A DNA stretch of 58,335 nt. It comes from Candidatus Daviesbacteria bacterium (GTDB taxonomy: Bacteria > Patescibacteriota > Microgenomatia > Daviesbacterales > UBA10151). Below are positions 1 through 58,335 of this stretch, piece by piece; position 1 is the first letter of the stretch, and the number at the start of each line of letters is the position of its first letter. The translations under genes and the position numbers were made by a program. The stretch is from positions 1 through 58,335 of the forward strand of contig JACPZA010000031.1 in the NCBI GenBank assembly GCA_016195715.1, read 5' to 3'. Under the pieces are notes generated by a model that made no database searches, was not told the DNA's origin, and was given only the letters and a program-made list of their open reading frames with translations.

Positions 1-720
1 ACTATTTATGCAATTTTAAAAATCATCAATACCAGAGAAAAAAATATCGCTACCATTGAAGATCCAGTTGAGTATGAAGTTGAGGGTATTAATCAGATTC
101 AAGTTAACCCCAAAACTAACCTAACGTTTGCAGATGGTTTGCGTTCAATTTTAAGACAAGATCCAGATGTAATTTTTGTTGGAGAGATTAGGGATGAAGA
201 AACAGCAGATATAGCTATTAATTCTGCAATGACTGGCCATCTAGTTTTATCAACACTACATACAAATGATGCAGCAACCGCTTTGCCAAGATTAATTGAT
301 ATGAAAGTTGAGCCTTTTTTAGTTGCCTCTACAGTTAATGTAATTATCGCGCAGAGGTTAGTCAGAAAAATTTGTGATAAATGTAAAGTTTCGCAAATAA
401 TTTCTAGGGTTGATTTAGCCAAACATATCAGTGATAGCTTAATTAAAAAATATTTAGGAGGAAAAAAAGAAATCAGAGCTTATCATGGAAAAGGTTGTTC
501 AGTTTGCCATCTCAGCGGTTACGTTGGTCGAGTTGGAATCTTTGAGATTTTAGAAATGAGCCCAAAAATAAAACAACTAATTACCGGAAAAGCGGATGCA
601 GATGTAATTAAAAATATGGCTATAAAAGAAGGTATGTTAACTATGCTAGAAGATGGTTTAGAAAAAGTTATTAATGGGGTAACTACTTTAGATGAGATTT
701 TAAGAGTCACCAAAAGTTAA
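1..720 (+). CDS. pilB: Type IV pilus/T2SS assembly ATPase (PilB/GspE), 5'-truncated by the window
   Basis: Frame open from base 1 (TIYAILK...TIEDPVEY); [15 protein letters not shown] Walker [13 protein letters not shown] His box, CxxC...CxxC, GRVGIFE. Confidence 0.93.
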
Positions 721-733
721 AATATATTTAAAA

Positions 734-1810
734 ATGAATTTAAATGCCCAAGTTCAAATTTTTAATAGAGTTACACTTCTAGATAAATTGCTTTTTACCA
801 AGCACTTAAGCTTAATGATTAAAAGTGGTATCCCTTTATCTGAGGCGGTTACCACAATTAAAGACCAAACAGAAAAAACTGTTTTTAAAAAAGTTTTGGA
901 TGGGGTTTTAAAACAGCTTCTAAACGGGCAATCTTTGGAAAAATCACTGGAAAAATTTCCTAAAGTATTTGATCCATTATATTTAAGTTTAATTAGAGTA
1001 GGTGAGGAGTCAGGGGAATTAGAAAAAAATTTAGATTATTTAAGCTTACAGCTTAAAAAAGATTATGAATTTAGAAAAAAAATTCAGGGAGCAATGCTTT
1101 ATCCAGCTATAGTTTTTAGTGCAACTGCAATAGTTGGGTTTAGCGTGAGCTTTTTTTTACTACCTCAACTGGCAACGCTTTTTGAATCCCTTGGTTCACA
1201 TTTACCGCTTTCTACTAGAATTTTACTATTTATTGCCAACACTATGAAGAGCGATGGAATTTTTATTGCAATCATTATTGCTGGTTTAACCATAGGCTTT
1301 AAAGTTTTAATTGAAACTTCAACATTCAAACCGATCTGGCATAAACTACTTTTAAAAATTCCAATTTTTGGACCATTTTTACAAAATGTTCAACTTGCAG
1401 AGTTTTGTCGTAATTTAGGAACGATGTTAAAAAGCGGGCTACCAATTAATCAAGCCTTAGATATTGAATATGATGCCACTACTAATTTAGTTTTTAAAGA
1501 ATATATTAATAAAATAAAAACTTCAGTTTCTAAGGGTCAATTTATCGAGGCTATTTTAGAAACCACAAAATATAAATATATTCCCCCTATTGTTGCCAAA
1601 ATGGTGGGAGTTGGTGAAAAAAGTGGCAAGTTGGATGAGACTTTGCTTTATTTAGGAGATTTTTTTGAAGAAGAAGTTGATGACACTACTAAAAATTTAT
1701 CGAGTATTTTAGAGCCAATTTTACTTTTAGTAATTGGTTTGGCTGTAGCTTTTGTAGCTATGGCTATAATCTCTCCAATTTATGATTTAACAAATAGTAT
1801 TAAAAGGTAG
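734..1810 (+). CDS. pilC: Type IV pilus platform protein (PilC/GspF)
   Basis: Two T2SSF repeats (SGIPL...GEESGEL; SGLPI...GEKSGKL), YPAIV and LEPILL motifs; follows pilB. Confidence 0.93.
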   Translation: MNLNAQVQIFNRVTLLDKLLFTKHLSLMIKSGIPLSEAVTTIKDQTEKTVFKKVLDGVLKQLLNGQSLEKSLEKFPKVFDPLYLSLIRVGEESGELEKNLDYLSLQLKKDYEFRKKIQGAMLYPAIVFSATAIVGFSVSFFLLPQLATLFESLGSHLPLSTRILLFIANTMKSDGIFIAIIIAGLTIGFKVLIETSTFKPIWHKLLLKIPIFGPFLQNVQLAEFCRNLGTMLKSGLPINQALDIEYDATTNLVFKEYINKIKTSVSKGQFIEAILETTKYKYIPPIVAKMVGVGEKSGKLDETLLYLGDFFEEEVDDTTKNLSSILEPILLLVIGLAVAFVAMAIISPIYDLTNSIKR

Positions 1811-1811
1811 T

Positions 1812-2261
1812 ATGCAAAAAGGATTTACCTTAATTGAGCTTCTTTTGGTAATTGCAATAATGAGCTTAATCTCAGCTTTATCGGTTGCTTTTTATGCTCG
1901 GTTTATCACTCAAAATGCCGTAGCTAATGCTCAAGATCAGCTAGTAGGAGATTTTAGAAAAGCTCAAATTTATGCTATGGAGGGTAAATTAAATAGCAAT
2001 TGGGGAGTCAATTTTACCTCTAATACTATAGTTTTATACCAAGGTAGTTCTTATGTTGGGAGGACTGCAGCTTTAGATGAGAATTTTTCTGTTAATTCTA
2101 ATATCTCCATGACCAACATGGGTGATATTAATTATGCTAGGGTTACTGGTATCCCAACTAACGGTGGGGCAGCTATCACCACATTAACAATCACCATTTC
2201 TGGCCCAAATAATATTTCGAAAACAGTAACTATCATTTCTCAAGGTACTGTCAGTAAATAG
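1812..2261 (+). CDS. Type IV minor prepilin (FimT/GspH-like)
   Basis: KG|FTLIELLLV class III signal with Glu5. Confidence 0.88.
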   Translation: MQKGFTLIELLLVIAIMSLISALSVAFYARFITQNAVANAQDQLVGDFRKAQIYAMEGKLNSNWGVNFTSNTIVLYQGSSYVGRTAALDENFSVNSNISMTNMGDINYARVTGIPTNGGAAITTLTITISGPNNISKTVTIISQGTVSK

Positions 2262-2262
2262 A

Positions 2263-4119
2263 ATGCCAAATTTTAAACATCAAATATTAAAAAGAATTAA
2301 AAATTACTTACACAGCCAGACGGGTTTTTCAGTGCTTGAGATAGTGCTAGCTGCAGCTGTGTTTGTTTATTTTGGATCAGCCGCAGCTGTAGTAGTTTTG
2401 CAAGGCTTAAATACAAACAGGCTTGGTAATGAACAAACTATTGCTACTCAGTATGCTACAGAAGGAATAGAAATTGCTAGATCAATAAAAAATAAATCTT
2501 TTGCAACTCTTGCATCTGCTCCTGTTGGAAACAATGGGGTAGTATTTAGTGGAGGAGTTTGGACTTTTTCTGGAACTAGTAATACCTTAGCTTCAGATTC
2601 TCGCTTTGTCAGAACAATTGTTGTCACGGCTGTCCAGCGAGATTCCGGTGGAAATGTTGTTTCATCTGGAGGAACTGATGATGCGAATACCAAGAAAGTT
2701 ACATCTACAGTTTCTTGGAATTTTAATTCTGCCAGAGCGGACTCAGTTATTTTATCAGAGTATTTTACTAACTGGAAATCTCAAAAAGGTGGAATGATCG
2801 TTTATGGTGATGGGGGAACTACAACTGATGCAGTTAAATACCGAATCTTTGATGCTTCAGCTAATACTTGGGGGACTGCAACTGCAGCTTTTGATGTAGA
2901 TGGAGCAACCACTAATAAAGCTTTGCGGGCAATTCGGATGTATTCTTCCAAGACCAGAAATGAAAAAATCGCTCTAACTCGTCATTATAATGGAACAGCC
3001 CAATTTATTTATGCTACGGTTTGGAATGGTACTTCTTGGGGTACTCCCACCCAACTTTCAACCTGGACAGCTACTACATTTTTGGATGTTTTGAATTTTG
3101 ATGGCACTTACTTAAATGATGGAACATTTATGGTAATTTACTCTGATAATACAGTCATCCCTAAGTATAGAATCTGGAACGGTTCAACATGGGCAGCACA
3201 AGCATCTTTAACTACTTTAGGTACCAGCCAAATCCCCAATTATATTGTTGCCCAAGCTCGCTCAGCTACAAACGAAGTTATGGCGGCTTTTTTTACTCAA
3301 GGGTCTTCAGCAACAGCTGCTAATACAATTACTCAGTATTGGAGTGGCTCGGCTTGGTCTGCCATCACTACCCACTCGGCCGTTTCTATCACCAATACCA
3401 AACGCTATGTTGATTTTGAGTGGAGTCTTAATACCCCAACAACAGGTATACTAATTTACGCTGATTCAACCACTGATAAAACTTTGGTTGCCAGAGTTTT
3501 TGTTGCTAATGGAACAGGCGGAGGAAGTTGGGGAACCGCAGTTAATGATGGAACAGCCCAGACAAACAATTTAGGGGCGATGAATATTGAGCCTAGGCCA
3601 GGAGCTAGCGAGTTTCATGCTTGTAATAAAGACTCAGCAGTTACACCAACTATAGTTTGCCGCAAAATCACTTTTTCAGGAAACGTTCCAACTTTTTCCG
3701 CTCCCACCAACCCGATTATCGCCTCAGCTACAGATACAGGTATTCAAAGAAGCTTTGATATTGATTGGGAAAGTATTTCAGGAGATCCGATGCTTGCTGT
3801 TTACTCTGATAACACCGCAGCACCAAAGTTTAAAAAATATACCGCTTCAACTAGTACTTGGGATTCAGCAGCAACTACTATTTCAACCACTGGTTTTACG
3901 CCAGGGGTGTTTAAAGCTATTAGGATTGTTCCCCAAGACCAAGGGGATGATATGATCGCTCTGATGTCAGATGCTAATTTAGATGTTTATAGCATTTTTT
4001 GGCAAGGTTCAGCTAATGCTATGTATACAACCCCTGCGTCCAAAACGATCAATCAACATGGAATTAATGGTTCAGCCACAACTGAATTTTGGTTTGATTT
4101 TACATGGGATAAATTTTAA
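2263..4119 (+). CDS. Large prepilin with C-terminal repeat domain (probable beta-propeller); candidate pilus adhesin
   Basis: TG|FSVLEIV class III signal; pilin head of about 170 aa, then repeated W(N/S)G(T/S)xW-like motifs; Ser/Thr/Gly-rich. Confidence 0.78.
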   Translation: MPNFKHQILKRIKNYLHSQTGFSVLEIVLAAAVFVYFGSAAAVVVLQGLNTNRLGNEQTIATQYATEGIEIARSIKNKSFATLASAPVGNNGVVFSGGVWTFSGTSNTLASDSRFVRTIVVTAVQRDSGGNVVSSGGTDDANTKKVTSTVSWNFNSARADSVILSEYFTNWKSQKGGMIVYGDGGTTTDAVKYRIFDASANTWGTATAAFDVDGATTNKALRAIRMYSSKTRNEKIALTRHYNGTAQFIYATVWNGTSWGTPTQLSTWTATTFLDVLNFDGTYLNDGTFMVIYSDNTVIPKYRIWNGSTWAAQASLTTLGTSQIPNYIVAQARSATNEVMAAFFTQGSSATAANTITQYWSGSAWSAITTHSAVSITNTKRYVDFEWSLNTPTTGILIYADSTTDKTLVARVFVANGTGGGSWGTAVNDGTAQTNNLGAMNIEPRPGASEFHACNKDSAVTPTIVCRKITFSGNVPTFSAPTNPIIASATDTGIQRSFDIDWESISGDPMLAVYSDNTAAPKFKKYTASTSTWDSAATTISTTGFTPGVFKAIRIVPQDQGDDMIALMSDANLDVYSIFWQGSANAMYTTPASKTINQHGINGSATTEFWFDFTWDKF

Positions 4120-4128
4120 AAATTAACA

Positions 4129-4698
4129 ATGCTAAATTATAAATTACAAATAAAAAAGCTTATTCTCAACTCTCAACTCTTAACTCTGAACTCAAAGGGT
4201 TTTACTTATATTGAGGCAATTTTATATATTGCTATTGTTACACTTATGATGAATGCTCTAGTTTCTTTTGCTTGGAATATTATCAACAACAACGCTAGAT
4301 CTAGTACCCAACAAGAAATTTCATCGCAAGGCAGGTATGTCTCTGAAAGAATATTATATGAAATTAGAAACGCTTCAGATTTAAATGCTGGTACCTCAAC
4401 TTTTGGAACAAACCCAGGGACTTTATCTTTGGCAGAAACAGTTTCTGCAAATAATCCAACAATTATTACAGTTACCTCTGGTAAAGCTACAATTAAATTA
4501 GGAGCAGCTACAGCTGTAAATTTAAACTCAAATGATACAACAGTAACAAATTTAGTTTTTACCAATAATACTTCTGCTGATAATAAAACTAAAAATATTA
4601 GCTTTACATTAACTTTACAATCAAACACTACAAGTAATAGAGCAGATTACATAGGTTCAATTACAATTCAATCAACAGGAGAAATTAGGAGTAATTAA
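4129..4698 (+). CDS. Type IV minor prepilin (PilW/GspJ-like)
   Basis: KG|FTYIEAILY class III signal. Confidence 0.85.
   Translation: MLNYKLQIKKLILNSQLLTLNSKGFTYIEAILYIAIVTLMMNALVSFAWNIINNNARSSTQQEISSQGRYVSERILYEIRNASDLNAGTSTFGTNPGTLSLAETVSANNPTIITVTSGKATIKLGAATAVNLNSNDTTVTNLVFTNNTSADNKTKNISFTLTLQSNTTSNRADYIGSITIQSTGEIRSN
4165..4192 (+). repeat. Heptamer tandem repeat in prepilin leader
   Basis: ctcaact ctcaact cttaact ctgaact. Confidence 0.7.
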
Positions 4699-5093
4699 TG
4701 TTAAATAAAAAAGGATATATTGCACTTTCTATGGTTTTAATATTAACTGCAGTTGTGATTGCTATCTCTGTAACAGTTGCACTTTTATCTATAGGTGAAG
4801 GACAATCTGCCTTAGCTTTATCAAAAGGGGAAGATGCTTTAACTTTTGCAGAAGGTTGTGCTGAGGATGCACTTTTAAAATCCAGAAATAGTACTTCTTA
4901 TAGTGGAGGAACTATTGGAAGACCTGGAACTGAAGGGACCTGCAGCGTGACTGTTTCTAAAGCTGGAAGTACATGGACAATTACTTCAACAACAAATGCT
5001 GCCTCCCCAGCTTACAAAAGAACTATCCAAAATACAGTTACTCAAAATGGTTATGGTGTCACAATTAATGCAGGTGGTTGGAAAGAGCAATAG
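4698..5093 (+). CDS. PilX/GspK-like minor pilin
   Basis: KG|YIALSMVL signal lacking Glu5; A..FAEGCAEDAL helix typical of PilX-like proteins. Confidence 0.78.
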   Translation: MLNKKGYIALSMVLILTAVVIAISVTVALLSIGEGQSALALSKGEDALTFAEGCAEDALLKSRNSTSYSGGTIGRPGTEGTCSVTVSKAGSTWTITSTTNAASPAYKRTIQNTVTQNGYGVTINAGGWKEQ

Positions 5094-6831
5094 ATTAAAA
5101 ATATTAATACTTATTATTATAGGTTTTTTAACCTATCTAAACTCTTTTCACAATTTATTTGTTTGGGATGATAGTCACTTTATAATTCAAAATATATTTG
5201 TTCATTCTTTAAGTTATATCCCACAAATTTTTACCTCTAATACTATAGCCGGCGCAGGCGCGACCAGTGATTATTATAGACCCCTGACGAGTTTATCTTT
5301 TGCAATTGACTATCATTTTTGGGGTAATAATGTTTTAGGCTATCACCTAACTAATACCTTTTTACATATAGCTTCTGGGATAATTTTGTTTTTGTTTTTG
5401 CTGAGAATAAAATTTAATAAAACTCTAAGCTTTTGGGTCTCAGCTATTTTTTTAGTCCATCCAGTCCAAACTGAAGCCGTTACTTATTTAAGTTCAAGAG
5501 GAGATTCGTTCTATTCGCTGCTTTTTTTAATTTCTTTATATTTATTTTCCAGCACAATTTACCTTCGAAAAACTACCATTCCTAAAATAGCTTTACTTTT
5601 TTTATCAATACTTTCTTTTGGTTTAAGCATTATAGCTAAAGAAACAGCTTTGGCGCTAACTCCAATTTATATTGGTGTTTTGTTTTTATATAAACTCCAA
5701 AATAATTTATCCCTTACATCCCTTCATCAAAAATATAGGAATCAAATTATTACCATCATGTTTATTTTTTTGCTTACCATAATTTATGTCATCATCCGAA
5801 TCAATTATTTATCATTCCATAATTTTTTCAACTTCACTGGTTTTGATGATATTTATACCCGCAGTTTGTTAGTCAGGTTTTATACTTTTTGTAAAGTTTT
5901 TTTTACTTATTTACAACTTTTAATTTATCCCTATCCACTTTATCTGGAAAGATCCACCACTTTTGTATTAAGTCCAATCTCACCATTTGTTGTCTCGGCA
6001 ATTTTAGTTTTTTTAATAGTTTTCTTTTTAGGGATACTTGAGATTAAGCAAAAAAAGCAAGCCTGGATTTTATTTGGATTGGTTTGGTTTGTGAGCCATA
6101 TACTACCTGCTTCCGGAATTATCCCGATAACTGGAACTCATCATGAAAATTGGCTTTATATGCCTTTGGTTGGATTTTTAATTACTACATTTTCAATTGC
6201 AAAATTTATTTTCCCAAAAGTAGTTTTGCCTAAATACAAAAAAATATTAACTTTTTTTGCGCTCGGGGTAGTAATTATTTTTATGTATATGACAATGCTT
6301 CAAAATACTAAATGGAAAGATAATATTACTTATTATGAACATAATTTAAAATTTGTTGATAGCGCCAGGGTTAATCTCAATTTAGGAAATGCTTATTTAG
6401 GTGCAAATATGGATGATAAAGCCTTAATTCATCTTAAAAAAGCTATCCAGATAAAAGATATTTATCCTCAAACCCATTACAACTTAGGAAAACTTTATCA
6501 AAAACAAGGCCAAGATGATCTAGCAGAAAAAGAGTATTTTAGTAGTTTAAGATTAGATCCAGATTTTATCTTTGCATATACTGCACTTATTAATCTTTAT
6601 TTAAAAGACCAAAAGTTTGATAGAGCTTTGCCGCTAGTGCAAACAATCCTTAAAATTTATCCTTTTGATGTGAGTATTAATTTACTACTCGCCAGTGTAG
6701 AAAATAGGTTAGGAAACACTGATTTAGCAAATCAGCAAATAGCCAAAATATCTACTTCAGATCCAAAAATTAATAATTTAATTACCCAAATCAAGCTCAA
6801 ACAAGATGATCTGACTTCTTATGTAAAGTAA
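5068..6831 (+). CDS. TMTC-like GT-C membrane glycosyltransferase with C-terminal TPRs
   Basis: FVWDD, YYRPL, GYHLTN, HPVQTEAVTYLSSR and AKET motifs, about 11 TM segments, TPR tail; start uncertain (ATG 5068 chosen over 4996). Confidence 0.82.
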   Translation: MQVVGKSNRLKILILIIIGFLTYLNSFHNLFVWDDSHFIIQNIFVHSLSYIPQIFTSNTIAGAGATSDYYRPLTSLSFAIDYHFWGNNVLGYHLTNTFLHIASGIILFLFLLRIKFNKTLSFWVSAIFLVHPVQTEAVTYLSSRGDSFYSLLFLISLYLFSSTIYLRKTTIPKIALLFLSILSFGLSIIAKETALALTPIYIGVLFLYKLQNNLSLTSLHQKYRNQIITIMFIFLLTIIYVIIRINYLSFHNFFNFTGFDDIYTRSLLVRFYTFCKVFFTYLQLLIYPYPLYLERSTTFVLSPISPFVVSAILVFLIVFFLGILEIKQKKQAWILFGLVWFVSHILPASGIIPITGTHHENWLYMPLVGFLITTFSIAKFIFPKVVLPKYKKILTFFALGVVIIFMYMTMLQNTKWKDNITYYEHNLKFVDSARVNLNLGNAYLGANMDDKALIHLKKAIQIKDIYPQTHYNLGKLYQKQGQDDLAEKEYFSSLRLDPDFIFAYTALINLYLKDQKFDRALPLVQTILKIYPFDVSINLLLASVENRLGNTDLANQQIAKISTSDPKINNLITQIKLKQDDLTSYVK

Positions 6832-6843
6832 TAAAGATCCATC

Positions 6844-6879
6844 TTGACACAAACCTAGATTTAAATTAACCTAAATTTA
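6844..6879 (+). promoter_or_regulatory. Sigma70-like promoter of the pilin gene with overlapping 12-bp direct repeat
   Basis: TTGACA(6844)-17-TAACCT(6867); aacctagattta (6852) / aacctaaattta (6868). Confidence 0.5.
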
Positions 6880-6891
6880 GAGTATTTTTTT

Positions 6892-7401
6892 ATGTTAAAA
6901 GCTGCCCAAAAGCTTTCTATTTATTTTAAAAAAGGTCGTGGTTTTACCTTAATTGAGCTTTTGGTGGTTATTTCTATAGTTATTGCTTTGGCTGTGGTGG
7001 TTTTTTCTGCTTTAAATCCTGGTCAAAGATTGAAAGACTCAAGAGATGCCAGACGAACTGCTGATGTAGATTCAATTCTAACCTCTATTCATCAATACAT
7101 AGTTGATAATAAAGGATCAAATCCAACTGGACTTTCCACTCTTGAACAACAATTAGGTACAGCAGCAAGTGCTTGTGCAATCGCGACAGGAGGTTGTAAT
7201 GTTACAGCTGCTGCATGTTTAGATTTAAGTACAGTTCTTGCAAAATATCTTAAGTCAATGCCGACGGATCCGCTAGCTGGTACTGCAGGAAAAACTAACT
7301 ATTCTGCAATCCAAGACAGTAATGGTTTAGTGACAATTAGAGCATGCGCAACTGGTACAGGCACTACAGAAGGTACTGCTAATATCTCTGCTTCAAGATA
7401 A
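6892..7401 (+). CDS. Type IV pilin, probable major pilin
   Basis: RG|FTLIELLVV, SRDARR.AD helix, YLKSMPTDP motif, four Cys; has its own promoter. Confidence 0.88.
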   Translation: MLKAAQKLSIYFKKGRGFTLIELLVVISIVIALAVVVFSALNPGQRLKDSRDARRTADVDSILTSIHQYIVDNKGSNPTGLSTLEQQLGTAASACAIATGGCNVTAAACLDLSTVLAKYLKSMPTDPLAGTAGKTNYSAIQDSNGLVTIRACATGTGTTEGTANISASR

Positions 7402-7468
7402 ATTTTAAAGTTTATCTTGAAACTACACAGTTTAAAAAGAAGTTGCTACAATTAAATAGACTATTTTT

Positions 7469-8569
7469 ATGGCAATTTTTTCATCTGAGAAAGTCATAGT
7501 TTACTTAAAAAATAAATCTATTGAATTTTATAAAGAAGGGGTCGGCGAGAAAGCTTGGTTGGAGTTTCCAGATAATATAATTTCTGACCAAGAGATTAAG
7601 GATCAATCTTCACTTGAGAAATTAATCTTTGAATTTTTAGAGAAAACTGGTTTAGAAAAACAGCAAGCTTTAATTATTTTATCTGATGAGCTTTCTTTTC
7701 AAAAGATAGTCCCAGCAACAGACAGTGAAAATGAGCAGTTTGAGGTTAAAAAGTTTTTAGAGCAGATTCCATTTGAGGCGCCAACTATTGCCACTTTGTT
7801 AGTTAGATCAGATACGCAGTTAGATATTTTTGCAGCAAATAAAAATCTTTTTTTTGGGATAAAAAATATTTTAGAGAAATATGGCTGGCAAGTAGTTGCG
7901 GTTGTGCCTTCTGCAATTTATGAAAATTTATCTAAAGATAGCTTAAAACCAGAAGAGGTAGTTAGAGCTTTAAATGATAAAAAACTTATAAAAAAGAGCA
8001 ATTTTTTAACTGAAACAAACTCAAGCCAGCTTACTATAAAGACCCCTCAAACAGCTTCTCTTTTAACTATTGTATTGGTATTCATTTTAGCTGGTATTTT
8101 AGGATTTCTAAGCTTAAAATTTAATCTTTTATCCAAGTTGCCACTTTTTAAAAGTAGTCATCAAGGCATCCCTCAAGATAAAGTACAAGAAACCTCTAGC
8201 TCGGGACAAAATAAAAATGCTTCTTCGGAATCAACCCAAAGCAGTAGCTTAAGTGCTAAGCCAAATACTAGTTTTGATAAACAGCAAGCCAAAGTCCAAA
8301 TTTTAAATGGTAGTGGAGTTTTTGGTCAGGCTACTAAGCTCAAAGATAAAATAGCTGAATTGGATTATAAAAATATCCAAACTGGCAATGCTACTAGCTC
8401 TTCTCAGCAGGAAACTACAATAACCTATACCGCTTTAGTTTCTACCCAAATTAGAGACGAATTAAATAATCTTTTAAATTCATTATTTGAAAAAGTAATA
8501 ATAAGTGAGGGAAGTTTAGATAGTTATGATATCTTGATAACCACTGGTCAATCAAAAGCCCCACTTTAA
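7469..8569 (+). CDS. Membrane protein: PilM-like N-terminal domain, TM helix, Ser-rich linker, LytR_C domain
   Basis: C-terminal VQILNGSGVFGQA...TGNA...DILITTG is LytR_C; N-terminal PilM resemblance is weaker. Confidence 0.68.
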   Translation: MAIFSSEKVIVYLKNKSIEFYKEGVGEKAWLEFPDNIISDQEIKDQSSLEKLIFEFLEKTGLEKQQALIILSDELSFQKIVPATDSENEQFEVKKFLEQIPFEAPTIATLLVRSDTQLDIFAANKNLFFGIKNILEKYGWQVVAVVPSAIYENLSKDSLKPEEVVRALNDKKLIKKSNFLTETNSSQLTIKTPQTASLLTIVLVFILAGILGFLSLKFNLLSKLPLFKSSHQGIPQDKVQETSSSGQNKNASSESTQSSSLSAKPNTSFDKQQAKVQILNGSGVFGQATKLKDKIAELDYKNIQTGNATSSSQQETTITYTALVSTQIRDELNNLLNSLFEKVIISEGSLDSYDILITTGQSKAPL

Positions 8570-8571
8570 AA

Positions 8572-9831
8572 CTATTTAACTTGTTTTGAAATAGCTTGCC
8601 ACAGTTTATCAGAGCTTCCTTCATATCCTAATGCCCAAATAGCCACTCCAGCTAGATTTTTTTGATTTACATATTCAAGTTTTTTGGCAATTGACTTTTC
8701 ATCTTCATAATAAATTTGTTTAATAGCACCACTTTGGGTGTATGAAAGCCAGGGGGAGGCTGTTTTATCATCAAAATAAAGTTTTAAATCATCTCTATTT
8801 CCTAATAGTTTTGATGTTCTATCTATTGTGGCTAAAGCACCTGTATTTTCTATAGTTGAAGCCTTATAACTATAACTTGTGGTTTGCCACTCATAACCAT
8901 AAAAAGGGATCCCTAAAACCACTTTTTCCAAAGGAACTCTACCAATTAATGAATTTACTGATTTATCAACACTATCTTCTCCTTGGCTTGAATATAAAGG
9001 AGCTATTGGCCCAGATATAGTTGAGTTTGCAGTTTTATAGTCATAAGCCATTAAGATAATTTGATCTATTACATCCCCAATTTTAACCATGTCATAGGCT
9101 TTATCAGATAAAACAGCATTTCCACTGATATCAGCTGAAATTATTAAATTTGAATTATCTTTTTTTAAACTATTTTTTAGAGTTGTAAAAAATTTATTAA
9201 AATATTTAAAAGTAGGATAATTTGAATCAGTTAAATATTCAAAATCTATATTAATGCCATCAAGTTTATAAGTTTTAATTAATTCATTAAGCTGTGTAAT
9301 AAATCTGTTGGTAGAATTTGGATTACTTACTAAATTATCAATATTTTTATTATCAAAATTTTTAATTGAAAGTAAAACTTTTGTCCCACTTTTACTAGCT
9401 TCTTTTTGTAAATCGCTAAATTCAGGAGAGTTAAAATATGTCCATTCAGCAACAGCTGCCCCTTTTTCATCAAATTTAACTAAGCTACCATCACTATTTA
9501 CTGCCAGTCCAAAATAAATTATTTGACTTAAATTTTTAGTATCTACCTTAATTTTTTTTGCTACCATCCATGATGGTAAAAATCCAATGATCTCTTTTTT
9601 AAAGCTATTGTGGGAGATTGATTGAGTTTTTTTAAGAGGAGGGTTTGTTTGGTGTAAAAATGAGTATAAATTATTTTTTTGACTAAAAAATATGGCTACT
9701 AAAACAACAATTAGAAAAAGAAATGAAGTAGCTAAAGCAGAAAGCCAGGAGTTTGGAAGTTGGCTTTGTAATCTGTTTAAAAAGCTTCTTTTAGATGGAC
9801 TAAAGGCGGGCGGTATAACCTGTTTACCCAT
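8572..9831 (-). CDS. Membrane-anchored GH18 glycoside hydrolase
   Basis: LDGINIDFEY catalytic motif, MAYDY, LGIPFYGYEW, AIWALGYE; N-terminal TM. Confidence 0.9.
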   Translation of the reverse strand: MGKQVIPPAFSPSKRSFLNRLQSQLPNSWLSALATSFLFLIVVLVAIFFSQKNNLYSFLHQTNPPLKKTQSISHNSFKKEIIGFLPSWMVAKKIKVDTKNLSQIIYFGLAVNSDGSLVKFDEKGAAVAEWTYFNSPEFSDLQKEASKSGTKVLLSIKNFDNKNIDNLVSNPNSTNRFITQLNELIKTYKLDGINIDFEYLTDSNYPTFKYFNKFFTTLKNSLKKDNSNLIISADISGNAVLSDKAYDMVKIGDVIDQIILMAYDYKTANSTISGPIAPLYSSQGEDSVDKSVNSLIGRVPLEKVVLGIPFYGYEWQTTSYSYKASTIENTGALATIDRTSKLLGNRDDLKLYFDDKTASPWLSYTQSGAIKQIYYEDEKSIAKKLEYVNQKNLAGVAIWALGYEGSSDKLWQAISKQVK

Positions 9832-9946
9832 GAATCTATTATAGCTGTACTTAAACTTTCCTACTACAGTATTTCATTCGACATTCTTACTTAATCTTCA
9901 AAAAATTTAAAAGGATTTGGAATATATATACTAAAAAGAGGAGCAA

Positions 9947-10657
9947 ATGATATTTAAGGATCGGGTTGATGCTGGTAAAAAATTGGCTGAAAAACTAATT
10001 AAATATTCAGATCAAAATACAGTTGTTTTAGCGCTACCAAGAGGAGGAGTGCCAGTAGGTTTTGAGGTTGCTAAAAGACTTAAGGCGCCGCTTGATGTCT
10101 TGGTTGTAAGAAAACTTGGAGCACCCTCAAGTCTGGAGTTCGGTATTGGTGCTATAGCCCCAAATAATATTAAAGTTATAGATGAAATTTCTGTTGAAAA
10201 GCTAGGTATTTCTCGGAAAGATATTGAAAAGATTGAGAAAAAACTGCGAAAAGAGTTAGACCGACGGATAAAAAAATATAGAGGTAAAAATTCATTTCCC
10301 GATGTTAAAAACAAAACAGTAGTTCTGGTTGACGATGGAGTAGCTACCGGAGTTAGTGCAAAAGCCGCTATAAAAGCAGTACTTGAACAAAATCCGAAGA
10401 GGTTGATTATTGCTGTGCCTGTTTGTGCTCTAAATGCACTCAAGGGTATAAGTTCAGTTGTTCGTCCAATAAAAGATGAGGTTATATGTCTTTATACTCC
10501 TTATGATTTTTCCGCAGTTGGTCATTTTTATAAAAGCTTTAATCCTGTCTCAGATCAGGAAGTAATTAAATTATTACAAAGTAACAAGGTATCCTTATTA
10601 AAACAATCTCAAAGGAAAATCAAAAGAGGTAAGCAATTAAAAGTTTGGGCAGTTTGA
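9947..10657 (+). CDS. Phosphoribosyltransferase family protein
   Basis: FKDRVDAG, ALPRGGVPV, VVLVDDGVATG PRPP-binding loop; SD gaggag. Confidence 0.9.
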   Translation: MIFKDRVDAGKKLAEKLIKYSDQNTVVLALPRGGVPVGFEVAKRLKAPLDVLVVRKLGAPSSLEFGIGAIAPNNIKVIDEISVEKLGISRKDIEKIEKKLRKELDRRIKKYRGKNSFPDVKNKTVVLVDDGVATGVSAKAAIKAVLEQNPKRLIIAVPVCALNALKGISSVVRPIKDEVICLYTPYDFSAVGHFYKSFNPVSDQEVIKLLQSNKVSLLKQSQRKIKRGKQLKVWAV

Positions 10658-10711
10658 TATACTTTTTAGTTATTGATTAAATAATAGTTATTTAGTATTC
10701 TCAAAACGAAA

Positions 10712-11230
10712 ATGAATGCAGTTACACTGTTAAGAGAACAATTAAAATCAGCTCATGAGACTCAAGAAGCGACCATGGCAGATGTAACAGAGCAGTCTGC
10801 TCATTTTGCAGACACTAATAAAGCTCTCCCAGTTGGCGGCGCTTATGCTCATTCAATAATTAGTGAGGATGTAGTAGTTGCAACCATGTTTGCTCATACA
10901 ACTCCACTTTCTACTGATAATTCTCTAACTGGTTTGTCTGAACCAATGCCCTCAATGAGTGATTGGGATAAACATGAAGCTTGGTATAAAACTGTTAAAG
11001 TTGATTTAACAAAATTAAAAGAATTTGCCCAAAAAGTATATCTTGCCACAGATGATTATTTAGCTTCTCTAAAAGATGAAGATTTAGATCAAGAGATTGA
11101 TATGCCAGGAATGGGCAAACACAGCTTAGCTTTTTTTATTACTAATATTGTAATTTTACATATTGCTAATTTAACTGGTGAGATCTCATCAGTAAAAGGT
11201 TTGCAAGGGTTAAAGGGTTATCCTTTTTAA
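10712..11230 (+). CDS. DinB-like four-helix bundle protein
   Basis: YAH..ED, HIANLTGEI and GLKGYPF C-terminus resemble the DinB family. Confidence 0.65.
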   Translation: MNAVTLLREQLKSAHETQEATMADVTEQSAHFADTNKALPVGGAYAHSIISEDVVVATMFAHTTPLSTDNSLTGLSEPMPSMSDWDKHEAWYKTVKVDLTKLKEFAQKVYLATDDYLASLKDEDLDQEIDMPGMGKHSLAFFITNIVILHIANLTGEISSVKGLQGLKGYPF

Positions 11231-11245
11231 GTTATAATACAAAAT

Positions 11246-11605
11246 ATGTTGAATTTAAATTCTGTCATGATTGGATCAATGCAGCCTAAAGTTTTAGCAG
11301 AGTTTTATCAAAAAGTTTTTGATAAAAAACCTAATATGGAAGAGGGTGGTTACTCTGGTTGGCAGGTGGGTAATACTTTTTTTACTGTTGGGGAACATTC
11401 CCAAATGCAGGGAAAAACTAAAGATCCAGGTAGGGTAATGTTTAATTTAGAAACTAATGAGGTCAAAGAAGAGTTTGAAAGAATTAAAGCAATAGAAGGG
11501 GCAGAGGTGGTTAAAGAACCTTATCAAATGGAAAGTGCATGGATTGCTACTCTTGCTGATCCAGATGGCAACTACTTTCAATTAATGACCCCCTGGGAAA
11601 AATAA
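11246..11605 (+). CDS. VOC/glyoxalase family protein
   Basis: AEFYQKVF...ADPDGNYFQL. Confidence 0.88.
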   Translation: MLNLNSVMIGSMQPKVLAEFYQKVFDKKPNMEEGGYSGWQVGNTFFTVGEHSQMQGKTKDPGRVMFNLETNEVKEEFERIKAIEGAEVVKEPYQMESAWIATLADPDGNYFQLMTPWEK

Positions 11606-11660
11606 GACCCACCAAAGCTAGCTACTGTTCCCTATAGAAAAGATTGTATATAATCTCCCC

Positions 11661-12755
11661 ATGTCTTTAAGAGTAGGAATAGTTGGTTTGCCAAATGTAG
11701 GGAAAAGCACACTTTTTAATGCTCTTTTGAAAAAAAGAGTAGCTTTGTCTGCCAATTATCCTTTTGCTACTATTGAACCTAATACTGGGATTGTTGCAGT
11801 CCCAGATTTTAGATTAGAAAAATTAGCAGAGTTGGTAAAGATAGAGGAAAAGATGGATCAACTGCCTCCTATTGTTCCAGCAGTAGTAGAGTTTGTAGAT
11901 ATAGCAGGACTGGTTAAAGGGGCTTCTACTGGAGCAGGTTTGGGCAATCAATTTTTATCTCACATCAGAGAAGTTGATGCAATAATCCATGTTTTAAGGG
12001 ATTTTGAAGATGAAAATATAGTCAGAGAAGGCAGTGAAAACCCGGATTCAGATAGATTAACAATAGAAACAGAGTTAGGTTTAGCAGATTTACAAACTTT
12101 GGAGAAATTAATTGTTGCCCAAGAAAAACAAGCCAGAGCATCTAAAGATAAATTAGACAGTGATAAACTCCAAATTTTAAATGATATAAAATCCCAGCTT
12201 GATCAGGGTAAAGCATTAGGTCACTATAATGTGGGGGATGAAAGGCTGAAAGAATGGTTTATAAAATTACCACTCTTAACCTTAAAACCTGTTCTATATG
12301 TTTACAATGTTGCTGAGGATATTTATAAACAAAAATTAGCTGATCATTTAAATGATAATGAGTTGGTAATCTCTGCTAGATTAGAAGAGGAGTTAGCTGA
12401 TTTATCAGAAGAAGAGAGAAAGGATTATTTATTAGAAATGGGAATTGAACAAACTGGTTTGGAAAGATTAATTAAAAAAGCTTACCACCTTTTAGGTTTA
12501 GTCTCCTTTTTAACTGCTGGCAAAAAAGAAATTAGAGCTTGGACTATTAAAAAAAATAATAAAGCTCCCCAAGCAGCTGGGGTAATTCACACTGATTTTG
12601 AAAAAGGCTTTATCAGAACTCAAGTTATAGAATATGCAAAATTAATTGAAGCTGGAAGTTATAGGATAGCTAAATTAAAAGGTTGGATTAGAACTGAAGG
12701 CAAGGAGTATCAGGTTCAAGATGGAGATGTAGTTGAGTTTTTAGTTAACAGTTAA
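11661..12755 (+). CDS. ychF: Ribosome-binding ATPase YchF
   Basis: GIVGLPNVGKST, NYPFATIEPN, DIAGLV, IHTDFEKGFI, TGS domain. Confidence 0.97.
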   Translation: MSLRVGIVGLPNVGKSTLFNALLKKRVALSANYPFATIEPNTGIVAVPDFRLEKLAELVKIEEKMDQLPPIVPAVVEFVDIAGLVKGASTGAGLGNQFLSHIREVDAIIHVLRDFEDENIVREGSENPDSDRLTIETELGLADLQTLEKLIVAQEKQARASKDKLDSDKLQILNDIKSQLDQGKALGHYNVGDERLKEWFIKLPLLTLKPVLYVYNVAEDIYKQKLADHLNDNELVISARLEEELADLSEEERKDYLLEMGIEQTGLERLIKKAYHLLGLVSFLTAGKKEIRAWTIKKNNKAPQAAGVIHTDFEKGFIRTQVIEYAKLIEAGSYRIAKLKGWIRTEGKEYQVQDGDVVEFLVNS

Positions 12756-13339
12756 CTTTCATCAATTAATTCAGCAGCTTCTAATGTTTGCCATCTTCTT
12801 GCCTCACGTGGTTTTCCTTGAGGTAATTCTATTCCCCCAAATTGTTTCGGGGCTACCTCAGCTACTCCTAATAATTTCTGGCGGGTTCTTTGAGGGTTTC
12901 GCAATAGCCAGTGAGAGTAAGTAATCATTTCGTCGCCCTCAACTAAAAGTTTAGAAGGATCACCGTCTCTCAGATACATACTAGGTTCAATAAAAAGGTC
13001 TAAATAAGTGTACCAATCAGTAAATGGGGCCAATTGTGTAACAACTTCTTTGAAAATTTGTCTTGCAGCCTCAGCCCTAATGCCAGCACGAATAAAATTT
13101 GCATCTGGATAATATGAGCCAGAGTAAAGAATTTTAGAAAGCATATCATCAGGGGATTGCTCTATTTGAAAATCTAATAATGTCGCTAATTTTTTAGTAT
13201 TAGAACCAATTAATCTGCGAACATCTCTTAAAAGAACCTGATGATTTTGTGAAGCGGACCAAAGCATTCCTCTAAATGGTGGCTCTTGATCAAATAAATT
13301 CTGTCCAGGTGCTAAGTGATCAGATCCAGCTTCAAACAT
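12752..13339 (-). CDS. Hypothetical protein
   Basis: 195-aa ORF; TGcTATAAT lies 8 nt upstream of the ATG; no recognised motif. Confidence 0.65.
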   Translation of the reverse strand: MFEAGSDHLAPGQNLFDQEPPFRGMLWSASQNHQVLLRDVRRLIGSNTKKLATLLDFQIEQSPDDMLSKILYSGSYYPDANFIRAGIRAEAARQIFKEVVTQLAPFTDWYTYLDLFIEPSMYLRDGDPSKLLVEGDEMITYSHWLLRNPQRTRQKLLGVAEVAPKQFGGIELPQGKPREARRWQTLEAAELIDES

Positions 13340-13431
13340 AGAGGACTATTATAGCAAAACAATGGTTTTAATTCAACCCATAGTCTACAAAATCTTCATT
13401 TTGATCCTATAATATGCTAAAATTTAATAAT

Positions 13432-13902
13432 ATGGAATCTTTAATTATTTTTGATAGCTTTAATAAGCCACATAAAGTTAAAAAGTCTGAGATTATAAAG
13501 CGGCGCTCTGCTTATGGAATTTATATTCAAAATAATAAAGTTTTATTGATTATGGATTCATTTGCCAAAAAGTGGGAGTTTCCAGGAGGTGGTTTGGAAG
13601 AAGGAGAAGGTGATTTAGAAGGTTTAGAAAGGGAATTTTATGAAGAAACTGGTTTAAAATTAACTGGTGAGATTCAATTAATCAAAAATCTCAAGGGTTA
13701 TTTTTACAATTTGCCCTGGAAATTAGCTTGGGAAACAGATCGCTATTTTTATTTGATTAGAAAAGTAAGTGGGGGAAAAATCCTTACAAAAGGTAATGGA
13801 ACAGACACTTTAGCTGCCAAATATTTTAAGCTCGATAATCTGCCAGTTGATAAGATCAAGCCAGAATATATTGAAATTTTAAATCTAGCATTGTATAATT
13901 AG
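13432..13902 (+). CDS. NUDIX hydrolase
   Basis: PGGGLEEGEGDLEGLEREFYEETGL Nudix box; start at 13414 or 13432. Confidence 0.9.
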   Translation: MESLIIFDSFNKPHKVKKSEIIKRRSAYGIYIQNNKVLLIMDSFAKKWEFPGGGLEEGEGDLEGLEREFYEETGLKLTGEIQLIKNLKGYFYNLPWKLAWETDRYFYLIRKVSGGKILTKGNGTDTLAAKYFKLDNLPVDKIKPEYIEILNLALYN

Positions 13903-13909
13903 CTTCACT

Positions 13910-14179
13910 GTGAATTACAACTTAACACTAGTTATTAAAAATGAGGTAGATGAAAAAGCCCGCAAAGAGCTGTTGGATTCTATAACTCAAAAATTTGGCA
14001 AATTAGTTAAAGAAGATTTGTGGGGGGTTAGAGATTTAGCTTATCCTATTAAACATCAAGATAAAGCTTTTTATGCTAATTTTGAGTTTGAAGCAGAGCC
14101 TAAAAATATATCTTCGCTTGACAAAATGGTCAAATTAAACGAAGATATTTTGAGATACTTACTTATAAAAAGGGATTAG
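13910..14179 (+). CDS. rpsF: 30S ribosomal protein S6
   Basis: WGVRDLAYPIK, ILRYLL; rpsF-ssb-rpsR synteny. Confidence 0.96.
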   Translation: MNYNLTLVIKNEVDEKARKELLDSITQKFGKLVKEDLWGVRDLAYPIKHQDKAFYANFEFEAEPKNISSLDKMVKLNEDILRYLLIKRD

Positions 14180-14186
14180 TTTTTAA

Positions 14187-14747
14187 ATGGCTACAAGGAG
14201 CTGGAATAGAGTAGAGTTAATTGGGAATTTAACAAGAGATCCAGAATTACGTTACACCCCCTCAGGTGCCGCTGTAGTTAGTTTTTCAATCGCCACCAAC
14301 CGCACTTACATGAGTGATGGTGAGAAAAAAGAAGAAGCTGATTTTCATCGAATTGTCGCCTGGAATAAATTAGCAGAGCTTTGTTCTCAGTTACTTAAAA
14401 AGGGTAATCGGGTGTTTGTCTCCGGCCGACTCCAAAATAGATCTTGGGAAGGCCAAGATGGTCAACAAAGACAAACCACAGAGATTGTCATAGAAGATAT
14501 GATCCTTTTGACATCAAGAAGCTTGAGTGAAGGAAGCAGTGATTTTAATGAGCACAGCTCTTCTTCGAATGAAGATGTAACTCCAACTAGACCTGTTAGA
14601 CCAGCACCTAAAGTTGCCTCTGAATCTGAAGTTGCACCTGAAGTACCTGAAGAAACAAAAGAGGCCGCCTCTGAAGACTCTGGCGAGCCAAAGGAAGAAA
14701 AACCCAAAACAGAAGATCCTGGTAATTTAGATGATCTCCCATTTTAA
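14187..14747 (+). CDS. ssb: Single-stranded DNA-binding protein
   Basis: NRVELIGNLTRDPELRYT OB fold; DDLPF acidic tip. Confidence 0.97.
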   Translation: MATRSWNRVELIGNLTRDPELRYTPSGAAVVSFSIATNRTYMSDGEKKEEADFHRIVAWNKLAELCSQLLKKGNRVFVSGRLQNRSWEGQDGQQRQTTEIVIEDMILLTSRSLSEGSSDFNEHSSSSNEDVTPTRPVRPAPKVASESEVAPEVPEETKEAASEDSGEPKEEKPKTEDPGNLDDLPF

Positions 14748-14786
14748 TTTTGATTTTTAAATCAAACTTAAGTATAATCACAACTT

Positions 14787-15053
14787 ATGCCAATCAAAAA
14801 GAGAACTGAAAAGAAAACTAAAACAGATGAGGTTAGAATACCCAGGCCCAAAAAGGTCTGTCAGTTTTGTGAAGGAAAAAAAGAGCCTACTTATACAGAC
14901 TCAGCTAATTTAAGGAGATTTTTATCTGATCGTTCAAAAATTCAACCAAAGCTTAGGACTGGGACTTGTAGTAAACATCAGAGGGCAGTTTCTAGGGAAA
15001 TTAAATATGCTCGCTTTTTGGGTTTACTACCATTTATTACTAAAGCAGCTTAA
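14787..15053 (+). CDS. rpsR: 30S ribosomal protein S18 (Zn-binding type)
   Basis: CQFC...TGTCSKHQR...ARFLGLLPF. Confidence 0.96.
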   Translation: MPIKKRTEKKTKTDEVRIPRPKKVCQFCEGKKEPTYTDSANLRRFLSDRSKIQPKLRTGTCSKHQRAVSREIKYARFLGLLPFITKAA

Positions 15054-15107
15054 AACTCTCCACTCTTCTTGACAAGCTCAGCTTAGATCCCTTACGCTAA
15101 ATTTAAT

Positions 15108-15692
15108 ATGCCCAAGTTGTCTGGGGTTTTTGAACAATTTAAGTCTTTAGAAAAGCTTCCTTTAGAAGAAATCAATCGTTGGCTAAAAATTAAACTTGAT
15201 GTTTATAAAATTAGCAATTATTTAGCAAATAGAGTTTTTTATCCCCAAACAATTCCAGCCACTACTCAAGATATGGAACTAGATTTAGCAATCCTCAGAG
15301 TTGCAATTAAGCAGAATCCTGCTAAATTTTATGATAGTATTAATAAGAAGGTAGCAATCCCTTTTGAGTTTAGCTTACGTTTTCACCCGCTAACATCACT
15401 AGTTGCTTGTTTTATTGACTCAATTCATTTAAAAGAATTGACTGAAGTTTTTTTAAGCTCAAGTGGAAATAGAAAACTAATTTGCTCAGTTTGTATTCCT
15501 GTTACTTTACCCAAACAAACTCCAATTACTGTCAGTATTAATCAACAAAACTATAAACTTAAACTCAATACTTTAACCTTACTACCTATTAAAGAAAAAA
15601 AATTGCAGGTTGTCATTCCCCCTACATTTAGTGTCTTGGCAGATGCAGGAGAGCTTGGAGTATTTATCGATTTAAGAAGAAGGAGCATTTAG
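15108..15692 (+). CDS. Hypothetical protein resembling the C-terminal half of GlmL/MutL (glutamate mutase L)-like proteins
   Basis: N...YPQTIP.T...LAILR and GELGVFIDLR motifs recalled from that family; promoter TTGACA(15069)-18-TACGCT. Confidence 0.5.
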   Translation: MPKLSGVFEQFKSLEKLPLEEINRWLKIKLDVYKISNYLANRVFYPQTIPATTQDMELDLAILRVAIKQNPAKFYDSINKKVAIPFEFSLRFHPLTSLVACFIDSIHLKELTEVFLSSSGNRKLICSVCIPVTLPKQTPITVSINQQNYKLKLNTLTLLPIKEKKLQVVIPPTFSVLADAGELGVFIDLRRRSI

Positions 15693-16819
15693 TGGAACTA
15701 ACAGCTAATTTAAGACCAAGAATTAGTCTAAGTACAGTCATTAGAATCAAGCGTTCACTTGCAGGTGAAGGTAAACTTACTATCACCAAAGGTCAAGAAG
15801 TTGAACCGGATGACATTTTAGGAAGCTATCAACTTTCCGCTGGTTTTTCAACAGTCAATTTGGCTAAAGAACTTGGTGTAAGTAAAGAAGCTGGTGGAGA
15901 TTACTTAAAAAGAAAAAAAGGCGAGGTAATTTATAAAGGCGAGTTACTAGCTTTAAAAACAAGTTTGCTGGGTAAAAGACAAGTTGTAGCTCCGACAGAT
16001 GCATTGATTGATGAGTATAGTCCAACTACAGGAGAATTGCTTTTAAAATTTGTTCCCAAAAGACTGCAGCTAACAGCTGGAGTTTATGGAATTGTTGATG
16101 AAGTTAGAAATTCATCTGGTGAGGTGTTTATTAAAACTTTAGTCAATGAAATTTTTGGAATCTGTGGCTCAGGTAAGGAGCGTTCTGGGATTCTTGAGCT
16201 AATTGATGGAAAAGGACATTTAACTACTAAAAATCAGGTCACCAGGGATATGAAAGGTCGTATTGTTCTGACTGGAGCGCTAATTTATAAAGAAGCGCTA
16301 AATCAGGCTATAGAGTATGGTATTGCTGGGGTAATTTCTGGGGGTTTAAATGCTAAAGATTATATTGCTATTGCTGGATCTGTTAATGCTTTTAATAGAG
16401 TTGGGACTGATGTTGGATTAACAGTTATTGTTACTGAAGGGTTTGGACCAATTCCAATCGGGGATGATATTTTCGCTTTAATTCAGAACTACTTAGGTAA
16501 ATATGTGTTTACTTATGGTAATTCCGCTAAATTAGTCTTGCCAGTTCAAAACGAAGATATTATAATAACCCTCAGAAAAACTATCCTTCCTCCCGTTGCA
16601 AGATCACCAGAACGCCAACCTGAGCTTTTGGTTAAAGAGATTAAAATTGGAAGTAAGGTGAGGATTATCTGGCCGCCTTTTGTGGGAAGTCAGGGTAAAG
16701 TAATTGGGATTGATAAATCTGTTTCAACTTTAACCAGTGGTATATCCACTATTTTATTAACAATTGAAACACCTCTTAGAAAGTTAAAGATCCCCTTTAC
16801 TAATATCGAACTAATTTAA
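15692..16819 (+). CDS. Conserved hypothetical protein with barrel-sandwich-hybrid-like motifs and C-terminal KOW-like domain
   Basis: KGQEVEPDDIL and KGEVIYKGELLA repeats, VTEGFG, IGSKVRII..PFVGSQGKV. Confidence 0.65.
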   Translation: MELTANLRPRISLSTVIRIKRSLAGEGKLTITKGQEVEPDDILGSYQLSAGFSTVNLAKELGVSKEAGGDYLKRKKGEVIYKGELLALKTSLLGKRQVVAPTDALIDEYSPTTGELLLKFVPKRLQLTAGVYGIVDEVRNSSGEVFIKTLVNEIFGICGSGKERSGILELIDGKGHLTTKNQVTRDMKGRIVLTGALIYKEALNQAIEYGIAGVISGGLNAKDYIAIAGSVNAFNRVGTDVGLTVIVTEGFGPIPIGDDIFALIQNYLGKYVFTYGNSAKLVLPVQNEDIIITLRKTILPPVARSPERQPELLVKEIKIGSKVRIIWPPFVGSQGKVIGIDKSVSTLTSGISTILLTIETPLRKLKIPFTNIELI

Positions 16820-16823
16820 ACTT

Positions 16824-18038
16824 ATGAATTTTATAAAGAAAATTAATCTAAAAACTTTACTATTTTGTCTGCTAACTTTTATTATTGGCTGGCAACTTGG
16901 ACACAGAGATTTAAATTTGCAATGGCAAAATTATCAGCCCAAAGTTACTTTTCAAAATCAAGCTCCCAGTTTAGATAAAAATATTGACTTCAAACTTTTT
17001 TGGCAGACCTGGAATTTACTGACTAAAGAGTATGTTGATAAAAAAGCGCTTGATCCTCAAAAAATGTATTACGGAGCTATCCAAGGGATGGTTTCAGCTT
17101 TGGGTGATCCATATACAGTTTTTCTTCCACCTGAAGCACAAAAAAGCACTAAAGAAGAGTTGGGTGGCAGCTTTGAAGGAGTGGGAATTCAGTTAGGTTT
17201 TGATAAAGATAAAAGGCTAGTAGTAATTGCACCACTAAAAGGAACCCCAGCTGATAAAGCCGGAATTAAACCTGGAGATTTAATTTTAAAAATTGACCAA
17301 AAAGATACAACTGGAATGTCTTTGCCGGAAGCAGTTTCTTTAATTCGGGGCAAAAAAAGCAGCCAAGTAGCTTTGCAGATTTATCATGATGGAGATAAAA
17401 AGCCAATAGACTTATCTTTAACCAGAGATACAATTATCGTAAAAAGTGTTGAATATTCGCAAAAAACTACACCATCTGGTAAAAATATAGCTTACATTAA
17501 ACTTTCTAGATTTGGTGAAAAAACTAACTCAGAATGGGATCAAGCAATTTCAGATGCGCTATCTAAAGCTCCAGATGGGGTGATTTTAGATTTAAGGAAC
17601 AACCCAGGGGGGTTTTTAGACGGGGCAGTTTTTATTGGCTCTGAGTTTATTAGCAGTGGTGATATCGTATTACAACAAGGTGCTGATGGTAATAAAGTTG
17701 AGTATAAAGTTAACCGAGTTGGTAGGTTAACTAAACTGCCTTTGGTGGTACTAATCAATAAAGGTTCAGCATCTGCTTCAGAAATTGTGGCTGGAGCAAT
17801 CCAAGATTATAAGCGAGGTCAATTAGTAGGTGATCAATCTTTTGGCAAAGGAACAATTCAAGAAGCTCAAGAACTTCCAGAAGATACTGGTATTCATATT
17901 ACAACAGCTAAGTGGTTAACTCCCAATGGCAGATGGATTCATAATATTGGTTTAACACCAGATGTTGCAATTTCTTTGGGTGATGATACGACCAAAGATA
18001 ATCAATTGGAAAAGGCTTTAAGCTTACTTGATTCTTAA
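16824..18038 (+). CDS. ctpA: C-terminal processing protease, S41 family with PDZ
   Basis: LGDPYT, PDZ GVGI, DLRNNPGG, SASASEI, FGKG. Confidence 0.95.
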   Translation: MNFIKKINLKTLLFCLLTFIIGWQLGHRDLNLQWQNYQPKVTFQNQAPSLDKNIDFKLFWQTWNLLTKEYVDKKALDPQKMYYGAIQGMVSALGDPYTVFLPPEAQKSTKEELGGSFEGVGIQLGFDKDKRLVVIAPLKGTPADKAGIKPGDLILKIDQKDTTGMSLPEAVSLIRGKKSSQVALQIYHDGDKKPIDLSLTRDTIIVKSVEYSQKTTPSGKNIAYIKLSRFGEKTNSEWDQAISDALSKAPDGVILDLRNNPGGFLDGAVFIGSEFISSGDIVLQQGADGNKVEYKVNRVGRLTKLPLVVLINKGSASASEIVAGAIQDYKRGQLVGDQSFGKGTIQEAQELPEDTGIHITTAKWLTPNGRWIHNIGLTPDVAISLGDDTTKDNQLEKALSLLDS

Positions 18039-18086
18039 GCTATTTCTCAGCAAAGTTGTGGTAAAATACCAAGACTTATAAAGTTT

Positions 18087-19193
18087 ATGGATAATTTTAG
18101 AATTTTAGTTCTTTTTATTATTATTGGTGTTTTAGCGGGAATCACTACTTTTCGTTTGGCTGCAGAGGGTAAACTTCCATTTAAGCTGAATAATTTACCA
18201 ATCCAAACTCAAAACACTCAAACCAGAACTGTAGTTCAAGAAGAAAATGCTGTTATCTCAGCAGTTGAAAAAGTTTCCCCATCTGTAGTCGCAATTGGAG
18301 TTAATCAGCGGATTTTTAACCCATTTGACCCATTTTCCCTGCCCAAAAATGAGCAAAGCACAATTGGGACTGGTTTTGTAGTTTCTGACAAGGGAATTAT
18401 TGTGACAAACCGTCATGTGGTAGCAGATCCCAACACCAAATATAGTGTAGTTTCAAAAGATGGTAAAAAATATGATGTGTCAAAAATTTATCGTGATCCA
18501 AATTTAGATTTAGCTTTAGTCCAAGTTAGCGGTTCTGATTTAAAATCCCTAGAGCTAGGTGATTCATCTAAGTTAAAAGTGGGGCAAACAGTGATTGCCA
18601 TTGGTAATGCTTTGGGCAGATTTGATAATACAGTTACAACTGGGGTAGTTTCAGGTTTGGGAAGGGCTCTAAATGCTGGAGATCCGTTTTCAGGGGAAAC
18701 TGAAAGATTAGATAATTTAATTCAAACCGATGCTGCCATTAATCCTGGTAATTCTGGTGGACCATTGCTTAACTCATCTGGTCAGGTAATTGGTGTTAAT
18801 GTTGCTACCACTGAAGGAGCGCAAAATATTGGCTTTACCATTCCTATTAACGCAGTTAAACCAGCTGTTGATGAATTTGTCCAAAATGGGACGATCTCCC
18901 GAGCCTTTTTAGGGATTAAGTATGTACTTGTCACAAGAGATGTAGCAATTTTAAATAAAGTTCCTCAAGGAGCTTATGTCCAAGATGTAGTAGCTGCCAG
19001 CCCGGCTGAAAAAGCTAACATTAATCCTGGAGATATTATTACAAAAATTGATAATCAAGATATTAGTGCTGAAAATACTATCTCAGATGTGATAGGTAAA
19101 AAAAAGGTTGGAGATAGTGTTAAGTTAGATGTTTGGACAGATGGTAAAACTAGATCAGTCAGCGCCACTTTAGCTGAATATCCTGGACAATAA
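18087..19193 (+). CDS. htrA: HtrA/DegP-like serine protease with PDZ
   Basis: TNRHVV, DLAL, QTDAAINPGNSGGPL; N-terminal TM; one PDZ. Confidence 0.95.
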   Translation: MDNFRILVLFIIIGVLAGITTFRLAAEGKLPFKLNNLPIQTQNTQTRTVVQEENAVISAVEKVSPSVVAIGVNQRIFNPFDPFSLPKNEQSTIGTGFVVSDKGIIVTNRHVVADPNTKYSVVSKDGKKYDVSKIYRDPNLDLALVQVSGSDLKSLELGDSSKLKVGQTVIAIGNALGRFDNTVTTGVVSGLGRALNAGDPFSGETERLDNLIQTDAAINPGNSGGPLLNSSGQVIGVNVATTEGAQNIGFTIPINAVKPAVDEFVQNGTISRAFLGIKYVLVTRDVAILNKVPQGAYVQDVVAASPAEKANINPGDIITKIDNQDISAENTISDVIGKKKVGDSVKLDVWTDGKTRSVSATLAEYPGQ

Positions 19194-19222
19194 GTTAAAA
19201 ATCCGCTATATTTCTTGCATAA

Positions 19223-20968
19223 ATGTGTGGAATTTTTGGTTTAGTTGGCTCTGATAAAAATGCAGCCTCAGTAGTTTTAGAGGGTTTAAAATGCTTGGAA
19301 TATCGGGGTTATGATTCCTGGGGTGTTGGCGTAGCCAGTAATGGGCAGATAAAAATTGACAAACATTCTGGGAAAATTGGTAATTCTTTATTAAATCTTC
19401 CAGAAGGAAGTTTTGCTTTTGGGCACACTAGATGGGCAACACATGGGAAAGTGACAGATATCAATGCCCATCCTCACTTAGACTGCAGCGGAAAAATCTC
19501 TGTTGTGCATAATGGGATCATTGAAAATTATCAGCAGCTAAAATTAGAGCTTAAAAATCACCGTTCAATCTCTGAGACTGACACTGAAATTTTTGCCCAT
19601 ATTGTTGAAGATTTAAGAAAAAAGCACTCTTTAAAAGAAGCTGTTAGGCTTGGGTTTTTAAAACTTAAGGGTTTATCTGCATTTTTAGTAGCAGAAGCTG
19701 ACTCAGAAACTTTAATAGCAGTTAAAAATGGCTCTCCTTTAGTAATTGGTTTAGGCGATAAAGAAAATTTAGTAGCCTCAGATGCTCATAGCCTCATCCC
19801 TTTAACCAGAAAAATAATTTTTTTAGAAGATGGTCAATTAGCAGAGATTACAAAAAATAAAGTCAGAATTTTTGATGTTCAAACAGGTAGAGAACTAGAA
19901 CTAAAGATAGAAGAGGTTACTTTTAAAGCAATAGAGGCAGAAAAAGAAGATTATCCTCATTTTATGCTTAAAGAAATTAGTGAGGAACCAAAAGTTTTAG
20001 AAAATATTTTGCTTAATCTAAAAGAATCAATTATAAAATTTACTGATAGTTTAAAGAACCATTCAAAAGTTTATTTAGTAGCTTCAGGAAGTGCTTATTT
20101 TGCAGCTTTAGCTGGGAGTTATTTTTTCTCTAAAATTGCAGAGAAAGAATTAATTCCAGTTGCAGGAAGTGAATTTATCTATAAAGAAAAATTTTTAGAT
20201 AAAAATAGTTTAGTAGTATTTTTATCTCAAAGTGGGGAGACAATTGATATTATAGAGCCTTTAAAAAAGATCAAAGAAAAAGGCATTCAAACTGCTGCTT
20301 TAGTTAATGTTTTTGGTTCTACTTTGTATAGACTAGTTGATGAAAAAATTTGGCTTGAGGCGGGGCCAGAAATTGCAGTAGTATCTACAAAAGCTATGAT
20401 CGCTAAACTAGCAGTTTTGGGTTTATCAGCTTTTAGCTTTAATTCAAAATATGAAGCAGGAGAAAAATTGCTTTCGCAAACCATCTCAAATATGAAAGAT
20501 ATTTTAAAACAAAATCTAGACGAAGTAGTGAATTTTTTGCATGATAAAGAGCATATTTATGTAATTGGTAGAGGAATTTCTTACCCAGTTTCGCTGGAAG
20601 CAGCTTTAAAACTCAAAGAAGCTTGTTATATCCATACTGAAGGTTTCTCAGGTGGGGAATTGAAACATGGAGCTATTGCTTTAGTTGATAAAGGCACACC
20701 TTGTATTATCTTTGCACCCAAAGATGAAAGCTTTGACTCTGTTATCTCAAATGCTATGGAGATTAAAGCCAGAGGAGGGATAATTATTGGTCTAAGTGAG
20801 GAAAGAAATGAAGTTTTTGATCATTTTATTGAAGTAAAGGAGAGTGGTGATTTGACGGCAATTAATAATATTTTAATCTCCCAGCTTTTAGCTTATAAGA
20901 TAGCTATTAAGAAAGGTTTAGATCCAGATAAACCCAGAAATTTAGCTAAGTCTGTGACAGTTAAATAA
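19223..20968 (+). CDS. glmS: Glutamine--fructose-6-phosphate aminotransferase
   Basis: MCGIFG, HTRWATHG, SQSGET, PRNLAKSVTV. Confidence 0.98.
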   Translation: MCGIFGLVGSDKNAASVVLEGLKCLEYRGYDSWGVGVASNGQIKIDKHSGKIGNSLLNLPEGSFAFGHTRWATHGKVTDINAHPHLDCSGKISVVHNGIIENYQQLKLELKNHRSISETDTEIFAHIVEDLRKKHSLKEAVRLGFLKLKGLSAFLVAEADSETLIAVKNGSPLVIGLGDKENLVASDAHSLIPLTRKIIFLEDGQLAEITKNKVRIFDVQTGRELELKIEEVTFKAIEAEKEDYPHFMLKEISEEPKVLENILLNLKESIIKFTDSLKNHSKVYLVASGSAYFAALAGSYFFSKIAEKELIPVAGSEFIYKEKFLDKNSLVVFLSQSGETIDIIEPLKKIKEKGIQTAALVNVFGSTLYRLVDEKIWLEAGPEIAVVSTKAMIAKLAVLGLSAFSFNSKYEAGEKLLSQTISNMKDILKQNLDEVVNFLHDKEHIYVIGRGISYPVSLEAALKLKEACYIHTEGFSGGELKHGAIALVDKGTPCIIFAPKDESFDSVISNAMEIKARGGIIIGLSEERNEVFDHFIEVKESGDLTAINNILISQLLAYKIAIKKGLDPDKPRNLAKSVTVK

Positions 20969-20988
20969 TATTTGGTATATTCAAATAA

Positions 20989-21351
20989 ATGGTTAATAGT
21001 GTTTTTTTGGGCGAAGACAGTTTTATTTACAACCTCTATTTTGGAGATCAAAATTCCCAAACTGTTGCAGAATGTTCTGAACAGATTGATAAGCTTGCAA
21101 AAGAGTTAAGAAAACAACATAAAAAAGTTTTGATTATTGTGGATTTAACTAAAATGGGTAAAACTCACTCCAGCGCTAGAAAAGTAGGTTTAGAAGTTTT
21201 GAAAAATTTGGATTTTGATAAATTGGCAATTTTTGGAACAGATTTATATACTAAATATTTAGTGAACCTAGTAGTTTTAGCAACGGGTAGGTTAGATAAA
21301 ATTCAATATTTCTCAAATGAAGAAGAAGCTAGAGATTGGTTAAAAAAATAA
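20989..21351 (+). CDS. STAS/SEC14 (SpoIIAA-like) domain protein
   Basis: IIVDLTKM...ARK...KLAIFG...FSNEEEARDWL. Confidence 0.8.
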   Translation: MVNSVFLGEDSFIYNLYFGDQNSQTVAECSEQIDKLAKELRKQHKKVLIIVDLTKMGKTHSSARKVGLEVLKNLDFDKLAIFGTDLYTKYLVNLVVLATGRLDKIQYFSNEEEARDWLKK

Positions 21352-21352
21352 T

Positions 21353-21892
21353 ATGCAAGAGCCAACAATTAAAGGAATTTTTGTTAATAGTCATATTAAA
21401 AATTTAAAAAAGCAAAAAGGTGAGGAAGGGATTGAGGAGTTAAGAAAAAGATATGGTAAGTCAATTGAATTTAGAAATTCTGAAAATGTTCCAGTAAGAG
21501 AAGAAGTTAAAATTATTGAAATTGCTTTGCAAATTTTAACCAACGATAGTGTACCAAAAGATCAAATTGCTTTTGAAGCGGGTAAACTTCATTTTAAAGA
21601 TTTTGTAACCACCCCACTGGCTAAGATAATTTTTTCTCTATTTAGAAATAATTTTAAGTTAATGATGCTCCAATCAAAAAATATCGCCGGACATGTTTTT
21701 AATGGAGTAAAGTTTTCTTCCGAGGAGTTAGGTCCAAAACAAGCACGGGTAATAATGGAAAATAATGATTATCCAATTGATCATTTTCGAGGATTATTTC
21801 AAGAATGGATGGATTACTCAGGTTTAACTGGAGTTGTTAAAGGGAAATTAAGAAAAGATGGGAGTTATGAGTATTTAATGACTTGGCAGTAA
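21353..21892 (+). CDS. DUF2378/TIGR02265-like protein (H-NOX/4VR-like sensor fold)
   Basis: TIKGIFV start, AFEAGK..F..F..TPLAK, FRGLF, C-terminal YLMTW. Confidence 0.65.
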   Translation: MQEPTIKGIFVNSHIKNLKKQKGEEGIEELRKRYGKSIEFRNSENVPVREEVKIIEIALQILTNDSVPKDQIAFEAGKLHFKDFVTTPLAKIIFSLFRNNFKLMMLQSKNIAGHVFNGVKFSSEELGPKQARVIMENNDYPIDHFRGLFQEWMDYSGLTGVVKGKLRKDGSYEYLMTWQ

Positions 21893-21896
21893 ATTT

Positions 21897-23183
21897 ATGG
21901 AAGATAAAAATTACAAAGAGTATGCTAAAAAGATCTTAAGTCAGCTAACTCCAATTTTTGCCAAAGCTTCGGTTGGTGATTTTTCCCAAGATGTTGAGAT
22001 TCCTGATCAAGATGATGAGTTTACCCAAGTGTTTGTGGGTGTGCAAATTATGGTTGAGGTGATTAGAGAAAAAATTGCTGAACAAACAAGTTTAAATGAA
22101 GCCTTGTTAAAATCTTTAGAAGAAAAAGATGCTTTACTTGACAGTGTTGGAGATGGATTAATCGCTACAGATGAAAAAGGTCGGATTGTAGTTATGAATA
22201 AAGCAGCAGAGCAAATTTTGGGATGGACTTTAGATGAAATATTAGGTAAATTTCTAGCAGAAATTGTTTCAATCTTTGATGGTCAAGACTCCAACAAATC
22301 CTTAAGCAATCGGCCGATCACAGAAGCGCTAGTTTCTGGCAAAAAAGTAGTTGGGGATTTTTTTTATGCCAGAAAAAACCAAACAAAATTTCCAGTTGGA
22401 TTAACAGTTACTCCATATTTATTGGAAGGAAAGAGTATTGGAGCAATTGAAGTTTTTCGGGATATCACTTTCCAAAAAGAAGTTGATAAAATGAAAAGTG
22501 GATTTTTATCTTTAGCAGCCCATGAGCTTAGAACTCCTTTAGGGTTGATCCGCTGGCATTTAGAGTTGTTGTTGCAAGATCCACATAATTTTTTTTCTAA
22601 AGAAGTCAGAGAAGAGCTAAGGAAAGTTTATGGTGACAATTTAAGAATGTTAACTTTGGTTAATGATTTATTAAATGTTTCTCGAATTGATGAAGGTAAA
22701 GTTCCCAACACTCCTAAATTAATTGATATTAATCAAGAAATAAAAATGGCATTAAAAGAAGTTAGCGATTTAGTCAATAAAAAATTAATTAAAGTTAATT
22801 TTCAAACTCAAGATTTACCCCCAATTTTAATTGATCCAAAAAGATTTAAGGAAGTGATAGTTAATCTTTTAGCCAATGCTATTAAATATAATCAAGTTAA
22901 TGGTCAGCTGGACATTAATACTAAAAATGATAACCTAGAAATTGAAATTTCCATCAAAGATTCAGGAATTGGTATCCCTGATAATGCCAAAGCCCAAATT
23001 TTTAATAAATTTTTTCGGGCGGATAATGCTTCGCTTAGCGATTCTGAAGGAACTGGTTTGGGACTGTTTGTAGTTAAATCTTATGTTGAATCTTGGGGTG
23101 GGAAAATTTGGTTTGAGAGTCAACAATACCAAGGTTCAACTTTTCATTTTACCTTGCCCATAGCTAAAAAAATTCCTGCTTGA
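21897..23183 (+). CDS. Soluble PAS-domain sensor histidine kinase
   Basis: PAS (DSVGDGLIATD...NKAAE), AHELRTPL H-box, NAIKY, DSGIGI, GTGLGL. Confidence 0.95.
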   Translation: MEDKNYKEYAKKILSQLTPIFAKASVGDFSQDVEIPDQDDEFTQVFVGVQIMVEVIREKIAEQTSLNEALLKSLEEKDALLDSVGDGLIATDEKGRIVVMNKAAEQILGWTLDEILGKFLAEIVSIFDGQDSNKSLSNRPITEALVSGKKVVGDFFYARKNQTKFPVGLTVTPYLLEGKSIGAIEVFRDITFQKEVDKMKSGFLSLAAHELRTPLGLIRWHLELLLQDPHNFFSKEVREELRKVYGDNLRMLTLVNDLLNVSRIDEGKVPNTPKLIDINQEIKMALKEVSDLVNKKLIKVNFQTQDLPPILIDPKRFKEVIVNLLANAIKYNQVNGQLDINTKNDNLEIEISIKDSGIGIPDNAKAQIFNKFFRADNASLSDSEGTGLGLFVVKSYVESWGGKIWFESQQYQGSTFHFTLPIAKKIPA

Positions 23184-23212
23184 TTGACATTTAATATAAG
23201 CAATTGTAAATT
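23184..23212 (+). promoter_or_regulatory. Sigma70-like promoter of the response regulator
   Basis: TTGACA-17-TAAATT, ATG 9 nt downstream. Confidence 0.55.
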
Positions 23213-23221
23213 AGTTTAAAG

Positions 23222-23587
23222 ATGGCAACTATTTTAATTGTTGAAGATGAGAAAGAGTACCGAGATTTACTGGCTAAAAAGCTTGAACAAGCAGGTTTTA
23301 ATATTCTAACAGCTAGTGATGGTCTCCACGGAATTAATGTGCTTAAAAATAATACAATTGATCTGATTATTTTGGATTTAGTAATGCCAGAGATGGATGG
23401 AAATAGATTTTTTTACCATCTTCGAGAAACTTTAAAAAAAGATATTCCAGTTGTTATTTTAACTAATTTAACTGAAACAGCTCATTCGTCAGTGGCTAAA
23501 GATTTTATTGTTAAATCTAATACTAGTTTAGATGAAGTTGTAGAAAAAGTTAAAGCAAATTTGCCCTACAAAGAAGAAAAAACTTAA
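23222..23587 (+). CDS. Single-domain response regulator
   Basis: ILIVEDE, LDLVMPEMDG, ILTN, FIVK. Confidence 0.94.
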   Translation: MATILIVEDEKEYRDLLAKKLEQAGFNILTASDGLHGINVLKNNTIDLIILDLVMPEMDGNRFFYHLRETLKKDIPVVILTNLTETAHSSVAKDFIVKSNTSLDEVVEKVKANLPYKEEKT

Positions 23588-23593
23588 TAGTAA

Positions 23594-23622
23594 TTGACAC
23601 ACTTATAGAAAAATGCTATAAA
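23594..23622 (+). promoter_or_regulatory. Sigma70 promoter of HAF paralog 1 (extended -10)
   Basis: TTGACA-17-TATAAA with TG; ATG at 23630. Confidence 0.75.
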
Positions 23623-23629
23623 AATTTTA

Positions 23630-24630
23630 ATGTTTAAATCTTTAAGCAAAATAATTTCTGCTTCGCTACTATTTTGATTCTATTTTTATCTCCAAGCTTT
23701 GCTTTTGCTAGCCCTAGAATAATAGATTTAGGGACATATAATGGCCGAAATATTTATGTTTATGCCGTTAATAGCAGCAATCATCTAGCTGGCTCTTGTC
23801 AGGTTAGTGTTTCAGACTCTCATCCTTGTTTTTATAATGGGACTAATTGGGTGGATTTAGGCGGATTTGGAGGTCAAATTGGTTTTGCTAACAGTCTTAA
23901 TGATAGTGACCAGGTTGTAGGTGTTAGCTATGATGCTAATTTAAAACCTCATGCTTTTTTATGGCAGACTGGAGTTCTAACAGATTTGGGGGATTTAAGT
24001 ACTTTTGGTAGTAGTGCTGTAGCTATAAATAATCATGGTCAGGTTGTAGGCTATTCGTATATTGTTCAAAATCAATCCCATGCTACTTTATGGGAAAATG
24101 GACAGATTAAGGATTTAGGAACTTTGCCAGGAGGTAATATCAGTTCTGCTAATTCTATTAATAATAATGGTGATATTGTAGGAATAAGTAATGTGGCATC
24201 AGGTGACTATCATGCCTTTGTCTTTAGAAACAACCAAATGGCTGATTTAGGGGGAATTAAAACTAACACCACTCCTTTAGCTGTTAATGACTTTAGACAA
24301 TTTGTTGGTTTTACTACTAATGTTCCAGGAGCAGATGATGCTGCTTTTAGCTATAAAAATGGCAATTTTGTGACTTTGCCATGGAATAGTGGACCATCAT
24401 GGGCTAGAGATATTAACAACAAAGGTTTAGTAGTGGGGTTTGGGTATAATGCACCTCAAGGTGGGGTCAAACATGCAACTTTATGGGTTAATAATTCTGT
24501 GACAGAGTTAGGTAGTTTATCAGCATCAGGTATTAGTGAAGCTAGCTCAATTAATGATACTAATGTTATTGCTGGAGATAGTCCAGATAGTTCTGGGATA
24601 AATCATGCAGTTTTGTGGACTAAGAATTAA
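23630..24630 (+). CDS. Secreted HAF-repeat protein 1, with an apparent 1-nt frameshift in the signal peptide
   Basis: Repeats DLGTL...A.AINN.GQVVG...HAFLW; ATG 23630 reads MFKSLSKIISASLLF* and needs one extra T at 23672-23675 to join the 23674 frame. Confidence 0.82.
24079..24134 (+). repeat. 56-bp exact repeat, copy 1 (copy 2 at 25165-25220)
   Basis: catgctactttatgggaaaatggacagattaaggatttaggaactttgccaggagg. Confidence 0.9.
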
Positions 24631-24676
24631 ATTTAACTCCTAAAATTCTGTCTTGAAGAAGATTCAAAATTGCCTA

Positions 24677-24705
24677 TTGACAATCCTTATAGTTAATGCT
24701 ATAAA
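24677..24705 (+). promoter_or_regulatory. Sigma70 promoter of HAF paralog 2 (duplicated with the gene)
   Basis: TTGACA-17-TATAAA with TG; shares CTTATAG..AATGCTATAAAAA with 23594-23622; GTG 6 nt downstream. Confidence 0.75.
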
Positions 24706-24711
24706 AAAATA

Positions 24712-25722
24712 GTGAAAAAATTATTTATTCAAATAGTTTCTTTTCTAGGTTTGCTCCCACTCCTATTTTTGTCTCCTACTCTTACTTTTGCTAGTCCTAG
24801 ATTAACAGATTTAGGGACATATAATGGTAGAAGTATTCGGGTCAATAGTAGCAACATCAATAATCATGTGGTTGGATCTTGTATTGTAGATGCGATAGGA
24901 GATAGTCATGCTTGTTTTTATAATGGTACTACTTGGCAAGATTTAGGTAATTTTGCTAAAGATTTTTCTTCTGCCTTAAGCATTAATGATTTTGATCAAA
25001 TTGTTGGTTATGGTTTGGACACAACTAATACACCCAGAGCTTTTTTATGGGATAAAGGTGTGGTAAAAGACCTTGGGGGATTGAGTACTCTTGGAAGTAT
25101 AGCAGTAGCTATAAATAACAAAGGGCAGATTGTTGGTTATTCATCCATGCCTCAAAATCACAATCATGCTACTTTATGGGAAAATGGACAGATTAAGGAT
25201 TTAGGAACTTTGCCAGGAGGCAGCACTAGCGGCGCTTCTGCTATTAATGATCAAGGAGATATTGTTGGGACAAGCGATACTACTTCATTCAATCAGCATA
25301 TGTTTAGTTACAGAAACAATCAGATGGCAGATTTAGGAACTTTAAAAGCTAATACTTCACCTCTGGCTATTAATAACCAAAGACAGATAGTTGGATTTAC
25401 TACTGATTCACCTGGTGTTGATGACAGCGCTTTTGAATATCAAAATGGTAGCTTTGTTAACTTACCCTGGACTAGTGGTAACCCAAGCTGGGCCAATGAT
25501 ATTAATAATCATGGGGTAGCAGTAGGTTTTGGCTATACTGCACCACAAGGTGGACCTCGCCATGCTACTTTATGGATGAATAACTCTGTGACTGATTTAG
25601 GAGGTTTATCCACAATTCATGAAGGTAGTGTTGCAAGTTCAGTAAATGATAATGGAGTCATTGCTGGGCAAAGTCAAGATGATTCAGGAATAATTCATGC
25701 AGTTCTTTGGACACAAAACTAA
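24712..25722 (+). CDS. Secreted HAF-repeat protein 2
   Basis: Signal peptide MKKLF...TFA|SPR; same repeats, colinear with paralog 1. Confidence 0.88.
   Translation: MKKLFIQIVSFLGLLPLLFLSPTLTFASPRLTDLGTYNGRSIRVNSSNINNHVVGSCIVDAIGDSHACFYNGTTWQDLGNFAKDFSSALSINDFDQIVGYGLDTTNTPRAFLWDKGVVKDLGGLSTLGSIAVAINNKGQIVGYSSMPQNHNHATLWENGQIKDLGTLPGGSTSGASAINDQGDIVGTSDTTSFNQHMFSYRNNQMADLGTLKANTSPLAINNQRQIVGFTTDSPGVDDSAFEYQNGSFVNLPWTSGNPSWANDINNHGVAVGFGYTAPQGGPRHATLWMNNSVTDLGGLSTIHEGSVASSVNDNGVIAGQSQDDSGIIHAVLWTQN
25165..25220 (+). repeat. 56-bp exact repeat, copy 2
   Basis: Identical to 24079-24134. Confidence 0.9.
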
Positions 25723-26405
25723 AATTTAATTACTAAAATTCGATCTTTTTTAGCTAAGTCTTTTTTAATTTCAGCTTTTGATTTGGGAAGGTATCTATTT
25801 ACTTCTGCTAAAGCTAATTTGCCTTGATCCTCATCAATTTCACAAAGTAAATACTTGGGAAAAAAGTTTTTTTCATTCATTTGTTCAAACATTTTTCTAT
25901 AAACATCAAACCCATCATGTCCACCATCTAGCGCTAAAATTGGCTCAAAATCTTTAACTGAATTCTCTAATTTAGAAATTTTCCAAGTTGGGATATAGGG
26001 TAAATTTGCAACAATAATATCTGGGTTTAGCTTAACACCCTTGGGGTGGAAGGCTAAATTAGAAAATAAATCTGATTCTAGAAAAAAGATTTTATTCTCA
26101 ACTTTATTCAACTTAGCATTCTCCTCTGCTTGAACTAAAGCTTTTGAAGAGATATCTAAAGCTAAAATTCTTGCTTGAGGAAGATTTTTAGCAATGGAGA
26201 TAGCAATAACTCCAGACCCAGTACCTACATCAATAATGCGTATAGCGCGTGGGGGGTTGGGGGTATATGCTATATTTAAAACTTCATCAACTAAAATTTC
26301 TGTTTCAGGTCTTGGTATTAAAACATCAGGGGAGAGATTAAACTTAAGCTTGTAGAACTCAGTCCAGCCTTGAATATATTGAGCAGGTTTATTCTGTTGA
26401 TTCAT
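25719..26405 (-). CDS. prmC: Release factor glutamine methyltransferase, lacking most of the N-terminal domain
   Basis: [35 protein letters not shown]; overlaps prfA; start at MNQQ (26405) preferred. Confidence 0.93.
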
Positions 26406-27339
26406 TTGACGCTTCTTGCAAGGCTTTAATAATTGGATCAAGTTTACCTTCTAGGATATCTTCTAAATTATGCCAGGATTTATTAATTCTATGATCGGTG
26501 ATTCTATTTTGAGGATAATTATAAGTTCTAATTTTTTCATTTCGCTCACCAGTTCCCACCATTTGGGCTCTTTTGGCATCAATACTACCAAACTTTTCTT
26601 GTTGCTCTATCTCCCAAAGCTTAGCTCTAAGCAACTTCATAGCATTTTCTCTGTTTTGGAGCTGGGATCTTTCTGTCTGACAAGTTACAACTATTCCAGT
26701 TGGTAAATGTTTAATCCTAACAGCTGTATTTACTTTATTAACATTTTGTCCTCCCGCTCCACCTGATCTAAAAGCTTCAAACTCAATATCAGCTGGATTT
26801 ATAAAAACTTCTGATTCGGAAACCTCTGGTAAAACTGCCACAGTAGCAGTGGAAGTGTGGATTCTGCCAGAGCTTTCAGTTTTGGGAACTCTTTGCACTC
26901 TATGAACTCCAGATTCAAATTTTAAAAACTCAAAAGAATTTTTACCAGAAATTTTTAAAGTAATTTGTTTAATTTGACCTAAACCCCCCTCAGAGCGATC
27001 TAGCTCTTCAATTTGCCATTTTTGAGCTTCAGCAAAACGAGAGTACATTCTAAATAAATCTCCAGCAAAAAGCCCTGCTTCATCTCCACCGGCAGCTGAT
27101 CTAATTTCTAAAATTGCTACATTTGGGTTAACCTCATCCCCCTCCGCTAAAGCTTCGTGGGACAAGTCTTCTGATTCCATAGGAGTGGAAGCGGATTGCT
27201 CTAGCTCTTGTCTTTGTTTTTCTAACTCATTGATCTCTCCTTGAGCAAGTTCTGCTAACTCTGGATCTTGCAAGAGTAGCTTATTACCAGCAATTCTTTT
27301 GTCAATCTCTTCTAATTGTTCTTTTAAATAATCGTTCAT
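26389..27339 (-). CDS. prfA: Peptide chain release factor 1
   Basis: VQRVPKTE (PxT motif), [16 protein letters not shown]. Confidence 0.97.
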
Positions 27340-27386
27340 GGATTTATTATATTCCCGACCGGAGCGTAGAAGTATTTTGAGTTTAG

Positions 27387-27710
27387 CTAAGAAGAAGCTT
27401 TGCGGGCTTGCATTAAAAGATCTTTAAGCGATGGTTTGTCAGTTTTTTTCTCCACTACTTTTTGAGCTCTAGCTTGGAGAATTTGTTGTCTTTGGATCTT
27501 TTTACCTTCAGCTTCTTTAGCTTTCTTTTGGAATCTTTCAACTTGACCTAAAGTATCCACAAATTTTTGCTGACCAGTATAAAGTGGGTGACAATTTGAA
27601 CAAATCTCCACTCTAATTTCAGGCAAAACAGAGCCTGTGGTAAAAACATTCCCACAAGCACAAGTCACTTTTGCATCGTTATACCAAGTTGGATGAATAT
27701 CTGCTTTCAT
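27387..27710 (-). CDS. rpmE: 50S ribosomal protein L31 with C-terminal extension
   Basis: [21 protein letters not shown]. Confidence 0.96.
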
Positions 27711-27744
27711 AGTTTGAAAATTATACTAAAAAGAGAGTTTAGGT

Positions 27745-28188
27745 TCAAGTGATAGAAGTTTTAGTGTTGCTGGAAGTTATAATTTGATTACTAGCTTCTT
27801 CTGGTGGATTACTGGCACTTGCAGAACTTCTGGTATCAACTAATATATCTCTAGCAGCTTTTTCAGAAGGTAAGTCTTCAGTTGAAACTTGAGGCGGCTT
27901 AGTGTTCAAAAGGTCTTGTGCTACTTGGGCAACATCTGGGCCGACCTCAGCACCAGTGTTTAAAACTGCAGCTAGTGCCATAGAAGCTGCTTTTATTTTT
28001 GCCCTTTTAACTGCATCTGGATTTTTTCTATCAACTTGAGATGGTTTTTGAGATCTTTTAGCAAGATCAATTAAAGTTTGTCTAGCAGTTTTTGCAGCCC
28101 CAGTTATTTTTGTTCTTAAACTAACTTTAGCAGGAGCAATCTCTTGAGTTGGAGTAGTATCAATACTATTTTCAACTGTTTCAGCCAT
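27745..28188 (-). CDS. Hypothetical protein
   Basis: 147-aa low-complexity ORF filling the gap in a co-oriented run. Confidence 0.6.
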   Translation of the reverse strand: MAETVENSIDTTPTQEIAPAKVSLRTKITGAAKTARQTLIDLAKRSQKPSQVDRKNPDAVKRAKIKAASMALAAVLNTGAEVGPDVAQVAQDLLNTKPPQVSTEDLPSEKAARDILVDTRSSASASNPPEEASNQIITSSNTKTSIT

Positions 28189-28197
28189 AACAATACT

Positions 28198-29181
28198 TTA
28201 ACTCCTATGATGTCTATAGATCAAGTGATGATGGTGGGGTTTACCTAAAGTTCCCCAGTAAACTCCTAAAACTATTAAAACAGTTCCAATTATAAAAGAA
28301 AAAGAGATGCGCTCACCTAACAGTGGTACAGCAACAGTAGCTGTTACAGCAGGTTCAACATATTGAAACAAATTAGCTTTTACCACATCAGTTTTTTTAA
28401 GTGCCCATTCCATTAGAAAAAAAGCAACTACTGAAGATAAAATACTGATATACAAAAATCCTAAAATTCCAACTATGCTGACATTAGATACCCAATTTGG
28501 ATTTTGAAAATATTCATTAGCTGTAGGAAGAACAAAAGCTAGCGTTGCAACTAAAAAAGCTACACCAGTTAAAACAAGGGGAGAGTATTTTGACAATAAA
28601 TCTTTGGATAAAATTGTTCCAGCTACAAAGGTTAAACCAGAAAGTAGAATCAACAAATCTCCAGTCAAATTTTCAGTTGAAAAATTACCAAAAAAAAGTA
28701 AATGAATTCCTAAAATTATTCCAGCACCAATTATGCCAAGTAAACTACCAACTAAATTTATAAAATAAATGTGTTCTTTTAAAAATAACCAACCCACAAT
28801 TATTGAGGATATTGGAATGACCAAAGATAATACTGAAGCATGAATGGCCGAGGTGTTTTTAAGTCCTTCATAACCTAAAGCAATAGTAATTGGAACCATC
28901 AGTAAGCTGGCTAAAATCAATCTAGGTAAATCTTGTGATCTAATTTTAATTTTGCTTCGATCAACATTGAAAAAAAATGGAGTTAAAAGTAGACTAGCAA
29001 AAGCAAAACGCAAAAAACTTAAACTCATGACTGGAAATTCCTGCAAAGTTAATTTTCCCACAACTGCCACAATTCCCCAGATAATATGAGCAATGACTAG
29101 AGCTAGATATGGCCAGGGGATTTTGACTAGATTAAAAATCCTCACACTAAATATTGTTGAGTTTTTCCAAAAGAGTGTCAA
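28198..29181 (-). CDS. DMT/EamA family transporter
   Basis: Ten TM segments in two repeats (IIWG, LRF, FLKE, GDLL, LLGE); His-rich tail; true start probably about 50 nt downstream. Confidence 0.92.
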   Translation of the reverse strand: MTLFWKNSTIFSVRIFNLVKIPWPYLALVIAHIIWGIVAVVGKLTLQEFPVMSLSFLRFAFASLLLTPFFFNVDRSKIKIRSQDLPRLILASLLMVPITIALGYEGLKNTSAIHASVLSLVIPISSIIVGWLFLKEHIYFINLVGSLLGIIGAGIILGIHLLFFGNFSTENLTGDLLILLSGLTFVAGTILSKDLLSKYSPLVLTGVAFLVATLAFVLPTANEYFQNPNWVSNVSIVGILGFLYISILSSVVAFFLMEWALKKTDVVKANLFQYVEPAVTATVAVPLLGERISFSFIIGTVLIVLGVYWGTLGKPHHHHLIYRHHRS

Positions 29182-30367
29182 GTGAAAGCTTTTCTTGAGA
29201 GTTAGTTTTTAGGTTCTTTAAAGTAACTAAACTCTCTACATCTTCTTCTGGTCCAATAATAATAGCATATGGAATACCCTTTTGATCTGCATATTTTAGC
29301 TGTTTTTCAAGTTTTGTGTTTGGGTCTAACCAAAGCTCAGTGGAAATATCTGCTGAGCGAAGTCGAAGCATAACTTCTAAAGAGTTTTGCACTAACTCTG
29401 AAGAAAAAATAGTTACTAAAACTTTAGAGCTTGTTTGGGAAGCATCTAAAACTCCTCTTTCTTCCATAGCTTCAATTGTTCTATCTAAACCTATTGCAAA
29501 CCCAACAGCAGGTTGTGGAAATCCTGTAAACTTACCGATCATCTCATCCCATCTACCACCTCCACAAAGAGAGGAAGAATTTGGGTCTTCTTTTAAAACA
29601 ACTTCCATTATCAATCCTGTGTAATAATCCAAACCTCTAACTAAAGTAGGATCAAACTGTAAAGAATCTTCTGGATAGCCCATTTTTTTATAGAGCTCAA
29701 TAATTTCTTGTAAGTTGTTAGAGAGTTGGAGTTTGATGATTTTATTGAGCAGTTCAGAAGCCTGTGGTTCAGATAAACCTTTAGCAACAAGTTCTTTTAA
29801 AACTCCATCGTTGCCAATTTTATTTAATTTATCTACAGCTGCTAGATATTTTGGTTCGATCCCCACTAAAAACGACCTATCATTAACTTTGATTATCACA
29901 TCTAAGTCAAGGTTCTTATAGATCTCATAAGCTAGCGCTAGTATTTCTGCATCTGCCAGGGGAGTAGAGACACCAATAATATCAGCGTCACATTGTAAAA
30001 ATTCTCTATATCTACCTTTTTGAGTATTTTCGCCCCTGTAAGCGGGTTGGATTTGATAGCGCTTAAAGGGCAAAGGGAGTGTTTGTTGACCGTTGGGACC
30101 ATATTGAGCTACAACACGAGCTAGTGGTACAGTTTGGTCATATTTTAGAGCTACTTTATCTCCACCTTTAGTTTCAAATTTATAGATTAACTTTTCTTCC
30201 TCTCCATATTTTCCAGTTAAAGTTTCTTCATATTCTAAAGTTGGAGTTTCCAGCGGATCAAAGCCAAACTTTTGAAAAACTTGGATAATTTTTCCCAAAA
30301 CAACCTGACGCGCCAGCGCATCCTTTGGCAAAAAATCTCTAAATCCTTTAGGTGTCTGTGCTTTCAT
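29147..30367 (-). CDS. hisS: Histidine--tRNA ligase
   Basis: PKGFRDFLP, GRYREFLQCD, RGLDYYTG, GGGRWD, GFAIGLDR. Confidence 0.97.
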   Translation of the reverse strand: MKAQTPKGFRDFLPKDALARQVVLGKIIQVFQKFGFDPLETPTLEYEETLTGKYGEEEKLIYKFETKGGDKVALKYDQTVPLARVVAQYGPNGQQTLPLPFKRYQIQPAYRGENTQKGRYREFLQCDADIIGVSTPLADAEILALAYEIYKNLDLDVIIKVNDRSFLVGIEPKYLAAVDKLNKIGNDGVLKELVAKGLSEPQASELLNKIIKLQLSNNLQEIIELYKKMGYPEDSLQFDPTLVRGLDYYTGLIMEVVLKEDPNSSSLCGGGRWDEMIGKFTGFPQPAVGFAIGLDRTIEAMEERGVLDASQTSSKVLVTIFSSELVQNSLEVMLRLRSADISTELWLDPNTKLEKQLKYADQKGIPYAIIIGPEEDVESLVTLKNLKTNSQEKLSLDTLLEKLNNI

Positions 30368-30385
30368 ATGCTTTGACCTATGTTA

Positions 30386-30727
30386 TCACAATTTAGCTGT
30401 GGTTGTGATCGCTTGGATATTCATCAACCTGGATGGGTTGGTGAGCACAACTAGAATCCAGGTATCAGTTCCGATAGTATTCACACCTCTTCCTGTTTTG
30501 CGGTTTAATGAAACAGTTTTAGGAGCTAATAAGTCTTCTACTTCTACTGAAACACTTCGCTCCCTTCTTTTTCCAGGATTAACCCCAGTTAGATCGACTT
30601 TGACTTTTTTCCCGTCTGGTTTCGTGTATTCACCACTTTTAGCAGGAACATCCGCTATTAATTTGTATCTTCTTGCAATATCAACTTTCTGAACCATAAT
30701 AATGTTTAATCTCGATTCAATTGTCAT
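30386..30727 (-). CDS. Hypothetical basic protein downstream of a structured RNA
   Basis: Strong SD aaggaggtga ahead of ATG 30727 (MTIESR...). Confidence 0.65.
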   Translation of the reverse strand: MTIESRLNIIMVQKVDIARRYKLIADVPAKSGEYTKPDGKKVKVDLTGVNPGKRRERSVSVEVEDLLAPKTVSLNRKTGRGVNTIGTDTWILVVLTNPSRLMNIQAITTTAKL

Positions 30728-30756
30728 ATTTTCACCTCCTTTCAAAAGTTTGCATT

Positions 30757-30818
30757 AAAAAACCTCCCGTTTCTTACACATTAACCACCAGGGCTAATGA
30801 GTAAGGAACGAGAGGCTT
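30757..30818 (-). terminator. Long hairpin followed by a U tract (second terminator)
   Basis: cctctcgttccttac-t-cattagcc[ctggt]ggttaatg-t-gtaagaaacgggagg then tttttt. Confidence 0.75.
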
Positions 30819-30843
30819 AAAAAAAAGGACCTCCCGCGGTCCC
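30819..30843 (-). terminator. Intrinsic terminator (first)
   Basis: gggacc[gcggga]ggtcct followed by a U run. Confidence 0.78.
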
Positions 30844-31027
30844 ATCCTTATTTCTAAAAATATTACTATTTCTAGACTCTTAGTATCGACTCCGCTAGGC
30901 TGACATCGAATGTGAATCTTTTTACGGCTTTCAACTTTTCCGTCAGGTATTTGGCCTGCTGCCTGTCCCAAGTAACTTTAGTGAAGTGGGACTTTTGGAT
31001 CGTGACTCCAATACAAACGCATTTAAC
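30819..31027 (-). ncRNA. Candidate structured ncRNA or attenuator leader (unassigned)
   Basis: Lies between a promoter and a terminator; GC-richer than flanks; stems ttgga/tccaa, gtccca/tgggac, cagg/cctg, acgg/ccgt, ctgac/gtcag, tctagaaata/tatttttaga. Confidence 0.55.
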
Positions 31028-31033
31028 TATATT

Positions 31034-31062
31034 AGTATAACACAAAAAATTATTTTGGTCAA
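31034..31062 (-). promoter_or_regulatory. Sigma70 promoter driving the structured RNA
   Basis: TTGACC-17-TATACT on the minus strand. Confidence 0.72.
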
Positions 31063-31086
31063 CTATAGGGTAAATAAAAAAGCATT

Positions 31087-31108
31087 AAAAAAGTCCCTCT
31101 CGGGACTT
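31087..31108 (-). terminator. Intrinsic terminator with GNRA loop
   Basis: aagtccc[gaga]gggactt-tttt. Confidence 0.75.
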
Positions 31109-31136
31109 AAATTTCTTTTTTAGTGTTGTGCTAGTA

Positions 31137-31165
31137 ATAATATCATCTTTAATTTTTTCAGTCAA
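31137..31165 (-). promoter_or_regulatory. Sigma70-like promoter about 30 nt upstream of a terminator
   Basis: TTGACT-17-TATTAT with TG extension. Confidence 0.55.
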
Positions 31166-31229
31166 GTAGTAAAATTTTTGAAGCCAAATCTTTACAATTT
31201 GAAGCTAATTTAAACCTCATAGTAAACTA

Positions 31230-31982
31230 CTAGTTAACAGTTGGTGTTGCAGAAGGAGAGGCAGATTTAATTTTTTTTAGATTTATAACCCCGCCTAAAG
31301 GAATAATATAAATATAATCAGCTTTTAAAATTTTATTTGAATTTAAAATTCCAACTCCAACTAAAAATTTACTTGGTTTAATATCTGATAAATTTGCTTC
31401 ATCACTACCACCAAAAATGTCAGCACTACTAGATACAACCAAAGTTTGAGTTTGATTATCTTTATCTTTTAAATTAATGGTGCTGCTTGTAACTGATTGA
31501 ACTTGTCCCCAAAGCATTTTTTTAGAATCTTCACTTGGTTGATCTAATTTAATAATTTTTTTAGCCACCAAATTATTTTTATCATCAACATCACCAAGAC
31601 CTACAATATAATCATCTTTTGTAAAATCAGCTAAAGTGGTTTTGCTGGATTTTTTGTGAGAATTTATGGAAGTTTGAATTTCATAAACTGTATAATCGTT
31701 AACTAAAATTACCCGATCTCCATTTTTGGAAGTTAAAGTTACTTGAGAATCAGTTTTTTCTTTGATAATACCAACAACCGCTTTGTTTTGTAATTTTTTA
31801 TTAATTTCCAGTTTTATCAAAGAGGCTTTTGAAGCAATTTCCGCTTTGAGTTGATTAATTTTGTCAATTAGCGAAGCTGAAGGACTGCTAGATGAGCTGG
31901 CATCTGTAGCATAGACAGGAATTATGAATGCTAAATTATAAATTATAAATGAAAAAAGCAGAAAATTTGTAATTTTTTTCAT
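31230..31982 (-). CDS. Secreted protein with tandem OB-like (DUF5666-like) domains
   Basis: Signal peptide VYA|TD, coiled segment, two G.I/V...T.TL...G repeats. Confidence 0.65.
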   Translation of the reverse strand: MKKITNFLLFSFIIYNLAFIIPVYATDASSSSSPSASLIDKINQLKAEIASKASLIKLEINKKLQNKAVVGIIKEKTDSQVTLTSKNGDRVILVNDYTVYEIQTSINSHKKSSKTTLADFTKDDYIVGLGDVDDKNNLVAKKIIKLDQPSEDSKKMLWGQVQSVTSSTINLKDKDNQTQTLVVSSSADIFGGSDEANLSDIKPSKFLVGVGILNSNKILKADYIYIIPLGGVINLKKIKSASPSATPTVN

Positions 31983-32407
31983 AGTTTATCCTCTGAGTAA
32001 AAGATCGTCCGGGTAACTTGTTTGGTATTGCCTTTTTCATCAAAAGCAGCAATGGTAAAATTATTTAAGCCCTTGGATAATTCTATAACTTGGGAAAATT
32101 CACCACTGCCATTTGCTTGTAAACCTAAATTACTATCATCTGATGAGATAATTACAGTAGCTTTAGGGCTAGTTTTACCAGAAATCACTATTGATTTATC
32201 AAAAACTAAAGTTTCATCATCTGGGGAAGTTACATCCATACTAAAACTAACTGGCTTGATAGTTACTGGGCGATAATTTTGAAAAACAGAAGCACTCAAT
32301 TGATCTTTATTTAAAATATAATAAAGTCCAACTAAAAAATTTAAGCTAAGCAAAAGTATGAGCAGGTGAGAAATAATAAAAGTCTTTGGGGACAGAGTTT
32401 TATCCAT
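31979..32407 (-). CDS. Membrane-anchored Ig-like beta-sandwich protein
   Basis: N-terminal TM; VTSPDD...ISGKT...GEFS..IELSKGLNNFTI.AFD..GN. Confidence 0.75.
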   Translation of the reverse strand: MDKTLSPKTFIISHLLILLLSLNFLVGLYYILNKDQLSASVFQNYRPVTIKPVSFSMDVTSPDDETLVFDKSIVISGKTSPKATVIISSDDSNLGLQANGSGEFSQVIELSKGLNNFTIAAFDEKGNTKQVTRTIFYSEDKL

Positions 32408-32488
32408 GAGTGTTTAATAGCTAATCTTGTTTGTATATATTAAAACCATCTTGTTGATTAATCAATTGTCTGTTAAAATTTTTGTCCA

Positions 32489-33127
32489 ATGGACATAATT
32501 TGGTATGGACAAGCTTGTTTTAAAATAAAAGGTAAATCTGCTTCAGTTGTTATTGATCCATATAGTCCAGAGATTGGTTTAAAGCCTCCCAAAGATTTAG
32601 AAGCAGATTTATGTTTAATAACTCACAATCACCCGGATCACAATAATGTCAGTTTAGTTTCAGAAAACGCAGTTAAAATTACTGGGCCTGGGGAATATGA
32701 AGTTAAAGGCGTGGCTGTAACTGGAGTTTCTGTTTTTCATGACAGTGAAAATGGAGCTGCTAGGGGGAAAAACACTGTTTATAATGTTTATATAGATAAT
32801 TTAAATATTGCTCATTTAGGAGATATTGGAGAGAGTCTAACTGAGGAAAAAGCTGATGAAATTGGGAGTGTTGATATTTTACTAATTCCAGTTGGAGGAG
32901 TTTACACTATTGATGCCAAACTGGCAGCTGAAGTTGTTGCCGAGCTTGAACCAAGCATCATTATTCCCATGCATTATGGAATTGAAGGACTTAAATATCC
33001 ACTTGATGGGGTAGATAAGTTTTTAAAAGAGATGGGTGTAGAAAATGTTACTCCAGTCAATAAGCTAACTATCACTAAAGAAAAACTTCCTAGTGAACCG
33101 CAAGTTATAGTGTTATCAAAAACTTAA
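32489..33127 (+). CDS. MBL-fold metallo-hydrolase
   Basis: WYGQACF, THNHPDH, HLGD, PVGG, IPMHY. Confidence 0.92.
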   Translation: MDIIWYGQACFKIKGKSASVVIDPYSPEIGLKPPKDLEADLCLITHNHPDHNNVSLVSENAVKITGPGEYEVKGVAVTGVSVFHDSENGAARGKNTVYNVYIDNLNIAHLGDIGESLTEEKADEIGSVDILLIPVGGVYTIDAKLAAEVVAELEPSIIIPMHYGIEGLKYPLDGVDKFLKEMGVENVTPVNKLTITKEKLPSEPQVIVLSKT

Positions 33128-33134
33128 GGCTTTT

Positions 33135-34526
33135 ATGCCAAGTATTACCTTTAACCAATCAAAAGATGGGGTTGTTAAACTCCCACCGCAAAATATTGAA
33201 GCTGAACAAGCTTTACTTGGAGCGTTATTGATTGATAAAGATGCCATTGTAGAGGTTGCAGAAATTTTATTGTCTGAAGATTTTTATAGAAGTGAACAGC
33301 ACGGTCAGATCTTTAATGCCATTTTACAACTTTTTGAAAAACGTGAACCAATTGATGTAGTTACAGTCACAGAAAAACTCAAGCAAAAAAATCTCTTAGA
33401 TAGCGTTGGCGGACCAGCTTACCTTGCGGAACTTGTGAATACTGTCCCAACTGCAGCCCACATTTTATCTTATGCCAGAATTATTAAAGAGCATGCTCTA
33501 AGAAGACAGCTTATTTCTTATTCGACAAAATTTATTGAAAGTTCATTTGATGAACGTCAAGAAATTCAACAAATTATTGAAAATTGTGAACAAGCTATTT
33601 TTGCTCTTTCCCAACAACATATTAAAAGAGATTTTATTCAACTTAAAGATGCATTGGCGCAAAGCTTTGATAGATTAGATGAGTTGCAAAAATCTTCTGG
33701 TAAACTTCGGGGTGTACCAACTGGATTTAGAGATTTAGATAATAAACTGGCTGGTTTTCAAGATTCAAATTTAATTATTTTTGCAGCGCGGCCTGGTCAG
33801 GGTAAAACTAGTTTTGTATTAAATGTCGCCCAACATGTAGCAGTTAATGCTGGTGTTCCAGTTGGGATTTTTTCTTTGGAGATGTCTCAAGAAGAATTAG
33901 TGGATAGGTTGTTAGTTACTCAAGCGGATATTGATGCTTGGAAGTTAAAAACTGGAAGACTGGATGAAAAAGATTTTGATAGGTTGTCTCATGCCATGGG
34001 ACAATTAGCTGAAGCACCTTTGTTTATTGATGATACACCGGGCAGTTCTATTTCTGAAATTAGAACTAAAGCCAGAAGGTTACAAGCTGAGCATGGACTC
34101 CGTTTATTAATTGTGGACTATCTGCAGTTAATTCGTGGCAGAAATTTGGAAAATCGAGTTCAAGAAGTTTCAGAGATTTCTCAAGGGTTAAAAAATTTAG
34201 CCAGAGAGCTAAAGGTGCCAGTTTTAGCTGTTTCTCAATTATCAAGAGCAGTTGAATCTCGTGGAACTAGAAAACCTCAACTGGCGGACTTGCGAGAATC
34301 TGGGGCAATTGAACAAGATGCAGATGTGGTGATGTTTATTTATCGAGAAGATCCAGAACAGATGGAACAAGTAAAGCTAGATATTCAAAAACATCGAAAT
34401 GGTCCAACTGGAGAAATTGATCTAATATTTAGAGCCGATCGGGTTAAATTTTATGGAATGGAAAAAACTAGAACTAAAACCCAAGCTCCAAAAGAAGCTG
34501 AAACAAAAGCTGCACTCGCTGCTTAA
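33135..34526 (+). CDS. dnaB: Replicative DNA helicase
   Basis: PPQNIEAEQ, ARPGQGKT, DYLQL, LRESGAIEQDAD, KHRNGPTG. Confidence 0.98.
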   Translation: MPSITFNQSKDGVVKLPPQNIEAEQALLGALLIDKDAIVEVAEILLSEDFYRSEQHGQIFNAILQLFEKREPIDVVTVTEKLKQKNLLDSVGGPAYLAELVNTVPTAAHILSYARIIKEHALRRQLISYSTKFIESSFDERQEIQQIIENCEQAIFALSQQHIKRDFIQLKDALAQSFDRLDELQKSSGKLRGVPTGFRDLDNKLAGFQDSNLIIFAARPGQGKTSFVLNVAQHVAVNAGVPVGIFSLEMSQEELVDRLLVTQADIDAWKLKTGRLDEKDFDRLSHAMGQLAEAPLFIDDTPGSSISEIRTKARRLQAEHGLRLLIVDYLQLIRGRNLENRVQEVSEISQGLKNLARELKVPVLAVSQLSRAVESRGTRKPQLADLRESGAIEQDADVVMFIYREDPEQMEQVKLDIQKHRNGPTGEIDLIFRADRVKFYGMEKTRTKTQAPKEAETKAALAA

Positions 34527-34568
34527 ATCTATTGTCAATTGCTAGCTTAGTAGGCTACACTCAAACTT

Positions 34569-35123
34569 ATGAAAATTTATTTTATAACTGGAAACAAATT
34601 TAAGTTTGAGGAGGTTAAAAAAATGCTTTTCAGTGTTAAAAATTTGGAACTTGAACAACTAGATTTAGAGTTAGAAGAGATTCAAGAAATTGATCCAAGA
34701 AAAGTTATTGAGCATAAATTAAAACAGGCGCTAGAGCATGTCAAAGCTAATGTGATGGTTGAAGATACCTCACTTGGACTAGAATGTATAAATAATTTAC
34801 CTGGACCGCTGATAAAATGGTTTTTAAAGACAGTTAAAGAGGAAGGCTTATTTAAAATTGCAGAAAGTTTAGGTAATAATAAAGCTAGAGCTTTAGCCAT
34901 AATTGGTTTCGCTAAATCTAAAAAAGAAATTGATTTTTTTGAAGGAGAAGTTTCTGGAACAATTGATTCTCCAGCTGGTGAAAATGGTTTTGGTTGGGAT
35001 GTAATTTTTAGGCCTGAGGGATATAGCAAAACTTTTGGACAAATGGAAAGTTTAGAAAAAAATAAAATCAGTCATAGATTTTTAGCAATTAAAAAATTTA
35101 AAGAGTTTTTAGTAAAAAATTAA
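34569..35123 (+). CDS. rdgB: Non-canonical purine NTP pyrophosphatase (Ham1/ITPase)
   Basis: ITGN..K, EDTSL, PGPLIKW, GFGWD..F, KNKISHR. Confidence 0.93.
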   Translation: MKIYFITGNKFKFEEVKKMLFSVKNLELEQLDLELEEIQEIDPRKVIEHKLKQALEHVKANVMVEDTSLGLECINNLPGPLIKWFLKTVKEEGLFKIAESLGNNKARALAIIGFAKSKKEIDFFEGEVSGTIDSPAGENGFGWDVIFRPEGYSKTFGQMESLEKNKISHRFLAIKKFKEFLVKN

Positions 35124-35621
35124 ATGGATATTAAATATTGCTATATTTGCGGAAGTGAGTTAGAAAAAAAGTCAGATGCTTTATTTATTTGCAAAAAAAG
35201 TGCTCACCATATTTATACTAATGCTAAACCTTGTAACGGTGTTATTATCGAAAATAAAAAGGGTGAAATTTTATTGGTTAAAAGAAAATTTCCTCCTAAA
35301 CAGGGCAGTTGGGATTTACCAGGTGGGTTTATAAATCCAGCTGAGAGTTTAGAGCAATCAGTAGTTAGAGAGATAAAAGAAGAATTAGAAGTAGAGCTAA
35401 AAAGAGAAATTTATGTTAAATCCTATTCTGATAGATATCTTTTTGAGGGAATAAATTACCATACTATTTGTGTAATTTTTACAGGCGAGATTGGAGAGCA
35501 AATTCCCAAAGCTGCAGATGATGCGCTAGAGTTAAAATTTTTTCCTAAAGATAAAATTCCATATTCAGAAATTGGTTTTGATGGAATAAAATTGGCGCTT
35601 AAAGATTATTTAAGAATATAA
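35124..35621 (+). CDS. NUDIX hydrolase with N-terminal Zn-ribbon
   Basis: YCYICG; LPGGF...ESLEQSVVREIKEEL. Confidence 0.9.
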   Translation: MDIKYCYICGSELEKKSDALFICKKSAHHIYTNAKPCNGVIIENKKGEILLVKRKFPPKQGSWDLPGGFINPAESLEQSVVREIKEELEVELKREIYVKSYSDRYLFEGINYHTICVIFTGEIGEQIPKAADDALELKFFPKDKIPYSEIGFDGIKLALKDYLRI

Positions 35622-35631
35622 CTATACGAAT

Positions 35632-36234
35632 ATGAAAGCAGTAGAATTTGCCTGTGACTTAGTTTCCAGTCCAGCAGTCAAGCCCCATTTAGAAAGTCTA
35701 GCAGGGTTTGATATTGGTACTTTTAGACACAGTGCGCGGATATTCTGGACAAGTGTTTTAGCTGGGGGAGAAATGGATCTAACTTTAAGACAATGGACAG
35801 AGCTAGCTTGTGGAGCATTATTTCATGATTTAGGTAAAACTGGTATTCCTCGTGGGATCATCGTTAATAATGGGTCACTTGACCCAAAACAAACAGAGCA
35901 AGTTAGATTGCATCCGGAATATGGTTTTGGAATGCTTGCTAATTTTCCTTTTAATGGAGCTAGAGGTCCAGTGATTGCTCATCATCGCTACAAAGAAAAT
36001 CCCTATCCAGAAGAAGGGCGTTCGCATATGTCTGAGTTAGCCGCCGTTGTGGCAGCGCTAGATCAATTTGATGCATTGGCTTATAGCCGCCCCTACCGCG
36101 ATGGTTTGTCAATGTCTAAAGTGGAGGAGATATTAAGAGCCCAATTTATCGGAGATCCAAACGTTATTGATCTAGCTATGCGTATTGGTAAGCAAAATCT
36201 TCCAGCAGAATTGGCTAGAAGGTTAAGAATTTAA
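35632..36234 (+). CDS. HD-GYP-like phosphohydrolase
   Basis: HS.R, FHDLGK, HPEYG, HH...PYP, D.FDAL...RPYR. Confidence 0.85.
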   Translation: MKAVEFACDLVSSPAVKPHLESLAGFDIGTFRHSARIFWTSVLAGGEMDLTLRQWTELACGALFHDLGKTGIPRGIIVNNGSLDPKQTEQVRLHPEYGFGMLANFPFNGARGPVIAHHRYKENPYPEEGRSHMSELAAVVAALDQFDALAYSRPYRDGLSMSKVEEILRAQFIGDPNVIDLAMRIGKQNLPAELARRLRI

Positions 36235-36786
36235 AAGCTTCTGAATGAAATCATTAACTTGGTTTTTAAACTCTTCAAAACTGCCATTGTTATTAATTGT
36301 AAAATCAGAGTTTTTAGCAATTTCAGGGATATCAACTTCAGTTGGAGCTTTTTCTTCTTCCATAAATTGCTCAAAAGTAGTCTCAATTTCACCATCCTTT
36401 TCTCCGCGAAGCTTAGTTCGCTCAAATCTGATTTTTGGATCAGCAGTTATATAGACTATTTTGCCATCAATAGATTTAATCATCTCTAAATCTGCCAGCC
36501 ATCTCATCCCATCCACTACAATAATTTCTCCGTTTAATCCTCCAATTCTTTTTTTAACTGCATCTGCTAAAACCTTTGGGCCAAAGCTGTCTCTCATTGC
36601 TACAACCAGCTTAATATAATTTTCTCTTGATTTATTTAAGCCCCAAATATTCAAAGTCTCTGTCATTACATCAGAAAAGGTTGTTCTGACAATTTTTTTA
36701 TCTGGTAACATCTCTTGCAATAGCTTAGGAAAAGTTCCTTTGCCAGATCCTTTTTCACCAACAATACCAATAACAACTTTATTCAT
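36223..36786 (-). CDS. P-loop kinase (dephospho-CoA kinase-like / nucleotide kinase)
   Basis: GEKGSGKGT, VVDGMR, RFER...R.EK, INNNGS. Confidence 0.85.
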   Translation of the reverse strand: MNKVVIGIVGEKGSGKGTFPKLLQEMLPDKKIVRTTFSDVMTETLNIWGLNKSRENYIKLVVAMRDSFGPKVLADAVKKRIGGLNGEIIVVDGMRWLADLEMIKSIDGKIVYITADPKIRFERTKLRGEKDGEIETTFEQFMEEEKAPTEVDIPEIAKNSDFTINNNGSFEEFKNQVNDFIQKLLNS

Positions 36787-36797
36787 CTTAAGTTAGT

Positions 36798-37427
36798 TTA
36801 TAAGGGATTTTCAAACAAAAAACAATGTCCTAAATGCTGTAATCTTTTACCAAGTTTAGCTTTTCTATAATAAATTTCTTTGAAATCCTTGTAGGATCCT
36901 CTTATTTGACCTGCGGTTCGATAATACATCAGATTTCCATACTTTCCCTTAACTTTATCTTTCCCCCTTGCAAGTTCATCTTTTTCTGAATAACAAATTA
37001 ATAATAACTTTCCGCTTTTTTTTAGTAACTTTCTAAACTGTTTAGCATAAGAATTAATTTTATGATGGGGAATATGGTGTAGTAAGCTATAGTCAAAAAT
37101 AAAGTCAAACTTTTCTTTTAAAAGGTTTCTTAAATTTAATACATCTCCTTCAATAAATTTAACTTTTAAATCGTAAGCTTTAACTCTTTTTTGAGCAATT
37201 TCTAGAGCTTTTTTAGAAAACTCTTTTCCGGTTACTTGAAAACCTTTTTTTGCCAGATAGATACTATAGTTGCCAGTACCTGAACCTAACTCTAAAACTG
37301 TTCCAGGTAAAACAATTCTTTTATCAATAAGTTCTACCAGTTCAACTGGAGGTTGGGAAATTTCCCAGGGAATTGTTTCTAGAGGTAATTCATACATTGA
37401 GTCCCAGTGCTTAGCTTTAGTTTGCAT
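36798..37427 (-). CDS. Class I SAM-dependent methyltransferase (TPMT/TehB-like)
   Basis: IPWE..PP, LELGSGTG, FDFIFD...HH; start MQTK at 37427 preferred. Confidence 0.9.
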   Translation of the reverse strand: MQTKAKHWDSMYELPLETIPWEISQPPVELVELIDKRIVLPGTVLELGSGTGNYSIYLAKKGFQVTGKEFSKKALEIAQKRVKAYDLKVKFIEGDVLNLRNLLKEKFDFIFDYSLLHHIPHHKINSYAKQFRKLLKKSGKLLLICYSEKDELARGKDKVKGKYGNLMYYRTAGQIRGSYKDFKEIYYRKAKLGKRLQHLGHCFLFENPL

Positions 37428-37438
37428 ATTTTTTATCC

Positions 37439-37469
37439 AAAAGCTGCGAAGAGAACCTCCACAGCTTTT
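37439..37469 (-). terminator. Hairpin/terminator after the DUF1059 gene
   Basis: aaaagctgtgga...tcgcagctttt. Confidence 0.5.
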
Positions 37470-37491
37470 GTAGAAGAAAACATGATTTAGT

Positions 37492-37683
37492 TTATGCAAC
37501 CATGCTTTTCATTTTTTCCATATTGGCATTTCTCTCTTCTTCAGTCATGCTAGCCAATTTATCGCCGTGTTTATTTTTAAGATGCGCCGTAGCTATATCC
37601 ATAGCTTCCTGACCATCTTCTGAAGTTACTGAAAAAGGACAATCCATGCCAAAATCTTTACAACTTAGTGTTTTTGCGTTCAT
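37492..37683 (-). CDS. DUF1059-like small metal-binding protein
   Basis: LSCKDFGMDCPF...H...KH; SD aaggaggtga. Confidence 0.85.
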   Translation of the reverse strand: MNAKTLSCKDFGMDCPFSVTSEDGQEAMDIATAHLKNKHGDKLASMTEEERNANMEKMKSMVA

Positions 37684-37757
37684 TTAAACAATCACCTCCT
37701 TATTTGGTTAATATATACTTATCAGAGATTAATTAAAAGTAATAAATCAGTAAATTG

Positions 37758-37838
37758 CAGGTGCCCTTCATGCACTTTCATTCGAACACTTGCTGATCTG
37801 GATAGATCAACTCATGCGTGCATACAAAGCTAATCCTG
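37758..37838 (-). ncRNA. Candidate structured RNA or leader hairpin upstream of DUF1059
   Basis: Nested stems cagg/cctg, atgcac/gtgcat, gttgatct/agatcagc; extended -10 TGaTATAAT with TATAAT at 37839-37844. Confidence 0.45.
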
Positions 37839-37914
37839 ATTATATCAAGAAAAAAAGAGTTTAAAGAACTTATAGTTGTGTAACTAAACCTATAGATCTA
37901 TAATACAAGCTTAT

Positions 37915-39048
37915 ATGAGTACTGAAAAAAGATCATTTGTTCCATATGGAGATAGAATTGCCACAGTTGTTGGGGGCAAGGGCCAACTAGGAAGAAAGAT
38001 AGTCACTGGTTTAGAATCTCTCAGTTTCAAACAAGTAAGAGTGTGCGAAACAGGAGATCCTTTTCTGACTTTTGTTGACCAATCCACAGATTTATTCTTT
38101 GCTGTTGACGATAGACAAATAATTTCTATGTTGCAAGCCAGCCATGATCTGTTGCAACCTTCCCACTCAATTCTTGACGGATCAAGTGTTAAAGAACCTT
38201 TGATAACAACTTATAGAGAACTGGATTATGCAAAAATTAGTGTTTGTTCAACCCATCTTGGAGCTGTCCCAACTCAACCATGGAGAGGAATCAAAGTATG
38301 GGTGTGTGAGGTTGGTCCAAATTCAGAACAAGCAAAAAGATTGGCAGTAGATCTTTTTTTATCAACAAACTCATCTATTCAAACAATTAATATTGACGAT
38401 CATAAAAATGTTGAAAGAGACCAATGGATAACTATGGCAATAGCTCATGTAGTAGCTGGAGCTCTAAGAGCTTCTGATTTCACCTTAAATCAATTTGACA
38501 GTTATTCAACCCTTAATGCAGAGTTGCTTGCTTTACCAGTAGGTAGAACACTCGGTCAAGGAACGAAAATACCTAGTGAAGTTCTATTTAATCAACCAAA
38601 GAAATCAGATTTTCTTGCAACTTTAAAAGAGGGCATTTCTCAGCTTGAACAATCATTAGACGATAGGGCTACTTTACAAGAATTAATGCAGCAAAATATT
38701 GATTTTCACAACAATCCTGATGGATTTGTGAACGCTCTTTTTAAAAAGGCTGGGATTATTGGAGCGAGAAATGCAAATATAAGAATGCACAAATTTAGCT
38801 TTCGCATTACCGATGATCAGCCTGGAGTTCTCCGTAGAATATTAGAACCTTTTTATGATGAAGGGGCAAATTTGACTGCCATTGATTCCATGCCTGGAAC
38901 TATTTCAGACGAGGAAAGAAGTAAGGGAGTTAACCCAGACAAAGTTGTTGATTTCGACATTGGAATTGATCCAAAAACGATAGATCCAGAGAAAGAGGAA
39001 AGAATTAAAAAAGGATTAATAGAGCTTGGCTGTACAGTTAGTGAGTGA
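37915..39048 (+). CDS. Divergent prephenate/arogenate dehydrogenase-like (TyrA) protein with C-terminal ACT domain
   Basis: VVGGKGQLG Rossmann motif, DGSSVK, STH, DH...Q....H; ACT motif DQPGVLRRIL..F...GANLTAIDS.P. Confidence 0.7.
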   Translation: MSTEKRSFVPYGDRIATVVGGKGQLGRKIVTGLESLSFKQVRVCETGDPFLTFVDQSTDLFFAVDDRQIISMLQASHDLLQPSHSILDGSSVKEPLITTYRELDYAKISVCSTHLGAVPTQPWRGIKVWVCEVGPNSEQAKRLAVDLFLSTNSSIQTINIDDHKNVERDQWITMAIAHVVAGALRASDFTLNQFDSYSTLNAELLALPVGRTLGQGTKIPSEVLFNQPKKSDFLATLKEGISQLEQSLDDRATLQELMQQNIDFHNNPDGFVNALFKKAGIIGARNANIRMHKFSFRITDDQPGVLRRILEPFYDEGANLTAIDSMPGTISDEERSKGVNPDKVVDFDIGIDPKTIDPEKEERIKKGLIELGCTVSE

Positions 39049-39054
39049 TTAGAA

Positions 39055-39138
39055 AGAGAGTCGAACACTTGTCGAACCATTTTTGAGGCTAAAAAATGAC
39101 TGTCCCAAAAACTACTGAATTAGTCGAACACAACTCGA
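39055..39138. repeat. TCGAAC direct repeats and a 12-bp copy of the tRNA T-arm (possible att/arm-site remnant)
   Basis: agagagtcgaac at 39055 equals 39176-39187; tcgaac-n5-tcgaac at 39061; tcgaac-n5-tcgaag at 39124. Confidence 0.5.
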
Positions 39139-39163
39139 AGCTAGCTTTTTACCTTGACGCACT

Positions 39164-39249
39164 TGGTGCTGCGGGAGAGAGTCGAACTCTCACGATGTTG
39201 CCATCAGTGGTTTTTGAGACCACCCTGTATACCATTCCAGCACCGCAGC
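39164..39249 (-). tRNA. tRNA-Leu(CAA)
   Basis: gctgcgg/ccgcagc acceptor stem with ACCA, anticodon arm gtggt-ctCAAaa-accac, long variable arm, GTTCGAC T-loop. Confidence 0.97.
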
Positions 39250-39316
39250 TTTAAAGTGAATTATATCTTACCTTATTTGAATTTGACAATTTAGGCAAGA
39301 AAAATTATATTGTAGC

Positions 39317-40813
39317 GTGCTGCTAAGTAAGATTGCAGCTGTTTTTATGGCTCTAAAGATTCAATTAGTTACTAAACCACTTTCAGAAATTAAAGCTGAC
39401 TTTATAGTTTTGCCAATTTTTGAAGAGGAAAAACCCAGCTTCACCGTCAATTTAATAAATGACTTTTTAACTGATAATCCTAAATTTGGCAAATTATTTG
39501 AATCTCAATTACTTTATCAAAAAGATAAAAAAATCTTACTTTTAGGTGTAGGGAAAAAATCCAAATATAGCTTTGAAACTCTGCAAAATTGGACTGGAGC
39601 GGCAATCAAAAGTTTATCTACAAAAGCAAAATTAATTAGCCTAGTTTTACCAAAAAGTGAAGTTTTATCTGCAGAGGAGTGTGGTGAAGCCATAGCTATT
39701 GGAGCAGAAATTGCTTTATATGATCCAGGCAAGGGCTATAAATCTGATTATCAAAATCCCAAATTGATTTCTCTTGAAGTAGTAGTCGAGCGAGCAGAAA
39801 AGGGTTACCAGGAAGGTTTGAGAAAAGGAGCAGTAATCGGTGAGGCAATTAATTTAGTTAGAAGACTTGGGGACATGCCGGCAAATGAGATGACTCCAAA
39901 TTACTTTTTAGATGTAGTTAAAAAGATTGCTAAAGAGCAAAAATTAAAATTAACTGTTTTAACCGAAAGCCAAGCTAAGAAAAAAGGCATGGGAGCTTTT
40001 GTAGGAGTAGCACAAGGATCTAGTGAACCATCATATATGATGGCACTTGAATATAAAGGGGATTTTAAATCCAAAGAAAAATGGGGACTAGTGGGAAAAG
40101 GAATTACTTATGATAGTGGAGGAGTTTCGCTTAAACCTTCTGATAAGTTACTTGAGATGAAATATGATATGTTGGGTGCTGCGACAGTTTTAGCTACAAT
40201 TATGGTGGTAGCCAAGCTTGGACTAAAAACTAATCTAGTCTCAGTGATGCCAGTCACTGAAAATATGATTGGTGGGAAAGCTTTTAAGCCAGATGATATT
40301 TTAAGGATGTATTCTGGAAAAACTGTGGAAATTATCACTACTGATGCTGAAGGCAGACTTGTCTTAGCAGATGGCTTAACCTTTGCTCAAAGAGATTTTA
40401 AAGCTACCAAATTAATTGATATTGCTCTTTTAACAGGAGCTGTAGTAATTGCTTTGGGAGATTTTATAACTGGTGCTTTTTCTAATAATTCTTTATTTAT
40501 TAAACAATTAATTGAAGCTGGTAAAAAAGTCGGGGAAAAGTATTGGGAATTACCTATGGATGAAGAGTTTGATGAAATGGTTAAAGGTAAGTTTGCAGAT
40601 TTAGATAATGTTGGACATGGTGGATCAATTGGCACCAGAACTGCTGGTCCAACCATGGGAGCAAAGTTTTTAGAAGCTGCAATTGAAGGAAATAAGCCTT
40701 GGATTCATTTAGATATTGGTGGTACATCAACAGATATGAAAGATAGAAGCTTTAGAAAGTTGGGTGCAACTGGAGTTGGAGTCAAAACTTTGGTAAAGTT
40801 ATTAGAAAGCTAG
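39317..40813 (+). CDS. pepA: Leucyl aminopeptidase (M17)
   Basis: VGKGITYDSGG, MKYDM, TDAEGRL, WIHLDI; promoter TTGACA(39283)-17-TATATT; start GTG 39317 or ATG 39347. Confidence 0.95.
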   Translation: MLLSKIAAVFMALKIQLVTKPLSEIKADFIVLPIFEEEKPSFTVNLINDFLTDNPKFGKLFESQLLYQKDKKILLLGVGKKSKYSFETLQNWTGAAIKSLSTKAKLISLVLPKSEVLSAEECGEAIAIGAEIALYDPGKGYKSDYQNPKLISLEVVVERAEKGYQEGLRKGAVIGEAINLVRRLGDMPANEMTPNYFLDVVKKIAKEQKLKLTVLTESQAKKKGMGAFVGVAQGSSEPSYMMALEYKGDFKSKEKWGLVGKGITYDSGGVSLKPSDKLLEMKYDMLGAATVLATIMVVAKLGLKTNLVSVMPVTENMIGGKAFKPDDILRMYSGKTVEIITTDAEGRLVLADGLTFAQRDFKATKLIDIALLTGAVVIALGDFITGAFSNNSLFIKQLIEAGKKVGEKYWELPMDEEFDEMVKGKFADLDNVGHGGSIGTRTAGPTMGAKFLEAAIEGNKPWIHLDIGGTSTDMKDRSFRKLGATGVGVKTLVKLLES

Positions 40814-40816
40814 ATT

Positions 40817-41377
40817 ATGTTAAATGTGACAGAGCTTCGTAGTGGAGCAGTATTTAAAGAAGCTGGGAATTTTTTACAAGTGCTTTCATATGAGCATATT
40901 AAAATGGGTCGAGGCTCAGGTAATGTGAAAGTTAAAGTTAAAAATTTAAAAACTGGATCGACTACTGAGAAATCTTTTATTACTGGAGCCAGAGTAGATG
41001 AGGCAAATGTTGAGAAAAGAAAAGCTCAGTTTTTGTATCAAGATGGTGAGATTTTCAACTTCATGGATCCAGTTAGTTTTGAACAATATTCTTTGCCTAA
41101 GCAAGTAGTTTCAGATGCTTATAAATTTTTAAGAGATGGGTTAGAAGTTAATTTATTAGTCGTTGATGGGGAGCCGTTGGCTGTTGAGCTACCTTTGAGT
41201 TTAGTATATTCAATTTCAGAAACTGGACCAGAAGAAAAAGGTAATACTGTTTCTAGCGTTTATAAAGAAGCTGTTTTGGATAATGGATTGATTATTAAAG
41301 TCCCAATGTTTATGAAAGTTGGCGAGCATGTTAAAGTAGATACTAGAACAGGTCAATATGTAGAGCGGGTCAAGTAA
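40817..41377 (+). CDS. efp: Elongation factor P
   Basis: HIKMGRG loop, QFLY.DG...FMD..SFEQ, KVDTRTGQYVER. Confidence 0.96.
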   Translation: MLNVTELRSGAVFKEAGNFLQVLSYEHIKMGRGSGNVKVKVKNLKTGSTTEKSFITGARVDEANVEKRKAQFLYQDGEIFNFMDPVSFEQYSLPKQVVSDAYKFLRDGLEVNLLVVDGEPLAVELPLSLVYSISETGPEEKGNTVSSVYKEAVLDNGLIIKVPMFMKVGEHVKVDTRTGQYVERVK

Positions 41378-41383
41378 AAGAAG

Positions 41384-42274
41384 ATGAAAAAAATTAAAAA
41401 AGCATTAATTCCAGCTGCAGGATTTGGAACTAGGTTTTTGCCTCAAACCAAAGCCATGCCTAAAGAGATGATGCCTTTGGTGGATAAACCCATAATTCAG
41501 CGAGTAGTTGAAGAGCTAGTTGAGGCTGGAATAGAAACAATTGTTATTATCACCGGTTGGAACAAGCGTTCAATTGAAGATCATTTTGACCATCAATTTG
41601 AATTAGAAGAAAAACTGGCTCGAAGTGGAAAAACCAAAGAGCTGGAGATGGTTCAAAAAATCTCAGATTTAGCTGAATTTGTTTATATTCGTCAAAAAGG
41701 TGTTTCTGGTAATGCTACACCAATTTTAAATGCTCGTCATATTATGAACAATGATCCATTTATGGTTTTTTGGGGGGATGATTTTGTGGATGCTACTCCA
41801 TCCAGGGCCAAACAGCTAATTGAAGCTTATGAAAAATATCAATCCACAATTCTTGGAGCTACTAAAGCCAAATCTGATGAATACTATAGAAAGTATGGTT
41901 TTGCTGGCGGAGAAAAGCAAGCAGATGGTGTAATTAAAGTTGACAAGGTTGTGGAAAAGCCAGGTAGTAAAGAAAACTCCCCATCTGATTTAGCAATAAT
42001 TTCTGGTTTTATTTTTACTCCAGAAATTTATGATTTCTTAGAAGAAGCAAAAAAAAATTTGGGAGAAAATGAAGAACTAGTTTATACTTTAGGTCTTCAA
42101 AAAATGATTGATCAGGGTATTCCAGTTCATGCGCTAGAGATTCAAAATGGTGTTTATCGAGATACTGGAAATAAATTAGAATATTTAAAAACTTTGGTTG
42201 AATATGGTTTAAGTCACAATGGATTGGGTAAAGAATTTGCTGAATATTTAAAAGCTTTAACTAAAACTCTTTAA
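41384..42274 (+). CDS. galU: UTP--glucose-1-phosphate uridylyltransferase
   Basis: PAAGFGTRFLPQTKAMPKEM, IEDHFD, VEKP. Confidence 0.93.
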   Translation: MKKIKKALIPAAGFGTRFLPQTKAMPKEMMPLVDKPIIQRVVEELVEAGIETIVIITGWNKRSIEDHFDHQFELEEKLARSGKTKELEMVQKISDLAEFVYIRQKGVSGNATPILNARHIMNNDPFMVFWGDDFVDATPSRAKQLIEAYEKYQSTILGATKAKSDEYYRKYGFAGGEKQADGVIKVDKVVEKPGSKENSPSDLAIISGFIFTPEIYDFLEEAKKNLGENEELVYTLGLQKMIDQGIPVHALEIQNGVYRDTGNKLEYLKTLVEYGLSHNGLGKEFAEYLKALTKTL

Positions 42275-42276
42275 GA

Positions 42277-42717
42277 TTAAATTCTTTTTAAAATAATCAC
42301 CAATAAAAAAACTGCCACTACTTGGGTGACAATTCCCCAAGGTAGCTTAGCTTTTCCTTGAATTGAAGACATAAATTTATAAATCCAGGAAAAAGGGGGA
42401 AAGCGCCAGTTCAAAAACCAATAAGGAGCTTCAATAATATCCAGAGCTTCTGAAGCTAAAACACAAGTTACAAAATAGCCAAAATTAACTCTTTGCCCAA
42501 AGATTAGATAAGATAATATAAATCCTAAACAGAGATCAAAAGCCGCCTCTAGGAAAAATTTCAACTTAGTTTTTTTTCTCCAACCCCAACCAAAATCCCA
42601 ATGGGGAACCATATCTAAAACTATGTGGGAAGTTAACGCTAAACTTACACCCAAGACTGGATCAGGAATTGTGGCTGCAATTGCTCCACCAACCAGAGCA
42701 TGGGTTGTAGCGGTCAT
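42277..42717 (-). CDS. Membrane protein with His/Asp motifs (putative metal-dependent hydrolase)
   Basis: TTHALVG, SHIVLDMVPHWD; several TM segments. Confidence 0.65.
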   Translation of the reverse strand: MTATTHALVGGAIAATIPDPVLGVSLALTSHIVLDMVPHWDFGWGWRKKTKLKFFLEAAFDLCLGFILSYLIFGQRVNFGYFVTCVLASEALDIIEAPYWFLNWRFPPFSWIYKFMSSIQGKAKLPWGIVTQVVAVFLLVIILKRI

Positions 42718-42777
42718 AATGGCCAGTATATCCCAATTGGTCAAAGTCAGTCAAATTTGGTAATATTGAGCAAGCAA

Positions 42778-43692
42778 ATGTATCCAATTCTGTTTAAAAT
42801 TGGTTCTTTATCTATCTCTTCCTTTGGACTCTTTCTATCTTTAGGACTACTTTTTGGCACTTTTATTATTTGGAGACTTTCTAAAGTTTATGATTTAGAT
42901 CCAGAGAAAACTTTAGATTTAATATTTCTGACTTTTTTTGGAGGGATTATTGGGGGAAGGCTTTATTATGTTTTATTCCATTTATCCGAATTTAAAAATT
43001 TAACTAGAATTTTTTTGATTAACCGTTACCCAGGCTTGTCTTTTTGGGGAGGCTTTTTTATTGGCTTTTTAATTTTAAATTATTTAACAAAGAGACAAAA
43101 ATTAAATTTTTGGTTAGTGGCAGATTTAGCTGCTGTAGGTTTTTTTGCAGGTTTAAGCTTAGGAAGCTTAGGTTGTCTTTTGGGTAGCTGTCAATACGGA
43201 GTAACATCAAATTTACCCTTTGCAGTTACTCAAATTGGGGTAATTGGCGGGAGGTTACCAGTTCAATTTGGTTATTTTATATTATTTTTACTGGCTTTAA
43301 TTTTTCTTTGGCGAATGTGTTTAAGATTTCATTTTACAGGCAAAGTTGCATCTGTTGCATTGATTCTGCTTGGCTTAATCAAGTTTCCACTAGATTTTTA
43401 CCGTGGCGACGAACCTAAAGTTTTAGGAAATTTTAACGAGGGACATTTCTTTGCTGTCTTCTCAGCTCTTTTAGGAATTGTTATCTATTACAGGCAAAGC
43501 AAAAAGTCCTTTATTACCGACTTAAAGTTTTTAGCCTATTTTTTTATAAATTCAAAAGTTAGGAATACTACACTATCAAAGTTTAATAAGACTTGGTATA
43601 ATCTTAAAGTTAATTTTAGGATTTCTTATCTAAATTTCAAAAAACAACTATTTAAAAAATTAAATGTTAAATCTAACCCGAACCAATTTTAA
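42778..43692 (+). CDS. lgt: Lgt-family protein with degenerate catalytic motifs
   Basis: MYPILFKIG start, GGRLYYV, GLSFWGG, P.Q, DFYRGD. Confidence 0.78.
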   Translation: MYPILFKIGSLSISSFGLFLSLGLLFGTFIIWRLSKVYDLDPEKTLDLIFLTFFGGIIGGRLYYVLFHLSEFKNLTRIFLINRYPGLSFWGGFFIGFLILNYLTKRQKLNFWLVADLAAVGFFAGLSLGSLGCLLGSCQYGVTSNLPFAVTQIGVIGGRLPVQFGYFILFLLALIFLWRMCLRFHFTGKVASVALILLGLIKFPLDFYRGDEPKVLGNFNEGHFFAVFSALLGIVIYYRQSKKSFITDLKFLAYFFINSKVRNTTLSKFNKTWYNLKVNFRISYLNFKKQLFKKLNVKSNPNQF

Positions 43693-44023
43693 CTCTATAA
43701 AAAATAAGCTTCTTAGACAAAAGCAAAAAGTTGAAGGAGAACTTAGAGAACTAGATAAAAAAGATCCAGTCATGTTAGACGGGTTGGCTGAAAGCAGTGA
43801 ACCTGGAACTGAGTCGTGGATGGCTGATGTGCACAATCAAGTGGTAGCAGTTAAGCAAAATTTACATGCGCTTCTTTCTAAAATTAAAAAATCTTTAGTT
43901 AATTTAAAAACTGGCAAATATGGAAAGTGTGAAGTTTGTGGTAAGATTATTGAAAGAGCTAGACTTGAAGCTATGCCAACTGCAACTGATTGTTTATCAT
44001 GTTCTAAAAAAGCTTTCAAATGA
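43664..44023 (+). CDS. TraR/DksA C4 zinc-finger protein
   Basis: Coiled coil plus YGKCEVCG..I...RLEAMP....CLSC. Confidence 0.92.
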   Translation: MLNLTRTNFNSIKNKLLRQKQKVEGELRELDKKDPVMLDGLAESSEPGTESWMADVHNQVVAVKQNLHALLSKIKKSLVNLKTGKYGKCEVCGKIIERARLEAMPTATDCLSCSKKAFK

Positions 44024-44033
44024 TCTTCTAGTT

Positions 44034-44080
44034 AAAACTTATATAACCCTCATGTTTACTTCTTACAAAACTTATCTAAC
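44034..44080 (+). promoter_or_regulatory. 14-bp direct repeat upstream of the ammonia-lyase operon
   Basis: aaaacttatataac (44034) / aaaacttatctaac (44067), 33-bp period. Confidence 0.45.
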
Positions 44081-44116
44081 TATTAATTTTGGGGCAAAAA
44101 ATATAGATCTTTTAAT

Positions 44117-45808
44117 ATGATGAGTAGTTCCTCTAAAAAATATTCTGACAAATATGTAATTGCAATTGACAAAGAGATCACTTATCAACCTCAAAAAATT
44201 GTTCTAAATGGAAAAAACTTAACGATTCAAGAAGTTTTAGCTGTTTCTAGAAATAAATTTAACTTCGAACTCACTACAGATTCTAAGGTGATTAATAGAA
44301 TAGAAGAATGCTTTCAAAAGATGATGGAGGATGTCAAAAATGGTGTGCCAGTTTATGGGGCTAATACAGGTTATGGTGCCCAAGCTTCTAGAGTATTAAC
44401 TCAGGGTTCACCAACAGAGCGGGTTAATTTGGCTAAATTGATCTCAGAAGGGATTGCGCATGTTGATGTAACAGTTGGGCCAACTTTTTCAGCTGATGTA
44501 ATAAGGGCAGCGATATTGATCAGGATTAATATGCTAATGCAGGGTGTAAGTGGGATTAAAATAGATGATTTAAAAATTTATCAGCAACTTTTAAATAATC
44601 AAATAACCCCAGTCGTCAATCAATATGGAGGAATTGGAGCCTCTGGAGACTTAGCTCACAATGGTCGGGTTTTAAGTGCTGCTCGAGGTTTAAAAGGGGT
44701 TCAGGTTTGGAATAAAACAGGCAAAATTGTCGAGGCCAGTGAAGCTTTAAAAAAAGCTCATATTCCACTGCTAAATTTAAACCCTAAAGCAGGATTAGGA
44801 CTTGTGAATGGAGATAATTTTTCATCAGCACTGGCACTTCTTTTAACTGTTGATACTTTGGAATTATTGCTGATTAGTACAGTTGTAGGTGCAATGATGA
44901 TTGAGGTTTTGCATGGAACAGACAGATCTTTTCATCCCGTATTAAGCGAGGTGCGTCCACATCCAGGACAAAGAGAAGTTGCTAGTCTGTATAGATATTT
45001 ACTCAAGGGAAGCAAATTGGCTTACCAGGAGATGTCCGGACATCAGTTAAGACCAGATGGCATTAAGGTTCAGGATGCTTATAGTTTAAGAGGAATTTCT
45101 CAATATCAAGGTGTTAATTTTGAAAAGATTAAATCACTTCTGGAAATAATTGAAATTAATATTAACTCAGTTTCTGATAATCCTCTTTGGGTACCTCCCG
45201 AATACACCGTAGACGATGAAAAACCCTGGCAATGGGTGAGTGGGGGAAATTTTTTAGCAATGCATATGGTAGAAGTTATGGATTCCCTTAGAAAAATTAT
45301 GACCCAAATTGTAAAGTTAAATGATCGTCATCTAGCTAGACTTGTTAATCCAAACGATAATAATGGTTTACCTCCTAATTTATCAGATAAGTCAGCTATA
45401 ACAGGTTGTGCGTTTAAGGGTGTACAAATTCAATCAGGTATGTTTGAGGTTTATTCATCGCTTTTGTCAATTCCAGTAAGTACTTTTTTTGGAGTTCATG
45501 AAGAGGGAAATCAAGATATAACTTCGCATGCTCTAACTTCTGGAATTTTTGGTTTGGAAAATTTAAGAATTGCTAGGTACTCAATAGCTCAAAATTTATT
45601 AGCAGTTGCTCAAGCTGTAGATTTTCGAGGAGGAATAACTAAGCTGTCCCCAAAAACTCAAGCAGTTTATAAGCTAATTCGAGATAGTGTAGATTACTTA
45701 GGAGAGGAAAAACCCTTGAATAATGATATTGAAGCTATCTATCAAGCTCTTATTAATGGTGATTTAATTAATTTAATTAGAGAGAAAGTTTTTAGTGAGT
45801 ACAGCTAA
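44117..45808 (+). CDS. MIO-dependent aromatic amino acid ammonia-lyase/aminomutase, probably Tyr-preferring
   Basis: VYGANTGYG, GASGDL (ASG MIO), LVNG, QDAYSLR, NSVSDNP, SGGNF, NNGLP, HEEGNQD. Confidence 0.93.
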   Translation: MMSSSSKKYSDKYVIAIDKEITYQPQKIVLNGKNLTIQEVLAVSRNKFNFELTTDSKVINRIEECFQKMMEDVKNGVPVYGANTGYGAQASRVLTQGSPTERVNLAKLISEGIAHVDVTVGPTFSADVIRAAILIRINMLMQGVSGIKIDDLKIYQQLLNNQITPVVNQYGGIGASGDLAHNGRVLSAARGLKGVQVWNKTGKIVEASEALKKAHIPLLNLNPKAGLGLVNGDNFSSALALLLTVDTLELLLISTVVGAMMIEVLHGTDRSFHPVLSEVRPHPGQREVASLYRYLLKGSKLAYQEMSGHQLRPDGIKVQDAYSLRGISQYQGVNFEKIKSLLEIIEININSVSDNPLWVPPEYTVDDEKPWQWVSGGNFLAMHMVEVMDSLRKIMTQIVKLNDRHLARLVNPNDNNGLPPNLSDKSAITGCAFKGVQIQSGMFEVYSSLLSIPVSTFFGVHEEGNQDITSHALTSGIFGLENLRIARYSIAQNLLAVAQAVDFRGGITKLSPKTQAVYKLIRDSVDYLGEEKPLNNDIEAIYQALINGDLINLIREKVFSEYS

Positions 45809-47276
45809 TCATCTAAAAAAGTCAAATCAATTACTGTTTAAAAATTGGCTATTCAACCAATCCTTTTATGATACTAGCTTATTAAAAAATGAAGCTTTGC
45901 TTATAAAGATTGCTAAACAAAAAGCTTTAAAGTTATTTCATAGTGCAGCGCTTAGAGTTCCGGCATATAAAGATTTTTTAAAAAAAAAATCTATTAAACC
46001 TTCTTTAATTAAAACCTTTGCTGATTTTGAAAAAATCCCTGTAACTTCTAAAGAAAATTATATTGAGACTTATTCTATGAAGGAGCGGTGTTGGGATGGT
46101 CAACTTGAAGGTATGCACATGATCTCAACAAGTTCTGGTACAACTGGTAAACCACTTCTTTGGCCTAGGGACTTAATTAGCGAAATTGAGGGAGCATTTG
46201 CTCATGAACTAATTTTGAAAAATATTTTTTCTGTGGATAAAAAAAAGACTTTATTTTTAAATGGTTTTGCCATGGGGAATTGGATTGCTGGTACTTTTAC
46301 AACAGCTTGTGTTAATTTGGTTTCTTGGAAAGGTTATAAGCTAACTTTGATGACTCCAGGCTATGTCTTAAAAGCCATCGTAGATATTTTGCAAGAAGAG
46401 TTCATAAATGACTTTGATCAAATTATCCTAACTGGGCATACACCTTTTTTAAAAGAAATAGTTGAAGAAATTGTTAAACAAAAGATTAATTTAACTAAAA
46501 TTGATTTTCGGTTGCTTGGAACTGGACAAGCAATTAGTGAAAATTGGCGCGATTATTTAATTAATCTTTTAAAAGGCGATGAAACTTCAGTTATTAATCT
46601 CTATGGATCTGCTGATGCAGCTTTGATGGGATTTGAAACTCCCTTATCAATCAAAATTAGAAAATTTATCTTTGCAAATCAAAACATAAATAAAAAACTT
46701 TTTCAAAAAAATAGATTTCCATCAATTTATAATTTTGATCCAAGACTAACTTTTTTTGAGGCAATTGATGGAGAACTTTGTATTACCAAAAATTCTGGTT
46801 GTCCATTAATTAAATATAATATTCATGATGAAGGAGGAGTGTTAAAAAATCAGGAATTGAGTAGTTTACTGAGTGAAGATGTAGAATTTCAACTCCCATT
46901 TGTTTATTTATTTGGTAGAGAAAAGTTCATGGTAAAATTTTTTGGAGCCAATCTTTATTCAGAACATATCCAATTTGCTCTCAATCACCAAAAGCTTCAA
47001 CCATTTATCACTGGAAGGTATTTAGCAGAAGTGGGGACTGATGAATCTCATAATGATAAATTAATTTTTAAGATTGAATTAGCCAGTGGAGTAAACCAAG
47101 AGGAGAATTTAGTTAAATTAATACAAGAAACTTTTATGAATGAAGTTAAAAAAATAAATAGTGAGTATGATTATGTACTAAATCAAATGGGAGTGAAAGC
47201 AATACCAGAGATAAATTTATTTGAACACGGACATCCAGATTATTTTCCTTTAGATAAAATCAAAAAAAATGGTTAA
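45795..47276 (+). CDS. PaaK/phenylacetate-CoA-ligase-like adenylate-forming enzyme
   Basis: VPAYKDFL, TSSGTTGKP, YGSAD, PLIKYNIHD, FGR, terminal KIK. Confidence 0.88.
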   Translation: MSTANHLKKSNQLLFKNWLFNQSFYDTSLLKNEALLIKIAKQKALKLFHSAALRVPAYKDFLKKKSIKPSLIKTFADFEKIPVTSKENYIETYSMKERCWDGQLEGMHMISTSSGTTGKPLLWPRDLISEIEGAFAHELILKNIFSVDKKKTLFLNGFAMGNWIAGTFTTACVNLVSWKGYKLTLMTPGYVLKAIVDILQEEFINDFDQIILTGHTPFLKEIVEEIVKQKINLTKIDFRLLGTGQAISENWRDYLINLLKGDETSVINLYGSADAALMGFETPLSIKIRKFIFANQNINKKLFQKNRFPSIYNFDPRLTFFEAIDGELCITKNSGCPLIKYNIHDEGGVLKNQELSSLLSEDVEFQLPFVYLFGREKFMVKFFGANLYSEHIQFALNHQKLQPFITGRYLAEVGTDESHNDKLIFKIELASGVNQEENLVKLIQETFMNEVKKINSEYDYVLNQMGVKAIPEINLFEHGHPDYFPLDKIKKNG

Positions 47277-48303
47277 AACAAAAAAAATTAAGCTTTCCAA
47301 TCGAGCAAAGCAGGAACTTCTAATTGAATTATGGGAGGATGCTGCGTTTAATAGAAATTCTTATCTGGAGCTGGAAAAGATGATTATAAACTATAAAAAG
47401 TCTAGACAAGAAAAATGTGATTTTGAATTAACTGATTTAGAAATTCTTTTTAATCTTTCTACATCACGAAATAGAAATTTAATAAATTATGAACAACAAA
47501 GAAACCTTTCAAGTAAGATAGTTGGTTTTTTTGGCTTAAGCGTTGGAAGTCACGCAGCCATTACTTGGATTATAGAATCAAGATCTAGAGTAATAAAAAT
47601 TTCGGATCCAGATAAAATTTCTCCAACGAACTTAAATCGTTTGAGGTTAGGTTGGGAAGATATTGGGAAAGATAAAGTTGATGTGGTTAAACATCAATTA
47701 CTTAAAATAAACCCTTATCTAAATATAGTTCTAACAAAAAAAACTGATTTTAATACCATAAACAATATTTTTAATAATTCTCCAAAACTATCTGCTGTTA
47801 TTGATGCGATCGACGATATGGAAGGAAAAATTATTTTAAGAAAACTAGCAAAAGAGAATAAAATTCCTTTAATCTCGGCTGCAGATGTTGGAGATAATAT
47901 CGTATTAGATATAGAGAGATATGACCAAGATTTAAATCTTGAGCCTTTCTTAGGAAGGATTAGTAAGCAAGAAATTCAGTCTTTTCCCAAAATGTCAGAT
48001 CTTGAAAAAAAGAAAATGATTATTAAATTAGTGGGTTTTGAAGAAAACAGCGAACAAATGCTTGATTCTTTACTTGCGTTAGGGAAAGATCTTTCGACTT
48101 GGCCTCAACTAGGTGCGACTGCTACTATCGCAGGCGGAATAATCACAACGACTTTAAAAAAGATTTTTCTGGGAGAAAAAATAAAATCAGGCAGGTATTA
48201 TTTCTCCTTAGATTCGATACTCGTTCAGGATTTTAATTCAAAAACTAACCAAAAAGTGCGCAATGAAAAAATTAAGCAAATTAAGACTAAGTTTAAAATA
48301 TAG
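47269..48303 (+). CDS. ThiF-family adenylyltransferase (Rv1355c/OxzB/TyzB-like)
   Basis: SRNRNLI..EQQ, GFFGLSVGS, DPD.IS.TNLNR, DAIDD...K, DIERYD, WPQL. Confidence 0.88.
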   Translation: MVKTKKIKLSNRAKQELLIELWEDAAFNRNSYLELEKMIINYKKSRQEKCDFELTDLEILFNLSTSRNRNLINYEQQRNLSSKIVGFFGLSVGSHAAITWIIESRSRVIKISDPDKISPTNLNRLRLGWEDIGKDKVDVVKHQLLKINPYLNIVLTKKTDFNTINNIFNNSPKLSAVIDAIDDMEGKIILRKLAKENKIPLISAADVGDNIVLDIERYDQDLNLEPFLGRISKQEIQSFPKMSDLEKKKMIIKLVGFEENSEQMLDSLLALGKDLSTWPQLGATATIAGGIITTTLKKIFLGEKIKSGRYYFSLDSILVQDFNSKTNQKVRNEKIKQIKTKFKI

Positions 48304-48312
48304 AATGTACTT

Positions 48313-49404
48313 ATGAATTTTAATTTAACTGATAAAGAGATAGAGACACTTTTTAGGGCAGGAGAGCAATCTCCTTCTGGAGGAAATGTTCAACCTTGGA
48401 ACGTATCTCTTAAAAAAAACCTAATAGAGGTTACTTTGGATCCGATTCGCTCTAAAATTAGTGATTTTTTAGATGTTCACTGCTTTGCTTCTATCTTTGC
48501 TCTAGGGTGTTTTACTGAAAATATCTTGATTGCTGCAAGAAGCTTAGGTTTAAAATTTAATTATGAATTAAAAACTTCAGAAAAAGTAGAGTATTTTAAA
48601 GTTCAGATAACGTTTTTCGGGAGAGAGAAAGTTTATACAACAGAAGATCTTAGTATCTACGTTCCAAAGCGAGTAACAAATCGTCAAATATCAGATGGCA
48701 CAGTAATCGATCAAAAAGATATTGAATTGCTCATTAAACAATGCTTAGCTTTTTCAAAAGGACAGTTTAATTTAAATACATGCTCATCAAGTACTTCAAA
48801 AAAAAATATTGCTAGAATTTTAGGTAAGGCTGATGGAATAAGAATGACAAAACAAGAAACCTACGAACAAATGATGAGAGAATTTCGTTGGTCTGAATCA
48901 GAGGCAAAGCTATCAAAAGATGGTCTAGATCTAAAAACCCTAGAGCTACCTGGCAATGTAGAAAAACTTTTTTTTCTAATTCGAGACTATCCATTTATAA
49001 GAGAAAAATTTCCTTTAAAAATTTTTGAAGATTTTGCAAAACCTTTACTTTTAAATAGTTCACATCTTTGTTGTTTATCTACAAATTCTTCATTGAGTCC
49101 TCAAGTACTATTTGAGGGAGGGAGGATTTTAGAAAGAATTTGGTTAATTTCTACTAAACTTAATCTAGCTTTTCAACCCTGGACACCTCTTATCTATTTT
49201 TTAATCAGAACTGATTATTTTAAGGGAGAAGGATTTTCTAAGGAAGAGATTAAGTCAGTAAGAAATTTAGGAAAATTATTACGTAAAGAATTTTCTTTGA
49301 AAAATAAAGCTAATTTAGTTTTCTTCTTTAGGCTTTCTAAAGCAAAACCTGCCAGTTATAGGTCTATTAAAAGATCTTGGAGTGAATTTGTAACTATAAA
49401 TTAG
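48313..49404 (+). CDS. Nitroreductase-fold FMN oxidoreductase (Acg/TyzC-like)
   Basis: SPSGGNVQPW, ALGC..EN, RVTNR, DGLD..TLEL, GGR.LERIWL...LAFQP. Confidence 0.85.
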   Translation: MNFNLTDKEIETLFRAGEQSPSGGNVQPWNVSLKKNLIEVTLDPIRSKISDFLDVHCFASIFALGCFTENILIAARSLGLKFNYELKTSEKVEYFKVQITFFGREKVYTTEDLSIYVPKRVTNRQISDGTVIDQKDIELLIKQCLAFSKGQFNLNTCSSSTSKKNIARILGKADGIRMTKQETYEQMMREFRWSESEAKLSKDGLDLKTLELPGNVEKLFFLIRDYPFIREKFPLKIFEDFAKPLLLNSSHLCCLSTNSSLSPQVLFEGGRILERIWLISTKLNLAFQPWTPLIYFLIRTDYFKGEGFSKEEIKSVRNLGKLLRKEFSLKNKANLVFFFRLSKAKPASYRSIKRSWSEFVTIN

Positions 49405-49453
49405 AAAATGTTTTAGTTGCAGCTTATGTCGTTTGGGATTTATTATAATACAT

Positions 49454-51646
49454 ATGCTATCTTTTGATCTTTTATTTGTGATTATTGCCGTTATTGGTAA
49501 TTTCATTTTAGGTTTATTTACTCTTCGCAAAAACCCTAAAAGTGCTACTAATTTATTGTTTTTTCTTTTTACTATCTCTATCACTACTTATATAATTTTT
49601 AATTTCTTAGTTACTTATCAAAAAACTGACCAGGCAGCCTTTTTTTGGGTAAAAGCAGTGATGAGTAATGCTGTTTTTATTAATTTGTTGTTTTTTTTAC
49701 TTACTTCAACTTTCCCAAGTCCTAAATTTTCATTAAATCGAAAAATTTTCTGGGCTTCGACTATTTTTTCGCTTTTTTTGGCTCCCGCAGCACAGCTCAA
49801 TTTGATTTTTATATCCGCTAAGGCTTCAGGAGGTGGGGGAGTTCCAGGAATAGCTATGCCATTTTTTCTTTTGCATACTGCACTTTATTTAGGAGGCGGT
49901 TTTATCACTCTTGTAAAAACTTTTAGAAAATCTAATGGATTTGAAAAAGAACAAGTTAAACTTTTTTTATTTGGCACAATTTTAATGTTTATTTCTATTC
50001 TGTTTGGAAATTTACTTCTGATTTTAATTTTTAATAATAGTTCATTTATTGGGCTATTACCAATTTACACTTTAATTTTTATAAGCACTATAAGTTATGC
50101 AATCGTGAAGAATAAATTTTTAGATATTAACTTGCTAGTTGCAAGATCTGTAGTTTATACACTTTTGGTTTTCATAATCGCATTATTCTATACCGGCTCG
50201 ATATTTAGCGTAACTAATTTATTTTTTAATGGTCAGATAACTCGTTTGCAAGCCATAATTTATTCAGTATTTGCTCTTTTTGTCGCCCTAACTTATCCAT
50301 ATTTAAAACAAGCTATTGAAAAGTTAACTGATAAAGTTTTGTTTAAAAATAATTATGACTCAAATGAGCTTTTATCTTCTCTGACAAAAATAATGGCATC
50401 AACCTTGCAGCTTGAGGATTTAACTAGACTAACTTTGCATAAATTACTTGAGACAGTGCACATTAGCAAAGGAGCTTTTTTAATTTTGGAAGAACAGAAA
50501 TTTTACCCTCCAATAGCTGAAGGTTTTGATAATACTAATTTTAACAGCAGTTTAATGGAGTGGCTTTGTAGTTTTAAAAAAATCTTAATTTTTGATGAGG
50601 AAGAAAATCCTAAGATTAAAATAATTTTAAGACAATTGAATTTTTCAGTGGTGTTACCACTTTTTGTGGGCCAAACTATTCATGGACTTTTGGTTTTAGG
50701 CGATAAAAAGTCTGGTGAAATTTATTCAAGTCAAGATATTAAAATGTTGGAAATTTTTGGACCAGAAGTTTCGGTTGCAGTCCAAAATTCTAAAGCTTAT
50801 GAAGAGATTAAGCGCTTTAATATTACTTTAAAAGAAGAAATTGATAAAGCCACAAAAGATTTACAAGTTGCAAACAAAAGGTTGGAAGAGTTAGATAAAA
50901 TAAAAGATGACTTTGTCTCGGTTGCTTCCCATGAACTGCGGACTCCTATGACCGCGGTTAGGTCTTATGCTTGGATGGCGTTAAATAGACCAGATGTACC
51001 TTTATCTGAAAAACTTAAAAAATATTTGCAGCGAACTTTAATTTCCACAGAACGATTAATAAATTTAGTCAATGATATGTTGAATATCTCAAGAATTGAA
51101 TCAGGTAAAATTGAAATTAATCCTCAAGCATTTGATGTTGAAACTCTAGTTGATGATGTTTTACTAGAAGTTGGTCCAAAAGCCAAAGAGAAAAATCTGC
51201 ATTTAGTCTCTTATAAAACTCAAATTCCCAAAGTTTTTGCTGATCCAGACAAGGTTCATCAAGTATTGCTAAATTTAGTAGGCAATGCTCTTAAATTTAC
51301 CCCCGAAAATGGAGGGGTAAGTATTTCATTTTTTACGGATGGACAAATGGTAGATATTTCAATAAAAGATACTGGGGTTGGAATAAGTTCAGATGATCAA
51401 AGACGCCTCTTCCAAAAATTTGGCAGGCTTGATTATTCTTATGTTGCCTCAGCTACATCTGGGGGGACAGGTTTGGGACTATTTATTTGCAAAAGTTTAG
51501 TCAGCTTAATGAAAGGAAAGATTTGGGCAGAGTCTGATGGAATAAATATGGGTTCAACTTTTTCTTTTTCACTACCAGCAGCAACCCCAGAGGTTTTAAA
51601 ACAAGCGGGAAAATATACTACTAAAGTAGACGGTGAAGAGGGTTAA
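49454..51646 (+). CDS. Membrane sensor histidine kinase (N-terminal 7TM-type sensor, extra TMs, GAF, HisKA, HATPase)
   Basis: About 9 TM segments with KNPKSATN and YAIVK..LDI; GAF LGDKKSGEIYS..DI; SHELRTP; NALKF; GGTGLGL. Confidence 0.93.
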   Translation: MLSFDLLFVIIAVIGNFILGLFTLRKNPKSATNLLFFLFTISITTYIIFNFLVTYQKTDQAAFFWVKAVMSNAVFINLLFFLLTSTFPSPKFSLNRKIFWASTIFSLFLAPAAQLNLIFISAKASGGGGVPGIAMPFFLLHTALYLGGGFITLVKTFRKSNGFEKEQVKLFLFGTILMFISILFGNLLLILIFNNSSFIGLLPIYTLIFISTISYAIVKNKFLDINLLVARSVVYTLLVFIIALFYTGSIFSVTNLFFNGQITRLQAIIYSVFALFVALTYPYLKQAIEKLTDKVLFKNNYDSNELLSSLTKIMASTLQLEDLTRLTLHKLLETVHISKGAFLILEEQKFYPPIAEGFDNTNFNSSLMEWLCSFKKILIFDEEENPKIKIILRQLNFSVVLPLFVGQTIHGLLVLGDKKSGEIYSSQDIKMLEIFGPEVSVAVQNSKAYEEIKRFNITLKEEIDKATKDLQVANKRLEELDKIKDDFVSVASHELRTPMTAVRSYAWMALNRPDVPLSEKLKKYLQRTLISTERLINLVNDMLNISRIESGKIEINPQAFDVETLVDDVLLEVGPKAKEKNLHLVSYKTQIPKVFADPDKVHQVLLNLVGNALKFTPENGGVSISFFTDGQMVDISIKDTGVGISSDDQRRLFQKFGRLDYSYVASATSGGTGLGLFICKSLVSLMKGKIWAESDGINMGSTFSFSLPAATPEVLKQAGKYTTKVDGEEG

Positions 51647-51709
51647 GTTACTTGAGCCCGCAGCGCTTTAAAACTTGCTATTTTGGCTTAAATTCGCTAA
51701 ATTAAAACT

Positions 51710-52099
51710 GTGGATCCAAAAAATAAAAAGATTTTAATAGTTGAGGATGATCAATTTTTAAGGGAGTTTTATCAAGAACTTTTATCAACTGAAGGATTTG
51801 TGGTAGATGTAGCAGCAGATGGGGAAATAGCCAATACTAAAATTCACCAAGGTGGTTTTGATTTAATAATGTTAGATATCATGCTTCCCAAAAAAGATGG
51901 TTTGCAAATCTTGCGCGACTATAAAACTAACCCACCAGCAGTTGAAAACGGACCAATTGTAGTTTTAACCAATTTAGGCCAAGATACAATTATTAAACAA
52001 GCCTTTGATTTAGGAGCTTCAGGATATATTGTTAAATCTGCCTTAAATCCAGATCAAGTTTTAGATGAGATTCATAACTACTTAAAAGTCAACGCTTAA
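51710..52099 (+). CDS. Single-domain response regulator
   Basis: ILIVEDD, LDIMLPKKDG, LTNL, YIVK. Confidence 0.94.
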   Translation: MDPKNKKILIVEDDQFLREFYQELLSTEGFVVDVAADGEIANTKIHQGGFDLIMLDIMLPKKDGLQILRDYKTNPPAVENGPIVVLTNLGQDTIIKQAFDLGASGYIVKSALNPDQVLDEIHNYLKVNA

Positions 52100-52108
52100 T
52101 TTTTTTCA

Positions 52109-52873
52109 GTGGCTGCACTAACTATTATTTACCAGGATCCAAATCTCTTAGTTATTGATAAACCAGCTGGTTTGACAGTTTCTCCAACTGAAACAAGTTC
52201 TGATGAAACTTTAGCAGATATCATTAAAAAAGATTTTAACATTGATTTAGAGCGAGCAGGCATAGTTCACAGGTTAGATAAAGATACATCAGGGGTAATT
52301 TTAGTTGCTAAAACTACTGAAGCTCTAGAAAATCTCCAACACCAATTTCAAACTAGAGAAGTTAAAAAAGAATATCTAACTTTAGTTCACGGATTTTTAC
52401 AAAGTGCTGGACAAATTATTGCTCCAATTGGCAGAAACCCAAAAAATAGAGAAAAGTTTACAGTTTTAGTTGGTGGTAAAGAAGCTCAAACTACTTATCA
52501 AACGCTTAAACACTTAGAAATGCCAGAGGATGTTTTGGATGAGCTTTTTGCTGATTTCTCTAAAATCCAGATGCGCAAATTAGCTAACTTAAACTATTCA
52601 AAATTTAGTTTAGTTAGAGTTTTGCCTTTAACGGGTAGAACTCACCAAATTAGAGTTCACTTAAAGCATATTGGTTTTGCGATTGTAGGGGATGAAAAAT
52701 ATGGTGGCAGAAAAATTGTCAGATTAGATCACAGATTTTGTCAAAGGCAATTTTTACATGCTAGTAAAATTTCCTTTAAACATCCAAAAACAAATGAGCA
52801 GTTAGTTTTTGAAAGCCCAATACCAGATGATTTAAAAAATGCCTTAAGTCTTCTTAAAAAGGTCACTATTTAG
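52109..52873 (+). CDS. RluA/RluD-family pseudouridine synthase without S4 domain
   Basis: DKPAGL, VHRLDKDTSG, TGRTHQIRVH, GDEKYG, LHA. Confidence 0.95.
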   Translation: MAALTIIYQDPNLLVIDKPAGLTVSPTETSSDETLADIIKKDFNIDLERAGIVHRLDKDTSGVILVAKTTEALENLQHQFQTREVKKEYLTLVHGFLQSAGQIIAPIGRNPKNREKFTVLVGGKEAQTTYQTLKHLEMPEDVLDELFADFSKIQMRKLANLNYSKFSLVRVLPLTGRTHQIRVHLKHIGFAIVGDEKYGGRKIVRLDHRFCQRQFLHASKISFKHPKTNEQLVFESPIPDDLKNALSLLKKVTI

Positions 52874-52890
52874 TATGATGTAATTAAGCT

Positions 52891-54546
52891 ATGAATACTA
52901 TTTTTTTACAGTTGGCTGCTGTGCTTTTTTTGTCTTCAGTATTTGGTTATTTAATTAAATTTTTAAAGTTACCCTTAATTGTGGCTTATTTACTAGCAGG
53001 AGTAACTATCTCCGGGGCAACAACTATTTTTAGCAGCTATAATCTCATACCTTCAAACTGGCAAGTTTTAACTTTTTTACCTGGAATTGGTTTAGCTTTT
53101 GTCCTGTTTTTAATTGGAATGGAGCTTGATTTAAGAGAGATTAAATCCCTGGGTAAACCGATTTTAATTACCTCTTTAGGCCAGATTACGATCACTTTTT
53201 TAGCTGGTTTTGCTATCTCAGGTTGGTTAGGCTTTAGCCAAGTAGAAAGTATCTTTTTGGGTTTAGGTTTATCTTTTTCTTCAACCATTGTGATAGTTAA
53301 GCTGCTGTTAGAAAAAAAAGATTTGGCCTCTTTATATGGCAAACTATCTTTAGGGATTACATTAGTAGAAGATTTGGTAGCCATCACTGCTTTAATGGTT
53401 ATTACAGTTGGCAGCTCTGTTTTTAACCTAGGTTTGCAACAAAGTTTTCCCATTCTGATTTTAATTGTTAAAGCAGCAGGTTTATTTTTATTAACATTTG
53501 TTTTATCGAAGTACGTTTTGGAAAATATCTTTAAAGCAGTAGCTAAAAATGTTGAGTTGCTATTTTTAACAGCTATTGCTTGGTGTTTTATTTTTACCTC
53601 TTTAGCTCTGCTTTTAGGTTTTTCTATTATTATAGGTGCTTTTTTAGCAGGAGTAGCTTTAGCATCTTCTCCATATCATTTTCAAATTCAAAGCAAAGTT
53701 AAGCCGTTAAGGGACTTCTTCTTAACCTTATTTTTTGTTTATCTAGGTTCTCAAGTTAAGTTAGGGGATTTATTATCAGCTTGGGGAGCTATTAGCGCAT
53801 TAACTCTTTATGCAATTGTAGTTAAGCCTTTAATTTTTTTGTTGCTTTTAGGAATCTTTGGATTTAGAAAACACACCCTTTTTCATACAGCTCTAAACCT
53901 CTCTCAAATCTCAGAATTTTCTTTAGTCATTATGTTATTTGGACTTAGCAATGGTTCTGTTAGACCGCTAGCTTTATCAGTAATTGCTATGGTTGGAGTT
54001 TTGTCTATTACAGTTTCTTCAACCATGATTACTTATTCCAGACAAATTTACCAAATCTTCTCTCCCTTCTTAAATTTCTTTGAACATAAATCAATGGTCC
54101 ATGTTCTAGAGAATAAGAAAAAAGAAGAAAAAAAGGACCATGTAGTAGTTGTTGGAGGAGAAGGAATAGGTGGGCCGGTGATTAGATTTTTAAAAAGAGA
54201 AGGAATTCCAGAGATGGTGGTGGATTTTAATCCTCATGTCATTGAAAGATTGCAAAAAAATGGAATTGAAGCAATTTATGGGGATATTGCTGACCCAGAT
54301 ATTTTAGATTTTTTGCAACTAGAAAATTCTAAAGTTATTATTTCAGCAGTTGATCATGATGAAGACAATGAACAGTTGCTAAGGGAGTTAAAAAGAAGAA
54401 AAATTAAAGCCTTAATGATCATTAGAGCTTCAGATCCAGACCAAAGTGAGTTGTTTAAGGAGTTGGGAGCAGATTATGTAGTTTTACCAGAGAAAGTCTC
54501 TGGTGAGTTTCTAGTTAATAAATTAAAAACTAGCTGGCTTCATTAA
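52891..54546 (+). CDS. CPA2 cation:proton antiporter with TrkA_N domain (Kef-like)
   Basis: LFLIGMEL, SSTIVIVK, VEDL, GAFLAG, QISEFS; C-terminal GDIAD...GADYVV.PE. Confidence 0.93.
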   Translation: MNTIFLQLAAVLFLSSVFGYLIKFLKLPLIVAYLLAGVTISGATTIFSSYNLIPSNWQVLTFLPGIGLAFVLFLIGMELDLREIKSLGKPILITSLGQITITFLAGFAISGWLGFSQVESIFLGLGLSFSSTIVIVKLLLEKKDLASLYGKLSLGITLVEDLVAITALMVITVGSSVFNLGLQQSFPILILIVKAAGLFLLTFVLSKYVLENIFKAVAKNVELLFLTAIAWCFIFTSLALLLGFSIIIGAFLAGVALASSPYHFQIQSKVKPLRDFFLTLFFVYLGSQVKLGDLLSAWGAISALTLYAIVVKPLIFLLLLGIFGFRKHTLFHTALNLSQISEFSLVIMLFGLSNGSVRPLALSVIAMVGVLSITVSSTMITYSRQIYQIFSPFLNFFEHKSMVHVLENKKKEEKKDHVVVVGGEGIGGPVIRFLKREGIPEMVVDFNPHVIERLQKNGIEAIYGDIADPDILDFLQLENSKVIISAVDHDEDNEQLLRELKRRKIKALMIIRASDPDQSELFKELGADYVVLPEKVSGEFLVNKLKTSWLH

Positions 54547-54557
54547 AAAAAGCTTAT

Positions 54558-54586
54558 TTGACAGAAAAGATTTTGGGTTTTATCAT
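54558..54586 (+). promoter_or_regulatory. Sigma70 promoter of the small ORF
   Basis: TTGACA-17-TATCAT. Confidence 0.72.
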
Positions 54587-54596
54587 ATATTTCAAT

Positions 54597-54722
54597 ATGG
54601 CTTTAGGCTCATTTTATAAAGGTGAAAAGAAAAAAAAGAAAAAAGGGCAGGGCAGTGTTGTGAACTTTGCTCCAGTTTTTGTTCCTCCATCAGTGATTAA
54701 AAAAGGTAAAGATAAATTCTAA
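54597..54722 (+). CDS. Small basic protein (41 aa), absent from the ORF track
   Basis: MALGSFYKGEKKKKKKGQGSVVNFAPVFVPPSVIKKGKDKF*; starts 10 nt after the -10 box. Confidence 0.68.
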   Translation: MALGSFYKGEKKKKKKGQGSVVNFAPVFVPPSVIKKGKDKF

Positions 54723-54775
54723 ATTTTGTGCTTGTGAAAAGTTTCTTTTTGGTTTAAAGTTAAATTAGCTTTAAA

Positions 54776-55915
54776 TTGATTCAAAAGCTTTTCAGACGGA
54801 AGAAAGGTAATCCTGAATCTAAAAAAGGGATTTTTAATGTGCTGGAAAGAAAAGGTACTCATTCTCACTTAAAATCTAAAAAAACACATATTCGAATAAA
54901 ATTTCATCCTCAGAAATCACCAGCCACTAAACTGGCATTTCTAGCCTTGGGATTGATATTGGGAGTATTAATTTTAGGAAAAATAGTTAATTTTTTTGAA
55001 GGTTTAAGTAAACCTTTTAGTCAAGATATTTTAACTAAAAGAAGCTATGTTTGGGATGGCAGTTTTGCAATCAGCATTGCTTTTAAAGGGAGTTCAATTT
55101 GGGTTTTAAATTATGATCCAGAAGAAAAAAAAGCCATAGTTTTAAAGATCCCTGAGGAAACTTATATGGATTTACCCAGAGGTTATGGTTCTTGGAGAGT
55201 TGGCAGTATTTATCAATTAGGGCAAGAAGAAATCAAGTCGATTGGCTCAGAATTGCTAAAAGAATCACTTGCCAAACTACTGGGTTTACCAATTGATGGG
55301 TTTATAACTTTAGATCAAGCCTCAAACCAAGATTTAGATAAAATAATTTTAAGTCTACGTAGTAATCCACTGGCTTTGATTAATTTTATTAGAAATATTA
55401 GAACAGACTTAACTCCTCTGGAAACTGTTTCTTTGCTTAGAGAATTAGCTAAAGTTAGATCAGATAAACTAGTCGCGCTCAATTTAGAAGAATCTAATAT
55501 CACCAAAAGTAAACTTTTACCAGATTCATCCCGAGTTTTGGGTGTAGATACTGTTAACTTAGATTTATTTATTCGAGATAAAATGTCAGATCAAAAAATT
55601 TCTCAAGAAAATTTAGAAGTAGCAATTTTTAACGCTACAACTCATCCAGGCTTAGCGCTTGATGTAGCCAGAGTTGTAACTAACTTAGGCTCTAATGCAA
55701 TTATTGTTTCAAACAGTGAAGATATTTTACAAAAATCTATAGTCACTTCTGAAAACAACCGGAACAGTTTAACATTTAAACGCTTGAGTCAAATTTTTGC
55801 ACCAGATTGTTTTAAAAAACCATGTCAAGCGAGTGATCCTAAAATAAAAAATTCCCGAGCTCAAATAAACATAGTTTTAGGAGAAGATTATTACAATGCA
55901 AATTATCAGCGCTAG
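54776..55915 (+). CDS. LCP-like membrane protein with C-terminal LytR_C domain
   Basis: TM, IP.ETY...LLGLPIDGF...TDLT; AIFNATTHPGLA...INIVLGEDY. Confidence 0.78.
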   Translation: MIQKLFRRKKGNPESKKGIFNVLERKGTHSHLKSKKTHIRIKFHPQKSPATKLAFLALGLILGVLILGKIVNFFEGLSKPFSQDILTKRSYVWDGSFAISIAFKGSSIWVLNYDPEEKKAIVLKIPEETYMDLPRGYGSWRVGSIYQLGQEEIKSIGSELLKESLAKLLGLPIDGFITLDQASNQDLDKIILSLRSNPLALINFIRNIRTDLTPLETVSLLRELAKVRSDKLVALNLEESNITKSKLLPDSSRVLGVDTVNLDLFIRDKMSDQKISQENLEVAIFNATTHPGLALDVARVVTNLGSNAIIVSNSEDILQKSIVTSENNRNSLTFKRLSQIFAPDCFKKPCQASDPKIKNSRAQINIVLGEDYYNANYQR

Positions 55916-55937
55916 TTTTGTAATCGCAGGGGCAAGT

Positions 55938-56705
55938 TTATAAACTTAGTTCTTCAATATCAGACTCATTTGAATCAGAAATAGAATCATCATAAGATAA
56001 ACTAATGTGATCTGACGAATAAGTAATAACAGAGGAGTTATCTAAAAATGAGGGTTGATTTTTAAATCTTCTAGCTCTAAATACTTCTCTGATCAAAATC
56101 GACAATCCATTTGGTTTAACAGATTTTAGCAGAGCACAATATTTATTACCTCCTTTAATTAGCTTTAACAGATGATGAGCAGTGTCATCAGCGAGTACCC
56201 CTAAATAATTATTATCATTATCGGTAATAGAAATTCCTCTATTTTTAGTAACCAACTTAACCATTCCACCGGGGTAAAGCCGAGACAGCTTTTGGGGTTC
56301 AGCTACTTTTATTAAAGTTACTACTTTGGTAATTCCAGCTTCTTCTAAAAATAAAGATGGGGAGATGTTGGTTGAATTAGAAGAATTAGCTAGGCCCTCT
56401 TTTGGTTCATTTTTTTTAAAGGTAGAAACTCTTTTTAAATTTTTTTGAGCAATACTATTATAAGGATCAATTTCCAAAACGGATTGATAAATTTTTTTGG
56501 CTTGTTGGTATTTTCCAAGTTCAAAAAGTGCTCTGGCTAGTCTATTTAAACAAGCTGTATTTTGAGGATTTTCTTTGATAATTTGTTTATTAATCTCTTC
56601 AGCCTTGTTCCAATTACAATTTAGTGCTGCATCAATTGCCAAATTATCTAAGTTTTGAAAAGAATGGCTTGAATTAGTTGTAGAATTAAGCAAGTCAGCT
56701 GCCAT
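55938..56705 (-). CDS. TPR protein with C-terminal beta-barrel (HIRAN-like) domain and acidic tail
   Basis: TPR CLNRLARA...DPYNSIA.KNL; FLEEAG.TK; YLGVL...L..LIKGGNKY. Confidence 0.75.
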   Translation of the reverse strand: MAADLLNSTTNSSHSFQNLDNLAIDAALNCNWNKAEEINKQIIKENPQNTACLNRLARALFELGKYQQAKKIYQSVLEIDPYNSIAQKNLKRVSTFKKNEPKEGLANSSNSTNISPSLFLEEAGITKVVTLIKVAEPQKLSRLYPGGMVKLVTKNRGISITDNDNNYLGVLADDTAHHLLKLIKGGNKYCALLKSVKPNGLSILIREVFRARRFKNQPSFLDNSSVITYSSDHISLSYDDSISDSNESDIEELSL

Positions 56706-56801
56706 CAAGCTTAAAAGTATAGAAGCACTCAATAATAATGTCAATATAGGAATGGAGAGGTTTGCACTTCAGTTTTTCTGTTATATAATTGCTGGATAAA
56801 T

Positions 56802-57545
56802 ATGAGCGGACATTCAAAGTGGTCTACAATTAAACGTCAAAAAGGTGCCGCCGATATTAAACGTGGCATGACTTTTACAAAACTTGCTAATGCTATTACT
56901 ATAGCTACTCGTTTGGGTAATTCAGGCGATGTAGATGCCAATCCAAGACTCCGTGTGGCAGTGGACTTGGCAAGAGCTGTTAATATGCCCAAAGAAAATG
57001 TGGAGCGGGCAATAGATAGAGGGCTAGGTAAGTTGGCAGGACAAACACTTGAGGAGGTAATTTATGAGGGGTTTGGTCCAGGCAAAGTGGCTTTTTATAT
57101 CGAGGCAGTTACAGATAATAAAATGAGAACACTGCAAGAGATGAGAAATTTATTTGAAAGATCAGGTGGGAACTTAGGTGGGCAAGGTAGCACCGCTTAT
57201 CTGTTTTCTCAAGTTGGAGAGATAAAAATTAGGACCAAGGGAGCTAGTATTGAAGATGAAATTTTGGAGTTAATTGACTTGGGAGCAGAGGATGTAGAAG
57301 ATTATAAAGATGAGGAAAATTTACAACATTATTTAGTTTACGTAAAAAGCCCAGAATTAAATACTATGAGTAAAAATATTACTCAAGTAGGGTATGAGGT
57401 AGAGAGTGCTGAGATAGTCTATAAACCAACCATGACTGTTGATATCAACGAACCAGAATTAGCCAAAAAGATCTTAGATTTTGCTGGCAAATTAGAAGAG
57501 CATGATGACATTCAAAAAGTTTATACAAACTTTGAGATAGTATGA
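56802..57545 (+). CDS. yebC: YebC/PmpR family protein
   Basis: MSGHSKWSTIKRQK, NPRLR, YEGFGP, TDN..RT, DDIQKVYTN. Confidence 0.97.
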   Translation: MSGHSKWSTIKRQKGAADIKRGMTFTKLANAITIATRLGNSGDVDANPRLRVAVDLARAVNMPKENVERAIDRGLGKLAGQTLEEVIYEGFGPGKVAFYIEAVTDNKMRTLQEMRNLFERSGGNLGGQGSTAYLFSQVGEIKIRTKGASIEDEILELIDLGAEDVEDYKDEENLQHYLVYVKSPELNTMSKNITQVGYEVESAEIVYKPTMTVDINEPELAKKILDFAGKLEEHDDIQKVYTNFEIV

Positions 57546-58093
57546 TAATTTTAGGAATTGATCCTGGTACTGCAACAACTGGATATGGAGTAATTAAAGT
57601 CCCTGATGATATTTTGGGTAGGGAATTTAAGTATGATTTAGAGCTAGTAGATTATGGCTGTATTAGCACTTCCAAAGATGAGATAATGACTAAACGGTTG
57701 GTTACTTTAAATCATGGTATTGAAGGGTTAGTAGAAAAGTTTAAGCCAGATTTAATAGTTATTGAGATGTTGTTTTTTGGAGCAAACACCAGGACGGCAA
57801 TTTCAGTTGGTCAAGCTAGAGGTGTAATTATGCTCTCGGCTGGATTTCATAATGTCCCAATTCAAGAATATACTGGGTTACAAGTTAAATTAATGGTAGC
57901 AGGCTCTGGTAGGGCAGATAAAAAACAAGTTCATGAAAATGTTAGAAGATGGCTTGGAAGAAATGGTAATAAAAGAGCAGAGCTGGTTCATCCGATGATT
58001 GCTGGCAAAAGAAGCAAACAAAAATTTTTGGATGATGCTACAGATGCATTAGCTATTGCCATTTGTCATGTTTTAAAAATTGTTGCTAAATGA
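57542..58093 (+). CDS. ruvC: Holliday junction resolvase
   Basis: ILGIDPG, E.LFF..N, GQARGV, G.ADKKQV, DDATDALAIAICH. Confidence 0.97.
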   Translation: MIILGIDPGTATTGYGVIKVPDDILGREFKYDLELVDYGCISTSKDEIMTKRLVTLNHGIEGLVEKFKPDLIVIEMLFFGANTRTAISVGQARGVIMLSAGFHNVPIQEYTGLQVKLMVAGSGRADKKQVHENVRRWLGRNGNKRAELVHPMIAGKRSKQKFLDDATDALAIAICHVLKIVAK

Positions 58094-58335
58094 GTAATTT
58101 TAAAAAAGTTAGTTTAAAAAAATCTGAAATCTTATTTTCGAAACGTCAAAAAATTGTTATTGCTTCAATATTTATTACTGTTGGCTTATTATTTTTTACT
58201 CAATTAAAGCCCTTATTAATTGCTCAGTATCAATATATTTTAGGATTATCAATTTTGGCTTATTTGCTATCTTTATGGGCACTCTGGGAAGGAATGAGTA
58301 GATTAAAAGCGGTAGTTTTATTAACTTTACCAACT
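58090..58335 (+). CDS. Membrane protein, 3'-truncated by the window
   Basis: ATG overlaps the ruvC stop; open to the end (MSNFKK...SKRQKIVIASIF...LSLWALWEG...LTLPT). Confidence 0.75.
   Translation, partial: MSNFKKVSLKKSEILFSKRQKIVIASIFITVGLLFFTQLKPLLIAQYQYILGLSILAYLLSLWALWEGMSRLKAVVLLTLPT

What the first reader, a model, noticed from the sequence alone, without database searches (positions are those of the whole stretch)
44117..52099. Candidate small-molecule synthesis-and-sensing system: ammonia-lyase, aryl-adenylating ligase, ThiF, nitroreductase, membrane sensor kinase, receiver
Seen: four tightly coupled enzyme genes (overlaps of 14 and 8 nt, then a 9-nt gap) directly followed by a multi-TM GAF kinase and a receiver protein, sitting between dksA-like and rluA-like housekeeping genes. 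Known: ThiF plus nitroreductase pairs (OxzB fusion; M. tuberculosis TyzB/TyzC) cyclise and desaturate N-acyl amino acids to oxazolones. MIO lyases make cinnamate or p-coumarate, and PaaK-like enzymes adenylate aryl acids. Inference: Tyr/Phe -> (hydroxy)cinnamate -> acyl-AMP/CoA -> N-aroyl amino acid -> conjugated oxazolone-like product sensed by the adjacent kinase. That would be a quorum- or host-signalling circuit in a lineage thought to have little secondary metabolism. I know of no description of this combination.
Basis: partly seen in the sequence, partly recalled or inferred. Interest (0 to 1): 0.92.

Follow-up and report, generated by a model that had tools for sequence, protein, structure and literature searches.

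The report
Aryl-oxazolone-type operon with membrane sensor kinase
A tiny-genome groundwater bacterium carries a tightly packed operon that probably turns amino acids into an oxazolone-type small molecule without the usual acyltransferase, and it sits beside a seven-helix sensor kinase whose relatives across the phylum often follow similar enzyme sets, so the product may be a signal.

Summary
In detail: six co-directional genes at 44117-52099 with the stated overlaps.

They encode:
- an MIO ammonia-lyase;
- a PaaK-fold adenylating ligase;
- a split TrzS/Rv1355c-type ThiF cyclase plus Acg/TyzC-type flavin oxidase;
- a HisKA_7TM(-GAF) histidine kinase;
- a lone receiver.

Of 39 ligase loci with at least 6 kb on both sides, 35 also hold the kinase and ThiF, although gene order is shuffled. 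The ligase occurs in 43 of 401 sampled Patescibacteria genomes, and 39 of these have the kinase within about 7 kb.

New here: the 7TM kinase family is much wider (179 of 401 genomes). In 31 of 73 ligase-free kinase loci the genes just upstream are ThiF, FeeM-type N-acyl amino acid synthase or methyltransferase genes. These are the gene families of known oxazolone and N-acyl-dehydrotyrosine clusters. The ligase and the synthase never co-occur, so the ligase probably replaces the synthase.

Limits: the oxidase is optional, the GAF domain is not conserved, and neither the product nor its sensing has been shown.

This scan has reported the same operon on other genomes. I found no published description. 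I class it as a new variant of a known kind.

The parts
44117..45808 (+). MIO-type aromatic amino-acid ammonia-lyase (or aminomutase), 563 aa; proposed to supply a deaminated aryl-acrylic acid
   Evidence: Pfam Lyase_aromatic 2e-113. NCBIfam PAL 1e-94, HAL 1e-87 and FlxA TAL 6e-61, all below the equivalog cut-offs. Closest solved structures are cyanobacterial PALs 2nyn and 2nyf, 2e-59. The Ala-Ser-Gly MIO triad (residues 175-177) and the loop Tyr80 are present. The selectivity pair aligned to AvPAL F107-L108 is Leu-Ile.
45795..47276 (+). PaaK-fold adenylating (ANL) ligase, 493 aa, GTG start; proposed CoA-independent acyl-AMP-forming amide synthetase that replaces the usual N-acyl amino acid synthase
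   Evidence: No Pfam hit. NCBIfam FlxY 4e-12 and PaaK 3e-11. 611 homologs, mostly CPR. Conserved P-loop-like Ser/Thr/Gly motif, an invariant Asp in the hinge motif and a nearly invariant C-terminal Lys491. AF2 pLDDT 91.5. Foldseek: PaaK1 2y27 at E 2e-23, TM 0.68/0.77; also NatL2, AjiA1 and ClxA.
47269..48303 (+). ThiF/E1-like ATP-dependent adenylating cyclase, 344 aa (N-terminal half of TrzS-type oxazolone synthetase)
   Evidence: Pfam ThiF 7e-19. NF005901 Rv1355c family 4e-52 over profile positions 86-354. 29% identity to a fused Mycobacterium sp. Rv1355c-family protein, with the Gly-rich loop, the D-x-D...NLNR motif and the D-x-x-D motif kept. Fused ThiF-nitroreductase relatives are 27-35% identical.
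48313..49404 (+). Long nitroreductase-superfamily flavin-dependent oxidase, 363 aa (C-terminal half of TrzS; TyzC/Acg type); proposed C-alpha/C-beta desaturase
   Evidence: NF005901 1.5e-52 over profile positions 372-719; NF011424 4e-41; Acg family NF047509 8e-25. Aligns along the C-terminal half of the fused protein, with the Arg of the E-x-R-W motif kept.
49433..51646 (+). Sensor histidine kinase, 737 aa: HisKA_7TM bundle (nt 49478-50128), weak GAF (50405-50785), HisKA (50903-51106), HATPase_c (51242-51583)
   Evidence: Pfam. The sensor half (residues 1-470) matches only PrsK TIGR02916, 1.2e-8, collinear over 31-459. The 7TM model has pLDDT 88.5 and seven membrane helices plus a linker helix. 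It has no significant solved relative, only weak GPCR-like bundles at E about 5e-3.
51710..52099 (+). Stand-alone receiver (CheY-like) protein, 129 aa, no output domain
   Evidence: Pfam Response_reg 9e-24 over residues 8-119 of 129. A receiver lies within 8 kb in 23 of 39 full-flank ligase loci, either after the kinase or divergently upstream.

Best explanation
This is a biosynthesis-plus-sensing module of the oxazolone / N-acyl-(dehydro)amino-acid kind, built in a CPR-specific way.

Inferred steps:
1. The MIO enzyme deaminates an aromatic amino acid to an aryl-acrylic acid.
2. The PaaK-fold ligase adenylates that acid and passes it directly to the amino group of a second amino acid. It thereby does the job of the missing N-acyl amino acid synthase without acyl-CoA or acyl-ACP.
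3. The ThiF-like enzyme adenylates the carboxylate of the N-aroyl amino acid, which ring-closes to a 5(4H)-oxazolone.
4. The flavin oxidase desaturates it. The free product may be the conjugated oxazolone or its hydrolysed dehydro-amino-acid form.
5. The lipophilic product is sensed in the membrane by the PrsK-like 7TM kinase of the same operon, which phosphorylates the lone receiver.

Shown here: gene content, family membership, intact motifs, and conserved linkage of the enzymes to the kinase. Inferred: every chemical step, the identity of both amino acids, and the ligand-receptor relation.
For: (a) The family assignments and intact motifs are listed under parts.

(b) Linkage. Within 8 kb of the ligase, 35 of 39 full-flank loci have the kinase and 35 of 39 have ThiF. 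Gene order is shuffled and the flanks differ. In a phylum-wide sample the ligase is in 43 of 401 genomes. By my hand comparison of the printed coordinates, 39 of these 43 have a 7TM kinase on the same contig within about 7 kb.

(c) Displacement. I took 73 ligase-free 7TM-kinase loci in score order. Their two upstream co-directional genes (108 genes in 62 loci) include ThiF 15, FeeM synthase 12 and methyltransferase 16 by Pfam. In 108 control genes from the same loci, ThiF and FeeM are not among the 25 listed families and the methyltransferase families count 3-4 members. With my own HMMs the counts are 14, 17 and 15 of 108, against 0, 0 and 9 of 346. No synthase was found in any of 79 ligase loci.

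(d) The slot directly upstream of the ligase is filled by the MIO enzyme, or in L056, L057 and L062 by a Glu/Leu/Phe/Val-type amino-acid dehydrogenase. Both make a deaminated acid from an amino acid, which fits an acyl-donor supply role.

(e) CoA independence is plausible. The 99.5%-complete genome has no CoaE and no CoaBC (DFP) match. Its only carrier protein lies 53 kb away between nusB and rnc. The fold neighbours include the PaaK-family ligases NatL2, AjiA1 and ClxA.

(f) Precedent. NAS+ThiF+nitroreductase(+methyltransferase) clusters make tyrazolones, tryptazolones and N-acyl dehydrotyrosines (PMC12856293, PMC12479983). In Bacteroidota two enzymes encoded next to luxR make N-acyl-cyclolysine quorum signals (passages in PMC13080023 and PMC13419125).

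(g) Across 53 loci, enzyme divergence tracks the 7TM half of the kinase more than its catalytic core: r is 0.69-0.72 against 0.58, and the partial correlation is 0.53 against 0.28. This is weak evidence and confounded by saturation.
Against: No chemistry or ligand binding has been observed.
- The oxidase is absent from 15 of 39 full-flank loci. It was not found with this query in 5 genomes whose loci lack it. A desaturated oxazolone therefore cannot be the general product.
- The ligase scores far below the PaaK and FlxY cut-offs, and amide formation by it is pure inference.
- The lyase's selectivity pair (Leu-Ile) matches no characterised PAL, TAL or HAL pattern, and its first position varies within the family.
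- The 7TM family occurs in 179 of 401 genomes, so the kinase is not specific to this cassette.
- In the kinase tree the ligase-linked kinases form about three lineage-bound groups, with other cassettes nested among them (9 label changes). Kinase phylogeny thus follows taxonomy more than cassette type.
- 42 of 73 ligase-free kinase loci have none of the three enzyme families upstream.
- Four full-flank ligase loci (L013, L028, L051, L066) have neither ThiF nor the kinase.
- The receiver has no output domain, so the response is unknown.
Confidence: 0.5

Rival explanations
1. The kinase is a cluster-situated regulator. The enzymes make an oxazolone-type metabolite with another role (antimicrobial, host-directed effector or membrane component). 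The kinase senses an unrelated external cue and merely switches the operon, or other genes, on and off.
For: Linkage alone does not tell a ligand-receptor pair from a regulator-target pair. The kinase phylogeny follows lineage more than cassette type. 7TM kinases of the family also follow decarboxylase, UbiA and aminotransferase genes, or nothing recognisable. Stieleriacines act on competitors' biofilms (passage in PMC12479983).
Against: The partner receiver has no DNA-binding output, so direct transcriptional control of the operon is not evident. The kinase lies inside the operon, downstream of the enzymes, in most loci. Enzyme divergence tracks the sensor half more than the kinase core.
Confidence: 0.25
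2. Covalent tagging. The ThiF-activated N-acyl amino acid (acyl-adenylate or saturated azlactone) is not released as a signal. It acylates a nucleophile on a protein or lipid, possibly the kinase itself or a membrane amine.
For: ThiF is the most constant enzyme next to the kinase: 35 of 39 ligase loci and 14-15 of the ligase-free loci. The oxidase is optional. Saturated oxazolones accumulate when the oxidase is disabled (PMC12856293) and are chemically reactive acyl donors (my own knowledge).
Against: No conserved Cys or Lys is among the nearly invariant 7TM positions, which are F36, N50, R67, P88, F119, Q167, G174, F209 and I217. No carrier or ubiquitin-like small protein gene lies in the operon, and the intergenic gaps are at most 93 nt. 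The characterised relatives release free small molecules.
Confidence: 0.1
3. Chromophore or cofactor supply. As with tyrosine ammonia-lyase plus coumarate ligase next to photoactive yellow protein genes (recalled), the enzymes make an aryl-acrylate prosthetic group for the kinase's GAF or 7TM domain, giving a light or redox sensor.
For: An MIO lyase plus a FlxY/PaaK-like ligase sit directly upstream of a GAF-containing kinase. The GAF domain is cytoplasmic, like the enzymes.
Against: GAF is missing from 25 of 57 ligase-linked kinases, which are under 620 aa and have 7TM joined directly to HisKA. MIO is present in only 19 of 39 loci. There is no conserved Cys or Lys attachment site in the 7TM. 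This reading does not explain ThiF and the oxidase.
Confidence: 0.05
4. Catabolism or detoxification of aromatic amino acids or plant-type phenylpropanoids, induced through the two-component system.
For: Lyase plus aryl-acid ligase is also the start of cinnamate and coumarate degradation routes (general knowledge). JGI annotators call the ligase phenylacetate-CoA ligase.
Against: No hydratase, thiolase or ring-cleavage genes lie in or near the operon. No CoA biosynthesis genes were found. ThiF and the oxidase belong to a biosynthetic family. The ligase is interchangeable with a biosynthetic N-acyl amino acid synthase.
Confidence: 0.05

Closest known systems
Oxazolone pathways TrzAS (Rv1356c/Rv1355c), TyzACB (Mycobacterium tuberculosis and relatives) and OxzAB (Pseudoalteromonas rubra)
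   Same: They share an ATP-dependent ThiF-like cyclase and a nitroreductase-superfamily flavin oxidase, split as in TyzB/TyzC. Both halves match the Rv1355c family model at about 1e-52, and the motifs around the residues mutated in TrzS are kept.
   Different: There is no N-acyl amino acid synthase (TrzA/TyzA/OxzA) here. The acyl donor appears to come from an MIO lyase and a PaaK-fold ligase, not from acyl-CoA. Scores are far below the equivalog cut-off (177-179 vs 476 bits). A sensor kinase and receiver lie in the operon; the papers I read describe neighbours as oxidase and acyltransferase only.
N-acyl dehydrotyrosine clusters (stieleriacines, thalassotalic and kyonggic acids): NAS + methyltransferase + ThiF + nitroreductase (PMC12479983, passages)
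   Same: The same enzyme families (ThiF, nitroreductase, and in sister CPR loci NAS and methyltransferase) sit together. The end product may be the ring-opened dehydro-amino acid and not the oxazolone.
   Different: Those use long fatty acyl chains from a NAS. No kinase is reported beside them in the passages read. Here the donor is probably aryl, and the cluster is wired to a 7TM kinase.
N-acyl-cyclolysine (ACL) quorum sensing of Bacteroidota (known to me only through passages in PMC13080023 and PMC13419125; original paper not seen)
   Same: Two adjacent enzymes make an acylated amino-acid-derived ring compound, and the receptor is encoded next to them. A ThiF-type protein of unknown name (PDB 9egb/9egc) is a distant sequence match of the window's ThiF (1.3e-4). 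Only an earlier scan note links that entry to ACL synthesis.
   Different: The receptor there is a cytoplasmic LuxR-type repressor, not a membrane kinase. The chemistry is lactam formation, with no oxidase, no MIO lyase and no ANL ligase.
PrsK/PrsR regulatory pair of PEP-CTERM/exosortase systems, with the TIGR03694 N-acyl amino acid synthase
   Same: The sensor half of the kinase (membrane region plus GAF) matches only PrsK, collinearly over 31-459 (1.2e-8). The synthase in sister locus L089 passes the TIGR03694 cut-off (122.8 vs 112 bits). PrsK's stimulus is unknown (PMC1569441).
   Different: 34 bits against a 300-bit cut-off, so it is not PrsK. There is no sigma-54 PrsR, no PrsT and no exosortase context. 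The receiver here has no output domain.
Tyrosine ammonia-lyase plus aryl-acid ligase pairs (flexirubin FlxA/FlxY; photoactive yellow protein TAL/pCL, recalled)
   Same: An MIO lyase is directly followed by, and translationally coupled to, a FlxY/PaaK-like ligase.
   Different: Scores are far under the FlxA and FlxY cut-offs. There is no polyketide or PYP partner. The lyase's selectivity residues are not the His-Leu of TALs (the rule is recalled).
PaaK-family condensing ligases of benzoxazole pathways (NatL2, AjiA1, ClxA) and amide bond synthetase McbA
   Same: Same fold (Foldseek E 1e-19 to 4e-18 for NatL2, AjiA1 and ClxA; McbA 1.5e-11). From recall, NatL2 and AjiA1 couple the acyl-adenylate to a nucleophile without CoA.
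   Different: Only 14-17% identity. PaaK1, a true CoA ligase, is the top hit. No evidence shows which second half-reaction this enzyme performs.

Membership tests
Oxazolone synthetase systems (OxzAB / TyzACB / TrzAS) | ThiF-like ATP-dependent cyclase of the TyzB/TrzS/OxzB clade with an intact adenylation motif | tested here: met
   NF005901 4e-52 (177 bits, under the 476-bit full-length cut-off because only half the fused protein is present). Gly-rich loop, D-x-D...NLNR and D-x-x-D motifs are kept in the alignment to an Rv1355c-family protein.
Oxazolone synthetase systems (OxzAB / TyzACB / TrzAS) | Adjacent or fused nitroreductase-superfamily flavin-dependent oxidase (TyzC / Acg type) | tested here: met
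   NF005901 C-terminal half 1.5e-52; Acg family 8e-25; the gene starts 9 nt after ThiF. Across relatives it is optional: 24 of 39 loci.
Oxazolone synthetase systems (OxzAB / TyzACB / TrzAS) | Adjacent N-acyl amino acid synthase (OxzA/TyzA/TrzA, FeeM-type GNAT) that makes the substrate | tested here: not met
   No such gene is in the window operon. None was found in 79 ligase loci with an HMM built from CPR synthases. The synthase is present instead of the ligase in sister kinase loci.
Oxazolone synthetase systems (OxzAB / TyzACB / TrzAS) | Product is an N-acyl 4-arylidene-oxazol-5-one | not testable with these tools
   Needs expression and LC-MS.
MIO-dependent aromatic amino-acid lyases and aminomutases | Ala-Ser-Gly MIO-forming triad and catalytic loop Tyr | tested here: met
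   ASG at residues 175-177 and Tyr80, aligned to AvPAL Tyr78. All 34 aligned family members have ASG or TSG.
MIO-dependent aromatic amino-acid lyases and aminomutases | Substrate-selectivity pair (PAL Phe-Leu, TAL His-Leu, HAL Ser-His; rule recalled) | tested here: inconclusive
   Leu-Ile here. The first position varies (K, M, L, A, S, R, Q, E...) among the Microgenomates-type homologs. The N-Q-D motif is PAL/TAL-like, not the HAL Q-E-D (rule recalled).
Phenylacetate-CoA ligase (PaaK) family of ANL enzymes | PaaK fold with ANL core motifs | tested here: met
   Foldseek PaaK1 2y27 at E 2e-23, TM 0.68/0.77. Conserved P-loop, hinge Asp and C-terminal Lys.
Phenylacetate-CoA ligase (PaaK) family of ANL enzymes | Equivalog-level sequence membership and CoA thioester formation | tested here: not met
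   TIGR02155 scores 42.6 bits against a 646-bit cut-off, and there is no Pfam AMP-binding hit. The second half-reaction is not testable here.
HisKA_7TM / PrsK-like sensor kinases | N-terminal HisKA_7TM domain followed by HisKA and HATPase_c | tested here: met
   PF16927 scores 35.5 bits (cut-off 28.6), with HisKA and HATPase_c. The model shows a seven-helix bundle.
HisKA_7TM / PrsK-like sensor kinases | PrsK equivalog (TIGR02916) with PrsR/PrsT/exosortase context | tested here: not met
   34 bits vs 300. No such neighbours.
Autoinducer synthase / membrane receptor-kinase pairs (quorum-sensing type) | Synthase genes and cognate receptor kinase conserved as neighbours across rearrangements | tested here: met
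   35 of 39 loci and 39 of 43 genomes. Related cassettes lie upstream of 31 of 73 other family kinases.
Autoinducer synthase / membrane receptor-kinase pairs (quorum-sensing type) | Product is released, binds the receptor and gives a density-dependent response | not testable with these tools
   No RNA data (no RNA holder listed); no biochemistry.
PYP-type chromophore supply (TAL + coumarate ligase + sensor) | Conserved attachment residue (Cys) in a conserved sensor domain | tested here: not met
   No conserved Cys or Lys in the 7TM. GAF is absent from 25 of 57 linked kinases.

The most novel reading that the evidence does not exclude
Patescibacteria (CPR) possess a phylum-wide, diversified family of self-made amino-acid-derived signals: N-acyl or N-aroyl amino acids, their oxazolones or dehydro forms, and methylated derivatives. 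Each is encoded directly upstream of its own PrsK-like seven-helix receptor kinase. The window's operon is the aryl variant, in which an MIO lyase and a CoA-independent PaaK-type amide synthetase replace the acyltransferase. This would give the first receptor for oxazolone / N-acyl amino-acid metabolites, whose physiological role the TrzAS paper calls a major unresolved question. It would also be the first cell-cell or symbiont-host chemical communication system of these ultra-small bacteria.
Probability: 0.35. Interest if true: 0.9.

Novelty: new variant of a known kind. Interest (0 to 1): 0.74.

Why it matters
Oxazolones and N-acyl dehydro-amino acids are a recently recognised metabolite class whose physiological role is open; PMC12856293 calls it 'a major unresolved question'. 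Here the oxazolone-forming enzyme pair is repeatedly wired to a dedicated membrane kinase, which gives a concrete, testable candidate receptor. CPR bacteria have minimal metabolism, the lowest histidine-kinase frequencies reported in a subsurface survey (PMC10805038), and depend on hosts. A conserved make-and-sense module in about one genome in ten (ligase type), and related cassettes in more, would bear on how they find or talk to partners. The pathway also suggests a CoA-free route to N-aroyl amino acids using a PaaK-fold ligase, which is of biocatalytic interest. All six genes are small and can be expressed in E. coli.

Tried and rejected
- RNA evidence: no RNA holder was listed for the stretch. 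Four DNA runs of one groundwater study hold it. I did not lay reads.
- Promoter and terminator scan: 39 promoter-like sites against 45.8 expected and 5 terminator-like sites against 6.4 expected, so it is uninformative.
- PYP-like chromophore idea: raised, then dropped because GAF and MIO are not conserved and no attachment residue is conserved.
- Cassette-specific kinase clades: not found. The ligase label needs 9 changes on the kinase tree (FastTree, 130 rows), and other cassettes nest inside ligase-linked groups.
- Fold search of the 7TM model: no match at E<=0.001, only generic GPCR-type bundles at E about 5e-3, TM about 0.5.
- Oxidase elsewhere in genomes whose loci lack it: not found with this query in 5 of 5. 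These genomes carry no completeness figure.
- RiPP or azole reading (E1-like enzyme plus McbC-like dehydrogenase): rejected. There is no YcaO, no room for a precursor gene (gaps at most 93 nt), and far stronger matches to the TrzS family.
- Literature searches found no paper describing the lyase-ligase-ThiF-oxidase-kinase set or a ligand for HisKA_7TM.
- Supplements are closed. The SSN and neighbourhood tables of PMC12856293 (Fig. S1) and of the de Rond preprint (Table S1, Fig. S5) could list CPR homologs that I could not see.
- One look-up failed on a word limit and was resent shorter.

Full report
**1. What is in the sequence**

Ten co-directional ORFs run from 42700 to 54546. The six of the finding lie at exactly the coordinates given. 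The spacing is: overlaps of 14 and 8 nt, then gaps of 9, 28 and 63 nt, and 9 nt on to rluA.

Pfam and NCBIfam identify the following:
- an MIO aromatic amino-acid lyase (2e-113);
- a ThiF-like protein and a long nitroreductase, which are the N- and C-terminal halves of the Rv1355c family model (4e-52 and 1.5e-52);
- a kinase with HisKA_7TM, a sub-threshold GAF, HisKA and HATPase_c;
- a receiver with no output domain.

The second gene has no Pfam hit. Its weak NCBIfam matches are to FlxY and PaaK. Its AlphaFold model is confident (pLDDT 91.5), and its best fold matches are PaaK1 and other PaaK-family ligases, including NatL2, AjiA1 and ClxA.

The contig belongs to a 1.15-Mb, 99.5%-complete genome. 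Earlier notes of this scan call it Candidatus Daviesbacteria; I did not check that name. The stretch is held by four DNA runs of one groundwater study.

**2. Are the enzymes intact?**

- The lyase has the Ala-Ser-Gly triad and the loop tyrosine. At the pair aligned to AvPAL F107-L108 it has Leu-Ile, and the first of these positions varies among its close homologs. Its N-Q-D motif is PAL/TAL-like, not HAL-like. The substrate is therefore an open question (the rules are recalled).
- ThiF keeps the glycine-rich loop and both aspartate motifs. The oxidase keeps the arginine of an E-x-R-W motif. That arginine lies three residues from the number of the arginine mutated in M. smegmatis TrzS, so its equivalence is inferred.
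- Fused ThiF-nitroreductase relatives are 27-35% identical.

**3. Is the gene set conserved?**

The ligase has 611 homologs at E<=1e-5 among 8000 scored candidates; the few that carry an organism name are mostly CPR. A scan of one genome per species gave 159 relatives, of which the best 80 loci were kept.

ORF clustering and HMM searches gave these counts:

| Gene within 8 kb of the ligase | All 79 loci with a ligase ORF | 39 loci with >=6 kb on both sides |
|---|---|---|
| Kinase | 59 | 35 |
| ThiF | 59 | 35 |
| Oxidase | 40 | 24 |
| MIO | 35 | 19 |
| Receiver | 35 | 23 |

Gene order differs between lineages (for example MIO-ligase-ThiF-oxidase-kinase, ThiF-MIO-ligase-oxidase-kinase, and oxidase-ThiF-dehydrogenase-ligase-kinase), and the flanks differ too. 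This is therefore not residual synteny. The four full-flank exceptions (L013, L028, L051, L066) have the ligase alone.

In an even sample of the phylum the ligase is in 43 of 401 genomes (40 of 339 high-quality ones). It is not in the two other genomes of the same family. It is thus a patchy accessory module. By hand comparison of the printed coordinates, 39 of the 43 genomes have a 7TM kinase on the same contig within about 7 kb. The exceptions are G339, G047, G086 and G385.

**4. What varies**

- The oxidase is often missing, and ThiF then abuts the kinase. It was not found elsewhere in five such genomes with this query.
- The short kinases of the Parcubacteria-type loci lack GAF but keep HisKA_7TM. 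Of 57 ligase-linked kinases, 25 are under 620 aa. The conserved sensor is therefore the membrane bundle.
- The slot directly upstream of the ligase holds the MIO enzyme, or in L056, L057 and L062 a Glu/Leu/Phe/Val-type dehydrogenase. In several Saccharibacteria-type loci a class I/II aminotransferase lies divergently upstream; that could be mere synteny.
- Both in-operon alternatives make a deaminated acid from an amino acid, which is what an acyl donor for N-acylation would be.

**5. The kinase family is wider than the operon**

A profile of the 7TM region finds matches in 179 of 401 genomes.

I fetched 76 regions, taken in score order from the listed matches that were not beside a ligase, plus G339, G086 and a same-family genome. 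Of these, 73 had a usable ligase-free kinase. In 62 of them one or two genes lie directly upstream, co-directional, with gaps of at most 200 nt, giving 108 genes.

| Family | 108 upstream genes, Pfam | 108 control genes >=3 genes away, Pfam | 108 upstream genes, own HMMs | 346 other genes, own HMMs |
|---|---|---|---|---|
| ThiF | 15 | not among the 25 listed families | 14 | 0 |
| FeeM-type N-acyl amino acid synthase | 12 | not among the 25 listed families | 17 | 0 |
| SAM methyltransferase | 16 | 3-4 per family | 15 | 9 |

Pfam also found UbiA (4), histidine decarboxylase (3), aminotransferase (3) and Orn/Arg decarboxylase (2) among the upstream genes. The control genes were chosen at random from the same loci and were mostly housekeeping families. 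My synthase and methyltransferase HMMs were built from those same upstream genes, so that comparison is partly circular.

31 of 73 loci have at least one of the three families upstream, and 42 have none.

The small ThiF proteins match a 679-position profile (NF011424). Its first half takes ThiF proteins and its second half takes the window's oxidase, so it appears to model a ThiF-oxidase fusion (about 1e-38 to 1e-40). One synthase passes the cut-off of the exosortase-associated N-acyl amino acid synthase family.

These are the gene families of the tyrazolone/tryptazolone and stieleriacine-type clusters (PMC12856293 section 4 and passages; PMC12479983 passages). No synthase was found in any of 79 ligase loci. 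The simplest reading is non-homologous displacement: in the window's type of cassette the PaaK-fold ligase, fed by the lyase, does what the synthase does elsewhere.

**6. CoA**

The genome gave no match to CoaE or to the CoaBC DFP domain, while these models ring in 10 and 14 of 14 control genomes. Its one carrier protein lies 53 kb away between nusB and rnc. This favours a CoA-free second half-reaction but does not prove it. The carrier protein itself implies some phosphopantetheine source.

**7. Link to the kinase**

- For a ligand-receptor relation: the linkage counts above; the kinase's position as the last or second-last gene of the operon; the recurrence of related cassettes before paralogous kinases; and a stronger correlation of enzyme divergence with the 7TM half than with the catalytic core (which is confounded).
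- Against: the kinase tree follows lineage, with cassettes swapped inside clades, and many family members follow unrelated genes.
- The 7TM model is a seven-helix bundle with no significant solved relative.
- The whole sensor half matches only PrsK, weakly but collinearly. PrsK's stimulus is unknown (PMC1569441).
- I found no paper naming a ligand for HisKA_7TM. The term occurs in two papers, and I read passages of one.

**8. Comparison with what is known, and novelty**

The module works like an oxazolone / N-acyl-dehydro-amino-acid pathway joined to a synthase-receptor pair. It is not a member of OxzAB/TyzACB/TrzAS as defined, because the acyltransferase is absent, and its ligase is not a PaaK equivalog.

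The nearest signalling precedent I could document is the N-acyl-cyclolysine system of Bacteroidota: two enzymes next to luxR, with secreted, density-dependent ligands. I saw only passages in PMC13080023 and PMC13419125, not the original paper.

Eight literature searches found no description of this gene set. Supplements were closed.

This scan has already reported the same operon on at least eight other genomes, and the synthase-ThiF-kinase cassette on ten. Those are unchecked AI notes, and I re-derived the main points independently.
- the quantified displacement of the synthase by the ligase;
- the dehydrogenase alternative to the lyase;
- the optional oxidase;
- the wider distribution of the kinase family;
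- the negative result on cassette-specific kinase clades.

**9. Verdict**

The feature is real and strongly conserved. Its chemistry is plausible but unproven, and sensing by the kinase is likely but unproven. I class it as a new variant of a known kind, of high interest because it offers a testable receptor for a metabolite class of unknown function in a poorly understood phylum.

Noticed in passing
L029:13557-14486; also L033, L038, L068, L072 (gene just upstream of the kinase): A protein of about 305-380 aa with no Pfam hit at E<=0.01 recurs between the ligase/ThiF genes and the kinase in six loci (cluster 12). It may be an extra pathway component.
   Followed up: partly
L026, L027, L028, L034 (records titled Chloroflexia): Ligase homologs (35-37% identity) occur outside CPR without ThiF or the kinase. 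In L028 and L034 the ligase lies near a 2111-2133-aa ORF on the opposite strand. That ORF is unannotated.
   Followed up: no
L108, L125, L126, L139 (UbiA); L121, L129, L135 (pyruvoyl histidine decarboxylase type); L115, L118, L136 (Orn/Arg decarboxylase); L131, L133, L151 (aminotransferase): Other 7TM kinases of the family directly follow UbiA prenyltransferase, amino-acid decarboxylase or class I/II aminotransferase genes. Some of these may be polyamine operons and not signal cassettes.
   Followed up: partly
G000:C35:104652-104843 (L157:4123-4386, minus strand): The genome's only phosphopantetheine-carrier protein gene sits between nusB and rnc, while no CoaE or CoaBC was found. The source of its prosthetic group is unexplained.
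   Followed up: partly
L083, L092, L109; genomes G065 (6 matches), G292 (5), G088, G089, G108, G175, G317 (4 each): Several genomes hold multiple 7TM-kinase paralogs, some in tandem and some truncated to the 7TM part.
   Followed up: no
L081:8856-12281 and L082 (genomes G018, G158): A ThiF (TrzS-type, 2e-32) and an Acg-type oxidase (7e-56, opposite strand) lie next to a high-scoring 7TM kinase without any ligase. Upstream is a 341-355-aa protein with no Pfam or NCBIfam match.
   Followed up: partly
L001-L023 record titles: Many loci with clearly CPR-like content carry depositor titles such as 'uncultured Gammaproteobacteria', 'Pseudomonadales' or 'Acidiferrales'. Taxon labels of these MAG records should not be relied on.
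   Followed up: no
window 52109-54546: rluA starts 9 nt after the receiver, and a Na+/H+ exchanger-TrkA_N gene follows after 17 nt. The same receiver-rluA(-exchanger) order recurs in L002, L023 and L048, so the operon's 3' boundary is uncertain.
   Followed up: partly
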